This document shows positions 1 through 32,000 of a DNA stretch of 32,000 nucleotides, piece by piece; position 1 is the first letter of the stretch, and every line of letters starts with the position of its first letter. A program made the translations under genes and the position numbers. Source of the stretch: Promethearchaeota archaeon. Lineage in GTDB: Archaea; Asgardarchaeota; Odinarchaeia; Odinarchaeales; JBHLKK01. The notes beneath the pieces were generated by a model. It was not told the origin of the DNA. It made no database searches and saw only the letters and a program-made list of their open reading frames with translations. The stretch is from positions 1 to 32,000 of the forward strand of contig JBHLPL010000007.1 in the NCBI GenBank assembly GCA_048939465.1. The letters are read 5' to 3'.

Positions 1-50
1 AGCTCCTTCTGCAGGGCGGGAATAGTTTACCCTTGCCTCCTACCATTCTC

Positions 51-1514
51 TCATTTTGGAATTCTACGAATACCGAACTTCTCCAATTCCTTTAGCATGA
101 TCCTATCAAGCTCTTTCTCTGTATCTTCTGAAAGCATCTTTTTGGATTCTGATTCTTCTATAATAGACTCCACTTCTTCCTTGACCCTCTTTAATATATC
201 CTTTCTACCCTCTTTCTCCCATAGCTTTCTACCGGTCCTGTCAACAACCTTTGAAGGAACGTAATGCTCTTTTTCGAACCAATTCAGTGTATGCTTTAAA
301 CCCATGAAGCTCCCGTTTTTCCCTCTGACATTGAGTTCCTCCACTGCCATCGTTTCGCTTGAGACTTCGAAGCCTTTGGCTATTCGAAGAGCCATACCAC
401 ATATTTCGTTGTCAATGACAAGCTTTTCAATAGATTGAGTATTCTCAAATTCAAGCATTCCTGCACCTGATATGACGTTTATGCCTGCCATAGCTCCCAT
501 AACGGCTCCTATTCCACTTTCAAATCCTGCTTGGGCATCCACGACTTTCGAGTCTGACATCCCGAGATAGGAATGAGTGGGTAGACCAAGCCATTTCCCG
601 ATCTGAGAATATCCTATGTCAATTAGGACGGTCTCAGCGGCCCCCATCGGAGTTGTACCATACCTCATATCAAATGCGCTCGGAGAACCCCCGTAAACTA
701 CAGGAGTCCCAGGTTGAATTGCTTGTGCAAGAACAATTCCGCTCAAGGTCTCGGATGTATGTTGAACCAATGCACCTGCAATCGTAACGGGAGCATTTGC
801 CCCCATCAGAGGCATTGAGATGAGCTCAACAGGAATTTGATGATGTGCGCAATCGATTAAGCTCTCTGCGGTTATTTCACTGAACATTAAGGGAGGCGAT
901 GGACAGCAATCGAATATTGCGGTAGGATGCCTGGAAAGGTCTTCTCCCCCTCCTAGAGCTGTTGAGAGCATGTTTTTCATAACAAGCGTCCCGTCGACTG
1001 TAAATGTTCCAGTAATTATTGGCTTTATGGAATGTTTCAAAACGAGATATAACCTGTAACGGTCAGCAATATCTGAAGGAATGTCACTGCAGACCAGAGA
1101 CGTGCTCTGTGCGTGAATGTTGGACAAATTCTCAGCCACCTTTATGAACTTGATAAAATCTCCTGTAACAGGTTTCCGAGTGGTTCCTGATTTACTGTCC
1201 AAGAAGTTGAGAGCAGCTGAGCCCGGATTAAAGTACACATTGTTATTGCCAATGTCAAGTCTCCCTCTACCATCGCGTGAGTAAAGAGCGAACGAAGTTG
1301 GGCAACTTTTGAGGCTTTTCGAAACAAGATCTTCTGGGAATTTGACTACTCCACTCCTATTATCAACTTTGGCACCAGCTTGAGCAAGTATCTTGATGGC
1401 TCTCTTGCTCTGGAATATTATCCCCGTCGTTGACAATATCTTTAGTGAAGCCTCGTAGATTCTTTCCATGTCTTCAATTGAGAGTGCACGTACTGAGAGT
1501 CTAGATTGCACCAT
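51..1514 (-). CDS. mttB: Trimethylamine methyltransferase (MttB) superfamily corrinoid-dependent methyltransferase, non-pyrrolysine type
   Basis: Family motifs SPL(M)F, MGANAPVTIAGALVQ, PGTPVVYG, DMRYG, SDSKVVDAQAGFES, GINVISGAGMLE, KLVIDNEI. The ORF has no in-frame TAG, and Met sits at the Pyl-equivalent position (YLG-M-SDSK). Start moved to ATG 1514, which has a GGGAGGGA SD upstream. Confidence 0.93.
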   Translation of the reverse strand: MVQSRLSVRALSIEDMERIYEASLKILSTTGIIFQSKRAIKILAQAGAKVDNRSGVVKFPEDLVSKSLKSCPTSFALYSRDGRGRLDIGNNNVYFNPGSAALNFLDSKSGTTRKPVTGDFIKFIKVAENLSNIHAQSTSLVCSDIPSDIADRYRLYLVLKHSIKPIITGTFTVDGTLVMKNMLSTALGGGEDLSRHPTAIFDCCPSPPLMFSEITAESLIDCAHHQIPVELISMPLMGANAPVTIAGALVQHTSETLSGIVLAQAIQPGTPVVYGGSPSAFDMRYGTTPMGAAETVLIDIGYSQIGKWLGLPTHSYLGMSDSKVVDAQAGFESGIGAVMGAMAGINVISGAGMLEFENTQSIEKLVIDNEICGMALRIAKGFEVSSETMAVEELNVRGKNGSFMGLKHTLNWFEKEHYVPSKVVDRTGRKLWEKEGRKDILKRVKEEVESIIEESESKKMLSEDTEKELDRIMLKELEKFGIRRIPK

Positions 1515-1556
1515 TTCAAAGATCCCTCCCCGTAACAAATATCAATATATTTGAAA

Positions 1557-2282
1557 TCAGAGTGTGTTTCTTCTTATTTCACTTTTTCTTTTCAGTCCGT
1601 GCTCCATTATCCATGAGACAAAAACCGGAACAAAACTAATGGCAAAATAGTCGAATCGTATGCCGCCCCACCCCAGTGTAGTGAGTATTACGAGTAGTGG
1701 AATGATGGACCAGAAGACTGTTACGCCAAGCTTTGCTTTATCCTCTTCTAAAACCTTCATCAGGTTTCTTCTCAAGATGCGGGATAATAGAAGAAAGCCG
1801 ATCAGGAAGAGGACTGTACCGAATATGATTGCCAAAATAGGTGTGATGAATCCATGCCCAATTAGCCACCAGATATCTCCGAAGGGTCCAAGCCCGCCCA
1901 TAATCAGATAACCAGAGCCATTGACCAGACACCAAAAAGCTAACCAGAAGAGTGATAATTCCACCCACGTATGCTTGATTCTTTTAATTGAGAGCAATCC
2001 CTGTACTATGAAGGACACTGTAAGGCAAGCCACAATTCCACCGCTCATAACTAATGCGAGTTGGATTTCAGAGACTCCCCCAGGGAAGTCGTAGAATATC
2101 CCAGATAATTCATATGGCCATAACAGGCTTATGTAAATTCCTCGAATTACTCCTCCAAAGGCAACTATGAAAGTCCCATGTCCCACTAACTCATGAACCA
2201 CTTCAGCTAAGATCTTCATTATGAAGCCAGCGGCCACAAAAAGAATGATAAATAGAAAAACCCGTTTTCTCTCTGACCTCAT
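1557..2282 (-). CDS. Integral membrane protein, peptidase M50B/site-2-protease-like
   Basis: About 6-7 hydrophobic segments, an HELVGH zinc-motif variant in the first TM region, GG-rich V(M)SGG motif, and N...GDIW as a likely third ligand. The start is ATG 2282, or 2327 if coupled to the upstream TGA. Confidence 0.65.
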   Translation of the reverse strand: MRSERKRVFLFIILFVAAGFIMKILAEVVHELVGHGTFIVAFGGVIRGIYISLLWPYELSGIFYDFPGGVSEIQLALVMSGGIVACLTVSFIVQGLLSIKRIKHTWVELSLFWLAFWCLVNGSGYLIMGGLGPFGDIWWLIGHGFITPILAIIFGTVLFLIGFLLLSRILRRNLMKVLEEDKAKLGVTVFWSIIPLLVILTTLGWGGIRFDYFAISFVPVFVSWIMEHGLKRKSEIRRNTL

Positions 2283-2323
2283 AACACTCACTTCGCGATG
2301 AGTCTCTGGTTGCGGGATACTTA

Positions 2324-2643
2324 TCATCCAGACTTGGCTTTGGGGTGAGTGGTGCTCATATTTAAGTGAGCGAGCAAGCCTAGCTCTCTCAAATCATTTA
2401 GGTTGTCCATTCCTCTTGTGACACATTCATGAAATGATGGAATTCATCTATTCCCTTTATGTACATAGCTGAGTAATCGTACCCTTTAAACACTCCTGCA
2501 ATAGTACGCTCATAAACTGCTGCAAGCAAAGCTCCATCTCCGAACCGGCGCTCACGTCCAGTTCCTTGATTCTCAGCATCTGCATAAGCGCCCATAAGGT
2601 GCAGAAGCCTCCGTTGGTCTTCTTTTATTTCTATTTCTGACAT
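2324..2643 (-). pseudogene. Frameshifted conserved archaeal hypothetical gene (YDY...MNVSQEG.D.L.DLRELGL family)
   Basis: The 81-aa ORF ends MNVSQE-EWTT*. Adding one G near 2411-2413 restores E-G-M-D-N-L-N-D-L-R-E-L-G-L-L...SG* (stop 2324-2326), matching a conserved archaeal motif I recall. It may be a real pseudogene or an assembly indel. Confidence 0.55.
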
Positions 2644-2689
2644 ATGTTTTTGATCACATGTTCAAAGGGAAGGGTAAGGGGTGGGCTGA

Positions 2690-3835
2690 TTAGCCTTTTA
2701 GTAGTCTTTTTGCAATAACTAGCCTCTGAATCTCAGATGTCCCTCCGTAAATGGATGTTATTAAGGAATCCCTCAAGAATCGTTCAACAGGAAATTCTCG
2801 TGTATATCCATAACCGCCGTGTATCTGGACTGCCATCCTGGCTGTCCTAACTGCGGTCTCTGAGGCGAAGAATTTTGCCATGGCCACCTCTTTGGTAAAT
2901 TTCTTGTTTTGATCTTTCAGAACGGCAGCTCTGAGGGCAAGGAGACGTGCTGCTTCAATTTCTGTGGCTAGCTCTGCTAGTGTGAATTGGATATATTGAA
3001 AATTGGATATAGTTTTTCCGAATTGCACTCTTTGTTTGGCGTATTCAATGGTTTTGTCTAAGGCTGCCTGCGCGATACCTACTGCTTGAGCGGCAACACC
3101 CATTCTTACGTTATCAATACTCTTCATTGCTAGCTTGAATCCTTCTCCTTCTTCCCCGAGAAGGTTTTCCTTTGGCACCCTGCATTCTTCGAAGACTAGT
3201 TCTGCAGTAGGCGACCCCCTGATTCCGAGTTTCTCTTCAAGAGATCCTACGGAAAATCCAGGAGTCCCTTTCTCAACAATGAATGCACTGATGCCCTTAT
3301 GTGGTTTCTCTCCCTTTGACGTTCTTGCAAAAACAATGACCGTATCTGCTTCGCTTCCTTGACTGACAAACAGCTTGTTTCCAGATATGACGTATTCATT
3401 GCCATCCAAGGTTGCCTTGGTTTGAATTGCTGTAGGATCAGATCCGGCGTTGGCTTCGGTCAATGCAAAAACGCCTAGTTTTGCCCCTTGTGCGAGAGGT
3501 TTTAGAAATTTCTGTTTTTGGTCCTCTGTCCCAAACATGTTGAGTGGTTCACATACTAGGCTATTGTTTACCGACATAACAACGGAAACCGATGCGCTAA
3601 CCTTCGATATCTCTTCTACAGCCAATAGGTAACTCACCGAGTCTGTGCCTGCGCCCCCATACTCGGGCGGCACAGTCATTCCCAGCAGATTTAATTGTCC
3701 CATTTTCTTGACGGCTTCTGCAGGATACATCTCTTCTTTGTCTATCTTGTCAGCTATGGGTGCTAGTTCTTTCTCCGCGAATTCCTTAACCATATTTTTT
3801 ATCATTTCCTGTTCAGGAGTCAAACTAAAATCCAA
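2690..3835 (-). CDS. Acyl-CoA dehydrogenase family flavoprotein (short-chain/Bcd-like; canonical catalytic Glu absent)
   Basis: FALTEANAGSD, GNKLFVSQG, KLGIRGSPT, RVQFGK, QIHGGYGY, IYGGTSEIQR. TTG start at 3835 behind a GGAGG SD. Confidence 0.95.
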   Translation of the reverse strand: MDFSLTPEQEMIKNMVKEFAEKELAPIADKIDKEEMYPAEAVKKMGQLNLLGMTVPPEYGGAGTDSVSYLLAVEEISKVSASVSVVMSVNNSLVCEPLNMFGTEDQKQKFLKPLAQGAKLGVFALTEANAGSDPTAIQTKATLDGNEYVISGNKLFVSQGSEADTVIVFARTSKGEKPHKGISAFIVEKGTPGFSVGSLEEKLGIRGSPTAELVFEECRVPKENLLGEEGEGFKLAMKSIDNVRMGVAAQAVGIAQAALDKTIEYAKQRVQFGKTISNFQYIQFTLAELATEIEAARLLALRAAVLKDQNKKFTKEVAMAKFFASETAVRTARMAVQIHGGYGYTREFPVERFLRDSLITSIYGGTSEIQRLVIAKRLLKG

Positions 3836-3920
3836 CTCTAGACCTCCTTTAGGCTTGAGGCGGGAAGACTCTCCCAACACTTCCTTGTTCTTGAATTGGA
3901 GAACAGTTGTGTTCCAACTG

Positions 3921-3936
3921 AATTATATATTTTTTT
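3921..3936 (-). promoter_or_regulatory. Putative archaeal BRE-TATA promoter for the acyl-CoA dehydrogenase gene
   Basis: The minus strand reads AAAAAAA-TATATAATT, about 85 bp upstream of the start. Confidence 0.5.
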
Positions 3937-4042
3937 ACGGGTTATCCTTCTGCATTTATCTGTTCTGTGGAATCTCTTTTCAGGTTTGTGTCCCGTCTCC
4001 GGTAGTGAACGACCTGCTATCTTCATATTAATTACTCTTCTA

Positions 4043-4471
4043 TTACTCTCCCATGATTTGGACCATCAATCTTCTATTCCTGGGTCTTACATCTAATTCA
4101 ACGAAAACTATCTGTTGCCACGTTCCTAGAGTGAGTCTCTTGTCAACAAACGGAACAGTCAGACTAGGCCCAAGTATAGCTGCCCTACAGTGGCTATGCC
4201 CATTTCCATCGTGCCATCTTAGCTCATGTTCGTACTGCATCCCCTTTGGGGAAATCCTCTCCAATATCGCTGGAAGATCTTTCAGAAGTCCGGGCTCGTA
4301 TTCGATGGTTGTTACTGCACCTGTCGCTCCGGGCACAAAGACTGTGGCAATTCCTTTTGAAACACCAGACTGCGAGACTGTTTTCTGAACTCTGTCGGTA
4401 ATGTCCACGATGTGGACCTCCCCGTCAGTTGAGAAATCTATTGTCTTTGCCTCAACTGTCAATATTATCAC
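4043..4471 (-). CDS. yjbQ: YjbQ/UPF0047 family protein (secondary thiamine-phosphate synthase-like)
   Basis: Motifs ATGAVTTIEYEPGL, NGHSHCRAAILG, LGTWQQIVFVELD, RNRRL. GTGA overlap with the upstream gene. Confidence 0.93.
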   Translation of the reverse strand: MIILTVEAKTIDFSTDGEVHIVDITDRVQKTVSQSGVSKGIATVFVPGATGAVTTIEYEPGLLKDLPAILERISPKGMQYEHELRWHDGNGHSHCRAAILGPSLTVPFVDKRLTLGTWQQIVFVELDVRPRNRRLMVQIMGE

Positions 4472-5235
4472 CTCTCCGATTCCCGAATTGTTTTATATAA
4501 CCAGCTTGTTGCACTTCGGTATTTCTCCTGTAGGTCCTTTTCATTTTTGATGAAGTAAAGCTTCAGGAGCTTGCCGATCGTCTCTGGGGGCAATTCGTAG
4601 TGTACATAATGCATTTGGAAATCATAATGAATTGGATGGTGTTTGATCCGGAGAATCTCAACTAACGTGCCAAGCGTAAGGCGATAGTACAGGTCTAAGG
4701 CCTCGATATAATTGCCTCTATTGATCTCTTTCTGCACAAAACAATTAAACATCCTAATCCTCTCTTGAAGCTTTTTCAGCCTTTCATACATTCTCTTGTC
4801 AAAGGATTCCTTGTCGAAAGCAGGAAGCTGGACTTTCCCGGATTTGTTGAAATAAAAAGAAGCTTCGCCATGTACCTTGGGTTCAAGGAGCTTGTCAGGA
4901 CTACTGAGTTTAAGAATTGCGAGGTCGATGATAAGATACTCGCTTGCATCTTCCAGTCTGTAGAAGGCCTGATATACGCCCTCCCACCCGGTCTGTGGTA
5001 CATCGTACTTCTGTTTGATAGGTGACAGAGATTCTAATGCCCTCTCCACCGCAAGGAATGTATCATCAACTTTCTCATCATCAACAACTATGTAGATATC
5101 CATATCAGACCACTCATCGACTCTCTTATGAGCAGCCGCACCCCCCTCCCAAAGGGCGTGAACATAATCAAGCGGTTCCAAGGATTTAACAAGCTCCTTG
5201 ATTACTTCACCACGAGTTATTGTCTTTCTATTCAT
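4468..5235 (-). CDS. Nucleotidyltransferase domain protein (Pol-beta superfamily, with C-terminal helical domain; Lnu/AadK-like architecture)
   Basis: ALWEGG-AAA...DEWSDMD (GS/G-x-DxD) and a third Asp in IIDL. Confidence 0.8.
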   Translation of the reverse strand: MNRKTITRGEVIKELVKSLEPLDYVHALWEGGAAAHKRVDEWSDMDIYIVVDDEKVDDTFLAVERALESLSPIKQKYDVPQTGWEGVYQAFYRLEDASEYLIIDLAILKLSSPDKLLEPKVHGEASFYFNKSGKVQLPAFDKESFDKRMYERLKKLQERIRMFNCFVQKEINRGNYIEALDLYYRLTLGTLVEILRIKHHPIHYDFQMHYVHYELPPETIGKLLKLYFIKNEKDLQEKYRSATSWLYKTIRESER

Positions 5236-5303
5236 CAGTAGTGCACCTCTTAAACCATTAGATAGAAACCTTCATAAAGGATTGCCTATCACGGTATAAG
5301 GAA

Positions 5304-5750
5304 TTGGGGAGTTTCGTGTCTGATGAAAGAAGCAGACCTCTTGGCGTAACTCTCATGGGAATCCTCACGCTTCTATCTGCAGTACTGTGGCTTATTATTG
5401 GCGCTGGCCTAATCATGTTGCTTGGTGCTACTCTGATTCAAGTCCAACCAATACCTGATCTCCAACCAATGCCTGAATCTGACGCAGCAATGGGACCTGT
5501 GTTGTTCCTTTGGGGCGTTTTCAATTCCGAGGTGGCATTTGGATTATTTAATATGGAAAGACGGGCATGGGTCTTGGCAGTAATGTCTACGTTAACTGGG
5601 CTGGCTTTTTCAGCACTTGGAATTAGCATTTTTGCTACAACAATACAAAGCAGCCCTTATGCGTATCAATTGAAAGGAATTCTGATTGCCATCGGAATGC
5701 TCCAACTACTGTACTTGCTTATTAGCCATGGCAATTTCAAGAAAGATTAA
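5304..5750 (+). CDS. Hypothetical membrane protein (4 TM)
   Basis: RPLGVT N-terminal motif, four hydrophobic helices, AWVLA motif; TTG start. Confidence 0.7.
   Translation: MGSFVSDERSRPLGVTLMGILTLLSAVLWLIIGAGLIMLLGATLIQVQPIPDLQPMPESDAAMGPVLFLWGVFNSEVAFGLFNMERRAWVLAVMSTLTGLAFSALGISIFATTIQSSPYAYQLKGILIAIGMLQLLYLLISHGNFKKD
5443..5478 (+). repeat. In-frame 18-bp tandem duplication (QPIPDL / QPMPES)
   Basis: tccaaccaatacctgatc followed by tccaaccaatgcctgaat (15/18 identical). Confidence 0.7.
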
Positions 5751-5791
5751 TACTCTTCTCACAGGGCATATTCGGTGCGAAGTTCAACGGT

Positions 5792-6700
5792 CTATAGATC
5801 GAGCAATTCTCGGGCATTCTTTGTCAGGATCTGAACCTTTTCCTTGTTTGTTAAATAGGGAGAGCTTCTGATTTCGGCTATGATTGATTTTATGCTCACT
5901 TCGCCTAGTGCTGGGTAATCTGATCCAAACAGAACATGATCAAAACCTACTTTTTTCCTGATCTTCTCAGAGAAACTCCTTTTTGTAACCAAATATGTGA
6001 CTGCGGAGATGTCAAACCATACGTTATCATAGTCTTCTCCCAACCTCAGGGCCTCGTCAAGCCATATGCCGGGGTATCGCGCACTGTACGATCCCATGTG
6101 AGCTAGAATTACTGGCACTTTCCTGAATCTTTTGATCATATACTCAATGTATTTTGGGTTTGCATCTTCCGAAAATCGCGGAAATTCCCAGATGTGTGGG
6201 TCACAACCCGAGTGCCACATGACGATTTTTCTCTTCCTCTCACAGAAACCAAAAACCTTTTTCATCTTCTTCTTGCTCTTCAAGGGACTGAAAAACTGAA
6301 GTGTCGGTATGAGTTTGACCCCTCTGAGACCTAATCGGTCTACTTCCTTTATCTTTTCATCAATATACGGTTCGTCTTTAGACAAGTTCACAGATCCAAA
6401 GCCTAAGAATGTGTGAGGATACTTCATCATTAGATTTGCGACACGCTTGTTATCAATCCTTGAAATCTTAAGAAGATACCTCATGCCATCAATGACTTGT
6501 GGACCCGCCCAAATGTAGAGGTCCAGCAGACGCTGAAGGACTCCTTCGTATATTTCTGGTCTATCTAGATCCTTCGCGTCCACATCTAGAGCAATCAAGA
6601 CTGCGTATTCAATGGCCGCTTCCTTTAATTCAGATAGCATGCGATCCTCGCTTATGTACTTCAAGAAAGGATGTAGATGAAAATCTATGATCCCCTTCAA
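5792..6700 (-). CDS. Amidohydrolase family protein (Amidohydro_2-type TIM-barrel metallohydrolase)
   Basis: IIDFHLHP (HxH), WHSG, LAHMG, FDIS, FGSDYP. Confidence 0.9.
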   Translation of the reverse strand: MKGIIDFHLHPFLKYISEDRMLSELKEAAIEYAVLIALDVDAKDLDRPEIYEGVLQRLLDLYIWAGPQVIDGMRYLLKISRIDNKRVANLMMKYPHTFLGFGSVNLSKDEPYIDEKIKEVDRLGLRGVKLIPTLQFFSPLKSKKKMKKVFGFCERKRKIVMWHSGCDPHIWEFPRFSEDANPKYIEYMIKRFRKVPVILAHMGSYSARYPGIWLDEALRLGEDYDNVWFDISAVTYLVTKRSFSEKIRKKVGFDHVLFGSDYPALGEVSIKSIIAEIRSSPYLTNKEKVQILTKNARELLDL

Positions 6701-6713
6701 GACCTATGATCCC

Positions 6714-7919
6714 TCATCTGTAAGGAAGAAATTCTCTTCCTAGTATCTCTCTTGCGATTATTAGTCTCATGATGTTTTGGGTTCCTTCAGCACCTATGGA
6801 GTAAGATCTTACGCCTCTCAGTCCCATTTCGAGTGAACATTCCTTGGTATATGCAAAAGCTCCAACCCATGACATTACATCGTTGATGATATCAAATCCC
6901 ATGAGTGGTGCTTCTAATTTAGTCATGGCTGCCAGCTTCGAAACATCGTGATGAGTAAATCTCTTCTCTTGGTACATTCTATCTATCGTCCAAGCAGCCT
7001 TGTAGCATAACAGTCTATTGGCCTCTAGTCGCGCAGAATTATCAGCCAACTCAAACTGAATCCCCTCGAATTTTCCAATAGGGCGACCGAACGCCTTTCT
7101 TTGCTTGATGTACTCTATGCCATACTCTATGGCACCATCTGCGGCTCCAACACATGTGGCTCCGATCAGGACCCTGGCACACGAAAAGCCCTCCATAGCG
7201 TAGTAAAATCCCCTATTCATTTCACCGACGATATAATGCTCTGGTAACCTTACATCGTCCATAGTAAATCCGCCAGTGGAAATCCCCATCCTTCCCATAT
7301 CCTCGAACAGTGTTGTGGTTATCCCCGGAGTGTTTTTCAGGGGCACAAAACAGAAAGTCATACCTCTGTGCTCAAGTTTGGGTTCTGTCTTAGCAAGAGT
7401 AAGATGTCCTCCACCGTTCTTCTCGGCTTCTCTGACTCCGCTTATATAGATCTTTTCTCCATTAATTACGCAGTTCTCCCCCTCTTTCTTCATCAATGTT
7501 TTTCCTGCGCCCAGTATGTCCGACCCTCCCCCTGGCTCCGTAACTGCAATGCCTATGAATGCTTCTCCTTTGGTTACTCTAGGAAGAACCTCTTCTTTAG
7601 CCTGCTCCGTGCCATACTTGTCGAAGATATAACCCCAGGCCGCTTCCACTAAAAAAAGCACTGGTATTGCTACACTGATATCTGCTCGGCCCAGCTCTTC
7701 GGCGGCGATCGAAGCAAGTGTAAAATCTGCTCCTGCGCCTCCATATTCCGGCGAAACCGTCATGGCCAAGAGATTCAACCTTGCCATACCCTTTATAATC
7801 TCCTCAGGAATTTCACCTTTAGTGTCCATTTCTCTTACTCTGGGTGTGATCTCCTTTCGGCAGAATTCTCTCACAGTCCTTCTAAACAATTCTTGTTCTT
7901 CGGTGAAGCCGAAATCCAT
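6714..7919 (-). CDS. Acyl-CoA dehydrogenase (archaeal subfamily)
   Basis: IAVTEPGGGSD, GEKIYISG, RKAFGRPI, GAFAY, SIGAEGTQNIMR (Glu present at the C-terminal catalytic position). Confidence 0.95.
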   Translation of the reverse strand: MDFGFTEEQELFRRTVREFCRKEITPRVREMDTKGEIPEEIIKGMARLNLLAMTVSPEYGGAGADFTLASIAAEELGRADISVAIPVLFLVEAAWGYIFDKYGTEQAKEEVLPRVTKGEAFIGIAVTEPGGGSDILGAGKTLMKKEGENCVINGEKIYISGVREAEKNGGGHLTLAKTEPKLEHRGMTFCFVPLKNTPGITTTLFEDMGRMGISTGGFTMDDVRLPEHYIVGEMNRGFYYAMEGFSCARVLIGATCVGAADGAIEYGIEYIKQRKAFGRPIGKFEGIQFELADNSARLEANRLLCYKAAWTIDRMYQEKRFTHHDVSKLAAMTKLEAPLMGFDIINDVMSWVGAFAYTKECSLEMGLRGVRSYSIGAEGTQNIMRLIIAREILGREFLPYR

Positions 7920-8061
7920 TTTATCACCTCAAATATGAAATCTATAAAGAGCAGTTACATAAATAATCCTTCCTAAAAACATTTGAATAGGTAGCAATTC
8001 ATAGTTTCATCGTGCCCATAGATGGAACTGAAAACTGAGAGAGATTGAGAAGGAATTAGCA

Positions 8062-8991
8062 ATGGCCAGGTTGATAAAAAAGCTGAAAACCAGTGAGCTG
8101 GACTTAATTCAACAATGCACCCTGGGCCCATCAAATAAACCTATAGGGGAGGTCAGTCTGGGAGAAGAACTAATCATTGAAACCTGTGACCGTTACGGAG
8201 ACGTCGTTGGTCGAGAGCACCCGTTGGATGTCATTCATAAGAAGAAACTTCCAATATATGAGAATCCAGTAACCGGTCCTTTGTATATAGTAGGAGCTGA
8301 GCCCGGAGACACCCTTATTGTGGAAATATTGGATATTGAGTTGCCTGATAGGGGAACCGTAACCCTCAAACCCGGTTGTGGAGCTCTTCAACCATGGCTT
8401 GAACAACAACCTACAATAACCAAATCCGTGAGAATCCAGAATGGCAAAATCTATTATGAAACTAATCACGGGAAAATCGTCGAGCTAGCCGCCAAGCCTT
8501 TTATAGGGACAATAGGCGTGGCACCGGCCGTCGAGGCAATTTCAACATTCACGCCTGAAAAGCATGGCGGAAATATGGATTGTGAAGATGTGTGCGCAGG
8601 GAGCAAATTATTCCTGCCGGTGTCAGTTGAAGGTGCACTGTTCGGTCTGGGGGACATTCATGCTTTGCAGGGAGATGGTGAGATTTGTGGCTATGCGGTG
8701 GAAGTCACAGCAAAAGTCAGACTCAGGCTAGGTATCCAAAAGAATAAGACTATCGAGTGGCCACGTATAGAGACAGCTGATGCAATAGCAACGGTTTGCA
8801 GCAGCAAGCCTTTAGAGGACGCTGCTCGTTTGGCATACGTAGAATTGATTAAGTGGTTAGAGGAAGATTACGGATTTGACCGATACGACGCATACATGTT
8901 CCTCAGCATTGCTGCAAGAGCTCGCATAGCTCAGATTGTGGACCCGTTATATACGGTGGAAGCAATCTTGCCAAAGAGATATTTGACATAA
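8062..8991 (+). CDS. Acetamidase/formamidase family protein
   Basis: NPVTGPLYIVGAEPGDTL, PFIGTIGVAP, HGGNMDC, GDIHALQGDGEICG. Confidence 0.92.
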   Translation: MARLIKKLKTSELDLIQQCTLGPSNKPIGEVSLGEELIIETCDRYGDVVGREHPLDVIHKKKLPIYENPVTGPLYIVGAEPGDTLIVEILDIELPDRGTVTLKPGCGALQPWLEQQPTITKSVRIQNGKIYYETNHGKIVELAAKPFIGTIGVAPAVEAISTFTPEKHGGNMDCEDVCAGSKLFLPVSVEGALFGLGDIHALQGDGEICGYAVEVTAKVRLRLGIQKNKTIEWPRIETADAIATVCSSKPLEDAARLAYVELIKWLEEDYGFDRYDAYMFLSIAARARIAQIVDPLYTVEAILPKRYLT

Positions 8992-9040
8992 GTGCTCAGA
9001 TTCTGTTGATCCGACTCCGTTCTTTGGCTCGCTGGATCGA

Positions 9041-9047
9041 TATAAAG
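9041..9047 (+). promoter_or_regulatory. Putative TATA box for the GNAT gene
   Basis: TATAAAG 30 nt upstream of ATG 9071. Confidence 0.45.
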
Positions 9048-9070
9048 CTGTTAGAGGGGGGATTCATTAG

Positions 9071-9514
9071 ATGAAGAATGTAATAATCAGAAAGGCTAGT
9101 AAGAGTGACATATCCGATCTACTTACGCTAGCTGAAGAGTTCATGCCCAAAGAGGCCTCCATAGAATCCAGGACGGCTGCCCTAAACGACGCGCTCGCCA
9201 GCCCGCGTTATGAGATTTTTGTAGCAGACTCGGATGGACAGATTATGGGCTTCATTGATCATTGGATCACTTCGGATTTCACTCATGGAGGAAAAACAAG
9301 TTTTATACATAATCTCTACATTGGCCCCAATTTCAGGAGAAAGGGAATAGGGTCAAAACTGCTCCAGAGAATAATAGAAAGCTCTATGAAAAAAGACGTT
9401 GTCGAGATACATGTGGCCACTGAGTTTGAAAACAGACCTGCCATAGCATTATACAAGGGTCACGGCTTGACAAACGAAGCACTTCAACTCGAGAAGGAAC
9501 TATCGCGACGATGA
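9071..9514 (+). CDS. GNAT family N-acetyltransferase
   Basis: IRKA, IHNLYIGPNFRRKGIGSKL (acetyl-CoA motif A), N.PAIALYK.HG. Confidence 0.92.
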   Translation: MKNVIIRKASKSDISDLLTLAEEFMPKEASIESRTAALNDALASPRYEIFVADSDGQIMGFIDHWITSDFTHGGKTSFIHNLYIGPNFRRKGIGSKLLQRIIESSMKKDVVEIHVATEFENRPAIALYKGHGLTNEALQLEKELSRR

Positions 9515-9593
9515 AGTCTCTATCAGATATCTATTTAAACAAATAGTATATAGCCTCAAAAAAATCGATTCAGGTAGTTGTGAGTGAAAAAGG

Positions 9594-10034
9594 ATGAAGA
9601 AGTACAATTTCACCTTTGAAGAAGCAATTATCGTGATCACTGACGAAAACAACTGCAGGATAGGCGAGTTCATTCCGGAGATCGATTGGGAAAGCATCCC
9701 TAGGGATTCGTTAGAACTAGGAGAAGCTCCAGTCTTTCAATTTGGGATACTAACTGTTACTGCGATCGCATTTCCTCGTCATTTTGTGGAGGAGTTATTC
9801 GGTGAAGGTGAAAGCATCTTGAAGCTTAAGAAAACCCTGAAGCACTATCTTAAAGAAGCTGACTTCTGGATCCGGATTCTGAAAGAACACCCAGAGATGA
9901 GAGTTGTTAGTGACGGATATGCTGATTTTAAGTGCGAAGTCTTTGTAAGCTTCGATGCTCCGACAAACGACATAAGAAAGGTAGGAAAGAGACTGACCCA
10001 AATTCTAGATGTTCTCCCTAAATATGATAGATGA
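9594..10034 (+). CDS. Hypothetical protein
   Basis: 146-aa ORF filling the gap, ATG behind AAAAGG, protein-like composition; no family recognised. Confidence 0.6.
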   Translation: MKKYNFTFEEAIIVITDENNCRIGEFIPEIDWESIPRDSLELGEAPVFQFGILTVTAIAFPRHFVEELFGEGESILKLKKTLKHYLKEADFWIRILKEHPEMRVVSDGYADFKCEVFVSFDAPTNDIRKVGKRLTQILDVLPKYDR

Positions 10035-10037
10035 ACT

Positions 10038-10970
10038 CTAAGGCTTAGGAATTGCCAAATCCCTTGGTCCCTTACCGGAGAGCTTGACTTCTGGACAATT
10101 CTTCTCAACGATATCCCTTATTATTTCTGCATATTTCACCTTCTCTCGAGCCATAAAAGCAAGCCAATCTGGGCTAACCCAAGGTTTGTAAGAATTACCC
10201 ACTGTGGGGCCAGGTTCAATTTTGAAATATACGGGGGCACATGTCCTTGCAATTTCTGGAGTATCATAGAATCTGACAAACCCACCGAAGCTGTCGAATA
10301 GATAGACATGAACATCTATCGGCATGCTGACTGAAGCTCTGATGGCGGCAAGTTGAGGTAGTGACAAGTCTCCCAGTGGATTGAATGTTGATGCACCAAG
10401 TATTTCAAGGACTTTTCCTCCTGCTGGGTTACCGTGACCTGCGAAAATAGAAACCTTCAGAACCACATCCTTTGGGATTTCCCCAATTTTCTTCAATTCG
10501 TTCAAGACCCACAAGAGTCCTTCATCGATGACAAGAAAACCTCTAAATCCAAACTCGATTGTTCTTTTAATATCTGCAATCACCTGTGCCAGCTGCTCTG
10601 ATCCCCGGAACCGCATCCCTGACAAGGCCCCCTCAGGAGTAACGATTTGTCTTCCGACATCCCACGGGGATCTCGGTCCGGGAGTGATAATTACCTCCAT
10701 TTTGGCGTCCGCAGCCGTTTTTGCAAACGCTTGAAGTTCCTCATCTGAAAGAAGTGTCGAACCCATAACCGTTGAGATTAACCTGTGAACAGGAACATCT
10801 CGCTTCTCGGCTTCATCGATCAAGGCCTCCAAAGTTGAAGGTCGTTCAACACCACTAATCTCCATTCGGTAATGGCATCCGTCTGGAAAACGTTTTTCTG
10901 AGGACGGAAGATCGTACCTGTCTCTTCCTGGGATTCCAATCTTTTCCAGCGCTTTTCTAACATTCTCCAT
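10038..10970 (-). CDS. Conserved TIM-barrel protein of unknown function (usually annotated as U32-peptidase-like)
   Basis: Motifs LPSSEKRFPDGCHYRMEI, TPGPR..WD, RFRG.EQL, GFRGFLVIDEGLLW, KVSIFAGHGNP, DLSLPQLAAIR, GGFVRFYD.PEIAR. GGAGGGG SD upstream (start ATG 10970 or TTG 10976). Confidence 0.75.
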   Translation of the reverse strand: MENVRKALEKIGIPGRDRYDLPSSEKRFPDGCHYRMEISGVERPSTLEALIDEAEKRDVPVHRLISTVMGSTLLSDEELQAFAKTAADAKMEVIITPGPRSPWDVGRQIVTPEGALSGMRFRGSEQLAQVIADIKRTIEFGFRGFLVIDEGLLWVLNELKKIGEIPKDVVLKVSIFAGHGNPAGGKVLEILGASTFNPLGDLSLPQLAAIRASVSMPIDVHVYLFDSFGGFVRFYDTPEIARTCAPVYFKIEPGPTVGNSYKPWVSPDWLAFMAREKVKYAEIIRDIVEKNCPEVKLSGKGPRDLAIPKP

Positions 10971-11102
10971 TTGCAAGTTATCCCCTCCTACTAAGTGATA
11001 AGCATTATTAATTAGAATGAAGGTATTAATTCTTTTCTGAATTTGATTCATGAACATGAAGAACTACGCTTGGTGAGGTATGAAGCCCTGAGGGTGTAAA
11101 CT

Positions 11103-12536
11103 ATGAAGGAATTCAGACTCAAAGGTATTATGCCGGCGCTTGTTACGCCATTCACCAGAACAGGTGAGGTTGATCCAGGAGCATTCAAAAGACTGATTCG
11201 GTTTGTGATCGAAGAAGGAGTTACAGGTATCCTGGCTGGTGGTACGACAGGTGAGTTCATAAATCTCTCGTTAGAGGAAAGGAAGGCCACAATCAATCTT
11301 GCTGTAGACGAATCGAATGGACGTGTTCCTGTCATCGCCGGAACAGGTCATAGTTCCACAAGACAAACAATTGAGCTAAGCAATTACGCCTACGATGCTG
11401 GAGCTGATGCAGGATTGGTCGTAGCTCCCTACTATCTAGGAGCCGCAGATAAGAGCCTTTATGAGCATTTCTATCGAGTTGCTGAGGCCGTTGAACTTCC
11501 TCTGATTCTTTATAACATCCCCCAGTGTGCCGGTAATTATATTCCGCGTGAGGTCGTCGAGGATCTGGCCGCCATAGACAACATAGTTGGAATGAAGGAT
11601 AGTAGTGGCAACTTCCCCTACTTGATGAGCCTTCTTGAAAAAGTCGGGGACAAGATCAGTATAGTCGTTGGATATGATGAGATTGTTTTTCCTGCTTTGG
11701 TAGCTGGAGCACAAGGTGCCATCCTGGCCAGCGCCAATATTATTCCCGACATCTGGCTAAAGATATATGATGCCGTGCAAAGCAACCATCTAGCTGAAGC
11801 TCGAAAGCTTCAGATGGAGATTCAAAAACTAACCAGGATAATTACCCGTCATGGTGGGGCACTCCCCGTCAAATCTGCTTTAAAAATGATGAATCACAAA
11901 GTGGGCAAAACCAGGATGCCTATTGTCAGCGGAGGTTCTCTAACCTGGGAAGTCAGAGAAGAAATGAGGTTGGAGCTTGAGAAACTAGGCAAGATTAGAG
12001 CTGCGATGAAAAGGATTGAAAAAGTGGCAGAGCCCGTTAAGGAGCGTTTTAGGGACCTCGGTATAACGGTCGGTGACATTTCATCGCAGAGTCTTAAGAT
12101 AGGAGAGGGTTCGGCCGGTGATGGTGCCGAATTCGTTGAAGCAAGCATCGTTGCAGGATCATCTGAAGGAGTTGTTGGAGAAGGATATGCCACTGCGTTA
12201 ACTTGCCCAAGACCCGGTTATGAAGCCTTGACTGTTATTCTGGAGCCAAACCTGATGGTGAGGCCTCCAACAATAATCGTTCCGGAAGTCGAGATTAAAG
12301 ACATGAGACAGGCAAGTATGATCTATGGTCCCGTACAGGCTGCTGCCGGAATGGCGATACTGGAGAATCTTAGGAATAGGATAATCCCAGAAGATGCAAT
12401 TAGCAAGAATGTAATGATCCTAAAGATTTTTGCTCATCCTAGGGCCATTGATCGTTATAGTCTTTACTGGAACTGCTACGAGGCGATAGGAAAAGCTGTC
12501 AAGAGTGCTTGGCAAGGAGGAGAAAAAAATGAGTAA
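11103..12536 (+). CDS. Fusion: DapA/NAL-family class I aldolase (aa 1-298) + Fae-like domain (aa ~331-473, from nt 12093), paralog A
   Basis: GTTGE, PYY, LYNIP, KDSSG (Schiff-base K165). The C-terminus IGEG.AGDG.E...PNLMVRPPT...YGPVQ...IIPED...IFAHP aligns with Fae. Confidence 0.88.
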   Translation: MKEFRLKGIMPALVTPFTRTGEVDPGAFKRLIRFVIEEGVTGILAGGTTGEFINLSLEERKATINLAVDESNGRVPVIAGTGHSSTRQTIELSNYAYDAGADAGLVVAPYYLGAADKSLYEHFYRVAEAVELPLILYNIPQCAGNYIPREVVEDLAAIDNIVGMKDSSGNFPYLMSLLEKVGDKISIVVGYDEIVFPALVAGAQGAILASANIIPDIWLKIYDAVQSNHLAEARKLQMEIQKLTRIITRHGGALPVKSALKMMNHKVGKTRMPIVSGGSLTWEVREEMRLELEKLGKIRAAMKRIEKVAEPVKERFRDLGITVGDISSQSLKIGEGSAGDGAEFVEASIVAGSSEGVVGEGYATALTCPRPGYEALTVILEPNLMVRPPTIIVPEVEIKDMRQASMIYGPVQAAAGMAILENLRNRIIPEDAISKNVMILKIFAHPRAIDRYSLYWNCYEAIGKAVKSAWQGGEKNE

Positions 12537-14007
12537 GAGAAAAGGCGGCTGGCTAAAGGGAGTCATGCCCGCTCTCATAACCCCGTTTGATAAGAAAGGA
12601 GAAATCAAGGAGGATTCGTTAAGAACTCTTGTGAACTACACTCTTGAATGTGGGGTTACCGGCGTTGTTCCGGTAGGTACCACGGGAGAATTCGTCAACC
12701 TATCAATCGAAGAACGAGAAAGGGTCTACGATATCGTTATTGATCAAGTGAATGGCAAAGTTCCTGTGATAATTGGTTCGGGTGATAGCGGTACCAGAGA
12801 GGTAATTCAGCTAACAAGGTACGGAAAGGATGCTGGGGCTGACGCAGCGCTTGTTGTCACTCCATACTTTTTGAAGCCAACCTACAAGGAGATTTTTGAG
12901 CATTTCAAGAAAGTCTCTGAAGAAGTAGACTTCCCGATAGTACTGTATAATATTCCTGCCTGTACTGATGTTCATATCGGTTGGTGGACGGTCGAGGGAC
13001 TCGCTGATCTTGAGAACATAATTGGTATCAAGGATAGTAGCGGAAACATGTCTTTCATCATGACTCTGATGGAGAAGGTAAAGAAGAAGATTGCTGTAAT
13101 GTGCGGCTGGGATGAGATCGGCTTTCCTGCTTTGGCTGCCGGAGCAGATGGTCTAATTTTGGCAAGCGCGAATCTGATTCCGGACATCTGGATCGATCTC
13201 TATAACGCAGTTAAGGGCGAGGATTATGAGAAGGCCCGAAATCTACAGCTGAAAATACAGAAACTTGTAAGAATAGTCTGTAGACAAGGAGCAACTGAAG
13301 CTGTTAAGACAGGTCTGCAAATGATGGGTTTCGACGTAGGTTTTTCGCGTAAGCCAGTCGTAACGGGAGATATATTCCGCTATGAAGACCGCGAGGAATT
13401 GCGTCTGCAATTGGAAACCTTAAACAAAATAAGATCCAAGAGAATATCAATCTGTATTGACTCAAAAATTACTGAGAGTATGGTTGCTGCTATTCCTGAA
13501 ACACCTGATACAATTCAAGATTTCGCTTTGAAAGTCGGTGAAGCTTTGGCAGGCCCCCCTTCGTTTGAAGTTGCCCATATTGACCTTCTTATCGGGAAAA
13601 AAGATGGACCCTTAAAAAAGGCTTGCGATAAGGCATTGTCCAATAAAATAATGGGACATGAACCGAAAGTTGTGCTTCAAAGACCGCTTACTCTTCTGAT
13701 ACCGACCGTCTCGGTCAGAACAGAGAAGCAGGCAGCACACGTTTATGAGTTTGCCTCAAAAGGAGTAGCAAGAGCTGTAGAAGCAAGCGTGAAGGATGGT
13801 ATAGTTCCTGAAGAAATCTTGGATGAAATACTTCTAATTGCAAATGCTTTCGTGCATCCAACAGCTGTCAATGAGAAGAGGATATATTTTAACAATTACA
13901 AAGCAATGAGACATGCGATAAGGAAGGCCCTTGAAGAACGGCCGACAATTGATGAGCTTCTCCGCCTAGGTGAAACTGCCCGACACCCCTTCAGATACAC
14001 TCCCTAG
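12529..14007 (+). CDS. Fusion: DapA/NAL-family class I aldolase + formaldehyde-activating enzyme (Fae) domain (from nt ~13528), paralog B
   Basis: GTTGE, LYNIP, KDSSG (K168). Fae motifs VGEALAG..EVAHIDLLIG, FVHP, NNYKAM..AI.KAL, C-terminal HPF. ATG 12529 has GGAGG at 12516-12520 and overlaps the paralog A stop by 8 bp. Confidence 0.92.
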   Translation: MSKRKGGWLKGVMPALITPFDKKGEIKEDSLRTLVNYTLECGVTGVVPVGTTGEFVNLSIEERERVYDIVIDQVNGKVPVIIGSGDSGTREVIQLTRYGKDAGADAALVVTPYFLKPTYKEIFEHFKKVSEEVDFPIVLYNIPACTDVHIGWWTVEGLADLENIIGIKDSSGNMSFIMTLMEKVKKKIAVMCGWDEIGFPALAAGADGLILASANLIPDIWIDLYNAVKGEDYEKARNLQLKIQKLVRIVCRQGATEAVKTGLQMMGFDVGFSRKPVVTGDIFRYEDREELRLQLETLNKIRSKRISICIDSKITESMVAAIPETPDTIQDFALKVGEALAGPPSFEVAHIDLLIGKKDGPLKKACDKALSNKIMGHEPKVVLQRPLTLLIPTVSVRTEKQAAHVYEFASKGVARAVEASVKDGIVPEEILDEILLIANAFVHPTAVNEKRIYFNNYKAMRHAIRKALEERPTIDELLRLGETARHPFRYTP

Positions 14008-14088
14008 AATCGTATTCTGATACAAGGTATTTATACGCTGGCAGACATAATGTCTCCAAAGAGTGAATTCTGGGGAGAGTAGCTCATT

Positions 14089-15429
14089 TTGGATAAGAAA
14101 ATAGTTGGCATTGCAGTCGCTGCAGTCATAGTGATAGGTGTCGGAGTTTCTGTCTGGTATTTCGTCCTGTTGCCCATGAATCCTCCGGAGAAGTGGGGTC
14201 TTGTTCTTGCCGCATCAAATGACTTCCATGGTGACAAAGATATGAGCATCCCGAATTCAGGTTTTGAGTTAGATCCATATGATCCATCTCCTTGGGAACC
14301 CAATGTATCGAGCGGTACATCTTGGAATATAGATACCACTGAAAGCCATAGTGGTCAGAATTCGTTGAAAATTAACTCATCTAATCCTGCTGGTGATTCT
14401 GAGGTTTACCTACAGGCTCCTATAATGATAACACCGGGTCTTGAGTATATTCTCCGTGGCTGGATAAAAACTAGCAACGTTATCGGCTTCGCTACTATAG
14501 GACTATGGTGGCTAAACAGCGGAGCCCCTCCATCACCAGTCAACATTGTTTCCAAGGTTTATTCAACACCTGGACTGAACGGAACAAACGACTGGACACT
14601 GCTTACACTCTCTGCAGTCGCACCACCTACTGCTACCTTTGTCACTCCTATTCTGAGACTGAAAGGCACCGGAGTTGCTTGGTTTGATGACATTTCATTC
14701 TTTGGGGTGTTTCAAACTCTTGTAACCGATTCAGATGCTTATCCTTCTCAAGCTCTTCAGGCTTACTATATACTCAAAGGCAATGGCTATGACGATAATC
14801 ACATAATTCTAATGCTCTACCACACAAACGATAGTGTCATAGACATATATGGCACCGGAGCAAACGATCTTACGAATGCTACAGTCGATGTGGAAAATGA
14901 TAATGTGAATAAAAGCAGATTCTCTTCCGAAGTCTTGAGTTTGGCATCCTTGGCTGATATCAACGATGATGTATTGATATATGTTGTGGCACATGGCTCT
15001 CGCACTGGAGACATAGCATCGATTCATTTCGAGTCAGATGGCAGTTCTATGAACGAGACGGAGTTCTCAACTCTTATAAACCAATTTAATTGCAGCAGGA
15101 TGACCATTCTGGTTGATGGTTGCTACACTGGCAACTTCATAAGTTCTCTGAACGCTCCAGGTGAAAGTAGGATATCAATTTCAGCTGCAAGTAATATCAC
15201 GGCATGGTACTGGACTTCTTCAAATGCTAGCCACTATGCTGGCTCGTGGTTCTTCCATCCATTCTGGGAGAGACTCAAAACTGGAGTTAGCATAGGCTCT
15301 GCGCATCAATATGCGATTGGAACTATTCCGACGACAGTTGGACCATTTGCAAACACCACTGTGGATGATATTCAAAGCCCGATTCTGCAGGACAACGCAC
15401 TTGATGCGAACACCTACACATTCCTCTGA
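14089..15429 (+). CDS. Membrane-anchored caspase/C13 (legumain)-fold peptidase-like protein with inserted CBM4/9-like (galactose-binding-like) domain
   Basis: N-terminal TM; KWGLVLAAS strand; IPNSGFE...W...SLKI...WFDDISF insert; AYYIL..NGYDDNHIILM; dyad motifs AHG (14992) and DGCYTG (15121). Confidence 0.72.
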   Translation: MDKKIVGIAVAAVIVIGVGVSVWYFVLLPMNPPEKWGLVLAASNDFHGDKDMSIPNSGFELDPYDPSPWEPNVSSGTSWNIDTTESHSGQNSLKINSSNPAGDSEVYLQAPIMITPGLEYILRGWIKTSNVIGFATIGLWWLNSGAPPSPVNIVSKVYSTPGLNGTNDWTLLTLSAVAPPTATFVTPILRLKGTGVAWFDDISFFGVFQTLVTDSDAYPSQALQAYYILKGNGYDDNHIILMLYHTNDSVIDIYGTGANDLTNATVDVENDNVNKSRFSSEVLSLASLADINDDVLIYVVAHGSRTGDIASIHFESDGSSMNETEFSTLINQFNCSRMTILVDGCYTGNFISSLNAPGESRISISAASNITAWYWTSSNASHYAGSWFFHPFWERLKTGVSIGSAHQYAIGTIPTTVGPFANTTVDDIQSPILQDNALDANTYTFL

Positions 15430-15432
15430 CAC

Positions 15433-15449
15433 TTCCCCTTTTTTCTATT
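15433..15449 (+). terminator. Possible archaeal oligo(T)/pyrimidine-tract terminator
   Basis: TTCCCCTTTTTTCTATT immediately after the stop at 15429. Confidence 0.35.
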
Positions 15450-15546
15450 CTGCCGGTCTCAACTTTTCAAAAGTAAGTTCTAGCAAAAGAAGGATTCTGG
15501 CAGAAGACAAAACTTAAGAACGGGAAAGACTCTAGTCATCAATTGT

Positions 15547-16038
15547 ATGGAGAACTCAATAGAGGGGAAGAGTCAGTTTTCGAATCCGCTGTTTGTGAGG
15601 GCTCTAGTCTTCAGTCTTGCTTTGGGATTTATTCGTGGTATTCAAGGAGTACTCATTTACCTGTTTATGTTCGGTGGGCTTGATTTCGCTTCATATTCTG
15701 TACTCGTTCAGGTTCCAGGGATTATTGCATTTCCCATAATCAACCCTATTCTGATCATGCTAGGGTTCTATAAATTAGGAGGAAATGTCTATCCGAAGAT
15801 ATCTCTTGCCTTAGTGGCCCGCTTGACAATTGCTGGCAACTTCGTTGGCTATTTCTCCGCCCGCTTGCTAACACAGCTAATCATTCCAGAATCGCTTATT
15901 CTTTACTTCTCAAATTTCCAATCTGATTTGTATACCCCATTCAGCCTGTTCTTCATAGAGTTTACAGCCTTTGCAATAGCATGGATAAAGCTTTTGAAGA
16001 GAAGCACTCCTCAGGAACCTGGATCTATGCCTGCATAA
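15547..16038 (+). CDS. Hypothetical membrane protein (4 TM)
   Basis: 163 aa with four hydrophobic helices. Confidence 0.65.
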   Translation: MENSIEGKSQFSNPLFVRALVFSLALGFIRGIQGVLIYLFMFGGLDFASYSVLVQVPGIIAFPIINPILIMLGFYKLGGNVYPKISLALVARLTIAGNFVGYFSARLLTQLIIPESLILYFSNFQSDLYTPFSLFFIEFTAFAIAWIKLLKRSTPQEPGSMPA

Positions 16039-16176
16039 AACTACTGGCTATTGCTGTTTCCTGTGGGGACTGTTCAATTCCCCGTATGGAATTCGACATT
16101 ATTTGATGCTTTATGTTGACGCTACCATCAAGGGCTTTGCACTTCCATCTTTAGTTTCGGTAAAGTCCTAGAACGA

Positions 16177-16184
16177 TTTATAAG
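16177..16184 (+). promoter_or_regulatory. Putative TATA box of uvrA
   Basis: TTTATAAG preceded by purine-rich GAACGA, about 35 nt before the start. Confidence 0.45.
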
Positions 16185-16216
16185 CTCAAACATAGTTCAC
16201 CTTTTATTAGGCGACG

Positions 16217-19066
16217 GTGATGGGGAAGGACTACATATTTGTTAAGGGAGCAAAAGTTCATAACCTCAAAAACATCGACGTGAGAATCCCTAGGAACAAT
16301 CTGGTTGCCATAACTGGCGTAAGCGGAAGTGGCAAAAGCTCGCTGGCATTCGATACCATATATGCTGAAGGTCAGCGTAGATACGTTGAGTCTCTTTCTG
16401 CTTACGCAAGGCAATTCCTTGAGCAAATGGAACGTCCCGATGTAGAGTACATTGAGGGCCTTTCTCCTGCTATAGCCATAGATCAAAAAGCTGTAAGCAA
16501 GAATCCACGTTCAACCGTGGGGACTGTTACCGAGATTTACGATTATCTGCGTTTACTTTTTTCAAACATTGGAATTCCCCACTGCTGGGTGTGTGGAAGA
16601 GAAATATCGCCTCAAAGTCCACAGGAAATAGTCGGCCAAATAATGGCTCTGGGAAAAGACAGAATTCTGATACTATCTCCTGTGGTAAGAGGAAAAAAAG
16701 GGCATTATCAAACCCTCTTTAGCGATCTGCAGAAGGAAGGATTTGTTAGAGTCCGGGTTGATGGGAGTGTATTCACTCTAGGCAAAGATGAGATTGAACT
16801 TGAAAGATACAAGAAGCACACTATTGAAATCGTGGTTGATAGAATAGCATTGGGTCAGGAAAGCTCCCAGCTGAGAAGCAGGATTGCAGACTCAGTGGAA
16901 ACCGCTCTCCGATACTCGGAAGGTTTGGTAGGTACAGTCTCCACGGATTCTGGTAAAGAACAGCTGTTCAGCACCGCAATGGCGTGTTCAAGCTGTGGAG
17001 TTAGCTTGGAGAAACTAACACCCCGTATGTTTTCATTCAACTCTCCCTATGGAGCTTGTCGAACATGTGACGGTCTTGGAGTAATAATGAAGGTCGATCC
17101 AAATCTAATTGTTCCAGACAAGACAATCTCTGTTTCTGAAGGGGCGGTATTGCCGCTAAGGAATATGAACAGCTATTACTACAAGATGCTTAGGTTAGTC
17201 GCAGAACATTATCGTTTCAGTCTTGATATTCCCTTTAAAGATATACCAGAAGAATGTCAAAAAATCGTCTTTTACGGCAGCAAGGATCCTATCAAATTCA
17301 CCATAAGAAGCACCTACGGGACAAGTGAGTGGAGCACATACAGGCCCTACGAAGGAATAGTAAACAACCTTGAAAGAAGATATCGCCAGACTAAATCCTC
17401 CTACATTAGGTCTGAAATACAAAGGTACATGGCAAACCTACCGTGTCCAGAATGTGGTGGACATAGACTCAAACCAGAAAGCTTGGCAGTAACCATAGGC
17501 GACAGAAACATTGCTAGGGTTTCTGAAATGTCAATAAAAGATGCCTACAAGTTCTTCTCTGAGCTGAGATTAACCGAAAGAGAGTCAATAATTGCGAAGA
17601 GGATACTAAGAGAGATTAAGGCTCGATTAGAGTTTTTGATTAATGTTGGCTTGGACTACCTTACAATCGACAGGTCCGCCTCGACATTGGCGGGCGGAGA
17701 AGCTCAGAGAATCAGGCTTGCAACCCAAGTAGGTTCCGGTCTCATGGGAGTCATCTATATACTTGATGAACCTAGTATCGGTCTTCATCAGAGGGACATA
17801 GCCCGTCTTCTAGCAACGCTGAAGAGGTTGCGAGATCTTGGAAACACAGTGATCGTCGTTGAACACGATGAGTCCACCATAAGATCTGCCGATTACATAA
17901 TTGATATGGGTCCCGGCGCCGGAGACTATGGAGGACGAATCGTCACGGCTGGAAAACTTGATAAGATTATTCGCAATGGGAATTCACTGACTACCAAGTA
18001 CTTGAAGGAAGAAATCAAGATTCCTGTTCCCCCAACCCGACGAAAGAGCAAGTCTCATCTCACAATCAAAGGTGCAAGAGAGCATAATCTGAAGAATATC
18101 GACGTTAAAATCCCTCTTGGGGTTCTTGTGTGTATTACGGGGGTTTCCGGAAGCGGCAAAAGCACTCTCATAAATGAGATCTTGTACAGGGGCCTGGCAA
18201 GGATCTTTTACAGATCAGGGTTAGCTCCCGGCGTTCACGACGGACTCAAAGGAGTCGAAAACATCGATAAGGTTGTTATTATTGATCAGTCTCCAATCGG
18301 AAGAACTCCCCGTTCTAATCTAGCTACCTACACAGGAGCTTGGACTCCTATAAGAGAACTCTTCGCAAACACAACTGAGGCAAAAGGAAGAGGATATTTC
18401 CCAGGGAGATTCAGCTTCAACGTCAGGGGCGGTAGATGCGGCGCCTGTGCGGGTCAGGGCATGATTAGGATTGAGATGCACTTCCTGCCGGACATCTACG
18501 TCACCTGTGACGTATGCAAGGGGAAGAGATTCAATCAAGAGACATTGGAGGTAACTTACAAAGGAAAGAACATAGCCGAAGTTCTTGATATGAGTGTCGA
18601 CGCAGCTTTTGGATTCTTCAAGAATATACCTACCGTCAAAAGAGTCTTGCAGACCGTAAGGGACGTAGGTCTTGGCTATGTCAAACTCGGTCAGACTGCA
18701 CCTACGTTATCGGGTGGAGAAGCTCAGAGAATAAAACTGAGTCGCGAACTGAGCAAAAGGGAGACCGGCAACACCCTCTACATCTTGGACGAACCGACCA
18801 CCGGTCTTCATTTCGCGGACATTCACAGATTACTCGATGTTCTTAGCCGTCTGGTCGACGGGGGAAACACAGTTTTGATAATTGAGCATAACATGGAAGT
18901 GATCAAGAGCGCAGATTACATAATTGATCTAGGGCCCGAAGGAGGAGACGAAGGAGGGTGGGTAGTGGCTGAAGGAACACCAGAAGAGATAGCAAAACGC
19001 CCCGATTCTTACACAGGTCAGTATCTGAGACGAATCCTGGACGCGGGAACAGACCGTCCTAATTAA
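16217..19066 (+). CDS. uvrA: Excinuclease ABC subunit A (class I)
   Basis: Two ABC ATPase modules (GVSGSGKSS; GVSGSGKST), [12 protein letters not shown], Zn-binding Cys clusters, [25 protein letters not shown]. Confidence 0.99.
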
Positions 19067-19085
19067 ACCTTGATTACGGTTAAAG

Positions 19086-19120
19086 GGTGTTCTGTTAGAA
19101 CATATGTTCTAACAGACACC
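19086..19120. promoter_or_regulatory. 24-bp perfect palindrome (19092-19115), extendable to 35 bp with one bulge; core AGAAC-ATAT-GTTCT
   Basis: GGTGT-T-CTGTTAGAACAT|ATGTTCTAACAG-ACACC in the uvrA-uvrC spacer. The palindrome is certain; its function is inferred. Confidence 0.6.
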
Positions 19121-19183
19121 GAAGTCGAGAGATGCGGTATCGATAGAAGGATGAAGATCAAAAATTGGGTTGGAGGACTACAC

Positions 19184-21019
19184 TTGACCCTCAGAGATGA
19201 AATCAACAAGACTTTTCCTAACAAGCCAGGAGTGTATTTCTTGAAAGACTCCAAGGGAGACATCATCTACATAGGGAAAGCTAAGGCTCTCAAGAAGCGA
19301 GTGCTTCAACATCTCGGGAGCAGAGATCCCAAAGAGAGCAATATTCGTAATAACACGACAGATGTTGATTTCATCACCACGGATACTGAAGCTGAGGCTC
19401 TGGGTCTTGAGATCGAGATGATAAAGAAGAATAGACCACGATTCAATGTCTTTTTCAAAGATGATAAGTCCTACCCATATGTCAGGGTGACTCGGGAAGA
19501 AGAATATCCCCGCTTATTCATAGCACGAAAGCTCAAGACCAAGAAAGATAAATCAGAGTACATCGGGCCTTATAGCGGTGTCCCAGCTCTCAAAAGAACG
19601 CTGAACTTCCTAAGAAAGAGCTTTCCAGTAGCCAGCTGCAAATCAAAGATTATCGTAGGTAAAAGGAAACGTCCTTGTCTTGAGTACAACATCAAAAGAT
19701 GCCTTGCACCATGTGTCAAACCCGTTAACACGGCGGAATATCAAAAATTGGTAAATCAGTTTACGTTCTTTTTAGAAGGCCGAGACAAGCAACTGATTGG
19801 CGAATTAAAAAGAGAAATGAGTAACGCATCAGACAAGCTAGAGTTTGAGCGAGCTGCTCTTCTGAGGGATAGACTGGAAGCTGTTGAAAGGACGATTGAG
19901 AGACGCATGATTTCTTTGGATATCGGAGACCACGATTTCCTTGGACTGTCAAAAGAAGGTGGTTTAGCATGTTTGACTTTGCTTTCGGTAAGAGAGGGAA
20001 GAATGACAGAGCAAAATAGTTTTGTACTGAGGGTGCCAGAAGGAAGCTCAAAAGAAGATGTTTTGGAAAGCTTCATCGAGCAATATTACTATCAGTCCAC
20101 ACACATTCCTGCTGCAGTGATCATTCCCTTCAAGATCAAAAGCGATGAGGCCCTTGAGGCATTGCTCTCCTCTCTCCGTGGCAATATTGTGAGAATCAAT
20201 AAACCTAAGGAAGACATTGAACTGAAATTGCAGCGGTCAGTAACTGAAAACGCGGAGACAACTCTGAAACGAACGATCTTAAGGCAGCAACTCGAAGCTC
20301 AAAAGGCCCAGCTGATCGTAGAGGACCTAAAAAAGCATCTACCAGTCGGACTGAAGTTGGACGAGCTGGAGGTAGTTGAAGGATTTGACGTTTCTGCCTT
20401 GATGGGGGCTAATGCTGTTGGATCCTGTGTTGTCTTTAAAGATTGCAAACCCAAGAAAAGCGATTATCGCCGATTCAAAATAAAATGGATTAAAGGACAA
20501 GATGATTTTGCTATGATGGAAGAGATTGTTGAACGCAGGCTGGAGCAGCTTCTCAACGATGGCGAGAAGCTGCCAGATCTGATTCTCGTGGATGGTGGAA
20601 TAGGTCAGCTGAATGCCGCGCTCAAGGCAGAGCAGAGAACCGCTGTAAGAACTCCTACTATTGCTTTGGCCAAGGAACATGAGGAAATCTATGTTCCGGG
20701 GTTTAGAAGTCCAGTTAAACTACCTGAAGATTCACCTGCTCTGCTGTTCCTGCGTAGAGTTAGAGACGAGGCTCATAGGTTCGCTGTATCCTACCATCGC
20801 AAGTTAAGAAAAGACAAGATGGTAAGATCTTCCCTGGATGAGATCCCCGGAGTTGGACCTAAGACAAGGAATAAGCTTCTGAAGCATTTCGGGAGTGTTG
20901 AGCGTATAGCTGTGCTAAATGTTGAAGAGCTACGTTCTATTTCTATAGGTAAGAAACTCGCTGAAAGGATTTTAAAACACCTGCGCAACCGCTATCCCAA
21001 AAGGCCTGGAAATGAATAA
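19184..21019 (+). CDS. uvrC: Excinuclease ABC subunit C
   Basis: GIY-YIG (PGVY...IYIGKA), DDKSYPY, Cys cluster CLEYNIKRCLAPC, UVR domain, RNase H-like GFDVS/DGG/RDEAHRFA, HhH (IPGVGPK). TTG 19184 behind GGAGG. Confidence 0.98.
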   Translation: MTLRDEINKTFPNKPGVYFLKDSKGDIIYIGKAKALKKRVLQHLGSRDPKESNIRNNTTDVDFITTDTEAEALGLEIEMIKKNRPRFNVFFKDDKSYPYVRVTREEEYPRLFIARKLKTKKDKSEYIGPYSGVPALKRTLNFLRKSFPVASCKSKIIVGKRKRPCLEYNIKRCLAPCVKPVNTAEYQKLVNQFTFFLEGRDKQLIGELKREMSNASDKLEFERAALLRDRLEAVERTIERRMISLDIGDHDFLGLSKEGGLACLTLLSVREGRMTEQNSFVLRVPEGSSKEDVLESFIEQYYYQSTHIPAAVIIPFKIKSDEALEALLSSLRGNIVRINKPKEDIELKLQRSVTENAETTLKRTILRQQLEAQKAQLIVEDLKKHLPVGLKLDELEVVEGFDVSALMGANAVGSCVVFKDCKPKKSDYRRFKIKWIKGQDDFAMMEEIVERRLEQLLNDGEKLPDLILVDGGIGQLNAALKAEQRTAVRTPTIALAKEHEEIYVPGFRSPVKLPEDSPALLFLRRVRDEAHRFAVSYHRKLRKDKMVRSSLDEIPGVGPKTRNKLLKHFGSVERIAVLNVEELRSISIGKKLAERILKHLRNRYPKRPGNE

Positions 21020-21307
21020 TTGCGTCTCAGGCTTGTGAACCAGCCCTTTCCTGGCTCTTGAATCTCCTTCAGGATTTTGGCAGAGGAGCACACTGATCCT
21101 TTGATTTCTTCAGTTCTTATTAGCAAATTTCTCCAGGAGTCCAATCGTCGTACTTTTGTCAACACTCACATATCCAGAACTTTCACACAATCAGAACTCA
21201 CTCCAGACTCTGGACATGTTGAATACGAGTACTTATATATTCTATCGTAATTTTTAAAAACTTGAACGTGATTCTTTTAGTCTATTTGAAGATCGCGAGG
21301 GAAAGGT

Positions 21308-21550
21308 GTGATTAAGATTCGCTGCGACAAATGCAAAACAGAGTTCAGAACGGTCATAATGATTCCAAAATCCGTCCCGGAATCTAACATGATGGGAATT
21401 GTTAGTTGGACTCAAGAAACTAGATGTCCAAAATGTCAGACAGTTATTAAGGTCAAACCTTGGTATGACGTAAACGATTTTTTCTATGGGGTTGATGTTG
21501 AGCACGGCGTCTTGACGTCGAAGCTTCCTAAACCCTCTTGGGTACCTTAG
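21308..21550 (+). CDS. Small zinc-finger protein (CxxC...CxxC)
   Basis: CDKC and CPKC; SD-like GAGG/AGGTG upstream; the next gene follows 17 bp after the stop. Confidence 0.65.
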   Translation: MIKIRCDKCKTEFRTVIMIPKSVPESNMMGIVSWTQETRCPKCQTVIKVKPWYDVNDFFYGVDVEHGVLTSKLPKPSWVP

Positions 21551-21567
21551 TCTGGAGGGAGACCTAT

Positions 21568-22548
21568 TTGAGTAAGAAGGAGGACGAAATCGGAACTGCA
21601 GAAGTGAGGAAGAACATCGCTGAAATACTAAGCTCGGGTAGGAAGAAACTGGGGAGAGGCTTGCTCTTCAAAGTCGCGGAGAATGTTAAGGAATCGGTTT
21701 TCTTGCCGCTAGCGGAACTCGTTGTTTTCTTCTTGATATTCCTATTCCTCGCAAAGCCTTTTTACGGCATCTTTTTTGCATCCTCACTTGACGTTAACGT
21801 CGCCATTTTAATTTCCTTGTTCTGCAGTTTTTTTGTTGTTTTGCCCTTGAACAGTCTTCTAAGCTTCATCAGCTCCAACAAAGAAAAGAAGGTTTTCAGA
21901 GAAGAAGGGCTAATTCGCGAGGTAGAAAAACTTGCTGAACTTGAGGCCAGAGAGCTTGGTTCTCAACTTGCTGCCAAGGGAGAAGTCTCTGCTCATTTTG
22001 ATTCCAAACTCCTATGGAGCCTTTTAGAGATAAACGAGGGATATGTTATTCGTGGTCCAAGAGGAAGTGAGTATCTCTTCAGCAAAAACGGGGTAACTTT
22101 TAAGATATCTGATGAAGTTTTCTACCAAGGGAATTGGGGACGTTTTCTTGTGGTACACTGCCAGAAACCACTGCCTGCAGATCTAGTCCGTTTTGAGCTT
22201 TTAATAACGCCTCCTTTTGTAAAAAAATCCCTGAGAGCCAAAGGAAGGAAGGATAATGAGTTTGTGCGTCTTCTACCAGAGGCCAGGGGATATCTGAGGA
22301 AGCTAATTCGTCTTGCAAATAGTCTGTCCAATACAAGGAGGGCAAGATTGCGGGTAACCGACAAGCGGACTGAGCTTATCATAGAAGACTATAAACCATT
22401 TGAAGAAGTAAAAGAATATGGAATCGTTTTGGACGCATTGAGGGGTTTGGATGTCCTCTTAAGGAGAATCAGCTATGCGCCGTCTAGGTTAGAACCACAG
22501 TTCGGGCAGAAACGAACATCCTTTATTTCAATCCTTACCCCACAGTAA
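21568..22548 (+). CDS. Hypothetical membrane protein (2 N-terminal TM + soluble domain)
   Basis: TTG 21568 behind GGAGGGAG; two hydrophobic helices followed by a ~220-aa soluble region. Confidence 0.7.
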   Translation: MSKKEDEIGTAEVRKNIAEILSSGRKKLGRGLLFKVAENVKESVFLPLAELVVFFLIFLFLAKPFYGIFFASSLDVNVAILISLFCSFFVVLPLNSLLSFISSNKEKKVFREEGLIREVEKLAELEARELGSQLAAKGEVSAHFDSKLLWSLLEINEGYVIRGPRGSEYLFSKNGVTFKISDEVFYQGNWGRFLVVHCQKPLPADLVRFELLITPPFVKKSLRAKGRKDNEFVRLLPEARGYLRKLIRLANSLSNTRRARLRVTDKRTELIIEDYKPFEEVKEYGIVLDALRGLDVLLRRISYAPSRLEPQFGQKRTSFISILTPQ

Positions 22549-23090
22549 GGACAGAAATTGACGTCGCTGTCCGATGACTGGACATTAACCTCTGATGGTT
22601 CTGGTTCAAATTCTTCAATTTCCACAGGTTCGGCTTCAGGTTCAGGTTCAGATTCAAACTCGAACTCGGAAAACGATACTCTTTTGCCCCCTGAAGTCGA
22701 GGACTGTAGACTTCTCATACCATCATATGAAAGATCCAGTTGATTAAGAGCCTCTTTTGGAAGGTTTTTCCATTCCTGTCTTGCGAAGAGATTCTTGAGG
22801 ACCTTGACTTTTGGAATAGGACCCTTAAGCTCCATATGATTGCCATTCTCAAGTCCGAACTCCAGCCTGGAGCTTCCATCTGCACGCCACCTTTTGACTT
22901 TATGAAGGGGGATTACGTATGTTCTCTCTTCCTCGTCTTGATAGTAGATGCGATAATTCGTCAATATGAAGTTCTTCCAGTGGAGAATCCATCTTTCCCC
23001 CCTAAGTTTCGGATATTCCTTTAGGAAGGTTCTTACAAACATGCTGGCACCCTTGATTGGTTCCCATTCATCTTCAATAATACTGGACAT
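22473..23090 (-). CDS. PH-like domain + acidic Glu/Pro linker + C-terminal zinc-ribbon protein
   Basis: ILTNYRIYY PH-like strand pattern; EFEFESEPEPEAEP linker; CPYCG...CPNCG. ATG 23090 behind GGAGG. Confidence 0.7.
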   Translation of the reverse strand: MSSIIEDEWEPIKGASMFVRTFLKEYPKLRGERWILHWKNFILTNYRIYYQDEEERTYVIPLHKVKRWRADGSSRLEFGLENGNHMELKGPIPKVKVLKNLFARQEWKNLPKEALNQLDLSYDGMRSLQSSTSGGKRVSFSEFEFESEPEPEAEPVEIEEFEPEPSEVNVQSSDSDVNFCPYCGVRIEIKDVRFCPNCGSNLDGA

Positions 23091-23323
23091 ACCTGATGCC
23101 TCCAATATCATATAATAATATACAATATCTCCGTATTAAATACCAAGCTAAGGTTGCATAGAGTTTCGCAAGTATTTGATTCATGAATTGTGCTTTCCTC
23201 AAAGAAGAAATACCATCCCACATTTATATATCTTGCTTTAATTCACTAGTTTTAAATAATCTTGACTCTTTGAGTGCTTGACTAATAACGTACGAAGATT
23301 CGAACTTAGTTGAGGCCGTTAGG

Positions 23324-24256
23324 TTGCAGCCGGTTGTTAGCGCGATAGGACTGACGAAGGTGTTTGAAAGAACTACAGCAGTCGATCACATAAGTTTCGG
23401 AGTTAAACGTGGAGAAGTATTCAGCCTTTTGGGCCCAAATGGAGCCGGAAAAACAACAACAGTTCGTATGCTGTGCGGGCTACTGAGACCTACCGAGGGA
23501 ACTGCAACAGTAGCTGGTTATGATATAGTTCATGAAACGAACAAGGTCCGACAAATCTCAGGTTTTCTTCCCGAGATTCATGGACTCTATGAACGTCTAT
23601 CGGCTTATGAAAACTTGGACTTCTACGGTCAATTATACGATGTACCTCAAAATGTACGAAAAACCAAAATAAGAGAATTACTAGAGCTTGTAGGTCTATG
23701 GGAAAGACGCAATGAAAAGATCGGAACTTTTAGTCGGGGAATGAAGCAGAAGATCGCAATAGCAAGATCCCTTGTACATGATCCCGAGATTCTTTTCTTG
23801 GACGAACCAACAAGCGGCCTAGATCCTACGATGTCAAGGAAAGTACGTGACTTCATAACGGAATTATGCAAAAAGCAAAGACGAACTGCGTTTATCTGTA
23901 CGCACAGACTGGCAGAGGCAGATGAATTATCCAGCCGCGTCGTGATTATCCATAGAGGAAGAAAGGTTGCAGTTGGGGAAACTGAAAGCATGCGTAAGAA
24001 GCTTTGGAAGTTCCGAAGGTTCAGACTAAGTCTAGTAAGACTTACTGCGAATGTCTCAAAAATCCTGAAGGAAATTCCTGATATTTCAAAAATCGAAACC
24101 AAGGATAATGATGTATTTCTCGAGGTTGAGAATCCGATTCAAACCAATCCCGTTATTGCTAGTGCAGTTGTCAAAGCTGGTGGCCAAATAATCGCTTTTG
24201 AAGAGGTCAAAAGGTCCTTAGAAGAGATTTACCTAAAGATTATGGGGGGGTTGTGA
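23324..24256 (+). CDS. ABC-2 type exporter ATP-binding subunit
   Basis: GPNGAGKTT, FSRGMKQK, FLDEPTSGLD, H-loop CTH. Confidence 0.97.
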   Translation: MQPVVSAIGLTKVFERTTAVDHISFGVKRGEVFSLLGPNGAGKTTTVRMLCGLLRPTEGTATVAGYDIVHETNKVRQISGFLPEIHGLYERLSAYENLDFYGQLYDVPQNVRKTKIRELLELVGLWERRNEKIGTFSRGMKQKIAIARSLVHDPEILFLDEPTSGLDPTMSRKVRDFITELCKKQRRTAFICTHRLAEADELSSRVVIIHRGRKVAVGETESMRKKLWKFRRFRLSLVRLTANVSKILKEIPDISKIETKDNDVFLEVENPIQTNPVIASAVVKAGGQIIAFEEVKRSLEEIYLKIMGGL

Positions 24257-25057
24257 GTGTCTCGGAAGCCGTGGATCATTGCTAGAAAGGAAATCCGAGA
24301 AATAATCATTAGGAGCAAATACATTCTGCTAACAACAGTCGGCATGGCTATTCTTATGGGTGTAGTCTTACCGTTCATTATGACACTTACCTTTATGGGA
24401 GCCATTCAATCTGCGGAACCAATACCCCCTGAATTTGCAAACATTCCTGAATTCGTTCCTGGTCAAGAGAGCATGACATCAGGGCAAGTCATGTTTATTT
24501 TTATGATTTACACGATGATTGGGACATTTCACATTATGGTACCTGCAATGTTGCCGATTTATATTGCGGCGGACAGCTTTGCAGGAGAAAGAGAAAGAAA
24601 GACCATCGAACCGTTACTGGCCACACCATTAACGAACAAAGATCTCCTGCTGGGAAAAATCCTCACATCCTTTATCCCATCAATAATTGGAGCATTTGGC
24701 GGATACGGGGCCACAGTTGCCATTGTCAATGTTCTGGCATGGCCAATATACGGAATGATCATATTTCCTAATTCCAGCTACTTTTTGTTAGAGTTAATCG
24801 GTGCACCACTGATCGCTTTGGCTGGAATACTGCTTATGGTTGTTGTTTCGACCAAAGTACACCGAGTTCGTGAGGCTAGTCAAGTAGGTGGGGTGGTTGT
24901 GATTCCCATTCTGGCACTAATGTTTGGTCAAATGCTTGGTTTTCTTGTCTTCACAATGGTCAACGTACTCTTGATTCTGCTCTCGATCGGAATTGCTGAT
25001 GCGTTATTTTACCGACTGGCCGTCGGAATCTTTAATCGAGAAAAGCTTCTCAGCTAG
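24257..25057 (+). CDS. ABC-2 type exporter permease
   Basis: IARKE, DSFAGERERKTIEPLLATP, LLLGKI; about 6 TM. Confidence 0.93.
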   Translation: MSRKPWIIARKEIREIIIRSKYILLTTVGMAILMGVVLPFIMTLTFMGAIQSAEPIPPEFANIPEFVPGQESMTSGQVMFIFMIYTMIGTFHIMVPAMLPIYIAADSFAGERERKTIEPLLATPLTNKDLLLGKILTSFIPSIIGAFGGYGATVAIVNVLAWPIYGMIIFPNSSYFLLELIGAPLIALAGILLMVVVSTKVHRVREASQVGGVVVIPILALMFGQMLGFLVFTMVNVLLILLSIGIADALFYRLAVGIFNREKLLS

Positions 25058-26316
25058 GTATAGCGCCGGGTTCCATCAAATGTATCCAAGCGAGTCTGTC
25101 TCCTGAAAAAATCATACAGCTGGCTTTTCTCCAGCCATTTCTCCAAGGGAATAATAAGACTTCTCCCTGCTGTTTTGAGAGCATCATCAAGATTAGTATA
25201 ACGTTTAGGTTTTGTTTTCATTGCGTTGCGGACATTCTCTCTTATCTGCCAGACACCCAATGGCAAAACATAACCTGGTCTTACCTCACGTAGAATGAGA
25301 GCTGCAGCTTGACGCCTAACACGATTCAGATACTCACCAATAGCCAATCTAGCTGCATAATATGCTCCCGCTACCCTTGAAGCGTAATCTTTCCTCCCAG
25401 AGTAGAATTCGTAGTCATTAACAATTATCGGTTCATGACCCTGAGCTACCCAAGCTGATCCTGGGTACCAAGTCTCAAGCATTTCAAAAGACCAGCTTGA
25501 TGGTATTAGTATTATCTTGAAATGATTATCGAGGTAATTAGATTCAAAAAGCATATTTTCACTTATCTCTGGATAGCATTTGATTCCTTGAATGAGGCTC
25601 TTGGATATGATGCTATCAACGGTGGTTATGCTCCATCTCGTTGGAACTAGTCTTCTGTGTTTATGTGTCCCAAGAAGGCCTGCTGATAGGAGTTGATTTA
25701 TCTGGGTTACTGAGAACCCCATCTTATACAGGGATATTGAAGCGGGTCTTGCTTTTAGATCCGTGTCAGAAACAACGTAATCCAGTTTGGGGTGTATCTT
25801 TGGATTCTCAGCTATGACTACTTTTTCGACCTTGCCAATAGGCCCCATCGGCTGACTATAGCTATCAAACTCCAACCTGAATCTAGGTTCCTTTTCAAAT
25901 ATCGCTTCAGTATCCACAGGGCTCTTCGCCATGATTATTAGCTGACTAGTCTCCAGAAATCGATTGTCTTGAGGCTTTTTTACGTTTACAGGAAATACCG
26001 ACCTCACCAAGCTGGTTCGATAATTGACAATAGTATCAATCGGTTTACCGTACCAAAAATCGGGCTCGTTTAATATAAGTGCATTATCGTCCAGATAAGG
26101 GGGAATAAGTGGCCCAACTGAAACTCGAGGATAGTTGTACCTACCGACGAAAAGCGCAGGCGGACTCGAGCCGAAGATCTCTTTTGACAGTATTACCTTC
26201 TTGAGGGGAGCTATGGCTAGCTGACGCATTAATACGGGACATGAAGCTTTGCCACAGAGAAGCCTTGATCCCTTACACAGCACGCATAACTCGGATGTCG
26301 AAGGAGGACGCACCAA
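25054..26316 (-). CDS. nreA: Archaeal DNA repair protein Nre (DUF650/DUF651) with C-terminal PIP box
   Basis: N-terminal CVLCKG..LCG...CP; GSSPPALFVGRYNYP; LVPTRWSITTVD; GAYYAARLA; GVWQIRENVR; PIP motif QTRLDTF. Confidence 0.93.
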   Translation of the reverse strand: MVRPPSTSELCVLCKGSRLLCGKASCPVLMRQLAIAPLKKVILSKEIFGSSPPALFVGRYNYPRVSVGPLIPPYLDDNALILNEPDFWYGKPIDTIVNYRTSLVRSVFPVNVKKPQDNRFLETSQLIIMAKSPVDTEAIFEKEPRFRLEFDSYSQPMGPIGKVEKVVIAENPKIHPKLDYVVSDTDLKARPASISLYKMGFSVTQINQLLSAGLLGTHKHRRLVPTRWSITTVDSIISKSLIQGIKCYPEISENMLFESNYLDNHFKIILIPSSWSFEMLETWYPGSAWVAQGHEPIIVNDYEFYSGRKDYASRVAGAYYAARLAIGEYLNRVRRQAAALILREVRPGYVLPLGVWQIRENVRNAMKTKPKRYTNLDDALKTAGRSLIIPLEKWLEKSQLYDFFRRQTRLDTFDGTRRYT

Positions 26317-26397
26317 CTCTCATCGAATATTGCTCAGCTCCCTAACATTTAAAGGTTTTTTAAGGCTTTATGATAATCCCAGGTGTTGTGAGTCATA

Positions 26398-27156
26398 ATG
26401 ACCTTAAGCCAGGGATTCTGGAACAGACTAAAAGAGCTCTTGGAAAAGGCTGATCTGAGAATATATGATTCTATAGAGACTAGAGCCGAAACCGTTCAAA
26501 AGACCTACAGCGACAGGTCAGTATTTTTTGATAAGCTGGGCCGCTATCATTATGACGCACGACGCCATAAAATGAGGGGAGACTATGAAGAAGCTTTGGA
26601 GAATCTTCTGGCTTGCGTACGTATCTACACCAATCTGGGAGCTTATTTTAAGGCAAGTGGACTTATGTTAGATGTCGGCGACTGCTTTGCATCACTTGGT
26701 ATGAATGAAATTGCCCTTTACTGCCTTAGGGAATCTTTCAAATGTCTGGCTGGTGAAAGGGATTCTCTTAGTCTTGATTTGACCGCCCTTCATTTACTCT
26801 TGATCGTTGGAATCTATATTCTTTCAAACGATTTTGAAAAGGCGAGAGACTTCCTCAAAACAAGTAGAGAATCCAATCCCGAAGTTTTCAGGAGATTGCA
26901 AAGAGAAGACTGCTATAAATTTGCCACAATCCTATTGAGGGCGTTTAGAAAAATGGATATAGAAGTTCTTATGAGTCTGGAGCAAAAGCTTACAAAAAGG
27001 GTATCCGACGACTGGCCCAGCCTGATGTCTCGTTTTCAAGAGTGTGTTGAGCTATATGAAATCCTGCAATCAATAATCGAGCGGTTCCGGAAATCGGGCA
27101 AGCAGCAGGATTTGGGTCAGGGTCCTTCTGGAATGCGAAATATGTCTCAACTCTAA
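26398..27156 (+). CDS. TPR/alpha-solenoid protein, SNAP (NSF attachment protein)-like
   Basis: Helical repeats (GDYEEALENL..C..IY..LG; A..L.DVGDCF..LG..E.AL) and a C-terminal helical bundle. Confidence 0.6.
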   Translation: MTLSQGFWNRLKELLEKADLRIYDSIETRAETVQKTYSDRSVFFDKLGRYHYDARRHKMRGDYEEALENLLACVRIYTNLGAYFKASGLMLDVGDCFASLGMNEIALYCLRESFKCLAGERDSLSLDLTALHLLLIVGIYILSNDFEKARDFLKTSRESNPEVFRRLQREDCYKFATILLRAFRKMDIEVLMSLEQKLTKRVSDDWPSLMSRFQECVELYEILQSIIERFRKSGKQQDLGQGPSGMRNMSQL

Positions 27157-27230
27157 ATGATATGGAACCTTTCCTTCCTTTGGTTCTTTTGGCGAAGCTG
27201 AAGAAGACACCCCTATTATGTTTTAGATTG

Positions 27231-27533
27231 TCATCTGCGCTGTGATATGGCCTTCTGCGCCTGATCGTGCCAGGCGTCCAGTATGACTTTTGTAAAATCC
27301 CTGACTTTGACACCAACTAGAACGGCCTTATTCTCTTTGAAGAATCGGTCTATAGTCTTGTCAACTTCCTTGGCCTTCCTCCCCAAAAGTGTCTCCTCCA
27401 GTCGATCAAGCACATCTTCCGGATGAAGAAAAAAATCTCCAGTTATGATTATTCTCCTGATTTTTCCGTCTTCTGCAGAGACTTGCGCACGGATGAGTTT
27501 TCCACCAGGTATTTTCAGTTCTGCTCTTCCCAA
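27231..27533 (-). CDS. lplB: Lipoate-protein ligase C-terminal/accessory subunit (LplB-like)
   Basis: KIPGGKLIR, IIITGDFFLHPE..LD.LE..L.G; TTG 27533 behind GGGGGG. Confidence 0.88.
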   Translation of the reverse strand: MGRAELKIPGGKLIRAQVSAEDGKIRRIIITGDFFLHPEDVLDRLEETLLGRKAKEVDKTIDRFFKENKAVLVGVKVRDFTKVILDAWHDQAQKAISQRR

Positions 27534-27544
27534 TATTGGCCCCC

Positions 27545-28312
27545 CTAACGGCGGAAATTCCACTTCTCATTAGAGTATTTCTCGTTTCGCAGTTTACGTG
27601 CAGATTCCAGCTCTTGATTGCTTAGACTTCCTTCCTTGAAACCGATTTGCAGCGCCTCTCGAAAACCTTTGATAAGGGCCGTCCTAACCTCCCCAAACGT
27701 GACTCTTCTTCTCAATTCATTTCTAATGGACGTAACCCTTTCTTTTACAGATTGGATCAGCTTATCTGAGATCTTTGCTTTGGATACTTTCAATACCTTG
27801 AACATCTCCTCAGGATCGAAATCGACAAGGATTGTCCCATGTTGTAGGAATACACTCTGTCTTCTTGTCTGAGCATTCCCTGATATTTTTCTGCCGTTGA
27901 CAATAATATCATTTATGGGTTTGAACTCTGCCCTTAAACTAAGATCTCTCAATCCAGCAACAATCCCTTGACCGATTAGTTCATAAGACTCCATGATATC
28001 TTTCGGAATCTTTGGGTTGTTTTCCTCAACGATTATGCTGTATGTGATTTCTCCGCGATAGTCGTGAAAAACTGCTCCTCCACCTGTTATCCTCCTAACT
28101 ACATCCACCTCTAATTCTCTACAGGCTTTCAGATTGACTTCGTCGCGAACACTCTGGAAATATCCCACTGTGACAGTGGAAGGATTCCAACGGTATAGTC
28201 TCAGAGTTGCTGGAGATTTGCCTCTCGCTACTGACCTGAGAACGGCCTCATCAATTGCCATGGTCATGGGACCTGAAAACACTCCCAAATCAATTAATCT
28301 CCATTCCTCCAA
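27545..28312 (-). CDS. lplA: Lipoate-protein ligase / octanoyltransferase catalytic subunit (LplA-N)
   Basis: MAIDEA, LRLYRW, RRITGGGAVFHD, NDI..NGRKISGNAQ, LQHGTIL. Confidence 0.95.
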   Translation of the reverse strand: MEEWRLIDLGVFSGPMTMAIDEAVLRSVARGKSPATLRLYRWNPSTVTVGYFQSVRDEVNLKACRELEVDVVRRITGGGAVFHDYRGEITYSIIVEENNPKIPKDIMESYELIGQGIVAGLRDLSLRAEFKPINDIIVNGRKISGNAQTRRQSVFLQHGTILVDFDPEEMFKVLKVSKAKISDKLIQSVKERVTSIRNELRRRVTFGEVRTALIKGFREALQIGFKEGSLSNQELESARKLRNEKYSNEKWNFRR

Positions 28313-28326
28313 TCCTCATCTCCTCA

Positions 28327-29307
28327 TTAAATGCCTAGCTCTTGCTTGATTATCTTGATTTCCCCAAATGTTGGAGGTCTTGGATAATTATAAGGGGAGC
28401 CCCTAGGGCGTTCATTGTAATAAGGTCTATTGCAATCCGGACACCCGCTTGTTAAGAAAGGTTTTCCGCTTTCAACGATTTCCTTTATTCTCTCTGGACA
28501 TAGATCGAAATCGCAGAGTCTGCCTTCAGAGTCAAATTGCATTTTGCTATATGCACTCAGATCGTTTGCTATTAAGTAGCTCCCGATCTGGATACGTCTG
28601 TAAGAATCTATCGCAGGTTGAGGTCTATTTTGCAGTTTGGTTCCTTTGATTGGAGTGAAGGCAAAGAGTGCTGGAATTACATCCCTGTTAACCATCATCT
28701 GGAGGAATCTGATCGCCTCCTCTTCAGTCTCCCCAAGTCCAATAATCAAGTGTGTCGATACTCTTCTTTTTCCGAATATCTTTACTGCGTAATCAAGCGT
28801 TTGAATATGTCTCCTCCAATTGTAGGGCCCTCCAATTTCCTTTCCTTTTATTTCCTTAAAGATTTTTGGAGTAGCTGCATCAATAGGGATGCTTACTCTC
28901 TCAATACCAGCGTCCCGCATCTCAGTGATTTGATTTGATTTCAGCGGCTGGATTGAAACTGAAACTGGAATTATTTCATCCTTGATTTGGTGAATTAGGG
29001 AAAGCAAATCTTCAAATACTTGGGGATAGTTTAGAGCCTGGATGCATACTCGTTTTACGTTATTTCTACTCTTTAATGATTTCAAAACTTCCTTTGTGGA
29101 GAAAGCAGGCCAAGTAACTCTTGAAAGCATATTCGGAGGGGCATTACTGGTCCTGGCTTGAGGACAAAATCCGCAGTTTGCCGTGCATTTGCCTTGAGTA
29201 TATGTCATGAGATAAGCAGTAGTGGGTTTATCACTAAATTTGCAATGAACAAGCCCCAGTACCGCTGCTGTTCCCACTGAAACTCTCACTCTTCTGGTAG
29301 TCATCAT
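28327..29307 (-). CDS. lipS2: Radical SAM lipoyl synthase subunit LipS2 (archaeal type)
   Basis: CTANCGFC radical SAM motif; RVSVGTA, PTTAYLMT, LSRVTWP; signature TSGCPDCNRP (TxGCPxC[N/D]RP); adjacent to lplA/lplB. Confidence 0.88.
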   Translation of the reverse strand: MMTTRRVRVSVGTAAVLGLVHCKFSDKPTTAYLMTYTQGKCTANCGFCPQARTSNAPPNMLSRVTWPAFSTKEVLKSLKSRNNVKRVCIQALNYPQVFEDLLSLIHQIKDEIIPVSVSIQPLKSNQITEMRDAGIERVSIPIDAATPKIFKEIKGKEIGGPYNWRRHIQTLDYAVKIFGKRRVSTHLIIGLGETEEEAIRFLQMMVNRDVIPALFAFTPIKGTKLQNRPQPAIDSYRRIQIGSYLIANDLSAYSKMQFDSEGRLCDFDLCPERIKEIVESGKPFLTSGCPDCNRPYYNERPRGSPYNYPRPPTFGEIKIIKQELGI

Positions 29308-29359
29308 TTACCGCCAACGGCAGTTTGAGCTGAACTGCTCTGCTGCTTCAATTGATTAT

Positions 29360-32000
29360 TCATACTTCCTTTTGAATCTTCTTACGTACCTTCAAAGTAA
29401 TTGCCACAACCAAAAGAAGGATTATTGGTATAGGAAAGATTGAAACAATCCAGGGCTTCTTACGGATAATCACGACTATCTCATGAGCGATTGGATCAAA
29501 ATTCTTACTCCATGCTTCGATTCTAACTGCAAACTGACCGCTTAGTCCCGAAGTGTTTATAGTGGCTCCATAGACTCCGTCACCGATTTCTTTCACAGAC
29601 GCTTCTACGGTTTCAATATATACTTTCAATGTTACGTTTGCTACGGGCCAGTGGCACAAATCACTTAGAGTGATAGTTATTTCAATTCGATCCCCCGAGT
29701 AGTATGTTAGCACGGAAGACGAGAAATCATAACTTGAAATTGCAAGACCGAGGACATTATGCCAGTCCAATAGATTCCGTATATACGGTGTGTTGTCATC
29801 AACGTCTGGAGCGATAGTCATAACTGTAATCTTCCCGAATCCAAAAGTGGCGGCGAGCCATACTGGTTTCTCATCGCCGTATGCGATGACGTGATATGCC
29901 GGGTCATAAACCTCAAAATATCCATAATACGGAACATCACCATTTAGGCTGCTTGGCAAGCTTACAAGGGGATGCTCCCTACGCGTTATTGATATCTCGT
30001 TCCCAAATTCAGGTGAAGAATACACTCCAGGAATCCATTCCAATCGGCAATCTGTGACATTTAACACAATTAGTGTTCCCCCCCTGTTCACGTATTCTCG
30101 TATTGTCTCATTATGCATCGATATCCGGGAATCTTCTTTTTGTGACACGCCACTCTCAATAACAACTGTTTGAAATTCAAAAATATCGATCATCAGTTCA
30201 TCGATCTGCATCAAGGTCGTATTATAGTAAACATACGTATAATTCAGGTTGTACATTGCATTTAGGTCTGCAATATCGTTCAGTAGGTATCCTTTTTCCC
30301 CAAGAATTGCGATTTTTCCGCGAGCGTGTCCTGGAACATGTTCATCTATGTCCAAAGATAAAGGATCAAGACTTGCCGGTATTGTATGACTACTATTAGT
30401 CAGGCTAAGATGGGGATCTCCAAAAAGAGTATATTGTAGGGAGAAGTCTCCTTTTCCATGCGCGTAGTCACAGAGAAGATGCTTAGAGTATATGGAGCTT
30501 GTGTTTTCGAGCGCTATTCTGAACGCCTCTCCAAGCGTATATGATTCGCCAATCTTCTGAATTAACTGATACATGAACCACGCTGCTGCTTCAAAATCAA
30601 CTGTTCTGGGAGAAGATACGACAGCTACCGCCCCATGCCTTATAAATACCTCAGCAAAACTGCTTCCAACAAGGCATGCGGCTACTAAGATCAATGTAGA
30701 ATGGATATTCTCAAGAGATTCATCAATGCTTTGGGAACTCAGGTAGTAATGATACATCTCTTCTTGGTTCCAATACAGAGGGTCAACAATACCATCTCCG
30801 TTAGCATCAGGGTGTGTCAGATTAGCTCCAGGTTCATACCACCAGCCAGCATCTGTATTTCTGAGAAGCAGCATTGAATTCTCCCTGATGCCCGCCAGAT
30901 CTAATACCCCGTGCGTCGACAGTGTCCAGAGCCCTACTCCCGCGTCCAGAGTACTGACTATTTCTTCTACTCCTGTGTGGTTCACGAGGCTTAATCCGCA
31001 GTCTATCATCGCGGCAAAGCCATCATCTCTCTCGTGGATTGTGTGATTGATGCCGGCATTGTCAGTGAAGCCTGTACCATGAAGATAAGCGTAATATGTC
31101 GATAGAGCGGTAAGTCGACCTGAGTTTACAAAAATAAGCGCATAATACAAGATGCTCCGACATATGTGTGAATCGAGCTCGGGGAATTCCTCGGGGAATC
31201 GACCTACGACAAACTGTCCTACAATTGCCCTATCCAGTGTTTGCCTTATCCTGGCCGAAGGGGCAACTACCGTTAGTGTTTCATTGCCTGTTGCCCCGTT
31301 TTCAAGCAACCACTGACCAAACATATCTGCAACTTCGGTCATGGCGTGATATTGCGGGACTCGCTCTTCCAAATAGCTGCCTTCAAAATAAGCTGGATGA
31401 GACTCGACGCTTTTAAGATTCGAGGCAACACGCATTCCATAAACTGTCCAAGTTCCTTCAGCCAAATTGCTGCTATTCGTTTCTGATAAGAACAGCACGC
31501 TCGCTCCTTGATAAGCTGCTATCAAAGAAGCAGGAGCAAAAACCCCTCCTTCGGGACCTGCTGGTACTGTCAATATAATGTCTTCACTGCTTCCGATAGA
31601 CTTGATAAAGGAGAAGATTGCTGATGAATTTGCCAGATGAGTGACTTCCGATATATCCGTTAGAGTACTAAGCATATTCTGCGTGCTCATATTCGCCACA
31701 TCCACGAGTATAATCTCATTTACGTCCATGAACTCAAGAGCATCTTTCGTTACGTCTCTTAGTTCATCCGGCTCTACGTACAGAAGAGGAATATTCTGAA
31801 GGGAAGCTATAACTGCTCCATTCGACGCCGATTCAATATATCCTGTCAGATTCTCGTCGTAGGTTGAGATCCTATAGCCGCCACGTACGCTGAGAGAGCC
31901 ACTCCCCCTCCACCAGCTCACCAAAATGGTCCAGTTCCCGGGCTGAGGATAGGGAACGCTTACTTCCTCTGACGGGAAAACAGTGTTTGCAGTGACAGAC
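29360..32000 (-). CDS. Large membrane-anchored surface protein: PPC domain, C25 (gingipain)-like peptidase domain, GATase-like and Ig-like domains, C-terminal TM (5' truncated by window edge)
   Basis: The frame is open to 32000 (SVTANTVFPSEEVSVPYPQPGNWTILVSW, PPC-like). STHG (His 30911-30913), AACLVG (Cys 30674-30676), LGEAF, YTLFGDP, DANGDGIVD Ca-binding loop, TM plus basic tail. Confidence 0.75.
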   Translation of the reverse strand, partial: SVTANTVFPSEEVSVPYPQPGNWTILVSWWRGSGSLSVRGGYRISTYDENLTGYIESASNGAVIASLQNIPLLYVEPDELRDVTKDALEFMDVNEIILVDVANMSTQNMLSTLTDISEVTHLANSSAIFSFIKSIGSSEDIILTVPAGPEGGVFAPASLIAAYQGASVLFLSETNSSNLAEGTWTVYGMRVASNLKSVESHPAYFEGSYLEERVPQYHAMTEVADMFGQWLLENGATGNETLTVVAPSARIRQTLDRAIVGQFVVGRFPEEFPELDSHICRSILYYALIFVNSGRLTALSTYYAYLHGTGFTDNAGINHTIHERDDGFAAMIDCGLSLVNHTGVEEIVSTLDAGVGLWTLSTHGVLDLAGIRENSMLLLRNTDAGWWYEPGANLTHPDANGDGIVDPLYWNQEEMYHYYLSSQSIDESLENIHSTLILVAACLVGSSFAEVFIRHGAVAVVSSPRTVDFEAAAWFMYQLIQKIGESYTLGEAFRIALENTSSIYSKHLLCDYAHGKGDFSLQYTLFGDPHLSLTNSSHTIPASLDPLSLDIDEHVPGHARGKIAILGEKGYLLNDIADLNAMYNLNYTYVYYNTTLMQIDELMIDIFEFQTVVIESGVSQKEDSRISMHNETIREYVNRGGTLIVLNVTDCRLEWIPGVYSSPEFGNEISITRREHPLVSLPSSLNGDVPYYGYFEVYDPAYHVIAYGDEKPVWLAATFGFGKITVMTIAPDVDDNTPYIRNLLDWHNVLGLAISSYDFSSSVLTYYSGDRIEITITLSDLCHWPVANVTLKVYIETVEASVKEIGDGVYGATINTSGLSGQFAVRIEAWSKNFDPIAHEIVVIIRKKPWIVSIFPIPIILLLVVAITLKVRKKIQKEV

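Follow-up and report, generated by a model that had tools for sequence, protein, structure and literature searches.

The locus lies in a 32,000-nucleotide stretch of DNA (the window) from a sediment Asgard archaeon whose genome is 91% complete. It consists of two adjoining genes, A and B, each encoding an aldolase barrel followed by a Fae-type domain, and a divergently oriented neighbour, X313. The features are as follows, with the intergenic region and its repeat read from the sequence.

10038..10970, minus strand: X313, a conserved TIM-barrel protein of 310 aa, divergent from gene A
10971..11102: divergent intergenic region, 132 bp
11047-11060, within the 132-bp intergenic region: perfect inverted repeat TTCATG-AA-CATGAA
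11103..12536, plus strand: gene A, 477 aa, with the aldolase barrel at 11118-11930 and a degenerate Fae-type domain at 12099-12515
12516..12520, plus strand: GGAGG ribosome-binding site of gene B, within the 3' end of gene A
12529..14007, plus strand: gene B, 492 aa, with the aldolase barrel at 12553-13365 and the Fae domain at 13534-13992

The ATG of gene B is at 12529 and the TAA of gene A at 12534-12536, so the genes overlap by exactly 8 bp. This and the position of the GGAGG agree with the initial annotation of the locus, which described two coupled genes with an internal ribosome-binding site. X313 starts with an ATG at 10970, with AGGAGG upstream. A and B are diverged paralogues with 42% identity, and a 492-aa twin of B is present in the database. 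The annotation also held that no DapA-Fae fusion has been characterised, and our literature search likewise turned up no publication on a fusion of DHDPS with Fae; the Atabeyarchaeia paper has nothing on one.

Both proteins match the Pfam DHDPS family, PF00701, far above its cut-off of 22.1 (A 253.5 bits, B 254.6 bits). All the motifs of the class I aldolase that had been claimed for each gene were found, with the catalytic residues intact: GTTGE at A47 and B50, YNIP with its tyrosine at A137 and B140, and KDSSG with the Schiff-base lysine at A165 and B168. We compared 49 relatives (14 A, 14 B and 21 single-copy fusions). The equivalents of T44/T45, Y133 and K161 are retained in both paralogue groups and in the single-copy fusions, with few exceptions among the 49; one of the 14 B sequences has a serine at the Schiff-base lysine position.

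A and B both pass the TIGR00674 dapA equivalog cut-off of 206.15 (217.2 and 226.1 bits), and their closest PDB sequence matches are DHDPS structures. These results favour a genuine DapA (4-hydroxy-tetrahydrodipicolinate synthase) with an accessory Fae domain, but several others oppose it. Arg138, the residue that binds the carboxylate of aspartate semialdehyde in E. coli DHDPS, has no counterpart in any of the sequences compared. The position, five residues past the tyrosine of YNIP, is a cysteine in A and B and C, V, T or L across the 49 relatives, with arginine in none. The host genome yielded no DHDPS gene besides A and B. Searches of its 91% complete genome found no DapB (best match 24.8 bits against a cut-off of 122), no match to aspartate-semialdehyde dehydrogenase (ASD, PF02774) and no homoserine dehydrogenase (HomDH), while each of these searches was positive in 11 to 14 of 14 control genomes. 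In addition, it is in the Asgard families with HomDH that plain matches of DapA strength (E about 1e-40) are seen. A genuine DapA is extremely improbable; judged by their sequences, A and B are not DapA and the DapA annotation is a mislabel. Its systematic use across the family misleads reconstruction of the lysine pathway in abundant sediment microbes.

The C-terminal domains both match the Pfam Fae family, PF08714, as had been proposed (A 114.8 bits, B 128.7 bits; cut-off 27). The Fae equivalog-domain model TIGR03126 is passed by B (142 bits against 118.05), with A slightly under at 116.8. The earlier picture of a Fae domain in each gene thus holds for the fold but not for the active site, which is complete in neither. 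B retains GE, AHID (His350/Asp352), FVHP and the C-terminal HPF; its LEPN loop is deleted and the GPxQ motif is absent. In A, VEAS (345-348) replaces AHID and the C-terminus ends at profile position 139 of 159, leaving the domain without the His/Asp motif or the C-terminal HP segment and with only the LEPN/GPxQ face. A catalytic role was reportedly proposed for the corresponding His22/Asp24 motif of Fae with the 1Y5Y structure.

This division is systematic. Of the residues invariant in the 21 single-copy fusions, which retain the complete Fae set in one chain, one group survives in B alone and a second in A alone. The His/Asp motif and C-terminal HP are strictly conserved in B (14/14) and the opposing face is strictly conserved in A; neither protein carries the full family-invariant set singly, and together they carry all of it. 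A forms one clade and B another across Asgard archaea, Methanomassiliicoccales and Chloroflexi (supports 1.0 and 0.96), with mirrored topologies. The complementary loss suggests that each A:B pair has a single composite Fae site.

Structure prediction is consistent with such a pair. The predicted A-Fae:B-Fae complex had an ipSAE of 0.88, against 0.00 for the best control; 51 of 78 solved complexes attain this mark, as do 2 of 108 mismatches. Contact agreement between runs was at least 92% and partner pLDDT at least 88. The predicted interface includes 14 of the 16 A-kept residues (hypergeometric p about 8e-7) and B His350/Asp352, while the B-kept residues are weakly enriched (12/29, p = 0.09). 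The prediction may reflect memory of the solved Fae pentamer (1Y5Y). The initial annotation had described a complete aldolase barrel and a Fae domain in each gene. Given the complementary halves and the predicted complex, a single heteromer is likelier than two equivalent enzymes, and A and B look like the two parts of one with a single composite Fae site. The pair would be a clean example of subfunctionalisation, with one interface active site divided between two paralogues.

The host has the tetrahydromethanopterin (H4MPT) one-carbon genes that had been expected of it: Mch (417.6 bits) and, on contig C57 and separate from A and B, a bona fide canonical Fae-Hps (601.7 bits, NF009833). The fusion family is large, with more than 5,000 matching database proteins. 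It is present in 128 of the 133 sampled genomes of Asgard families f6, f9 and f12, and also in Bathyarchaeia, Thermoplasmata and Chloroflexi; a metagenome scan with gene B as a single-sequence query found four loci. Across an Asgard sample of 251 genomes, the families with the fusion are the families with Mch. The module also occurs, together with FolD, in Mch-less genomes, represented by a closed genome from Methanomassiliicoccales and a MAG from Chloroflexi; the genomes with fusion relatives but no Mch include G251 and G252. H4MPT may therefore not be the only carrier used by the module, and the carrier is uncertain.

The neighbourhoods of 20 Asgard fusion loci contained an M20 peptidase, an NTP transferase and unknown proteins, and gave no guide to function. 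HomDH is mostly absent from the fusion-bearing Asgard families: searches of the Asgard sample detected it in 6 of the 31 genomes that carry the fusion and in 26 of the 50 others, a pattern confounded by kinship that amounts to only two or three independent contrasts. HomDH and the fusion occur together in G007, G041, G058, G064, G070 and G252.

X313 has no Pfam match of its own. Weak matches to PF01136 (peptidase U32) were seen in 13 of 33 members of its family (best E 7.7e-8), X313 itself having none. The U32 proteins UbiU/V, RlhA and TrhP have a conserved cysteine cluster for an Fe-S centre; in the 33-member X313 alignment, none of the columns that are invariant or nearly so is a cysteine. 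The AF2 model of X313 has a pLDDT of 95. Fold searches with it (pdb, afdb_swissprot, afdb_clusters and pdb_via_wide) returned generic TIM barrels, the nearest being CutC (Z 15.3), the U32 protein Mk0906 (Z 14.4) and class II aldolases, and indicated no function. The model suggests a distant U32/CutC/class II aldolase-like protein. X313 is well conserved, with 62-78% identity across phyla, and adjoins aldolase-Fae genes at ten loci. It is also found in a Thermoplasmata operon, HomDH-AFOR-AT-X313-AT, in genomes without a detected Fae domain, beside PanB at three bacterial loci (L017, L024 and L029), and in the arrangement 2-hydroxyacid dehydrogenase-X313-ALDH. Five Asgard genomes carry the fusion but yielded no X313, so its contexts bear on the fusion only indirectly.

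A and B probably form one bifunctional enzyme that passes one-carbon units from keto acid to pterin carrier or back. Each of its two subunits would contribute a barrel that works as a Schiff-base (class I) aldolase on 2-oxoacids, from the DHDPS/NAL superfamily but not DapA. The His/Asp face of B would meet the LEPN/GPxQ face of A to make one composite formaldehyde/pterin site per A:B pair. Aldol cleavage or formation would release or consume formaldehyde, in the simplest case 4-hydroxy-2-oxobutanoate (HOB) <-> pyruvate + HCHO, and would be coupled to HCHO + H4MPT <-> methylene-H4MPT, the net activity being that of a 2-oxoacid hydroxymethyltransferase. Such an enzyme would follow the logic of Fae-Hps while its net chemistry would be as in PanB.

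We infer the substrate, carrier and direction from the logic of the domains, and hold the specific function, interconversion of a 4-hydroxy-2-oxoacid (most simply HOB) with pyruvate and methylene-H4MPT, tentatively, at a little under even chances. Formaldehyde-linked aldol chemistry, which the initial annotation had put forward, is the simplest reading of a class I pyruvate aldolase and Fae in one protein. This reading gains indirect support from the X313 contexts, which include HomDH, aminotransferases, AFOR, 2-hydroxyacid dehydrogenase and PanB, and the scarcity of HomDH in fusion-bearing Asgard families is in keeping with it.

The pair might instead carry out other DHDPS-family chemistry that does not involve formaldehyde, either aldol chemistry with a larger aldehyde or dehydration or deamination as by KdgD or pyrroline-hydroxy-carboxylate deaminase, with the Fae pair repurposed for oligomerisation, regulation or another ligand. 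The superfamily is diverse, and the matches of A and B to the NCBIfam HpaI-like, NanA and KdgD models are all sub-threshold. The occurrence of the module in genomes without Mch, and a canonical Fae-Hps already in the host, fit this explanation as well. However, the strict retention of the complementary Fae residues in B and A is what would be expected if they formed a conserved site for catalysis or ligand binding and not a scaffold, and the passing of the Fae equivalog-domain model by B and the way the fusion tracks Mch by Asgard family also point away from a function free of formaldehyde. We consider it somewhat unlikely.

An H4MPT-dependent analogue of PanB, making ketopantoate from ketoisovalerate and methylene-H4MPT for coenzyme A synthesis, is highly unlikely. 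X313 adjoins PanB in bacteria and the fusion in archaea, which resembles non-homologous displacement, and no PanB was detected in G251 and G252, which carry the module, or in Asgard families f13 (0/3) and f16 (0/5). However, the host has a PanB (314 bits, contig C20) beside a GHMP-kinase-like gene, and genomes with the fusion also have PanB in f6 (10/10), f12 (8/9) and f9 (6/9), so that we reject PanB replacement as a general explanation. A branched donor would also need room at C3, and we know of no such room in DHDPS-type sites. The ketopantoate reaction offered in the initial annotation is therefore disfavoured.

Within the formaldehyde-linked reading, the pair could be a natural HOB synthase/lyase, supplying HOB from pyruvate and methylene-H4MPT for conversion to homoserine by an aminotransferase in archaea without aspartate-semialdehyde or homoserine dehydrogenases, with X313 acting on the same C4 intermediate. 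We think this unlikely; if true, it would be a naturally occurring equivalent of two engineered routes, the homoserine cycle and the HOB-dependent C1 pathway. The host has two ThrC-family genes (NF005035, 414.9 bits; TIGR00260, 218.6 bits) and, in our searches of its genome, no canonical ThrB to go with the missing HomDH and ASD. The high-scoring Asgard ThrC genes that adjoin HomDH belong to other families, and ThrC-like paralogues of lower score are seen both where HomDH is present and where it is not, so the host's ThrC-family genes may be something other than threonine synthases. A hole in the threonine pathway, considered as a lead, is without firm support. A Cys/Met-family PLP gene on contig C64 is interrupted by the contig end and falls under every equivalog cut-off.

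If the formaldehyde-linked chemistry holds, A and B would represent a new way to join C1 units with central keto acids, and maybe the first natural enzyme for a reaction known so far only from promiscuous activities exploited in synthetic methylotrophy.

A and B have the fold of the DHDPS/NAL superfamily (DapA, NanA, the KDG aldolases YagE/YjhH and HOGA), its Schiff-base lysine and, in the GTTGE and YNxP motifs, its threonines and tyrosine. They differ in lacking Arg138 and a lysine-pathway context, in having a C-terminal Fae domain and in being a pair of paralogues. Fae assembles as a homopentamer in which the interface sites are identical, and since alternating A and B subunits cannot close an odd ring, the A/B assembly must differ from it. 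The Fae domain of B aligns with the stand-alone Fae of Methylobacterium extorquens (PDB 1Y5Y/1Y60) over residues 6-166, with AHID and the C-terminal HPF conserved.

Archaeal Fae-Hps is a bifunctional 5,6,7,8-tetrahydromethanopterin hydro-lyase/3-hexulose-6-phosphate synthase, and is likewise a fusion of Fae to a formaldehyde-handling aldolase that lets formaldehyde pass between an aldol reaction and H4MPT. However, its aldolase is a C-terminal, OMPDC-type Hps, whereas that of A and B is an N-terminal Schiff-base barrel of the DHDPS family. A and B match NF009833 in the Fae part only (89.9 and 108.4 bits; cut-off 274) and have no Hps domain. Their Fae function is divided between two paralogous subunits, and their substrate would be a 2-oxoacid instead of ribulose 5-phosphate.

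PanB, ketopantoate hydroxymethyltransferase, occurs beside X313, as does the fusion. It is a metal-dependent enzyme of the class II type without homology to A or B, neither of which matches PF02548. We know of no natural HOB synthase; a HOB-dependent C1 pathway was reportedly described by Bouzon et al. in 2017. A review that includes the homoserine cycle describes HOB as a non-native metabolite (PMC8879981). The initial annotation cited a promiscuous condensation of pyruvate with formaldehyde by E. coli YagE/YjhH, whereas the review names RhmA only. The net reaction proposed for A and B would be that of these synthetic HOB routes and of PanB, the transfer of a hydroxymethyl group between a methylene-pterin and C3 of a 2-oxoacid.

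Genes A and B are co-directional and, as read from the window, overlap by 8 bp, with a GGAGG ahead of gene B, as the initial annotation had described.

11103-12536, forward strand: gene A, 477 aa, with its TAA stop at 12534-12536
12516-12520, forward strand: GGAGG, preceding the start of gene B
12529-14007, forward strand: gene B, 492 aa, its best start the ATG at 12529

A protein search found a 492-residue database twin, the same length as gene B read from this ATG. The proposed fusion of an aldolase barrel to a Fae domain held in both genes: the Pfam matches to DHDPS (253.5 bits in A, 254.6 in B) and, for the C-terminal domains, to Fae (114.8 and 128.7 bits) are far over the cut-offs, and both proteins have the motifs GTTGE, YNIP and KDSSG. 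Across their full length A and B share 42% identity.

Both proteins also pass the TIGR00674 cut-off, which accounts for their DapA names in databases and speaks for a true DapA. Against this, the position of E. coli DapA Arg138, the aspartate-semialdehyde ligand, is Cys in A and B; among relatives (14 A-type, 14 B-type and 21 single-copy) it is C, V, T or L and in no case Arg. The aldolase residues themselves (both threonines, the tyrosine and the Schiff-base lysine) are kept in all three forms. A and B are the only DHDPS-family genes of the host, and no DapB, ASD (aspartate-semialdehyde dehydrogenase, PF02774) or HomDH (homoserine dehydrogenase) was found in this 91%-complete genome by searches that were each positive in 11 to 14 of 14 control genomes. 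A true DapA is thus very improbable. That the proteins are not DapA, and that A and B work together, we hold with high confidence, much more firmly than the full mechanism. The host (G000) has two ThrC-family genes (C83:1809-3224 and C53:3954-5072), yet searches of it found no HomDH, ASD or canonical homoserine kinase. Other Asgard genomes carry lower-scoring ThrC-like paralogues whether or not they have HomDH, and the two host genes may not be threonine synthases.

The case for joint action comes from the Fae domains, compared at columns at least 90% conserved in 21 proteins of the single-copy (S) type. B keeps, and A has lost, GE, E, AHID (aligned with His22/Asp24 of Methylobacterium extorquens Fae), P, T/V, FVHP (aligned with Phe119), R, NN, R-A-E and the C-terminal HP..P. 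Conversely, A keeps G359, E374, L376, LEPN380-383, V386, GP409-410, Q412, K417 and R451, which are gone from B, where LEPN380-383 is deleted; K417 is Met in the window's own A. In Fae, the cleft that takes up H4MPT lies where two adjacent subunits meet. As opposite faces have decayed in opposite paralogues, we predict a single live interface, formed by the His/Asp face of B and the loop face of A. A predicted complex of the two Fae domains scored an ipSAE of 0.88, against 0.00 for the best control, with run agreement of at least 92% and partner pLDDT of at least 88; 51 of 78 solved complexes reach this mark, as do 2 of 108 mismatches. Resemblance to the known pentamer structure of Fae may account for the high score. 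The predicted interface holds 14 of the 16 A-kept residues (p about 8e-7), together with His350, Asp352, GE337-338 and HP486-487 of B; the B-kept set as a whole is weakly enriched in it (12/29, p = 0.09).

The fusion is widespread. A protein search gave more than 5,000 matches, and the best 120 were all about 490 aa long with DHDPS and Fae, from Thermoplasmata, Methanomassiliicoccales, Bathyarchaeota, Baldrarchaeia and Chloroflexi. Among 251 Asgard genomes, matches at E <= 1e-20, a count that takes in plain DapA, occurred in 57/60, 53/54 and 18/19 genomes of families f6, f9 and f12, the main sources of the full-length fusions listed, and in none of the 26, 10 and 5 genomes of f4, f14 and f17. 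One undifferentiated fusion is found in Bathyarchaeia and Asgard f9, f12, f13, f16 and f27, and an adjoining A/B pair in the window, Baldrarchaeum, Asgard f6, a Methanomassiliicoccales genome and Chloroflexi. A maximum-likelihood tree puts every A protein in one clan (support 1.0) and every B protein in a second (0.96), and the two clans have mirrored internal topologies. This indicates that A and B arose by a single old duplication and have since been inherited and transferred together. The Chloroflexi pair has a 64-aa DUF6485 gene between A and B (L009:7489-7683). Directly upstream of the single-copy fusion in five Asgard loci of f27 and f9 (L077:7444-8724, with equivalents in L078, L083, L084 and L085) lies a gene whose product (about 426-447 aa) matches nothing in Pfam or NCBIfam and may be a second conserved partner.

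The host genome (1.96 Mb, 91% complete) encodes Mch (417.6 bits), divergent from an adjoining bona fide Fae-Hps (601.7 bits, cut-off 274), on a contig other than the window's; FolD was not found in it. The H4MPT pathway whose absence would have counted against the initial annotation is therefore represented, and the aldolase-Fae pair is extra to the host's canonical Fae. The expected co-occurrence with H4MPT genes stood within Asgard, where the fusion-bearing families are the Mch-bearing families, but failed in a closed Methanomassiliicoccales genome and a Chloroflexi MAG (G251 and G252): both carry the whole module and FolD, Mch was not found in either, and the pterin there may thus be H4F.

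The gene divergent from A encodes X313, a TIM-barrel protein.

10038-10970, reverse strand: X313, 310 aa, upstream of gene A
11047-11060: inverted repeat TTCATG-AA-CATGAA, a perfect palindrome within the 132-bp gap between X313 and gene A, and a candidate operator
L016, L018, L019, L020, L022 and L025 (Thermoplasmata): operon HomDH - AFOR - aminotransferase - X313 - aminotransferase

X313 has no Pfam match; its AF2 model is a TIM barrel (pLDDT 95) whose closest folds are unspecific (CutC, U32 Mk0906, class II aldolases). The family alignment has many invariant Arg, Asp and Lys and no conserved Cys, and identity across phyla is 62-78%. X313 adjoins fusions in Methanomassiliicoccales, Chloroflexi, Baldrarchaeum, Bathyarchaeia and Asgard f12/f13, but is not obligatory, as searches of five Asgard genomes with a fusion did not find it. 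The Thermoplasmata operon, in which the first aminotransferase is variable and AFOR is aldehyde:ferredoxin oxidoreductase, has no fusion nearby, and four tested genomes with it had no Fae-domain gene; at L016 and L018 a 2-hydroxyacid dehydrogenase adjoins it. The operon suggests a C4 amino-acid route not yet described, where the role of AFOR may be to oxidise formaldehyde or to convert aspartate to and from its semialdehyde. Other contexts are PanB-X313 (three bacterial loci), 2-hydroxyacid dehydrogenase-X313 followed by two ALDH genes, ALDH-X313, AcnX/PrpD, and MttB-family methyltransferases (flanking in L023 and L086) with a Cys/Met-type PLP enzyme. Their common denominator, a lead and not proof, is C4 hydroxy-, oxo- and amino-acid chemistry (homoserine, 4-hydroxy-2-oxobutanoate (HOB), 2,4-dihydroxybutyrate) with hydroxymethyl transfer.

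The best-supported mechanism, which we tentatively propose at somewhat below an even chance, is a heteromeric aldolase-Fae enzyme in which formaldehyde would be released or consumed in the aldol reaction of a 2-oxoacid, and a single composite Fae site would couple this reaction to the formation of methylene-pterin. If the donor is pyruvate, the rule in the superfamily, the sole product or substrate would be HOB, which has been treated as a non-native compound (PMC8879981). The enzyme could run catabolically, as C1 supply (homoserine/HOB to pyruvate and methylene-H4MPT), or biosynthetically (C1 and pyruvate to HOB to homoserine). HomDH was found in none of 24 sampled genomes of the fusion-carrying f1, f6, f12 and f13, nor in the host; it is present in f2, f3, f7 and f19, where matches are of plain-DapA strength only. 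In family f9, the fusion is missing from genus g17, which has HomDH, and HomDH is missing from g9 and g26, which have the fusion. In total, HomDH is present in 6 of 31 genomes with the fusion and in 26 of the 50 others, but exceptions exist and the genomes are kin, so this is a handful of contrasts and not a statistical result.

An analogue of PanB would fit the lack of PanB in f13, f16, G251 and G252, but PanB coexists with the fusion in the host, f6, f12 and f9. This excludes a general PanB substitute and leaves an analogue improbable. Some other DHDPS-type chemistry, with the Fae pair repurposed, is unlikely, though less so than the analogue.

A gene neighbouring the pair has its closest relative, 92% identical, labelled Hodarchaeota, and in the phylum-level sample the genomes behave as Asgard archaea. 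The window encodes an archaeal Nre, and metagenomes of mangrove and sediment from several studies contain near-identical DNA. At 16217-21019 this archaeal contig has tandem genes for UvrA (949 aa) and UvrC (649 aa) of bacterial type. Upstream of the module are two acyl-CoA dehydrogenases, an Amidohydro_2 protein and a short acetamidase/formamidase-family protein (2690-3880, 6714-7919, 5792-6700 and 8062-8991). An MttB-family gene (51-1538, reverse strand, 495 aa) reads through with no in-frame TAG, scores 399.7 on TIGR02369, under the cut-off of 525, and contains an Rfam PYLIS_3 element (461-560, 40.6 bits); it is probably a non-pyrrolysine quaternary-amine methyltransferase retaining a homologous RNA-like stretch.

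Our literature search gave no published description of a DHDPS-type aldolase-Fae fusion, in agreement with the initial annotation. The pair shares the aldolase-Fae theme with Fae-Hps, but differs in its aldolase superfamily and its split Fae site; the arrangement is new on a known theme.

Follow-up and report, generated by a model that had tools for sequence, protein, structure and literature searches.

Two translationally coupled aldolase-Fae fusion genes with complementary Fae domains: a putative hetero-oligomeric enzyme of an archaeon

Two overlapping genes, A and B, in a 32,000-nucleotide stretch of DNA from Promethearchaeota archaeon (contig JBHLPL010000007.1 of assembly GCA_048939465.1; the window) each specify a DHDPS-family aldolase domain followed by a Fae domain, and their products are probably the subunits of a single hetero-oligomeric enzyme, derived from a single-copy aldolase-Fae fusion (the S form) by gene duplication. 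The first-pass annotation of this DNA had proposed an obligate heteromer of the two proteins. That reading is now supported by complementary motif losses among homologues, by the co-occurrence of the two genes, by matching subtrees, by translational coupling, by a co-fold of the two Fae domains and by relaxed constraint on the unused faces of both.

The gene pair and its two Fae domains

The features of the pair are collected in Table 1. A and B are translationally coupled: the reading frames overlap by 8 nt, the stop codon of A (TAA, 12534-12536) lies just beyond the ATG of B (12529-12531), and a GGAGG (12516-12520) is placed 8 nt upstream of that ATG. Translation of B from the ATG yields 492 aa, which is also the length of its database form (P0003), and from an in-frame GTG at 12505 it yields 500 aa; the catalytic histidine of B is residue 350 in the first numbering and 358 in the second. 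Three other A/B pairs have an intergenic gap of 1-3 nt, and some Anaerolineae have 0.3-1.7 kb between A and B or carry them on separate contigs. In profile searches, the DHDPS family (PF00701) matches A with E 2.3e-75 and B with E 1.1e-75, and the Fae family (PF08714, cut-off 27) matches A with 114.8-118 bits and B with 128.7-131 bits. The Fae equivalog profile TIGR03126 (cut-off 118.05) is passed by B at 142 bits, with A falling slightly under it at 116.8.

Table 1. Features of the A/B gene pair and its surroundings (positions in the window)
Feature	Position	Strand	Description and basis
Gene A	11103..12536	+	477 aa (P0001); DHDPS-family class I aldolase and A-type Fae domain
Gene B	12529..14007	+	P0002; DHDPS-family class I aldolase and B-type Fae domain
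A/B coupling junction	12516..12536	+	Read directly from the sequence
Conserved neighbour	10038..10970	-	~310 aa, divergently transcribed; ORF open up to 11057
Fae domain of A	12099..12521	+	Pfam Fae positions 1-141 of 159, without C-terminal arm
A Glu346-Ala-Ser348	12138..12146	+	At Fae His22-Ile-Asp24; alignment to 1Y5Y
A ILEPNLMVR loop	12237..12263	+	P0001 379-387; retained, in the modelled interface; alignment, co-fold
A GPVQ	12327..12338	+	P0001 409-412; retained; alignment, co-fold
Fae domain of B	13534..13992	+	Pfam Fae positions 1-158 of 159
B AHIDL	13573..13587	+	P0002 357-361; retained, equivalents of His22/Asp24; alignment, co-fold
B PNL-loop deletion site	13675..13680	+	Between Leu391 and Gln392 of P0002; alignment
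B YEFAS	13744..13758	+	Replaces FGPAQ, GPxQ lost; alignment
B RHPF of C-terminal arm	13981..13992	+	P0002 493-496; retained, in the modelled interface; alignment, co-fold

The conserved divergent neighbour is U32-like by language-model features; no Pfam family was found for it, and its AlphaFold2 model has a mean pLDDT of 56.5, too low for a fold search. It accompanies the pair recurrently, not universally (6 of ~90 loci). A function for the pair drawn from gene neighbourhood was considered and rejected: neighbours vary by locus, and only this U32-like protein recurs.

The Fae domains were aligned with Methylorubrum extorquens Fae (PDB 1Y5Y; residue number = chain index + 1) as the reference, GDGAEFVEASIVAG of A lying opposite GDGNEVAHIDLIIG of Fae. 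The catalytic His and Asp are lost in A, with Glu346 at the His22 position and Ser348 at that of Asp24. The loop of A (EPNLMVRP) corresponds to APNLPCKP of Fae and its YGPVQ to FGPAQ, Gln412 being the equivalent of Gln88; A stops near Fae residue 150, so that the HPF arm is absent. In B, EVAHIDL and ARHPFRY are retained, and the gap at the PNL loop amounts to 5 residues by HMMER and 6 by MAFFT. Much of this had been read by eye in the first-pass annotation, and the alignment to 1Y5Y bears it out: Glu346 of A at catalytic His22, a PNL loop and GPxQ without a C-terminal HPF in A, and AHIDL (His350) and HPF with YEFAS for FGPAQ in B. Its coordinates and residue numbering are also correct by ORF and alignment check; the PNL-loop deletion in B is likewise present, at 5-6 residues rather than the 6-7 that had been estimated.

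The modelled A:B interface and the division of motifs

Co-folding of the Fae domains of A and B gives an ipSAE of 0.89, against 0.00 for the best of 3 controls; 58 of 80 solved complexes attain the mark used for such co-folds, as do 2 of 110 mismatched pairs. The three runs share 86% or more of their contacts, and the partner pLDDT is 86. On the A side the modelled interface comprises (in co-fold numbering) residues 60-68 (ILEPNLMVR), Gly90 and Gln93, and on the B side residues 15-19 (VGEAL), His29, Asp31, Asn118 and 163-167 (ARHPF), placing Gly409 and Gln412 of A and His358 and Asp360 of B (P0002) within it. Many of B's modelled contacts are made by an arm of ~22 residues (141-167, co-fold numbering). 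The model thus supports packing of the His/Asp/arm face of B on the loop/GPxQ face of A. It is a model of two chains with a Fae-type A:B interface and carries nothing on ring size, and its score could come from likeness to the solved Fae homopentamer (1Y5Y/1Y60).

In canonical Fae the coenzyme reportedly occupies the cleft between adjacent subunits, where His22, Gln88 and the C-terminal arm are said to be found, and the enzyme is a homopentamer (PDB 1Y5Y entry). On the co-fold model and this account of the Fae structure, which together underlie the assignment of motifs to faces, the Fae fold would have two faces that meet between neighbouring subunits: an H face made of VGE, the His22/Asp24 strand, ANxFVHP, NNYKA and the C-terminal RHPF arm, and a P face made of the EPNL loop, RQA and GPxQ with its Gln88. 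A working H face would be left in B only and a working P face in A only, so that a complete pterin and formaldehyde site would exist only where the H face of B contacts the P face of A.

The same division recurs among homologues. In rows from ~90 related loci (40 A, 33 B and 27 S), the loop and GPxQ are present in every A row (40/40 each) and the arm in none (0/40); the Glu and Pro of the EPNL motif are 100% conserved among A rows. Loss of motifs on the H face of A is not uniform, since 3 of the 40 A rows have the His and 28 of the 40 have the Asp (at the place of Fae Asp24). The B rows have the His in 32 of 33 cases and the arm in 31 of 33, the remaining two being cut or masked at the arm; GPxQ was found in no genuine B row, and the loop is missing from the B rows apart from two early-branching ones, in which it is rewritten. 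The S rows carry His, loop and GPxQ in 27 of 27 cases each and the arm in 26 of 27, and the S fusions of Bathyarchaeia and Lokiarchaeia retain all Fae motifs. Whether orthologous pairs show random or complementary losses had been put forward as a check on the heteromer, and the losses are complementary in every recovered A/B pair. Judged from the alignments, the complementary split is more than chance, and because it holds in every pair examined, A and B most likely function only as a heteromer.

Constraint on the faces, expressed as mean pairwise identity of P-face, H-face and other columns, follows the same division: the values are 0.62, 0.67 and 0.67 in S, 0.65, 0.27 and 0.46 in A, and 0.27, 0.62 and 0.51 in B. 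By this measure the two unused faces (the H face of A and the P face of B) are evolving freely, under relaxed constraint. These figures and the co-fold are not fully independent lines of evidence because the input of the co-fold and the definition of the faces come from the same alignments. The P face of B has a mean hydropathy of -0.92 versus -0.29 in S. Polarity as a general mark of unused faces is weak and was set aside, the shift being seen on the P face of B and not on the H face of A.

The arrangement of the two chains bears on what became of the Fae ring. It is unlikely that A and B are joined in a mixed closed ring (for example a pentamer or an even-numbered one) in which the degenerate interface serves as a purely structural contact. 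The homopentameric state of canonical Fae would favour such a ring, as would the retention of the whole core fold by both domains, but neither the ~22-residue arm nor the loop would be there to build the reciprocal contact, which would run through columns that are the least conserved in each protein (0.27) and involve the more polar P face of B. In the directional A:B reading, the reciprocal contact (H face of A, P face of B) would have lost its arm, its loop and its sequence constraint alike; with that contact degenerate, what was once a closed homomeric ring of Fae domains has probably been reduced to a directional A:B pair, and such a pair would suit the two-fold symmetry of the aldolase domains fused to them. 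The further idea of the first-pass annotation, an unusual higher-order assembly from a pentameric Fae ring fused to a normally tetrameric DapA, is speculative. If anything, B's missing loop and A's missing arm suggest that the pair no longer forms a ring.

Distribution, phylogeny and the aldolase domains

More than 1000 database proteins match the Fae domain of B, and all but one of the best 120 matches combine a DHDPS with a Fae domain. Their sources are uncultured Asgard archaea, Bathyarchaeia, Thermoplasmatota and Anaerolineae, and databases call them DapA or Fae; neither label fits the paired form. The pairs examined include bacterial as well as archaeal ones. Both A and B are present in 12 of 12 pair-bearing genomes (on different contigs in two), none of which has the S form, and neither A nor B is found in any of the 9 S-bearing genomes. 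A tree was built from the DHDPS domain only and is independent of the Fae motif columns for that reason. A, B and S each form one clan with moderate support (SH-aLRT 83, 85 and 89), and the subtrees of A and B have the same lineage order: Thorarchaeota, a Bathyarchaeota MAG, the window, Methanomassiliicoccales and Anaerolineae. The rooted tree places B as sister to (A+S) with support of 82, too weak to give the direction of duplication, with S as the ancestral or the sister form.

These facts also bear on whether A and B might be independent homo-oligomers whose functions diverged after duplication, their motifs reflecting different ligands and their adjacency co-regulation. Paralogues in one operon often do differ in function, each aldolase domain seems catalytically complete, and in a few Anaerolineae the genes are not adjacent. 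Yet all interfaces of an A homomer would be without the arm (40/40 rows) and, in 37/40 rows, without the His, and all those of a B homomer without the loop and Gln88; the motifs that each protein has kept hardly vary, and constraint is lowest on the face it has lost. Among the genomes examined A and B never occur alone or with S, and their subtrees agree in lineage order. We regard independent homo-oligomers as very improbable.

Both N-terminal domains pass the dapA equivalog profile (TIGR00674, cut-off 206) at 217 and 226 bits, and in A, B and S the Schiff-base Lys161, Tyr133 and Thr44/45 are retained in KDSSG, YNIP and GTTGEF. The aspartate-semialdehyde-binding Arg138 is replaced by Cys in both (YNIPQC and YNIPAC versus YNVPSR of Methanocaldococcus jannaschii DapA). 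A search of the window's genome (91% complete) detected no other DHDPS-family gene, and DapB_N has weak matches only (31 bits in an ORF of 366 aa and 22 bits in one of 333 aa). For these three reasons the database label 'DapA' is probably wrong: the aldolase halves of A and B are probably not DapA. Complementarity at the interdigitating Tyr107 (Tyr in A, Phe in B) was rejected as a class feature, since it holds in the window only; across the classes this position is mostly Phe in A and variable in B.

Both aldolase domains thus have the Schiff-base machinery without the substrate arginine of DapA. By analogy with Fae-Hps, the holoenzyme would most likely carry out an aldol reaction that depends on pyruvate or a 2-oxoacid and in which formaldehyde is set free or taken up, and would couple it to the methylene-H4MPT pool.

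The Fae module of an A/B heteromer might, on the other hand, no longer be a formaldehyde/H4MPT enzyme at all and bind another pterin, a folate or another aldehyde; in one variant, it would be a PanB-like hydroxymethyl-transfer site that feeds the aldolase directly. The window's genome already encodes a canonical Fae-Hps (C57:2724-3200) adjoining Mch, the H4MPT-pathway marker, and the PF08714 scores of A and B are far under its 244 bits. Of 3 pair-bearing Chloroflexota MAGs checked for Mch, 2 showed none, and the cofactor in Chloroflexota pair-bearers may differ from H4MPT. Against this stand the persistence of all canonical catalytic and binding motifs, strongly constrained, on A or on B, and the finding of no other Fae in the pair-bearing Thorarchaeota and Anaerolineae genomes checked, which makes the pair the sole candidate for Fae activity there. 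Loss of the formaldehyde/H4MPT function is, on balance, distinctly improbable.

The most specific form of the heteromer reading is that duplication turned a homo-oligomeric ring into a heterodimer, obligate and directional, that has one composite site and catalyses an undescribed C1 transfer between methylene-H4MPT and pyruvate or another 2-oxoacid, for example 4-hydroxy-2-oxobutanoate <-> pyruvate + methylene-H4MPT. We hold it tentatively, as possible but somewhat doubtful in its entirety. If true, the obligate heterodimer would resolve the clash between five-fold Fae and two-fold aldolase symmetry, and the C1 transfer would newly connect the C1 pool of archaea to central metabolism in Asgard archaea, Bathyarchaeia, Thermoplasmatota and Anaerolineae. 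Should A and B make up a single heteromeric enzyme, metabolic models of these lineages, which are central in debates on acetogenesis, methylotrophy and eukaryote origin, lack a reaction between the H4MPT C1 pool and a 2-oxoacid. A family that has an ancestral-like single-copy form beside the split pair is also a clean natural example of duplication partitioning a composite interface site.

Comparison with known systems

A description of a DHDPS/DapA-Fae fusion pair was not found in the literature searched. M. extorquens Fae (1Y5Y/1Y60) is of the same fold and family (E 9e-16 for A and 1e-19 for B to 1Y5Y), and A and B jointly carry its His22/Asp24, PNL loop, GPxQ with Gln88 and HPF arm. It is, however, a stand-alone homopentamer with all motifs in each subunit, whereas here they are divided over two paralogous chains, His22/Asp24 and the C-terminal HPF arm being found in B only and the PNL loop with GPxQ in A only; unlike that enzyme, A and B each have a DHDPS-family aldolase in front of the Fae domain, and of the two kinds of interface one seems to have fallen out of use.

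DapA (TIGR00674; best solved match M. jannaschii 2YXG) has the Schiff-base residues in common with the pair, but not Arg138. The S type (Bathyarchaeia, Lokiarchaeia (Promethearchaeota) and Borrarchaeum) has the architecture of A and B and the same GTTGEF, YNIPxC and KDSSG, and is their sister or ancestral form; it differs in being one gene with all Fae motifs in each chain (PF08714 190-213 bits) and never occurs with A or B.

The bifunctional Fae-Hps found in methanogens and further archaea (NF009833; for example M. jannaschii, Methanosarcina) likewise joins Fae to a formaldehyde-handling enzyme of aldolase type, and this shared fusion suggests, by analogy, a role for the pair in formaldehyde capture or delivery. 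The order of domains is the reverse, Fae being N-terminal in Fae-Hps, and the partner there is hexulose-6-phosphate synthase, an OMP-decarboxylase-like barrel, rather than a Schiff-base PF00701 DHDPS aldolase. Fae-Hps also keeps a complete Fae site in one gene, which in A and B is split.

Fae motifs of the gene pair

Genes A and B of the window (see the table below) each encode a fusion in which a DHDPS-family aldolase domain at the N terminus is followed by Fae at the C terminus. For the DHDPS profile PF00701 the E values are 2e-75 (A) and 1e-75 (B), and for the Fae profile PF08714 the scores are 114.8 and 128.7 bits, respectively, with a cut-off of 27. The nearest named homolog of A (78% identity) carries the label Candidatus Hodarchaeota. 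The ATG at 12529 is most likely the start of B: a protein begun there has the 492 aa of the database entry, GGAGG (12516-12520) stands ahead of it, and the resulting gene overlaps A through its stop codon (TAA, 12534-12536) by 8 nt. A short overlap with a preceding GGAGG is typical of translationally coupled subunits.

Genes of the pair and its flanks in the window
Feature	Position	Strand	Basis or remark
Gene A, DHDPS-Fae fusion, 477 aa	11103-12536	+	ORF, profile matches
Gene B, DHDPS-Fae fusion	12505 or 12529-14007	+	ORF, profile matches; alternative starts
~310-aa protein, highly conserved, divergent from gene A	10038-10970	-	ORF open to 11057; likely start Met30 at 10970
MttB-family methyltransferase homolog	51-1538	-	
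Acyl-CoA dehydrogenase	2690-3880	-	
Acyl-CoA dehydrogenase	6714-7919	-	
Formamidase/acetamidase-family protein	8062-8991	+	

The first-pass annotation had proposed that the two Fae domains degenerated in complementary fashion and form an obligate A/B heteromer. Alignment of both domains with the Fae structure of M. extorquens (1Y5Y, whose residue numbers equal the chain index plus 1) bears out the motif assignments behind that proposal. Protein A has Glu346 in the place of the catalytic His22 and Ser348 at Asp24; it retains the loop (EPNLMVRP) and GPxQ (as YGPVQ), and it lacks the HPF arm because it ends about 20 residues early. Protein B retains EVAHIDL and ARHPFRY, has YEFAS at the FGPAQ of Fae, and is missing the PNL loop, the gap being 5-6 residues rather than the ~6-7 originally counted. 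In Fae itself, methylene-H4MPT reportedly sits in a cleft between neighboring subunits; His22 is said to be the acid catalyst, the amide of Gln88 to flip upon binding, and the C-terminal arm to turn ordered. Two faces of the domain, defined from the residue lists of the co-fold described below, are distinguished here: the H face (the His22/Asp24 strand, VGE, ANxFVHP, NNYKA and the RHPF arm) and the P face (the EPNL loop, RQA and GPxQ).

Complementarity and descent of the pair

Scanning a single genome per species yielded 80 loci, to which whole-genome searches and contig look-ups added more. They sort into two kinds: single-copy fusions (S), found in Bathyarchaeia, Promethearchaeota (Lokiarchaeia) and Borrarchaeum, and A-then-B pairs, found in the window, in Anaerolineae and other Chloroflexota, in Thorarchaeota and Methanomassiliicoccales, on one Thermoplasmata chromosome and in one Bathyarchaeota MAG. 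The S fusions retain the His, the loop and GPxQ in 27/27 cases each and the arm in 26/27. The motif split of the window recurs in the pairs of other genomes, with complementary losses: the loop and GPxQ are present in every one of the 40 A rows, of which none has the arm and only 3 have the His, while among the 33 B rows the His is kept in 32 and the arm in 31 (the exceptions are cut or masked rows), GPxQ is absent from every genuine row, and all but two early-branching rows show the loop deletion, those two having a loop of unchanged length and rewritten sequence. Column comparison divides S-invariant positions between the classes. A alone retains the EPNL loop, Arg and Ala in RQA, and Gly, Pro and Gln in GPxQ; B alone retains Glu in VGE, Ala-His, Asn and Phe in ANVFVHP, Asn in NNYKA, three Arg, and His-Pro in the arm.

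Both A and B are present in 12 of the 12 pair-bearing genomes searched, two of which, Anaerolineae MAGs, carry them on separate contigs. The S form is absent from all 12, and A or B from all nine S-bearing genomes searched; by this co-occurrence and mutual exclusion, A + B behaves as a replacement of S. A tree was built from the DHDPS domain only, so that the Fae motif columns play no part in it. A, B and S each form one clan (SH-aLRT 83, 85 and 89), and the order of lineages is identical in the A and B subtrees. The matching subtrees fit a single duplication, with the pair then inherited or transferred jointly between archaea and bacteria; root support (82) is too weak to call S ancestral.

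Several individual loci merit comment. The two early-branching B genes (L004:5905-7476 and L097:8001-9494) have full-length PNL loops reading LGSKTVKP and FGSKPVKP, respectively, which, judged by sequence, look like an intermediate stage in degeneration of the P face. In an S-type fusion on Bathyarchaeota chromosome OY970176 (L044:5980-7465), a frameshift seemingly separates the aldolase portion from that of Fae (ORFs 5980-7140 and 7034-7465); the gene may be a pseudogene, or a sequencing error may be responsible. Contigs C241 and C90 of the Anaerolineae MAG G004 hold two A-type and two B-type fragments, with one in-frame TGA within the Fae match of each A-type fragment (C241:1562-2017, C90:57-515); a second pair, a strain mixture and an assembly error are all possible.

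The modeled interface of the Fae domains

The A and B Fae domains were co-folded, each with an alignment of 24 orthologs. The ipSAE is 0.89 (best of three controls, 0.00), passing a mark that solved complexes reach in 58 of 80 cases and mismatched pairs in 2 of 110; three runs share at least 86% of contacts, with a partner pLDDT of 86. This outcome supports predicted A-B binding. The homomeric Fae interface has been solved, so the pass may mirror likeness to that structure, not binding. The informative part of the prediction is the identity of the modeled interface: two head-to-tail orientations are possible, and the model picks the one in which the retained motifs of B face the retained motifs of A, with 60-68 (ILEPNLMVR), Gly90 and Gln93 on the A side and 15-19 (VGEAL), His29, Asp31, Asn118 and 163-167 (ARHPF) on the B side (numbered within the isolated domain constructs).

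Mean pairwise identity, computed per class over P-face, H-face and all remaining columns, is 0.62, 0.67 and 0.67 in S, 0.65, 0.27 and 0.46 in A, and 0.27, 0.62 and 0.51 in B. In both A and B the face that is used is the most conserved and the unused face the least. This contrast, the loss of the arm from A and a P face of B that has grown more polar argue that B(H):A(P) is the sole contact maintained, which makes an open heterodimer likelier than a closed ring for the Fae module. Conserved complementarity, co-occurrence, matching descent, translational coupling and the co-fold model together support the original proposal, and A + B is a predicted heteromer. The division of one Fae active site over two paralogous aldolase fusions, like the DHDPS-Fae fusion as such, may be undescribed: a search of literature that included few subscription journals located no paper on a DHDPS-Fae fusion or a split Fae, so novelty is weakly evidenced.

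Aldolase domains, neighboring genes and likely chemistry

The aldolase domains of A, B and S retain GTTGEF, YNIP and KDSSG (with the Schiff-base Lys); A and B both have Cys at Arg138 of DapA, the residue that binds aspartate semialdehyde. A and B are the sole DHDPS-family genes found in the 91%-complete window genome, where DapB is represented by weak DapB_N matches alone, and on both counts they are very unlikely to be the DapA of the lysine pathway. The aldolase domains, too, have class-specific complementary columns, some close to the loop of the tight dimer and others following YNIP (window 11430-11560 and 12860-12990). Following YNIP, a Trp shared by S and B is Arg in A, and an Asp (EDL) shared by S and A is Gly in B; close to the PYxLKP dimer loop, Lys is replaced by His in A and Gly by Glu in B. 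These substitutions hint that the aldolase dimer may also pair as A:B.

The genes flanking the pair vary among genomes, with the exception of the ~310-aa protein. Homologs of it (61-75% identity) immediately precede the pair in Chloroflexota loci L006, L021 and L053 and in metagenome locus L097; in Hermodarchaeota loci L062 and L063, both cut at the contig end, a homolog lies upstream of the aldolase gene. No Pfam family was found for it; language-model features suggest a likeness to U32-like clusters (score 0.98), and its AlphaFold2 model, with an alternating strand/helix pattern, is poor (pLDDT 56.5). The MttB-family, acyl-CoA dehydrogenase and formamidase/acetamidase-family genes of the window do not recur beside the pair elsewhere.

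Canonical Fae was not found in the Thorarchaeota chromosome CP070658 (G010) or the Anaerolineae MAGs G001-G005, in which the A/B pair is the only Fae-family match; a check for Mch in Chloroflexota MAGs G001, G003 and G005 gave no match in G001 and G005, so the cofactor there may be a different one. In the window genome, Mch and a canonical Fae-Hps (410-aa ORF, 244 bits to PF08714) adjoin divergently on another contig (C57:1532-3200, L001). The H4MPT pathway is thus present, and the organism has a complete ordinary Fae besides the pair. With Fae-Hps as the analogy, the simplest reading of the fusion would be an aldolase acting on a 2-oxoacid, with formaldehyde released or consumed, beside a site joining formaldehyde to H4MPT.

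What the first reader, a model, noticed from the sequence alone, without database searches (positions are those of the whole stretch)
11430..12966. Aldolase active sites are not DHDPS: Arg138 is Cys in both paralogs, and interdigitating Tyr107 is Phe in paralog B
Seen: YNIPQCAG (A, Cys142) and YNIPACTD (B, Cys145) versus E. coli DapA YNVPSRTG; PYY in A (Tyr111) but PYF in B (Phe114). Established: Arg138 binds the aspartate semialdehyde carboxylate, and Tyr107 completes the neighbouring subunit's catalytic triad. Inference: the acceptor lacks a carboxylate and is probably small. The shared Cys could hold formaldehyde as a hemithioacetal. In an AB dimer, A would donate Tyr to B's site, again pointing to heteromer asymmetry. 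Automated pipelines are likely to misannotate both genes as dapA.
Basis: partly seen in the sequence, partly recalled or inferred. Interest (0 to 1): 0.6.

Follow-up and report, generated by a model that had tools for sequence, protein, structure and literature searches.

The report
Aldolase–Fae gene pair, not DapA

Summary
Gene A (11103-12536) reads YNIPQC with Cys142 and PYY. Gene B (12529-14007) reads YNIPAC with Cys145 and PYF. E. coli DapA has YNVPSR and PYY.

"Not DapA" is well supported:
- None of 315 aldolase-Fae fusions has Arg at this site.
- This 91%-complete genome shows no DapB, DapF, Asd or homoserine dehydrogenase.
- Related genomes carry a canonical Arg138 DapA beside the fusion.

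The mechanistic ideas are not supported:
- The Cys was replaced at least 15 times (Val, Thr, Leu, Met, Ser). This includes single-copy genes and A's two nearest orthologues, which have Ser.
- Tyr/Phe107 flipped at least 21 times, in either paralog and in single-copy genes.

A/B hetero-oligomers are better supported by the Fae domains. A keeps the loop and GPxQ. B keeps AHID and the HPF tail. Single-copy forms keep all four.

The most likely function is a Schiff-base pyruvate aldolase that exchanges a formaldehyde-level C1 unit with a pterin held by the Fae module. One caveat: most Anaerolineae that carry the pair lack H4MPT genes and keep homoserine dehydrogenase.

This scan has noted the family before in at least 75 other genomes. 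No paper on it was found.

The parts
11103..12536 (+). Gene A: DHDPS-superfamily aldolase domain (about residues 6-276) fused to a C-terminally truncated Fae domain (residues 333-471)
   Evidence: clade A of the fusion family (n=139, support 0.989)
11433..11435 (+). A Tyr111, equivalent to E. coli DapA Tyr107
11526..11528 (+). A Cys142, equivalent to DapA Arg138; Ser in the two nearest orthologues
11595..11597 (+). A Lys165 (GMKDSSG), equivalent to the Schiff-base Lys161 of DapA. Thr48/Thr49 (GTTGEF) and Tyr137 are also kept
12099..12521 (+). A Fae domain: the AHID histidine motif is replaced (VEAS), the ILEPN loop and GPxQ are kept, the C-terminal HPF tail is missing
12514..12536 (+). A/B junction: GGAGG box, then ATG of B (12529) overlapping the TAA stop of A (12534-12536) within ATGAGTAA; suggests translational coupling
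12529..14007 (+). Gene B (492 aa from ATG; an in-frame GTG lies at 12505): DHDPS-superfamily aldolase domain fused to a full-length Fae domain
   Evidence: clade B (n=147, support 0.966)
12868..12870 (+). B Phe114 (492-aa numbering), equivalent to DapA Tyr107
12961..12963 (+). B Cys145 (492-aa numbering), equivalent to DapA Arg138
13030..13032 (+). B Lys168 (GIKDSSG), equivalent to Schiff-base Lys161
13534..13992 (+). B Fae domain: AHID and the C-terminal ARHPF tail are kept, the loop has a 5-6-residue deletion and GPxQ is lost
10038..11057 (-). Divergently transcribed TIM-barrel gene (probable start near 10970). Conserved next to the fusion in several Asgard families; function unknown

Best explanation
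A and B are paralogous subunits of one enzyme family: a class I (lysine Schiff-base) 2-oxo-acid aldolase of the DHDPS/NAL superfamily fused to a formaldehyde-activating (Fae) module. Shown: both keep the pyruvate-handling core (Thr44, Thr45, Tyr133, Lys161 equivalents). Both carry the non-DapA state at position 138, and the genome shows no aspartate-semialdehyde or DAP pathway. So they do not make 4-hydroxy-tetrahydrodipicolinate. Inferred: the aldolase forms a pyruvate enamine that adds to, or releases, a formaldehyde-level C1 unit. That unit is passed to or taken from a pterin bound by the Fae module, giving pyruvate + C1 <-> 4-hydroxy-2-oxobutanoate. This parallels archaeal Fae-Hps. In this archaeon the carrier would be H4MPT, since Mch and a separate Fae-containing ORF of 410 aa, probably Fae-Hps, are present. 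Cys142/Cys145 is a small, uncharged lining residue at the mouth of the acceptor pocket, interchangeable with Val, Thr, Ser, Leu or Met; it is not a catalytic thiol. Tyr/Phe at position 107 is a tolerated, labile position. A and B probably co-assemble, because after duplication each Fae domain lost a different half of the motifs that single-copy forms keep whole.
For: Domain content and catalytic core. No Arg138 in 315 fusions, which form one clade (support 0.999) with subclades A, B and S. Own genome (91% complete): only these two DHDPS hits; no DapB_C, DapF, Asd-C or Hom; Mch and a separate canonical Fae hit in a 410-aa ORF present. Canonical Arg138 DapA coexists with the fusion in G206 and G064. 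Lability: Cys/non-Cys at least 15 changes, Tyr/Phe at least 21 changes; Ser in A's nearest orthologues; single-copy genes without Cys or with Phe107. Fae motif complementarity, S = all four, A = loop + GPxQ, B = AHID + HPF tail. Gene order A then B in all 21 pairs mapped, adjacent or overlapping, with an 8-nt overlap here. In Asgard archaea the fusion was found only in families that have Mch (10 of 10 fusion-bearing families; 0 of 80 genomes in nine Mch-lacking families). Pyruvate + formaldehyde aldol chemistry is feasible for pyruvate aldolases but is described only as a promiscuous activity (PMC8879981, PMC13279387).
Against: No biochemical data exist and no paper was found. In the bacterial class Anaerolineae the A+B pair is in 50 of 201 sampled genomes, yet only 7 of those 50 have Mch and 1 has RFAP synthase. 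The module therefore cannot depend on H4MPT there, and its ligand may be another pterin or none. The family keeps G-[HWY]-D-E (NanA GYDE, YagE GYDD) and often Arg at position 245, which could mean a larger hydroxylated or acidic acceptor rather than formaldehyde. No conserved neighbour gene points to a pathway; the neighbours are two unknown TIM-barrel families.
Confidence: 0.45

Rival explanations
1. The aldolase acts on a larger, hydroxylated aldehyde, as NAL or 2-keto-3-deoxy-sugar-acid aldolases do. The Fae-like module serves assembly, regulation or scavenging rather than direct C1 transfer.
For: G-[HWY]-D-E at DapA positions 186-189 matches NanA GYDE and YagE GYDD, and position 138 is hydrophobic as in NanA and YagE (Leu). 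Most Anaerolineae carriers lack H4MPT genes.
Against: Fusion to Fae is universal in the clade (313 of 315). The Fae motifs are kept whole in single-copy forms and kept complementarily in pairs, which indicates selection on a working Fae-type site. No sugar-acid genes lie nearby.
Confidence: 0.2
2. One paralog's aldolase site is a degenerate, non-catalytic partner. The 138 and 107 changes mark relaxed constraint on that subunit rather than any new chemistry.
For: In one Asgard family clade B carries Phe107, Val138 and Asn245 together, and two B genes have lost Lys161 and Thr44/Thr45 (GLSDASG, ASLGEF). Raw counts link non-Cys138 with Phe107 in the same chain: in A, 43 F / 9 Y without Cys versus 10 F / 73 Y with Cys.
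Against: In this window both A and B keep Lys, Thr-Thr, Tyr133 and Cys. The independent-pairs test of the 138/107 link has no power (p about 0.5). Elsewhere it is A, not B, that carries the changes.
Confidence: 0.15
3. One reading: the shared Cys traps formaldehyde as a hemithioacetal, and A donates Tyr to complete B's site in an AB tight dimer.
For: Cys is the commonest residue at 138 (211 of 315), and 43 of 45 pairs keep at least one Cys and at least one Tyr107.
Against: Cys was lost at least 15 times, including in single-copy genes (Val or Leu) and in A's closest orthologues (Ser). The 'at least one per pair' counts match chance: about 5 FF pairs expected, 2 seen. Where B has lost its Lys, B still has Phe107, so an AB tight dimer would leave A's site without Tyr as well.
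Confidence: 0.07
4. They are this organism's DapA after all, a bifunctional lysine enzyme.
For: TIGR00674 scores exceed the cut-off, and no other DHDPS-family gene is in the genome.
Against: No Arg138. No Asd, DapB, DapF or Hom in a 91%-complete genome. True DapA coexists with fusions elsewhere.
Confidence: 0.03

Closest known systems
4-hydroxy-tetrahydrodipicolinate synthase (DapA/DHDPS, EC 4.3.3.7; TIGR00674, PF00701)
   Same: Same fold and HMM family, about 35-40% identity. Keeps Schiff-base Lys161, Tyr133 and Thr44/Thr45; A also keeps Tyr107.
   Different: Arg138 is replaced (Cys here; never Arg in 315 fusions). GTTGEF rather than GTTGES, KDSSG rather than KEATG, G[HWY]DE rather than GDDA. 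Fused to Fae. The host shows no ASA or DAP pathway genes.
N-acetylneuraminate lyase (NanA) and 2-keto-3-deoxy-sugar-acid aldolases (YagE/YjhH)
   Same: Same superfamily. Non-Arg residue at position 138 (Leu in both) and a G-aromatic-D-E/D motif.
   Different: Lower HMM scores (156-188 bits against cut-offs of 281-382). No Fae fusion. Sugar-acid gene context is absent here.
Archaeal Fae-Hps (NF009833; H4MPT hydro-lyase / 3-hexulose-6-phosphate synthase)
   Same: Fae fused to an aldolase that handles formaldehyde; the closest functional analogue. This genome also holds a separate canonical Fae hit in a 410-aa ORF next to Mch, probably Fae-Hps.
   Different: The partner is a DHDPS-type pyruvate aldolase, not an OMPDC-family Hps. 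The order is aldolase-Fae, not Fae-Hps. It occurs as duplicated A/B subunits with split Fae motifs, and also in bacteria without H4MPT genes.
Promiscuous 4-hydroxy-2-oxobutanoate aldolase activity of E. coli pyruvate aldolases (RhmA and others) in the synthetic homoserine cycle
   Same: The proposed chemistry: pyruvate + formaldehyde <-> 4-hydroxy-2-oxobutanoate (PMC8879981; PMC13279387).
   Different: Those are side activities on free formaldehyde. RhmA is a class II enzyme of another fold (from my own knowledge). No pterin module is involved.
Ketopantoate hydroxymethyltransferase (PanB)
   Same: Transfers a methylene-pterin C1 unit onto a 2-oxo acid; a mechanistic precedent for direct transfer.
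   Different: A metal-dependent enzyme of another family (from my own knowledge). PanB itself is present in this genome, so the pair is not its substitute.

Membership tests
DapA / DHDPS (EC 4.3.3.7) | PF00701 fold with Schiff-base Lys161, Tyr133 and Thr44 | tested here: met
   K165/K168, Y137/Y140, GTTGEF in both genes
DapA / DHDPS (EC 4.3.3.7) | Arg138, which binds the aspartate-semialdehyde carboxylate | tested here: not met
   Cys in A and B; 0 of 315 fusions have Arg
DapA / DHDPS (EC 4.3.3.7) | Tyr107 contributed across the tight dimer | tested here: inconclusive
   Tyr in A, Phe in B. The position flips at least 21 times in the family. The dimer partner is unknown.
DapA / DHDPS (EC 4.3.3.7) | Pathway context: Asd supplies the substrate; DapB and DapF lie downstream | tested here: not met
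   No match in the own genome, 91% complete. Controls matched: 11 of 14 genomes for DapB_C, 9 of 14 for DapF and 14 of 14 for Asd-C.
DapA / DHDPS (EC 4.3.3.7) | Complements an E. coli dapA mutant; condenses pyruvate with ASA | not testable with these tools
   needs an experiment
DHDPS/NAL superfamily of class I pyruvate aldolases (general) | TIM-barrel PF00701 match plus Lys/Tyr/Thr-Thr pyruvate site | tested here: met
Fae (PF08714, TIGR03126) | Full-length domain scoring above the curated cut-off | tested here: met
   B: 142 bits against 118, profile positions 2-160 of 160. A: 116.8 against 118, positions 2-142 of 160, so truncated and just below the TIGR cut-off. Both exceed the Pfam cut-off of 27.
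Fae (PF08714, TIGR03126) | All four conserved motifs of canonical Fae in one chain (AHID, ILEPN loop, GPAQ, C-terminal HPF) | tested here: not met
   A lacks AHID and HPF; B lacks the loop and GPxQ; single-copy relatives have all four
Fae (PF08714, TIGR03126) | H4MPT-dependent formaldehyde condensation | not testable with these tools
   The own genome has Mch, but 43 of 50 Anaerolineae carriers have no Mch match
Fae-Hps bifunctional enzyme (NF009833) | Fae followed by a hexulose-phosphate synthase domain | tested here: not met
   90-108 bits against a cut-off of 274, Fae part only. The partner domain is DHDPS-type.

The most novel reading that the evidence does not exclude
The pair is a dedicated natural enzyme that joins pyruvate to a pterin-bound formaldehyde unit to give 4-hydroxy-2-oxobutanoate. 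In archaea without Asd or homoserine dehydrogenase this would feed homoserine and threonine synthesis, a route so far described only as an engineered pathway. For: in Asgard genomes the fusion and Hom are negatively associated (fusion+Hom+ 24, fusion+Hom- 127, fusion-Hom+ 92, fusion-Hom- 58), and this genome keeps a threonine-synthase-type gene. Against: the genomes are related, so the counts are not independent. Fusion-bearing, Hom-lacking members of one Asgard family also lack the high-scoring ThrC. And 37 of 50 fusion-bearing Anaerolineae keep Hom.
Probability: 0.25. Interest if true: 0.85.

Novelty: new variant of a known kind. Interest (0 to 1): 0.55.

Why it matters
Thousands of database entries from Asgard archaea, Thermoplasmata, Bathyarchaeia, Hadarchaea and Anaerolineae are labelled dapA because of this family. 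Metabolic reconstructions that use those labels will wrongly credit these organisms with lysine biosynthesis. The family is widespread, found in half of 301 sampled Asgard genomes and a quarter of 201 Anaerolineae, and it is uncharacterised. If it does couple pyruvate to a carrier-bound C1 unit, it would be a natural counterpart of a reaction that synthetic methylotrophy now gets only from promiscuous enzymes. For this finding specifically, the comparative data show which residues are worth mutating. The invariant ones are Lys161, Tyr133, Thr44/45 and the KDSSG and GxDE motifs. The split Fae motifs also matter. Cys138 and Tyr/Phe107 are labile and lower priority.

Tried and rejected
- The one genome-contig scan was run with a single protein. 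It returned one partial fusion locus plus ordinary DapA genes, so the scan was wasted.
- PanB substitute: rejected, because PanB is present.
- 'ThrC kept without Hom' as support for a homoserine route: ambiguous. The gene here is a PRK05638-type threonine-synthase relative (411 bits against 421), a type that Hom-bearing genomes also carry as a second copy.
- Cis-coupling of non-Cys138 with Phe107: the raw association is strong, but the independent-pairs test has no power. No claim is made.
- 'At least one Cys or Tyr per pair': not different from chance.
- Neighbour genes: AlphaFold models of the two conserved upstream neighbour families gave only TIM-barrel matches. For the window's neighbour the best hits were class II aldolases at TM about 0.5; for the other family only weak generic hits. 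A profile-profile link between the two families is weak (27% probability).
- Literature: seven searches found nothing on a DHDPS-Fae fusion.
- No structure of A or B was predicted. Both prediction jobs went to the neighbours, and coordinates are not returned, so pocket geometry could not be measured.
Full report
**What is there.**
The finding lies in two same-strand genes. Gene A runs 11103-12536 (477 aa). Gene B runs to 14007, starting at GTG 12505 or, more likely, at ATG 12529 (492 aa). That ATG sits behind a GGAGG box and overlaps A's TAA stop within ATGAGTAA. Each protein has an N-terminal PF00701 DHDPS domain (E about 1e-75) and a C-terminal PF08714 Fae domain. A's Fae domain is truncated (profile positions 1-139 of 159) and B's is complete. 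A and B are 42% identical over their full length.

**Observation check.**
I aligned both genes without gaps to E. coli DapA, NanA and YagE, taken from NC_000913.3.
- A reads YNIPQC (Cys142) where DapA reads YNVPSR (Arg138). B reads YNIPAC (Cys145 in the 492-aa numbering).
- A reads PYY (Tyr111 on Tyr107). B reads PYF (Phe114).
- The phmmer alignment to solved DHDPS 3pud gives the same register.
- Both proteins keep the equivalents of Thr44, Thr45, Tyr133 and the Schiff-base Lys161 (GTTGEF, YNIP, KDSSG).

**They are not DapA.**
- Homology searches returned thousands of hits (5243 and 4610 at E <= 0.001); every listed top hit (120 per query) carries both domains. They come from Asgard archaea, Thermoplasmata, Bathyarchaeota, Hadarchaea and Chloroflexi, and most are named dapA.
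- In a FastTree LG tree of 447 DHDPS domains, 313 of 315 fused proteins form one clade (support 0.999). The tree also included E. coli DapA, NanA and YagE and about 130 unfused representatives.
- Position 138 in the 315 fused proteins is C 211, V 58, T 28, L 6, M 3, A 3, S 2, Y 2, F 1, Q 1. It is never Arg. Among the unfused representatives, 54 have Arg.
- The window's genome (1.96 Mb, 91% complete) holds no other DHDPS-family gene. It shows no DapB C-domain, DAP epimerase, Asd C-domain or homoserine dehydrogenase. The control genomes matched: 11 of 14 for DapB_C, 9 of 14 for DapF and 14 of 14 each for Asd-C and Hom. So neither DapA's substrate nor the steps after it are encoded.
- Two Asgard genomes that have both the fusion and Hom (G206, G064) also carry unfused genes with the full DapA signature: GTTGES, PYYNKP, YNVPSRTG.
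- TIGR00674 scores 217 and 226 bits against a cut-off of 206.

**The cysteine.**
Cys is the majority state but it is not conserved.
- On a tree built without the trait columns, Cys versus non-Cys changes at least 15 times, and the residue changes at least 25 times.
- The family has three well-supported subclades: A (n=139), B (n=147) and S (n=34). S holds the genes of genomes that carry a single copy.
- Eight of 34 S proteins lack Cys. Examples are Val in L075 and L076, and Leu in L087-L089 and L091. In those organisms no other subunit could supply a thiol.
- A's closest orthologues, at 86% and 79% identity (the latter named Hodarchaeota), read YNIPQSTG with Ser.
- A residue that swaps with Val, Thr, Leu, Met, Ala and Ser is a pocket-lining residue, as Leu is in NanA and YagE. 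It is not a covalent catalyst.

**Tyr versus Phe at position 107.**
- The position flips at least 21 times.
- Residues 106/107 by clade: A has YY 68, YF 36, FF 17, FY 15. B has FY 70, YY 49, YF 25, FF 2. S has FY 16, YY 15, YF 3.
The (A,B) states are YY 16, YF 18, FY 9 and FF 2.
- The direction depends on lineage. One large Asgard family has A=Tyr and B=Phe, as this window does. Thermoplasmata and Chloroflexi pairs often have the reverse. The number of FF pairs is close to chance.
- Three single-copy genes have Phe107.
- Two Asgard B genes have lost Lys161 and Thr44/45 yet still have Phe107. An A-B tight dimer would then leave A's site without the trans Tyr as well. This argues against reading the swap as A completing B's site.
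- From memory, the Y107F mutant of E. coli DHDPS is the mildest of the triad mutants. PDB entries 1s5t, 1s5v and 1s5w appear.

**Evidence for an A/B complex comes from elsewhere.**
- The gene order is A then B, adjacent or overlapping, in all 21 pairs mapped, Asgard loci and this window.
- I compared the Fae domains with M. extorquens Fae (1Y5Y). Single-copy S proteins keep all four conserved elements: AHID, the ILEPNxxVKPxT loop, GPAQ and the C-terminal HPF.
- Clade A keeps the loop and GPxQ but has lost the His motif and the tail.
- Clade B keeps AHID and the tail but has a 5-6-residue loop deletion and no GPxQ.
- From memory of the Fae structure paper, the Fae site lies between neighbouring subunits. 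If so, this complementary loss is what a composite A/B site would produce.

**Function.**
The universal fusion to Fae is the main clue. The precedent is archaeal Fae-Hps, and this genome has a separate canonical Fae hit in a 410-aa ORF next to Mch, probably Fae-Hps. The simplest reading is a pyruvate aldolase that exchanges formaldehyde with a pterin carrier, giving 4-hydroxy-2-oxobutanoate. The papers I read describe that reaction only as a promiscuous activity and the product as non-native (PMC8879981, PMC13279387).

In Asgard archaea the fusion is in 151 of 301 sampled genomes, and only in families that also have Mch. None of 80 genomes in nine Mch-lacking families has it.

The fusion is negatively associated with Hom: fusion+Hom+ 24, fusion+Hom- 127, fusion-Hom+ 92, fusion-Hom- 58. 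That suggested a homoserine route.

Three results temper this.
- First, the Asgard genomes are related, so the counts are not independent. Within one mixed family, fusion-bearing genomes without Hom also lack the high-scoring ThrC.
- Second, this genome's ThrC-like gene is a PRK05638-type relative just under its cut-off (411 against 421 bits). Hom-bearing genomes also carry that type as a second copy.
- Third, the A+B pair is in 50 of 201 sampled Anaerolineae. Only 7 of those 50 have Mch and 1 has RFAP synthase, while 37 of 50 have Hom.

So the enzyme cannot depend on H4MPT everywhere, and it does not generally replace Hom. The carrier, or the role of the Fae module, remains open in bacteria.

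**Acceptor size.**
This is untested. The family-wide G-[HWY]-D-E motif resembles NanA and YagE. An Arg at DapA position 245 (Arg249 in A, Arg252 in B) is near-invariant in clades A and B, but it is absent from clade S and from one Asgard B clade. Either feature could contact a larger or acidic acceptor.

**Context.**
A divergently transcribed gene at 10038-11057 has no Pfam match, and the protein atlas places it near U32-like clusters. It is 60-77% identical across Asgard families and sits beside the fusion in eight of the loci examined. Its model (pLDDT 79) is a TIM barrel, with class II aldolases as the best but weak structural matches. A second unknown family of about 428 aa takes the upstream position in 12 single-copy loci. 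Neither identifies a pathway.

**Verdict.**
The hemithioacetal and Tyr-donation ideas are not. The underlying enzyme family is real, widespread and uncharacterised. This scan has already noted it in at least 75 other genomes. I reached the formaldehyde and homoserine reading before seeing those notes, and my Anaerolineae data weaken part of it.

Noticed in passing
window 10038-11057 (-): Divergent neighbour with no Pfam hit. The atlas places it near U32-like clusters (score 0.98). It is 60-77% identical across Asgard families, more conserved than the fusion genes themselves. It lies next to the fusion in the window, L062, L075, L076, L084-L086 and L091. The model is a TIM barrel closest to class II aldolases (TM about 0.5).
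   Followed up: partly
L077:10587-11930 (-) and 11 other single-copy loci: An unknown family of about 428 aa (no Pfam or PDB sequence match, 64-88% identical) sits directly upstream on the same strand as the single-copy fusion gene. It shows a weak profile-profile link (27% probability, E 6.6e-4) to the window's TIM-barrel neighbour.
   Followed up: partly
L060:8046-9524 (-) and L073:9787-11235 (+): Two Asgard B-type genes have lost the Schiff-base lysine (GLSDASG) and the Thr-Thr pyruvate motif (ASLGEF) while remaining open and full-length. The B aldolase domain appears to be a pseudo-enzyme there.
   Followed up: partly
G301-G501 (Anaerolineae class sample); loci L113-L118: The A+B pair is in 50 of 201 sampled Anaerolineae. 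43 of those 50 show no Mch and 49 show no RFAP synthase. So a 'formaldehyde-activating' module is conserved in bacteria that have no detectable H4MPT genes.
   Followed up: partly
window 51-1538 (-) and 8062-8991 (+): An MttB-family methyltransferase and an acetamidase/formamidase-family gene lie within 10 kb of the pair. Both are C1-related, but they were not seen as conserved neighbours in other loci.
   Followed up: no
G000 contig C83 1965-2933 (L096:1345-2760): A threonine-synthase-type gene (NF004170, 411 bits against a cut-off of 421) is present although Asd, homoserine dehydrogenase and a ThrB above cut-off were not found in the genome.
   Followed up: partly
window 14089-15429 (+): Membrane-anchored protein with a Peptidase_C13 (legumain-like) match directly downstream of gene B.
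   Followed up: no
window 16217-21019 (+): Bacterial-type uvrA and uvrC genes side by side in an archaeal genome.
   Followed up: no
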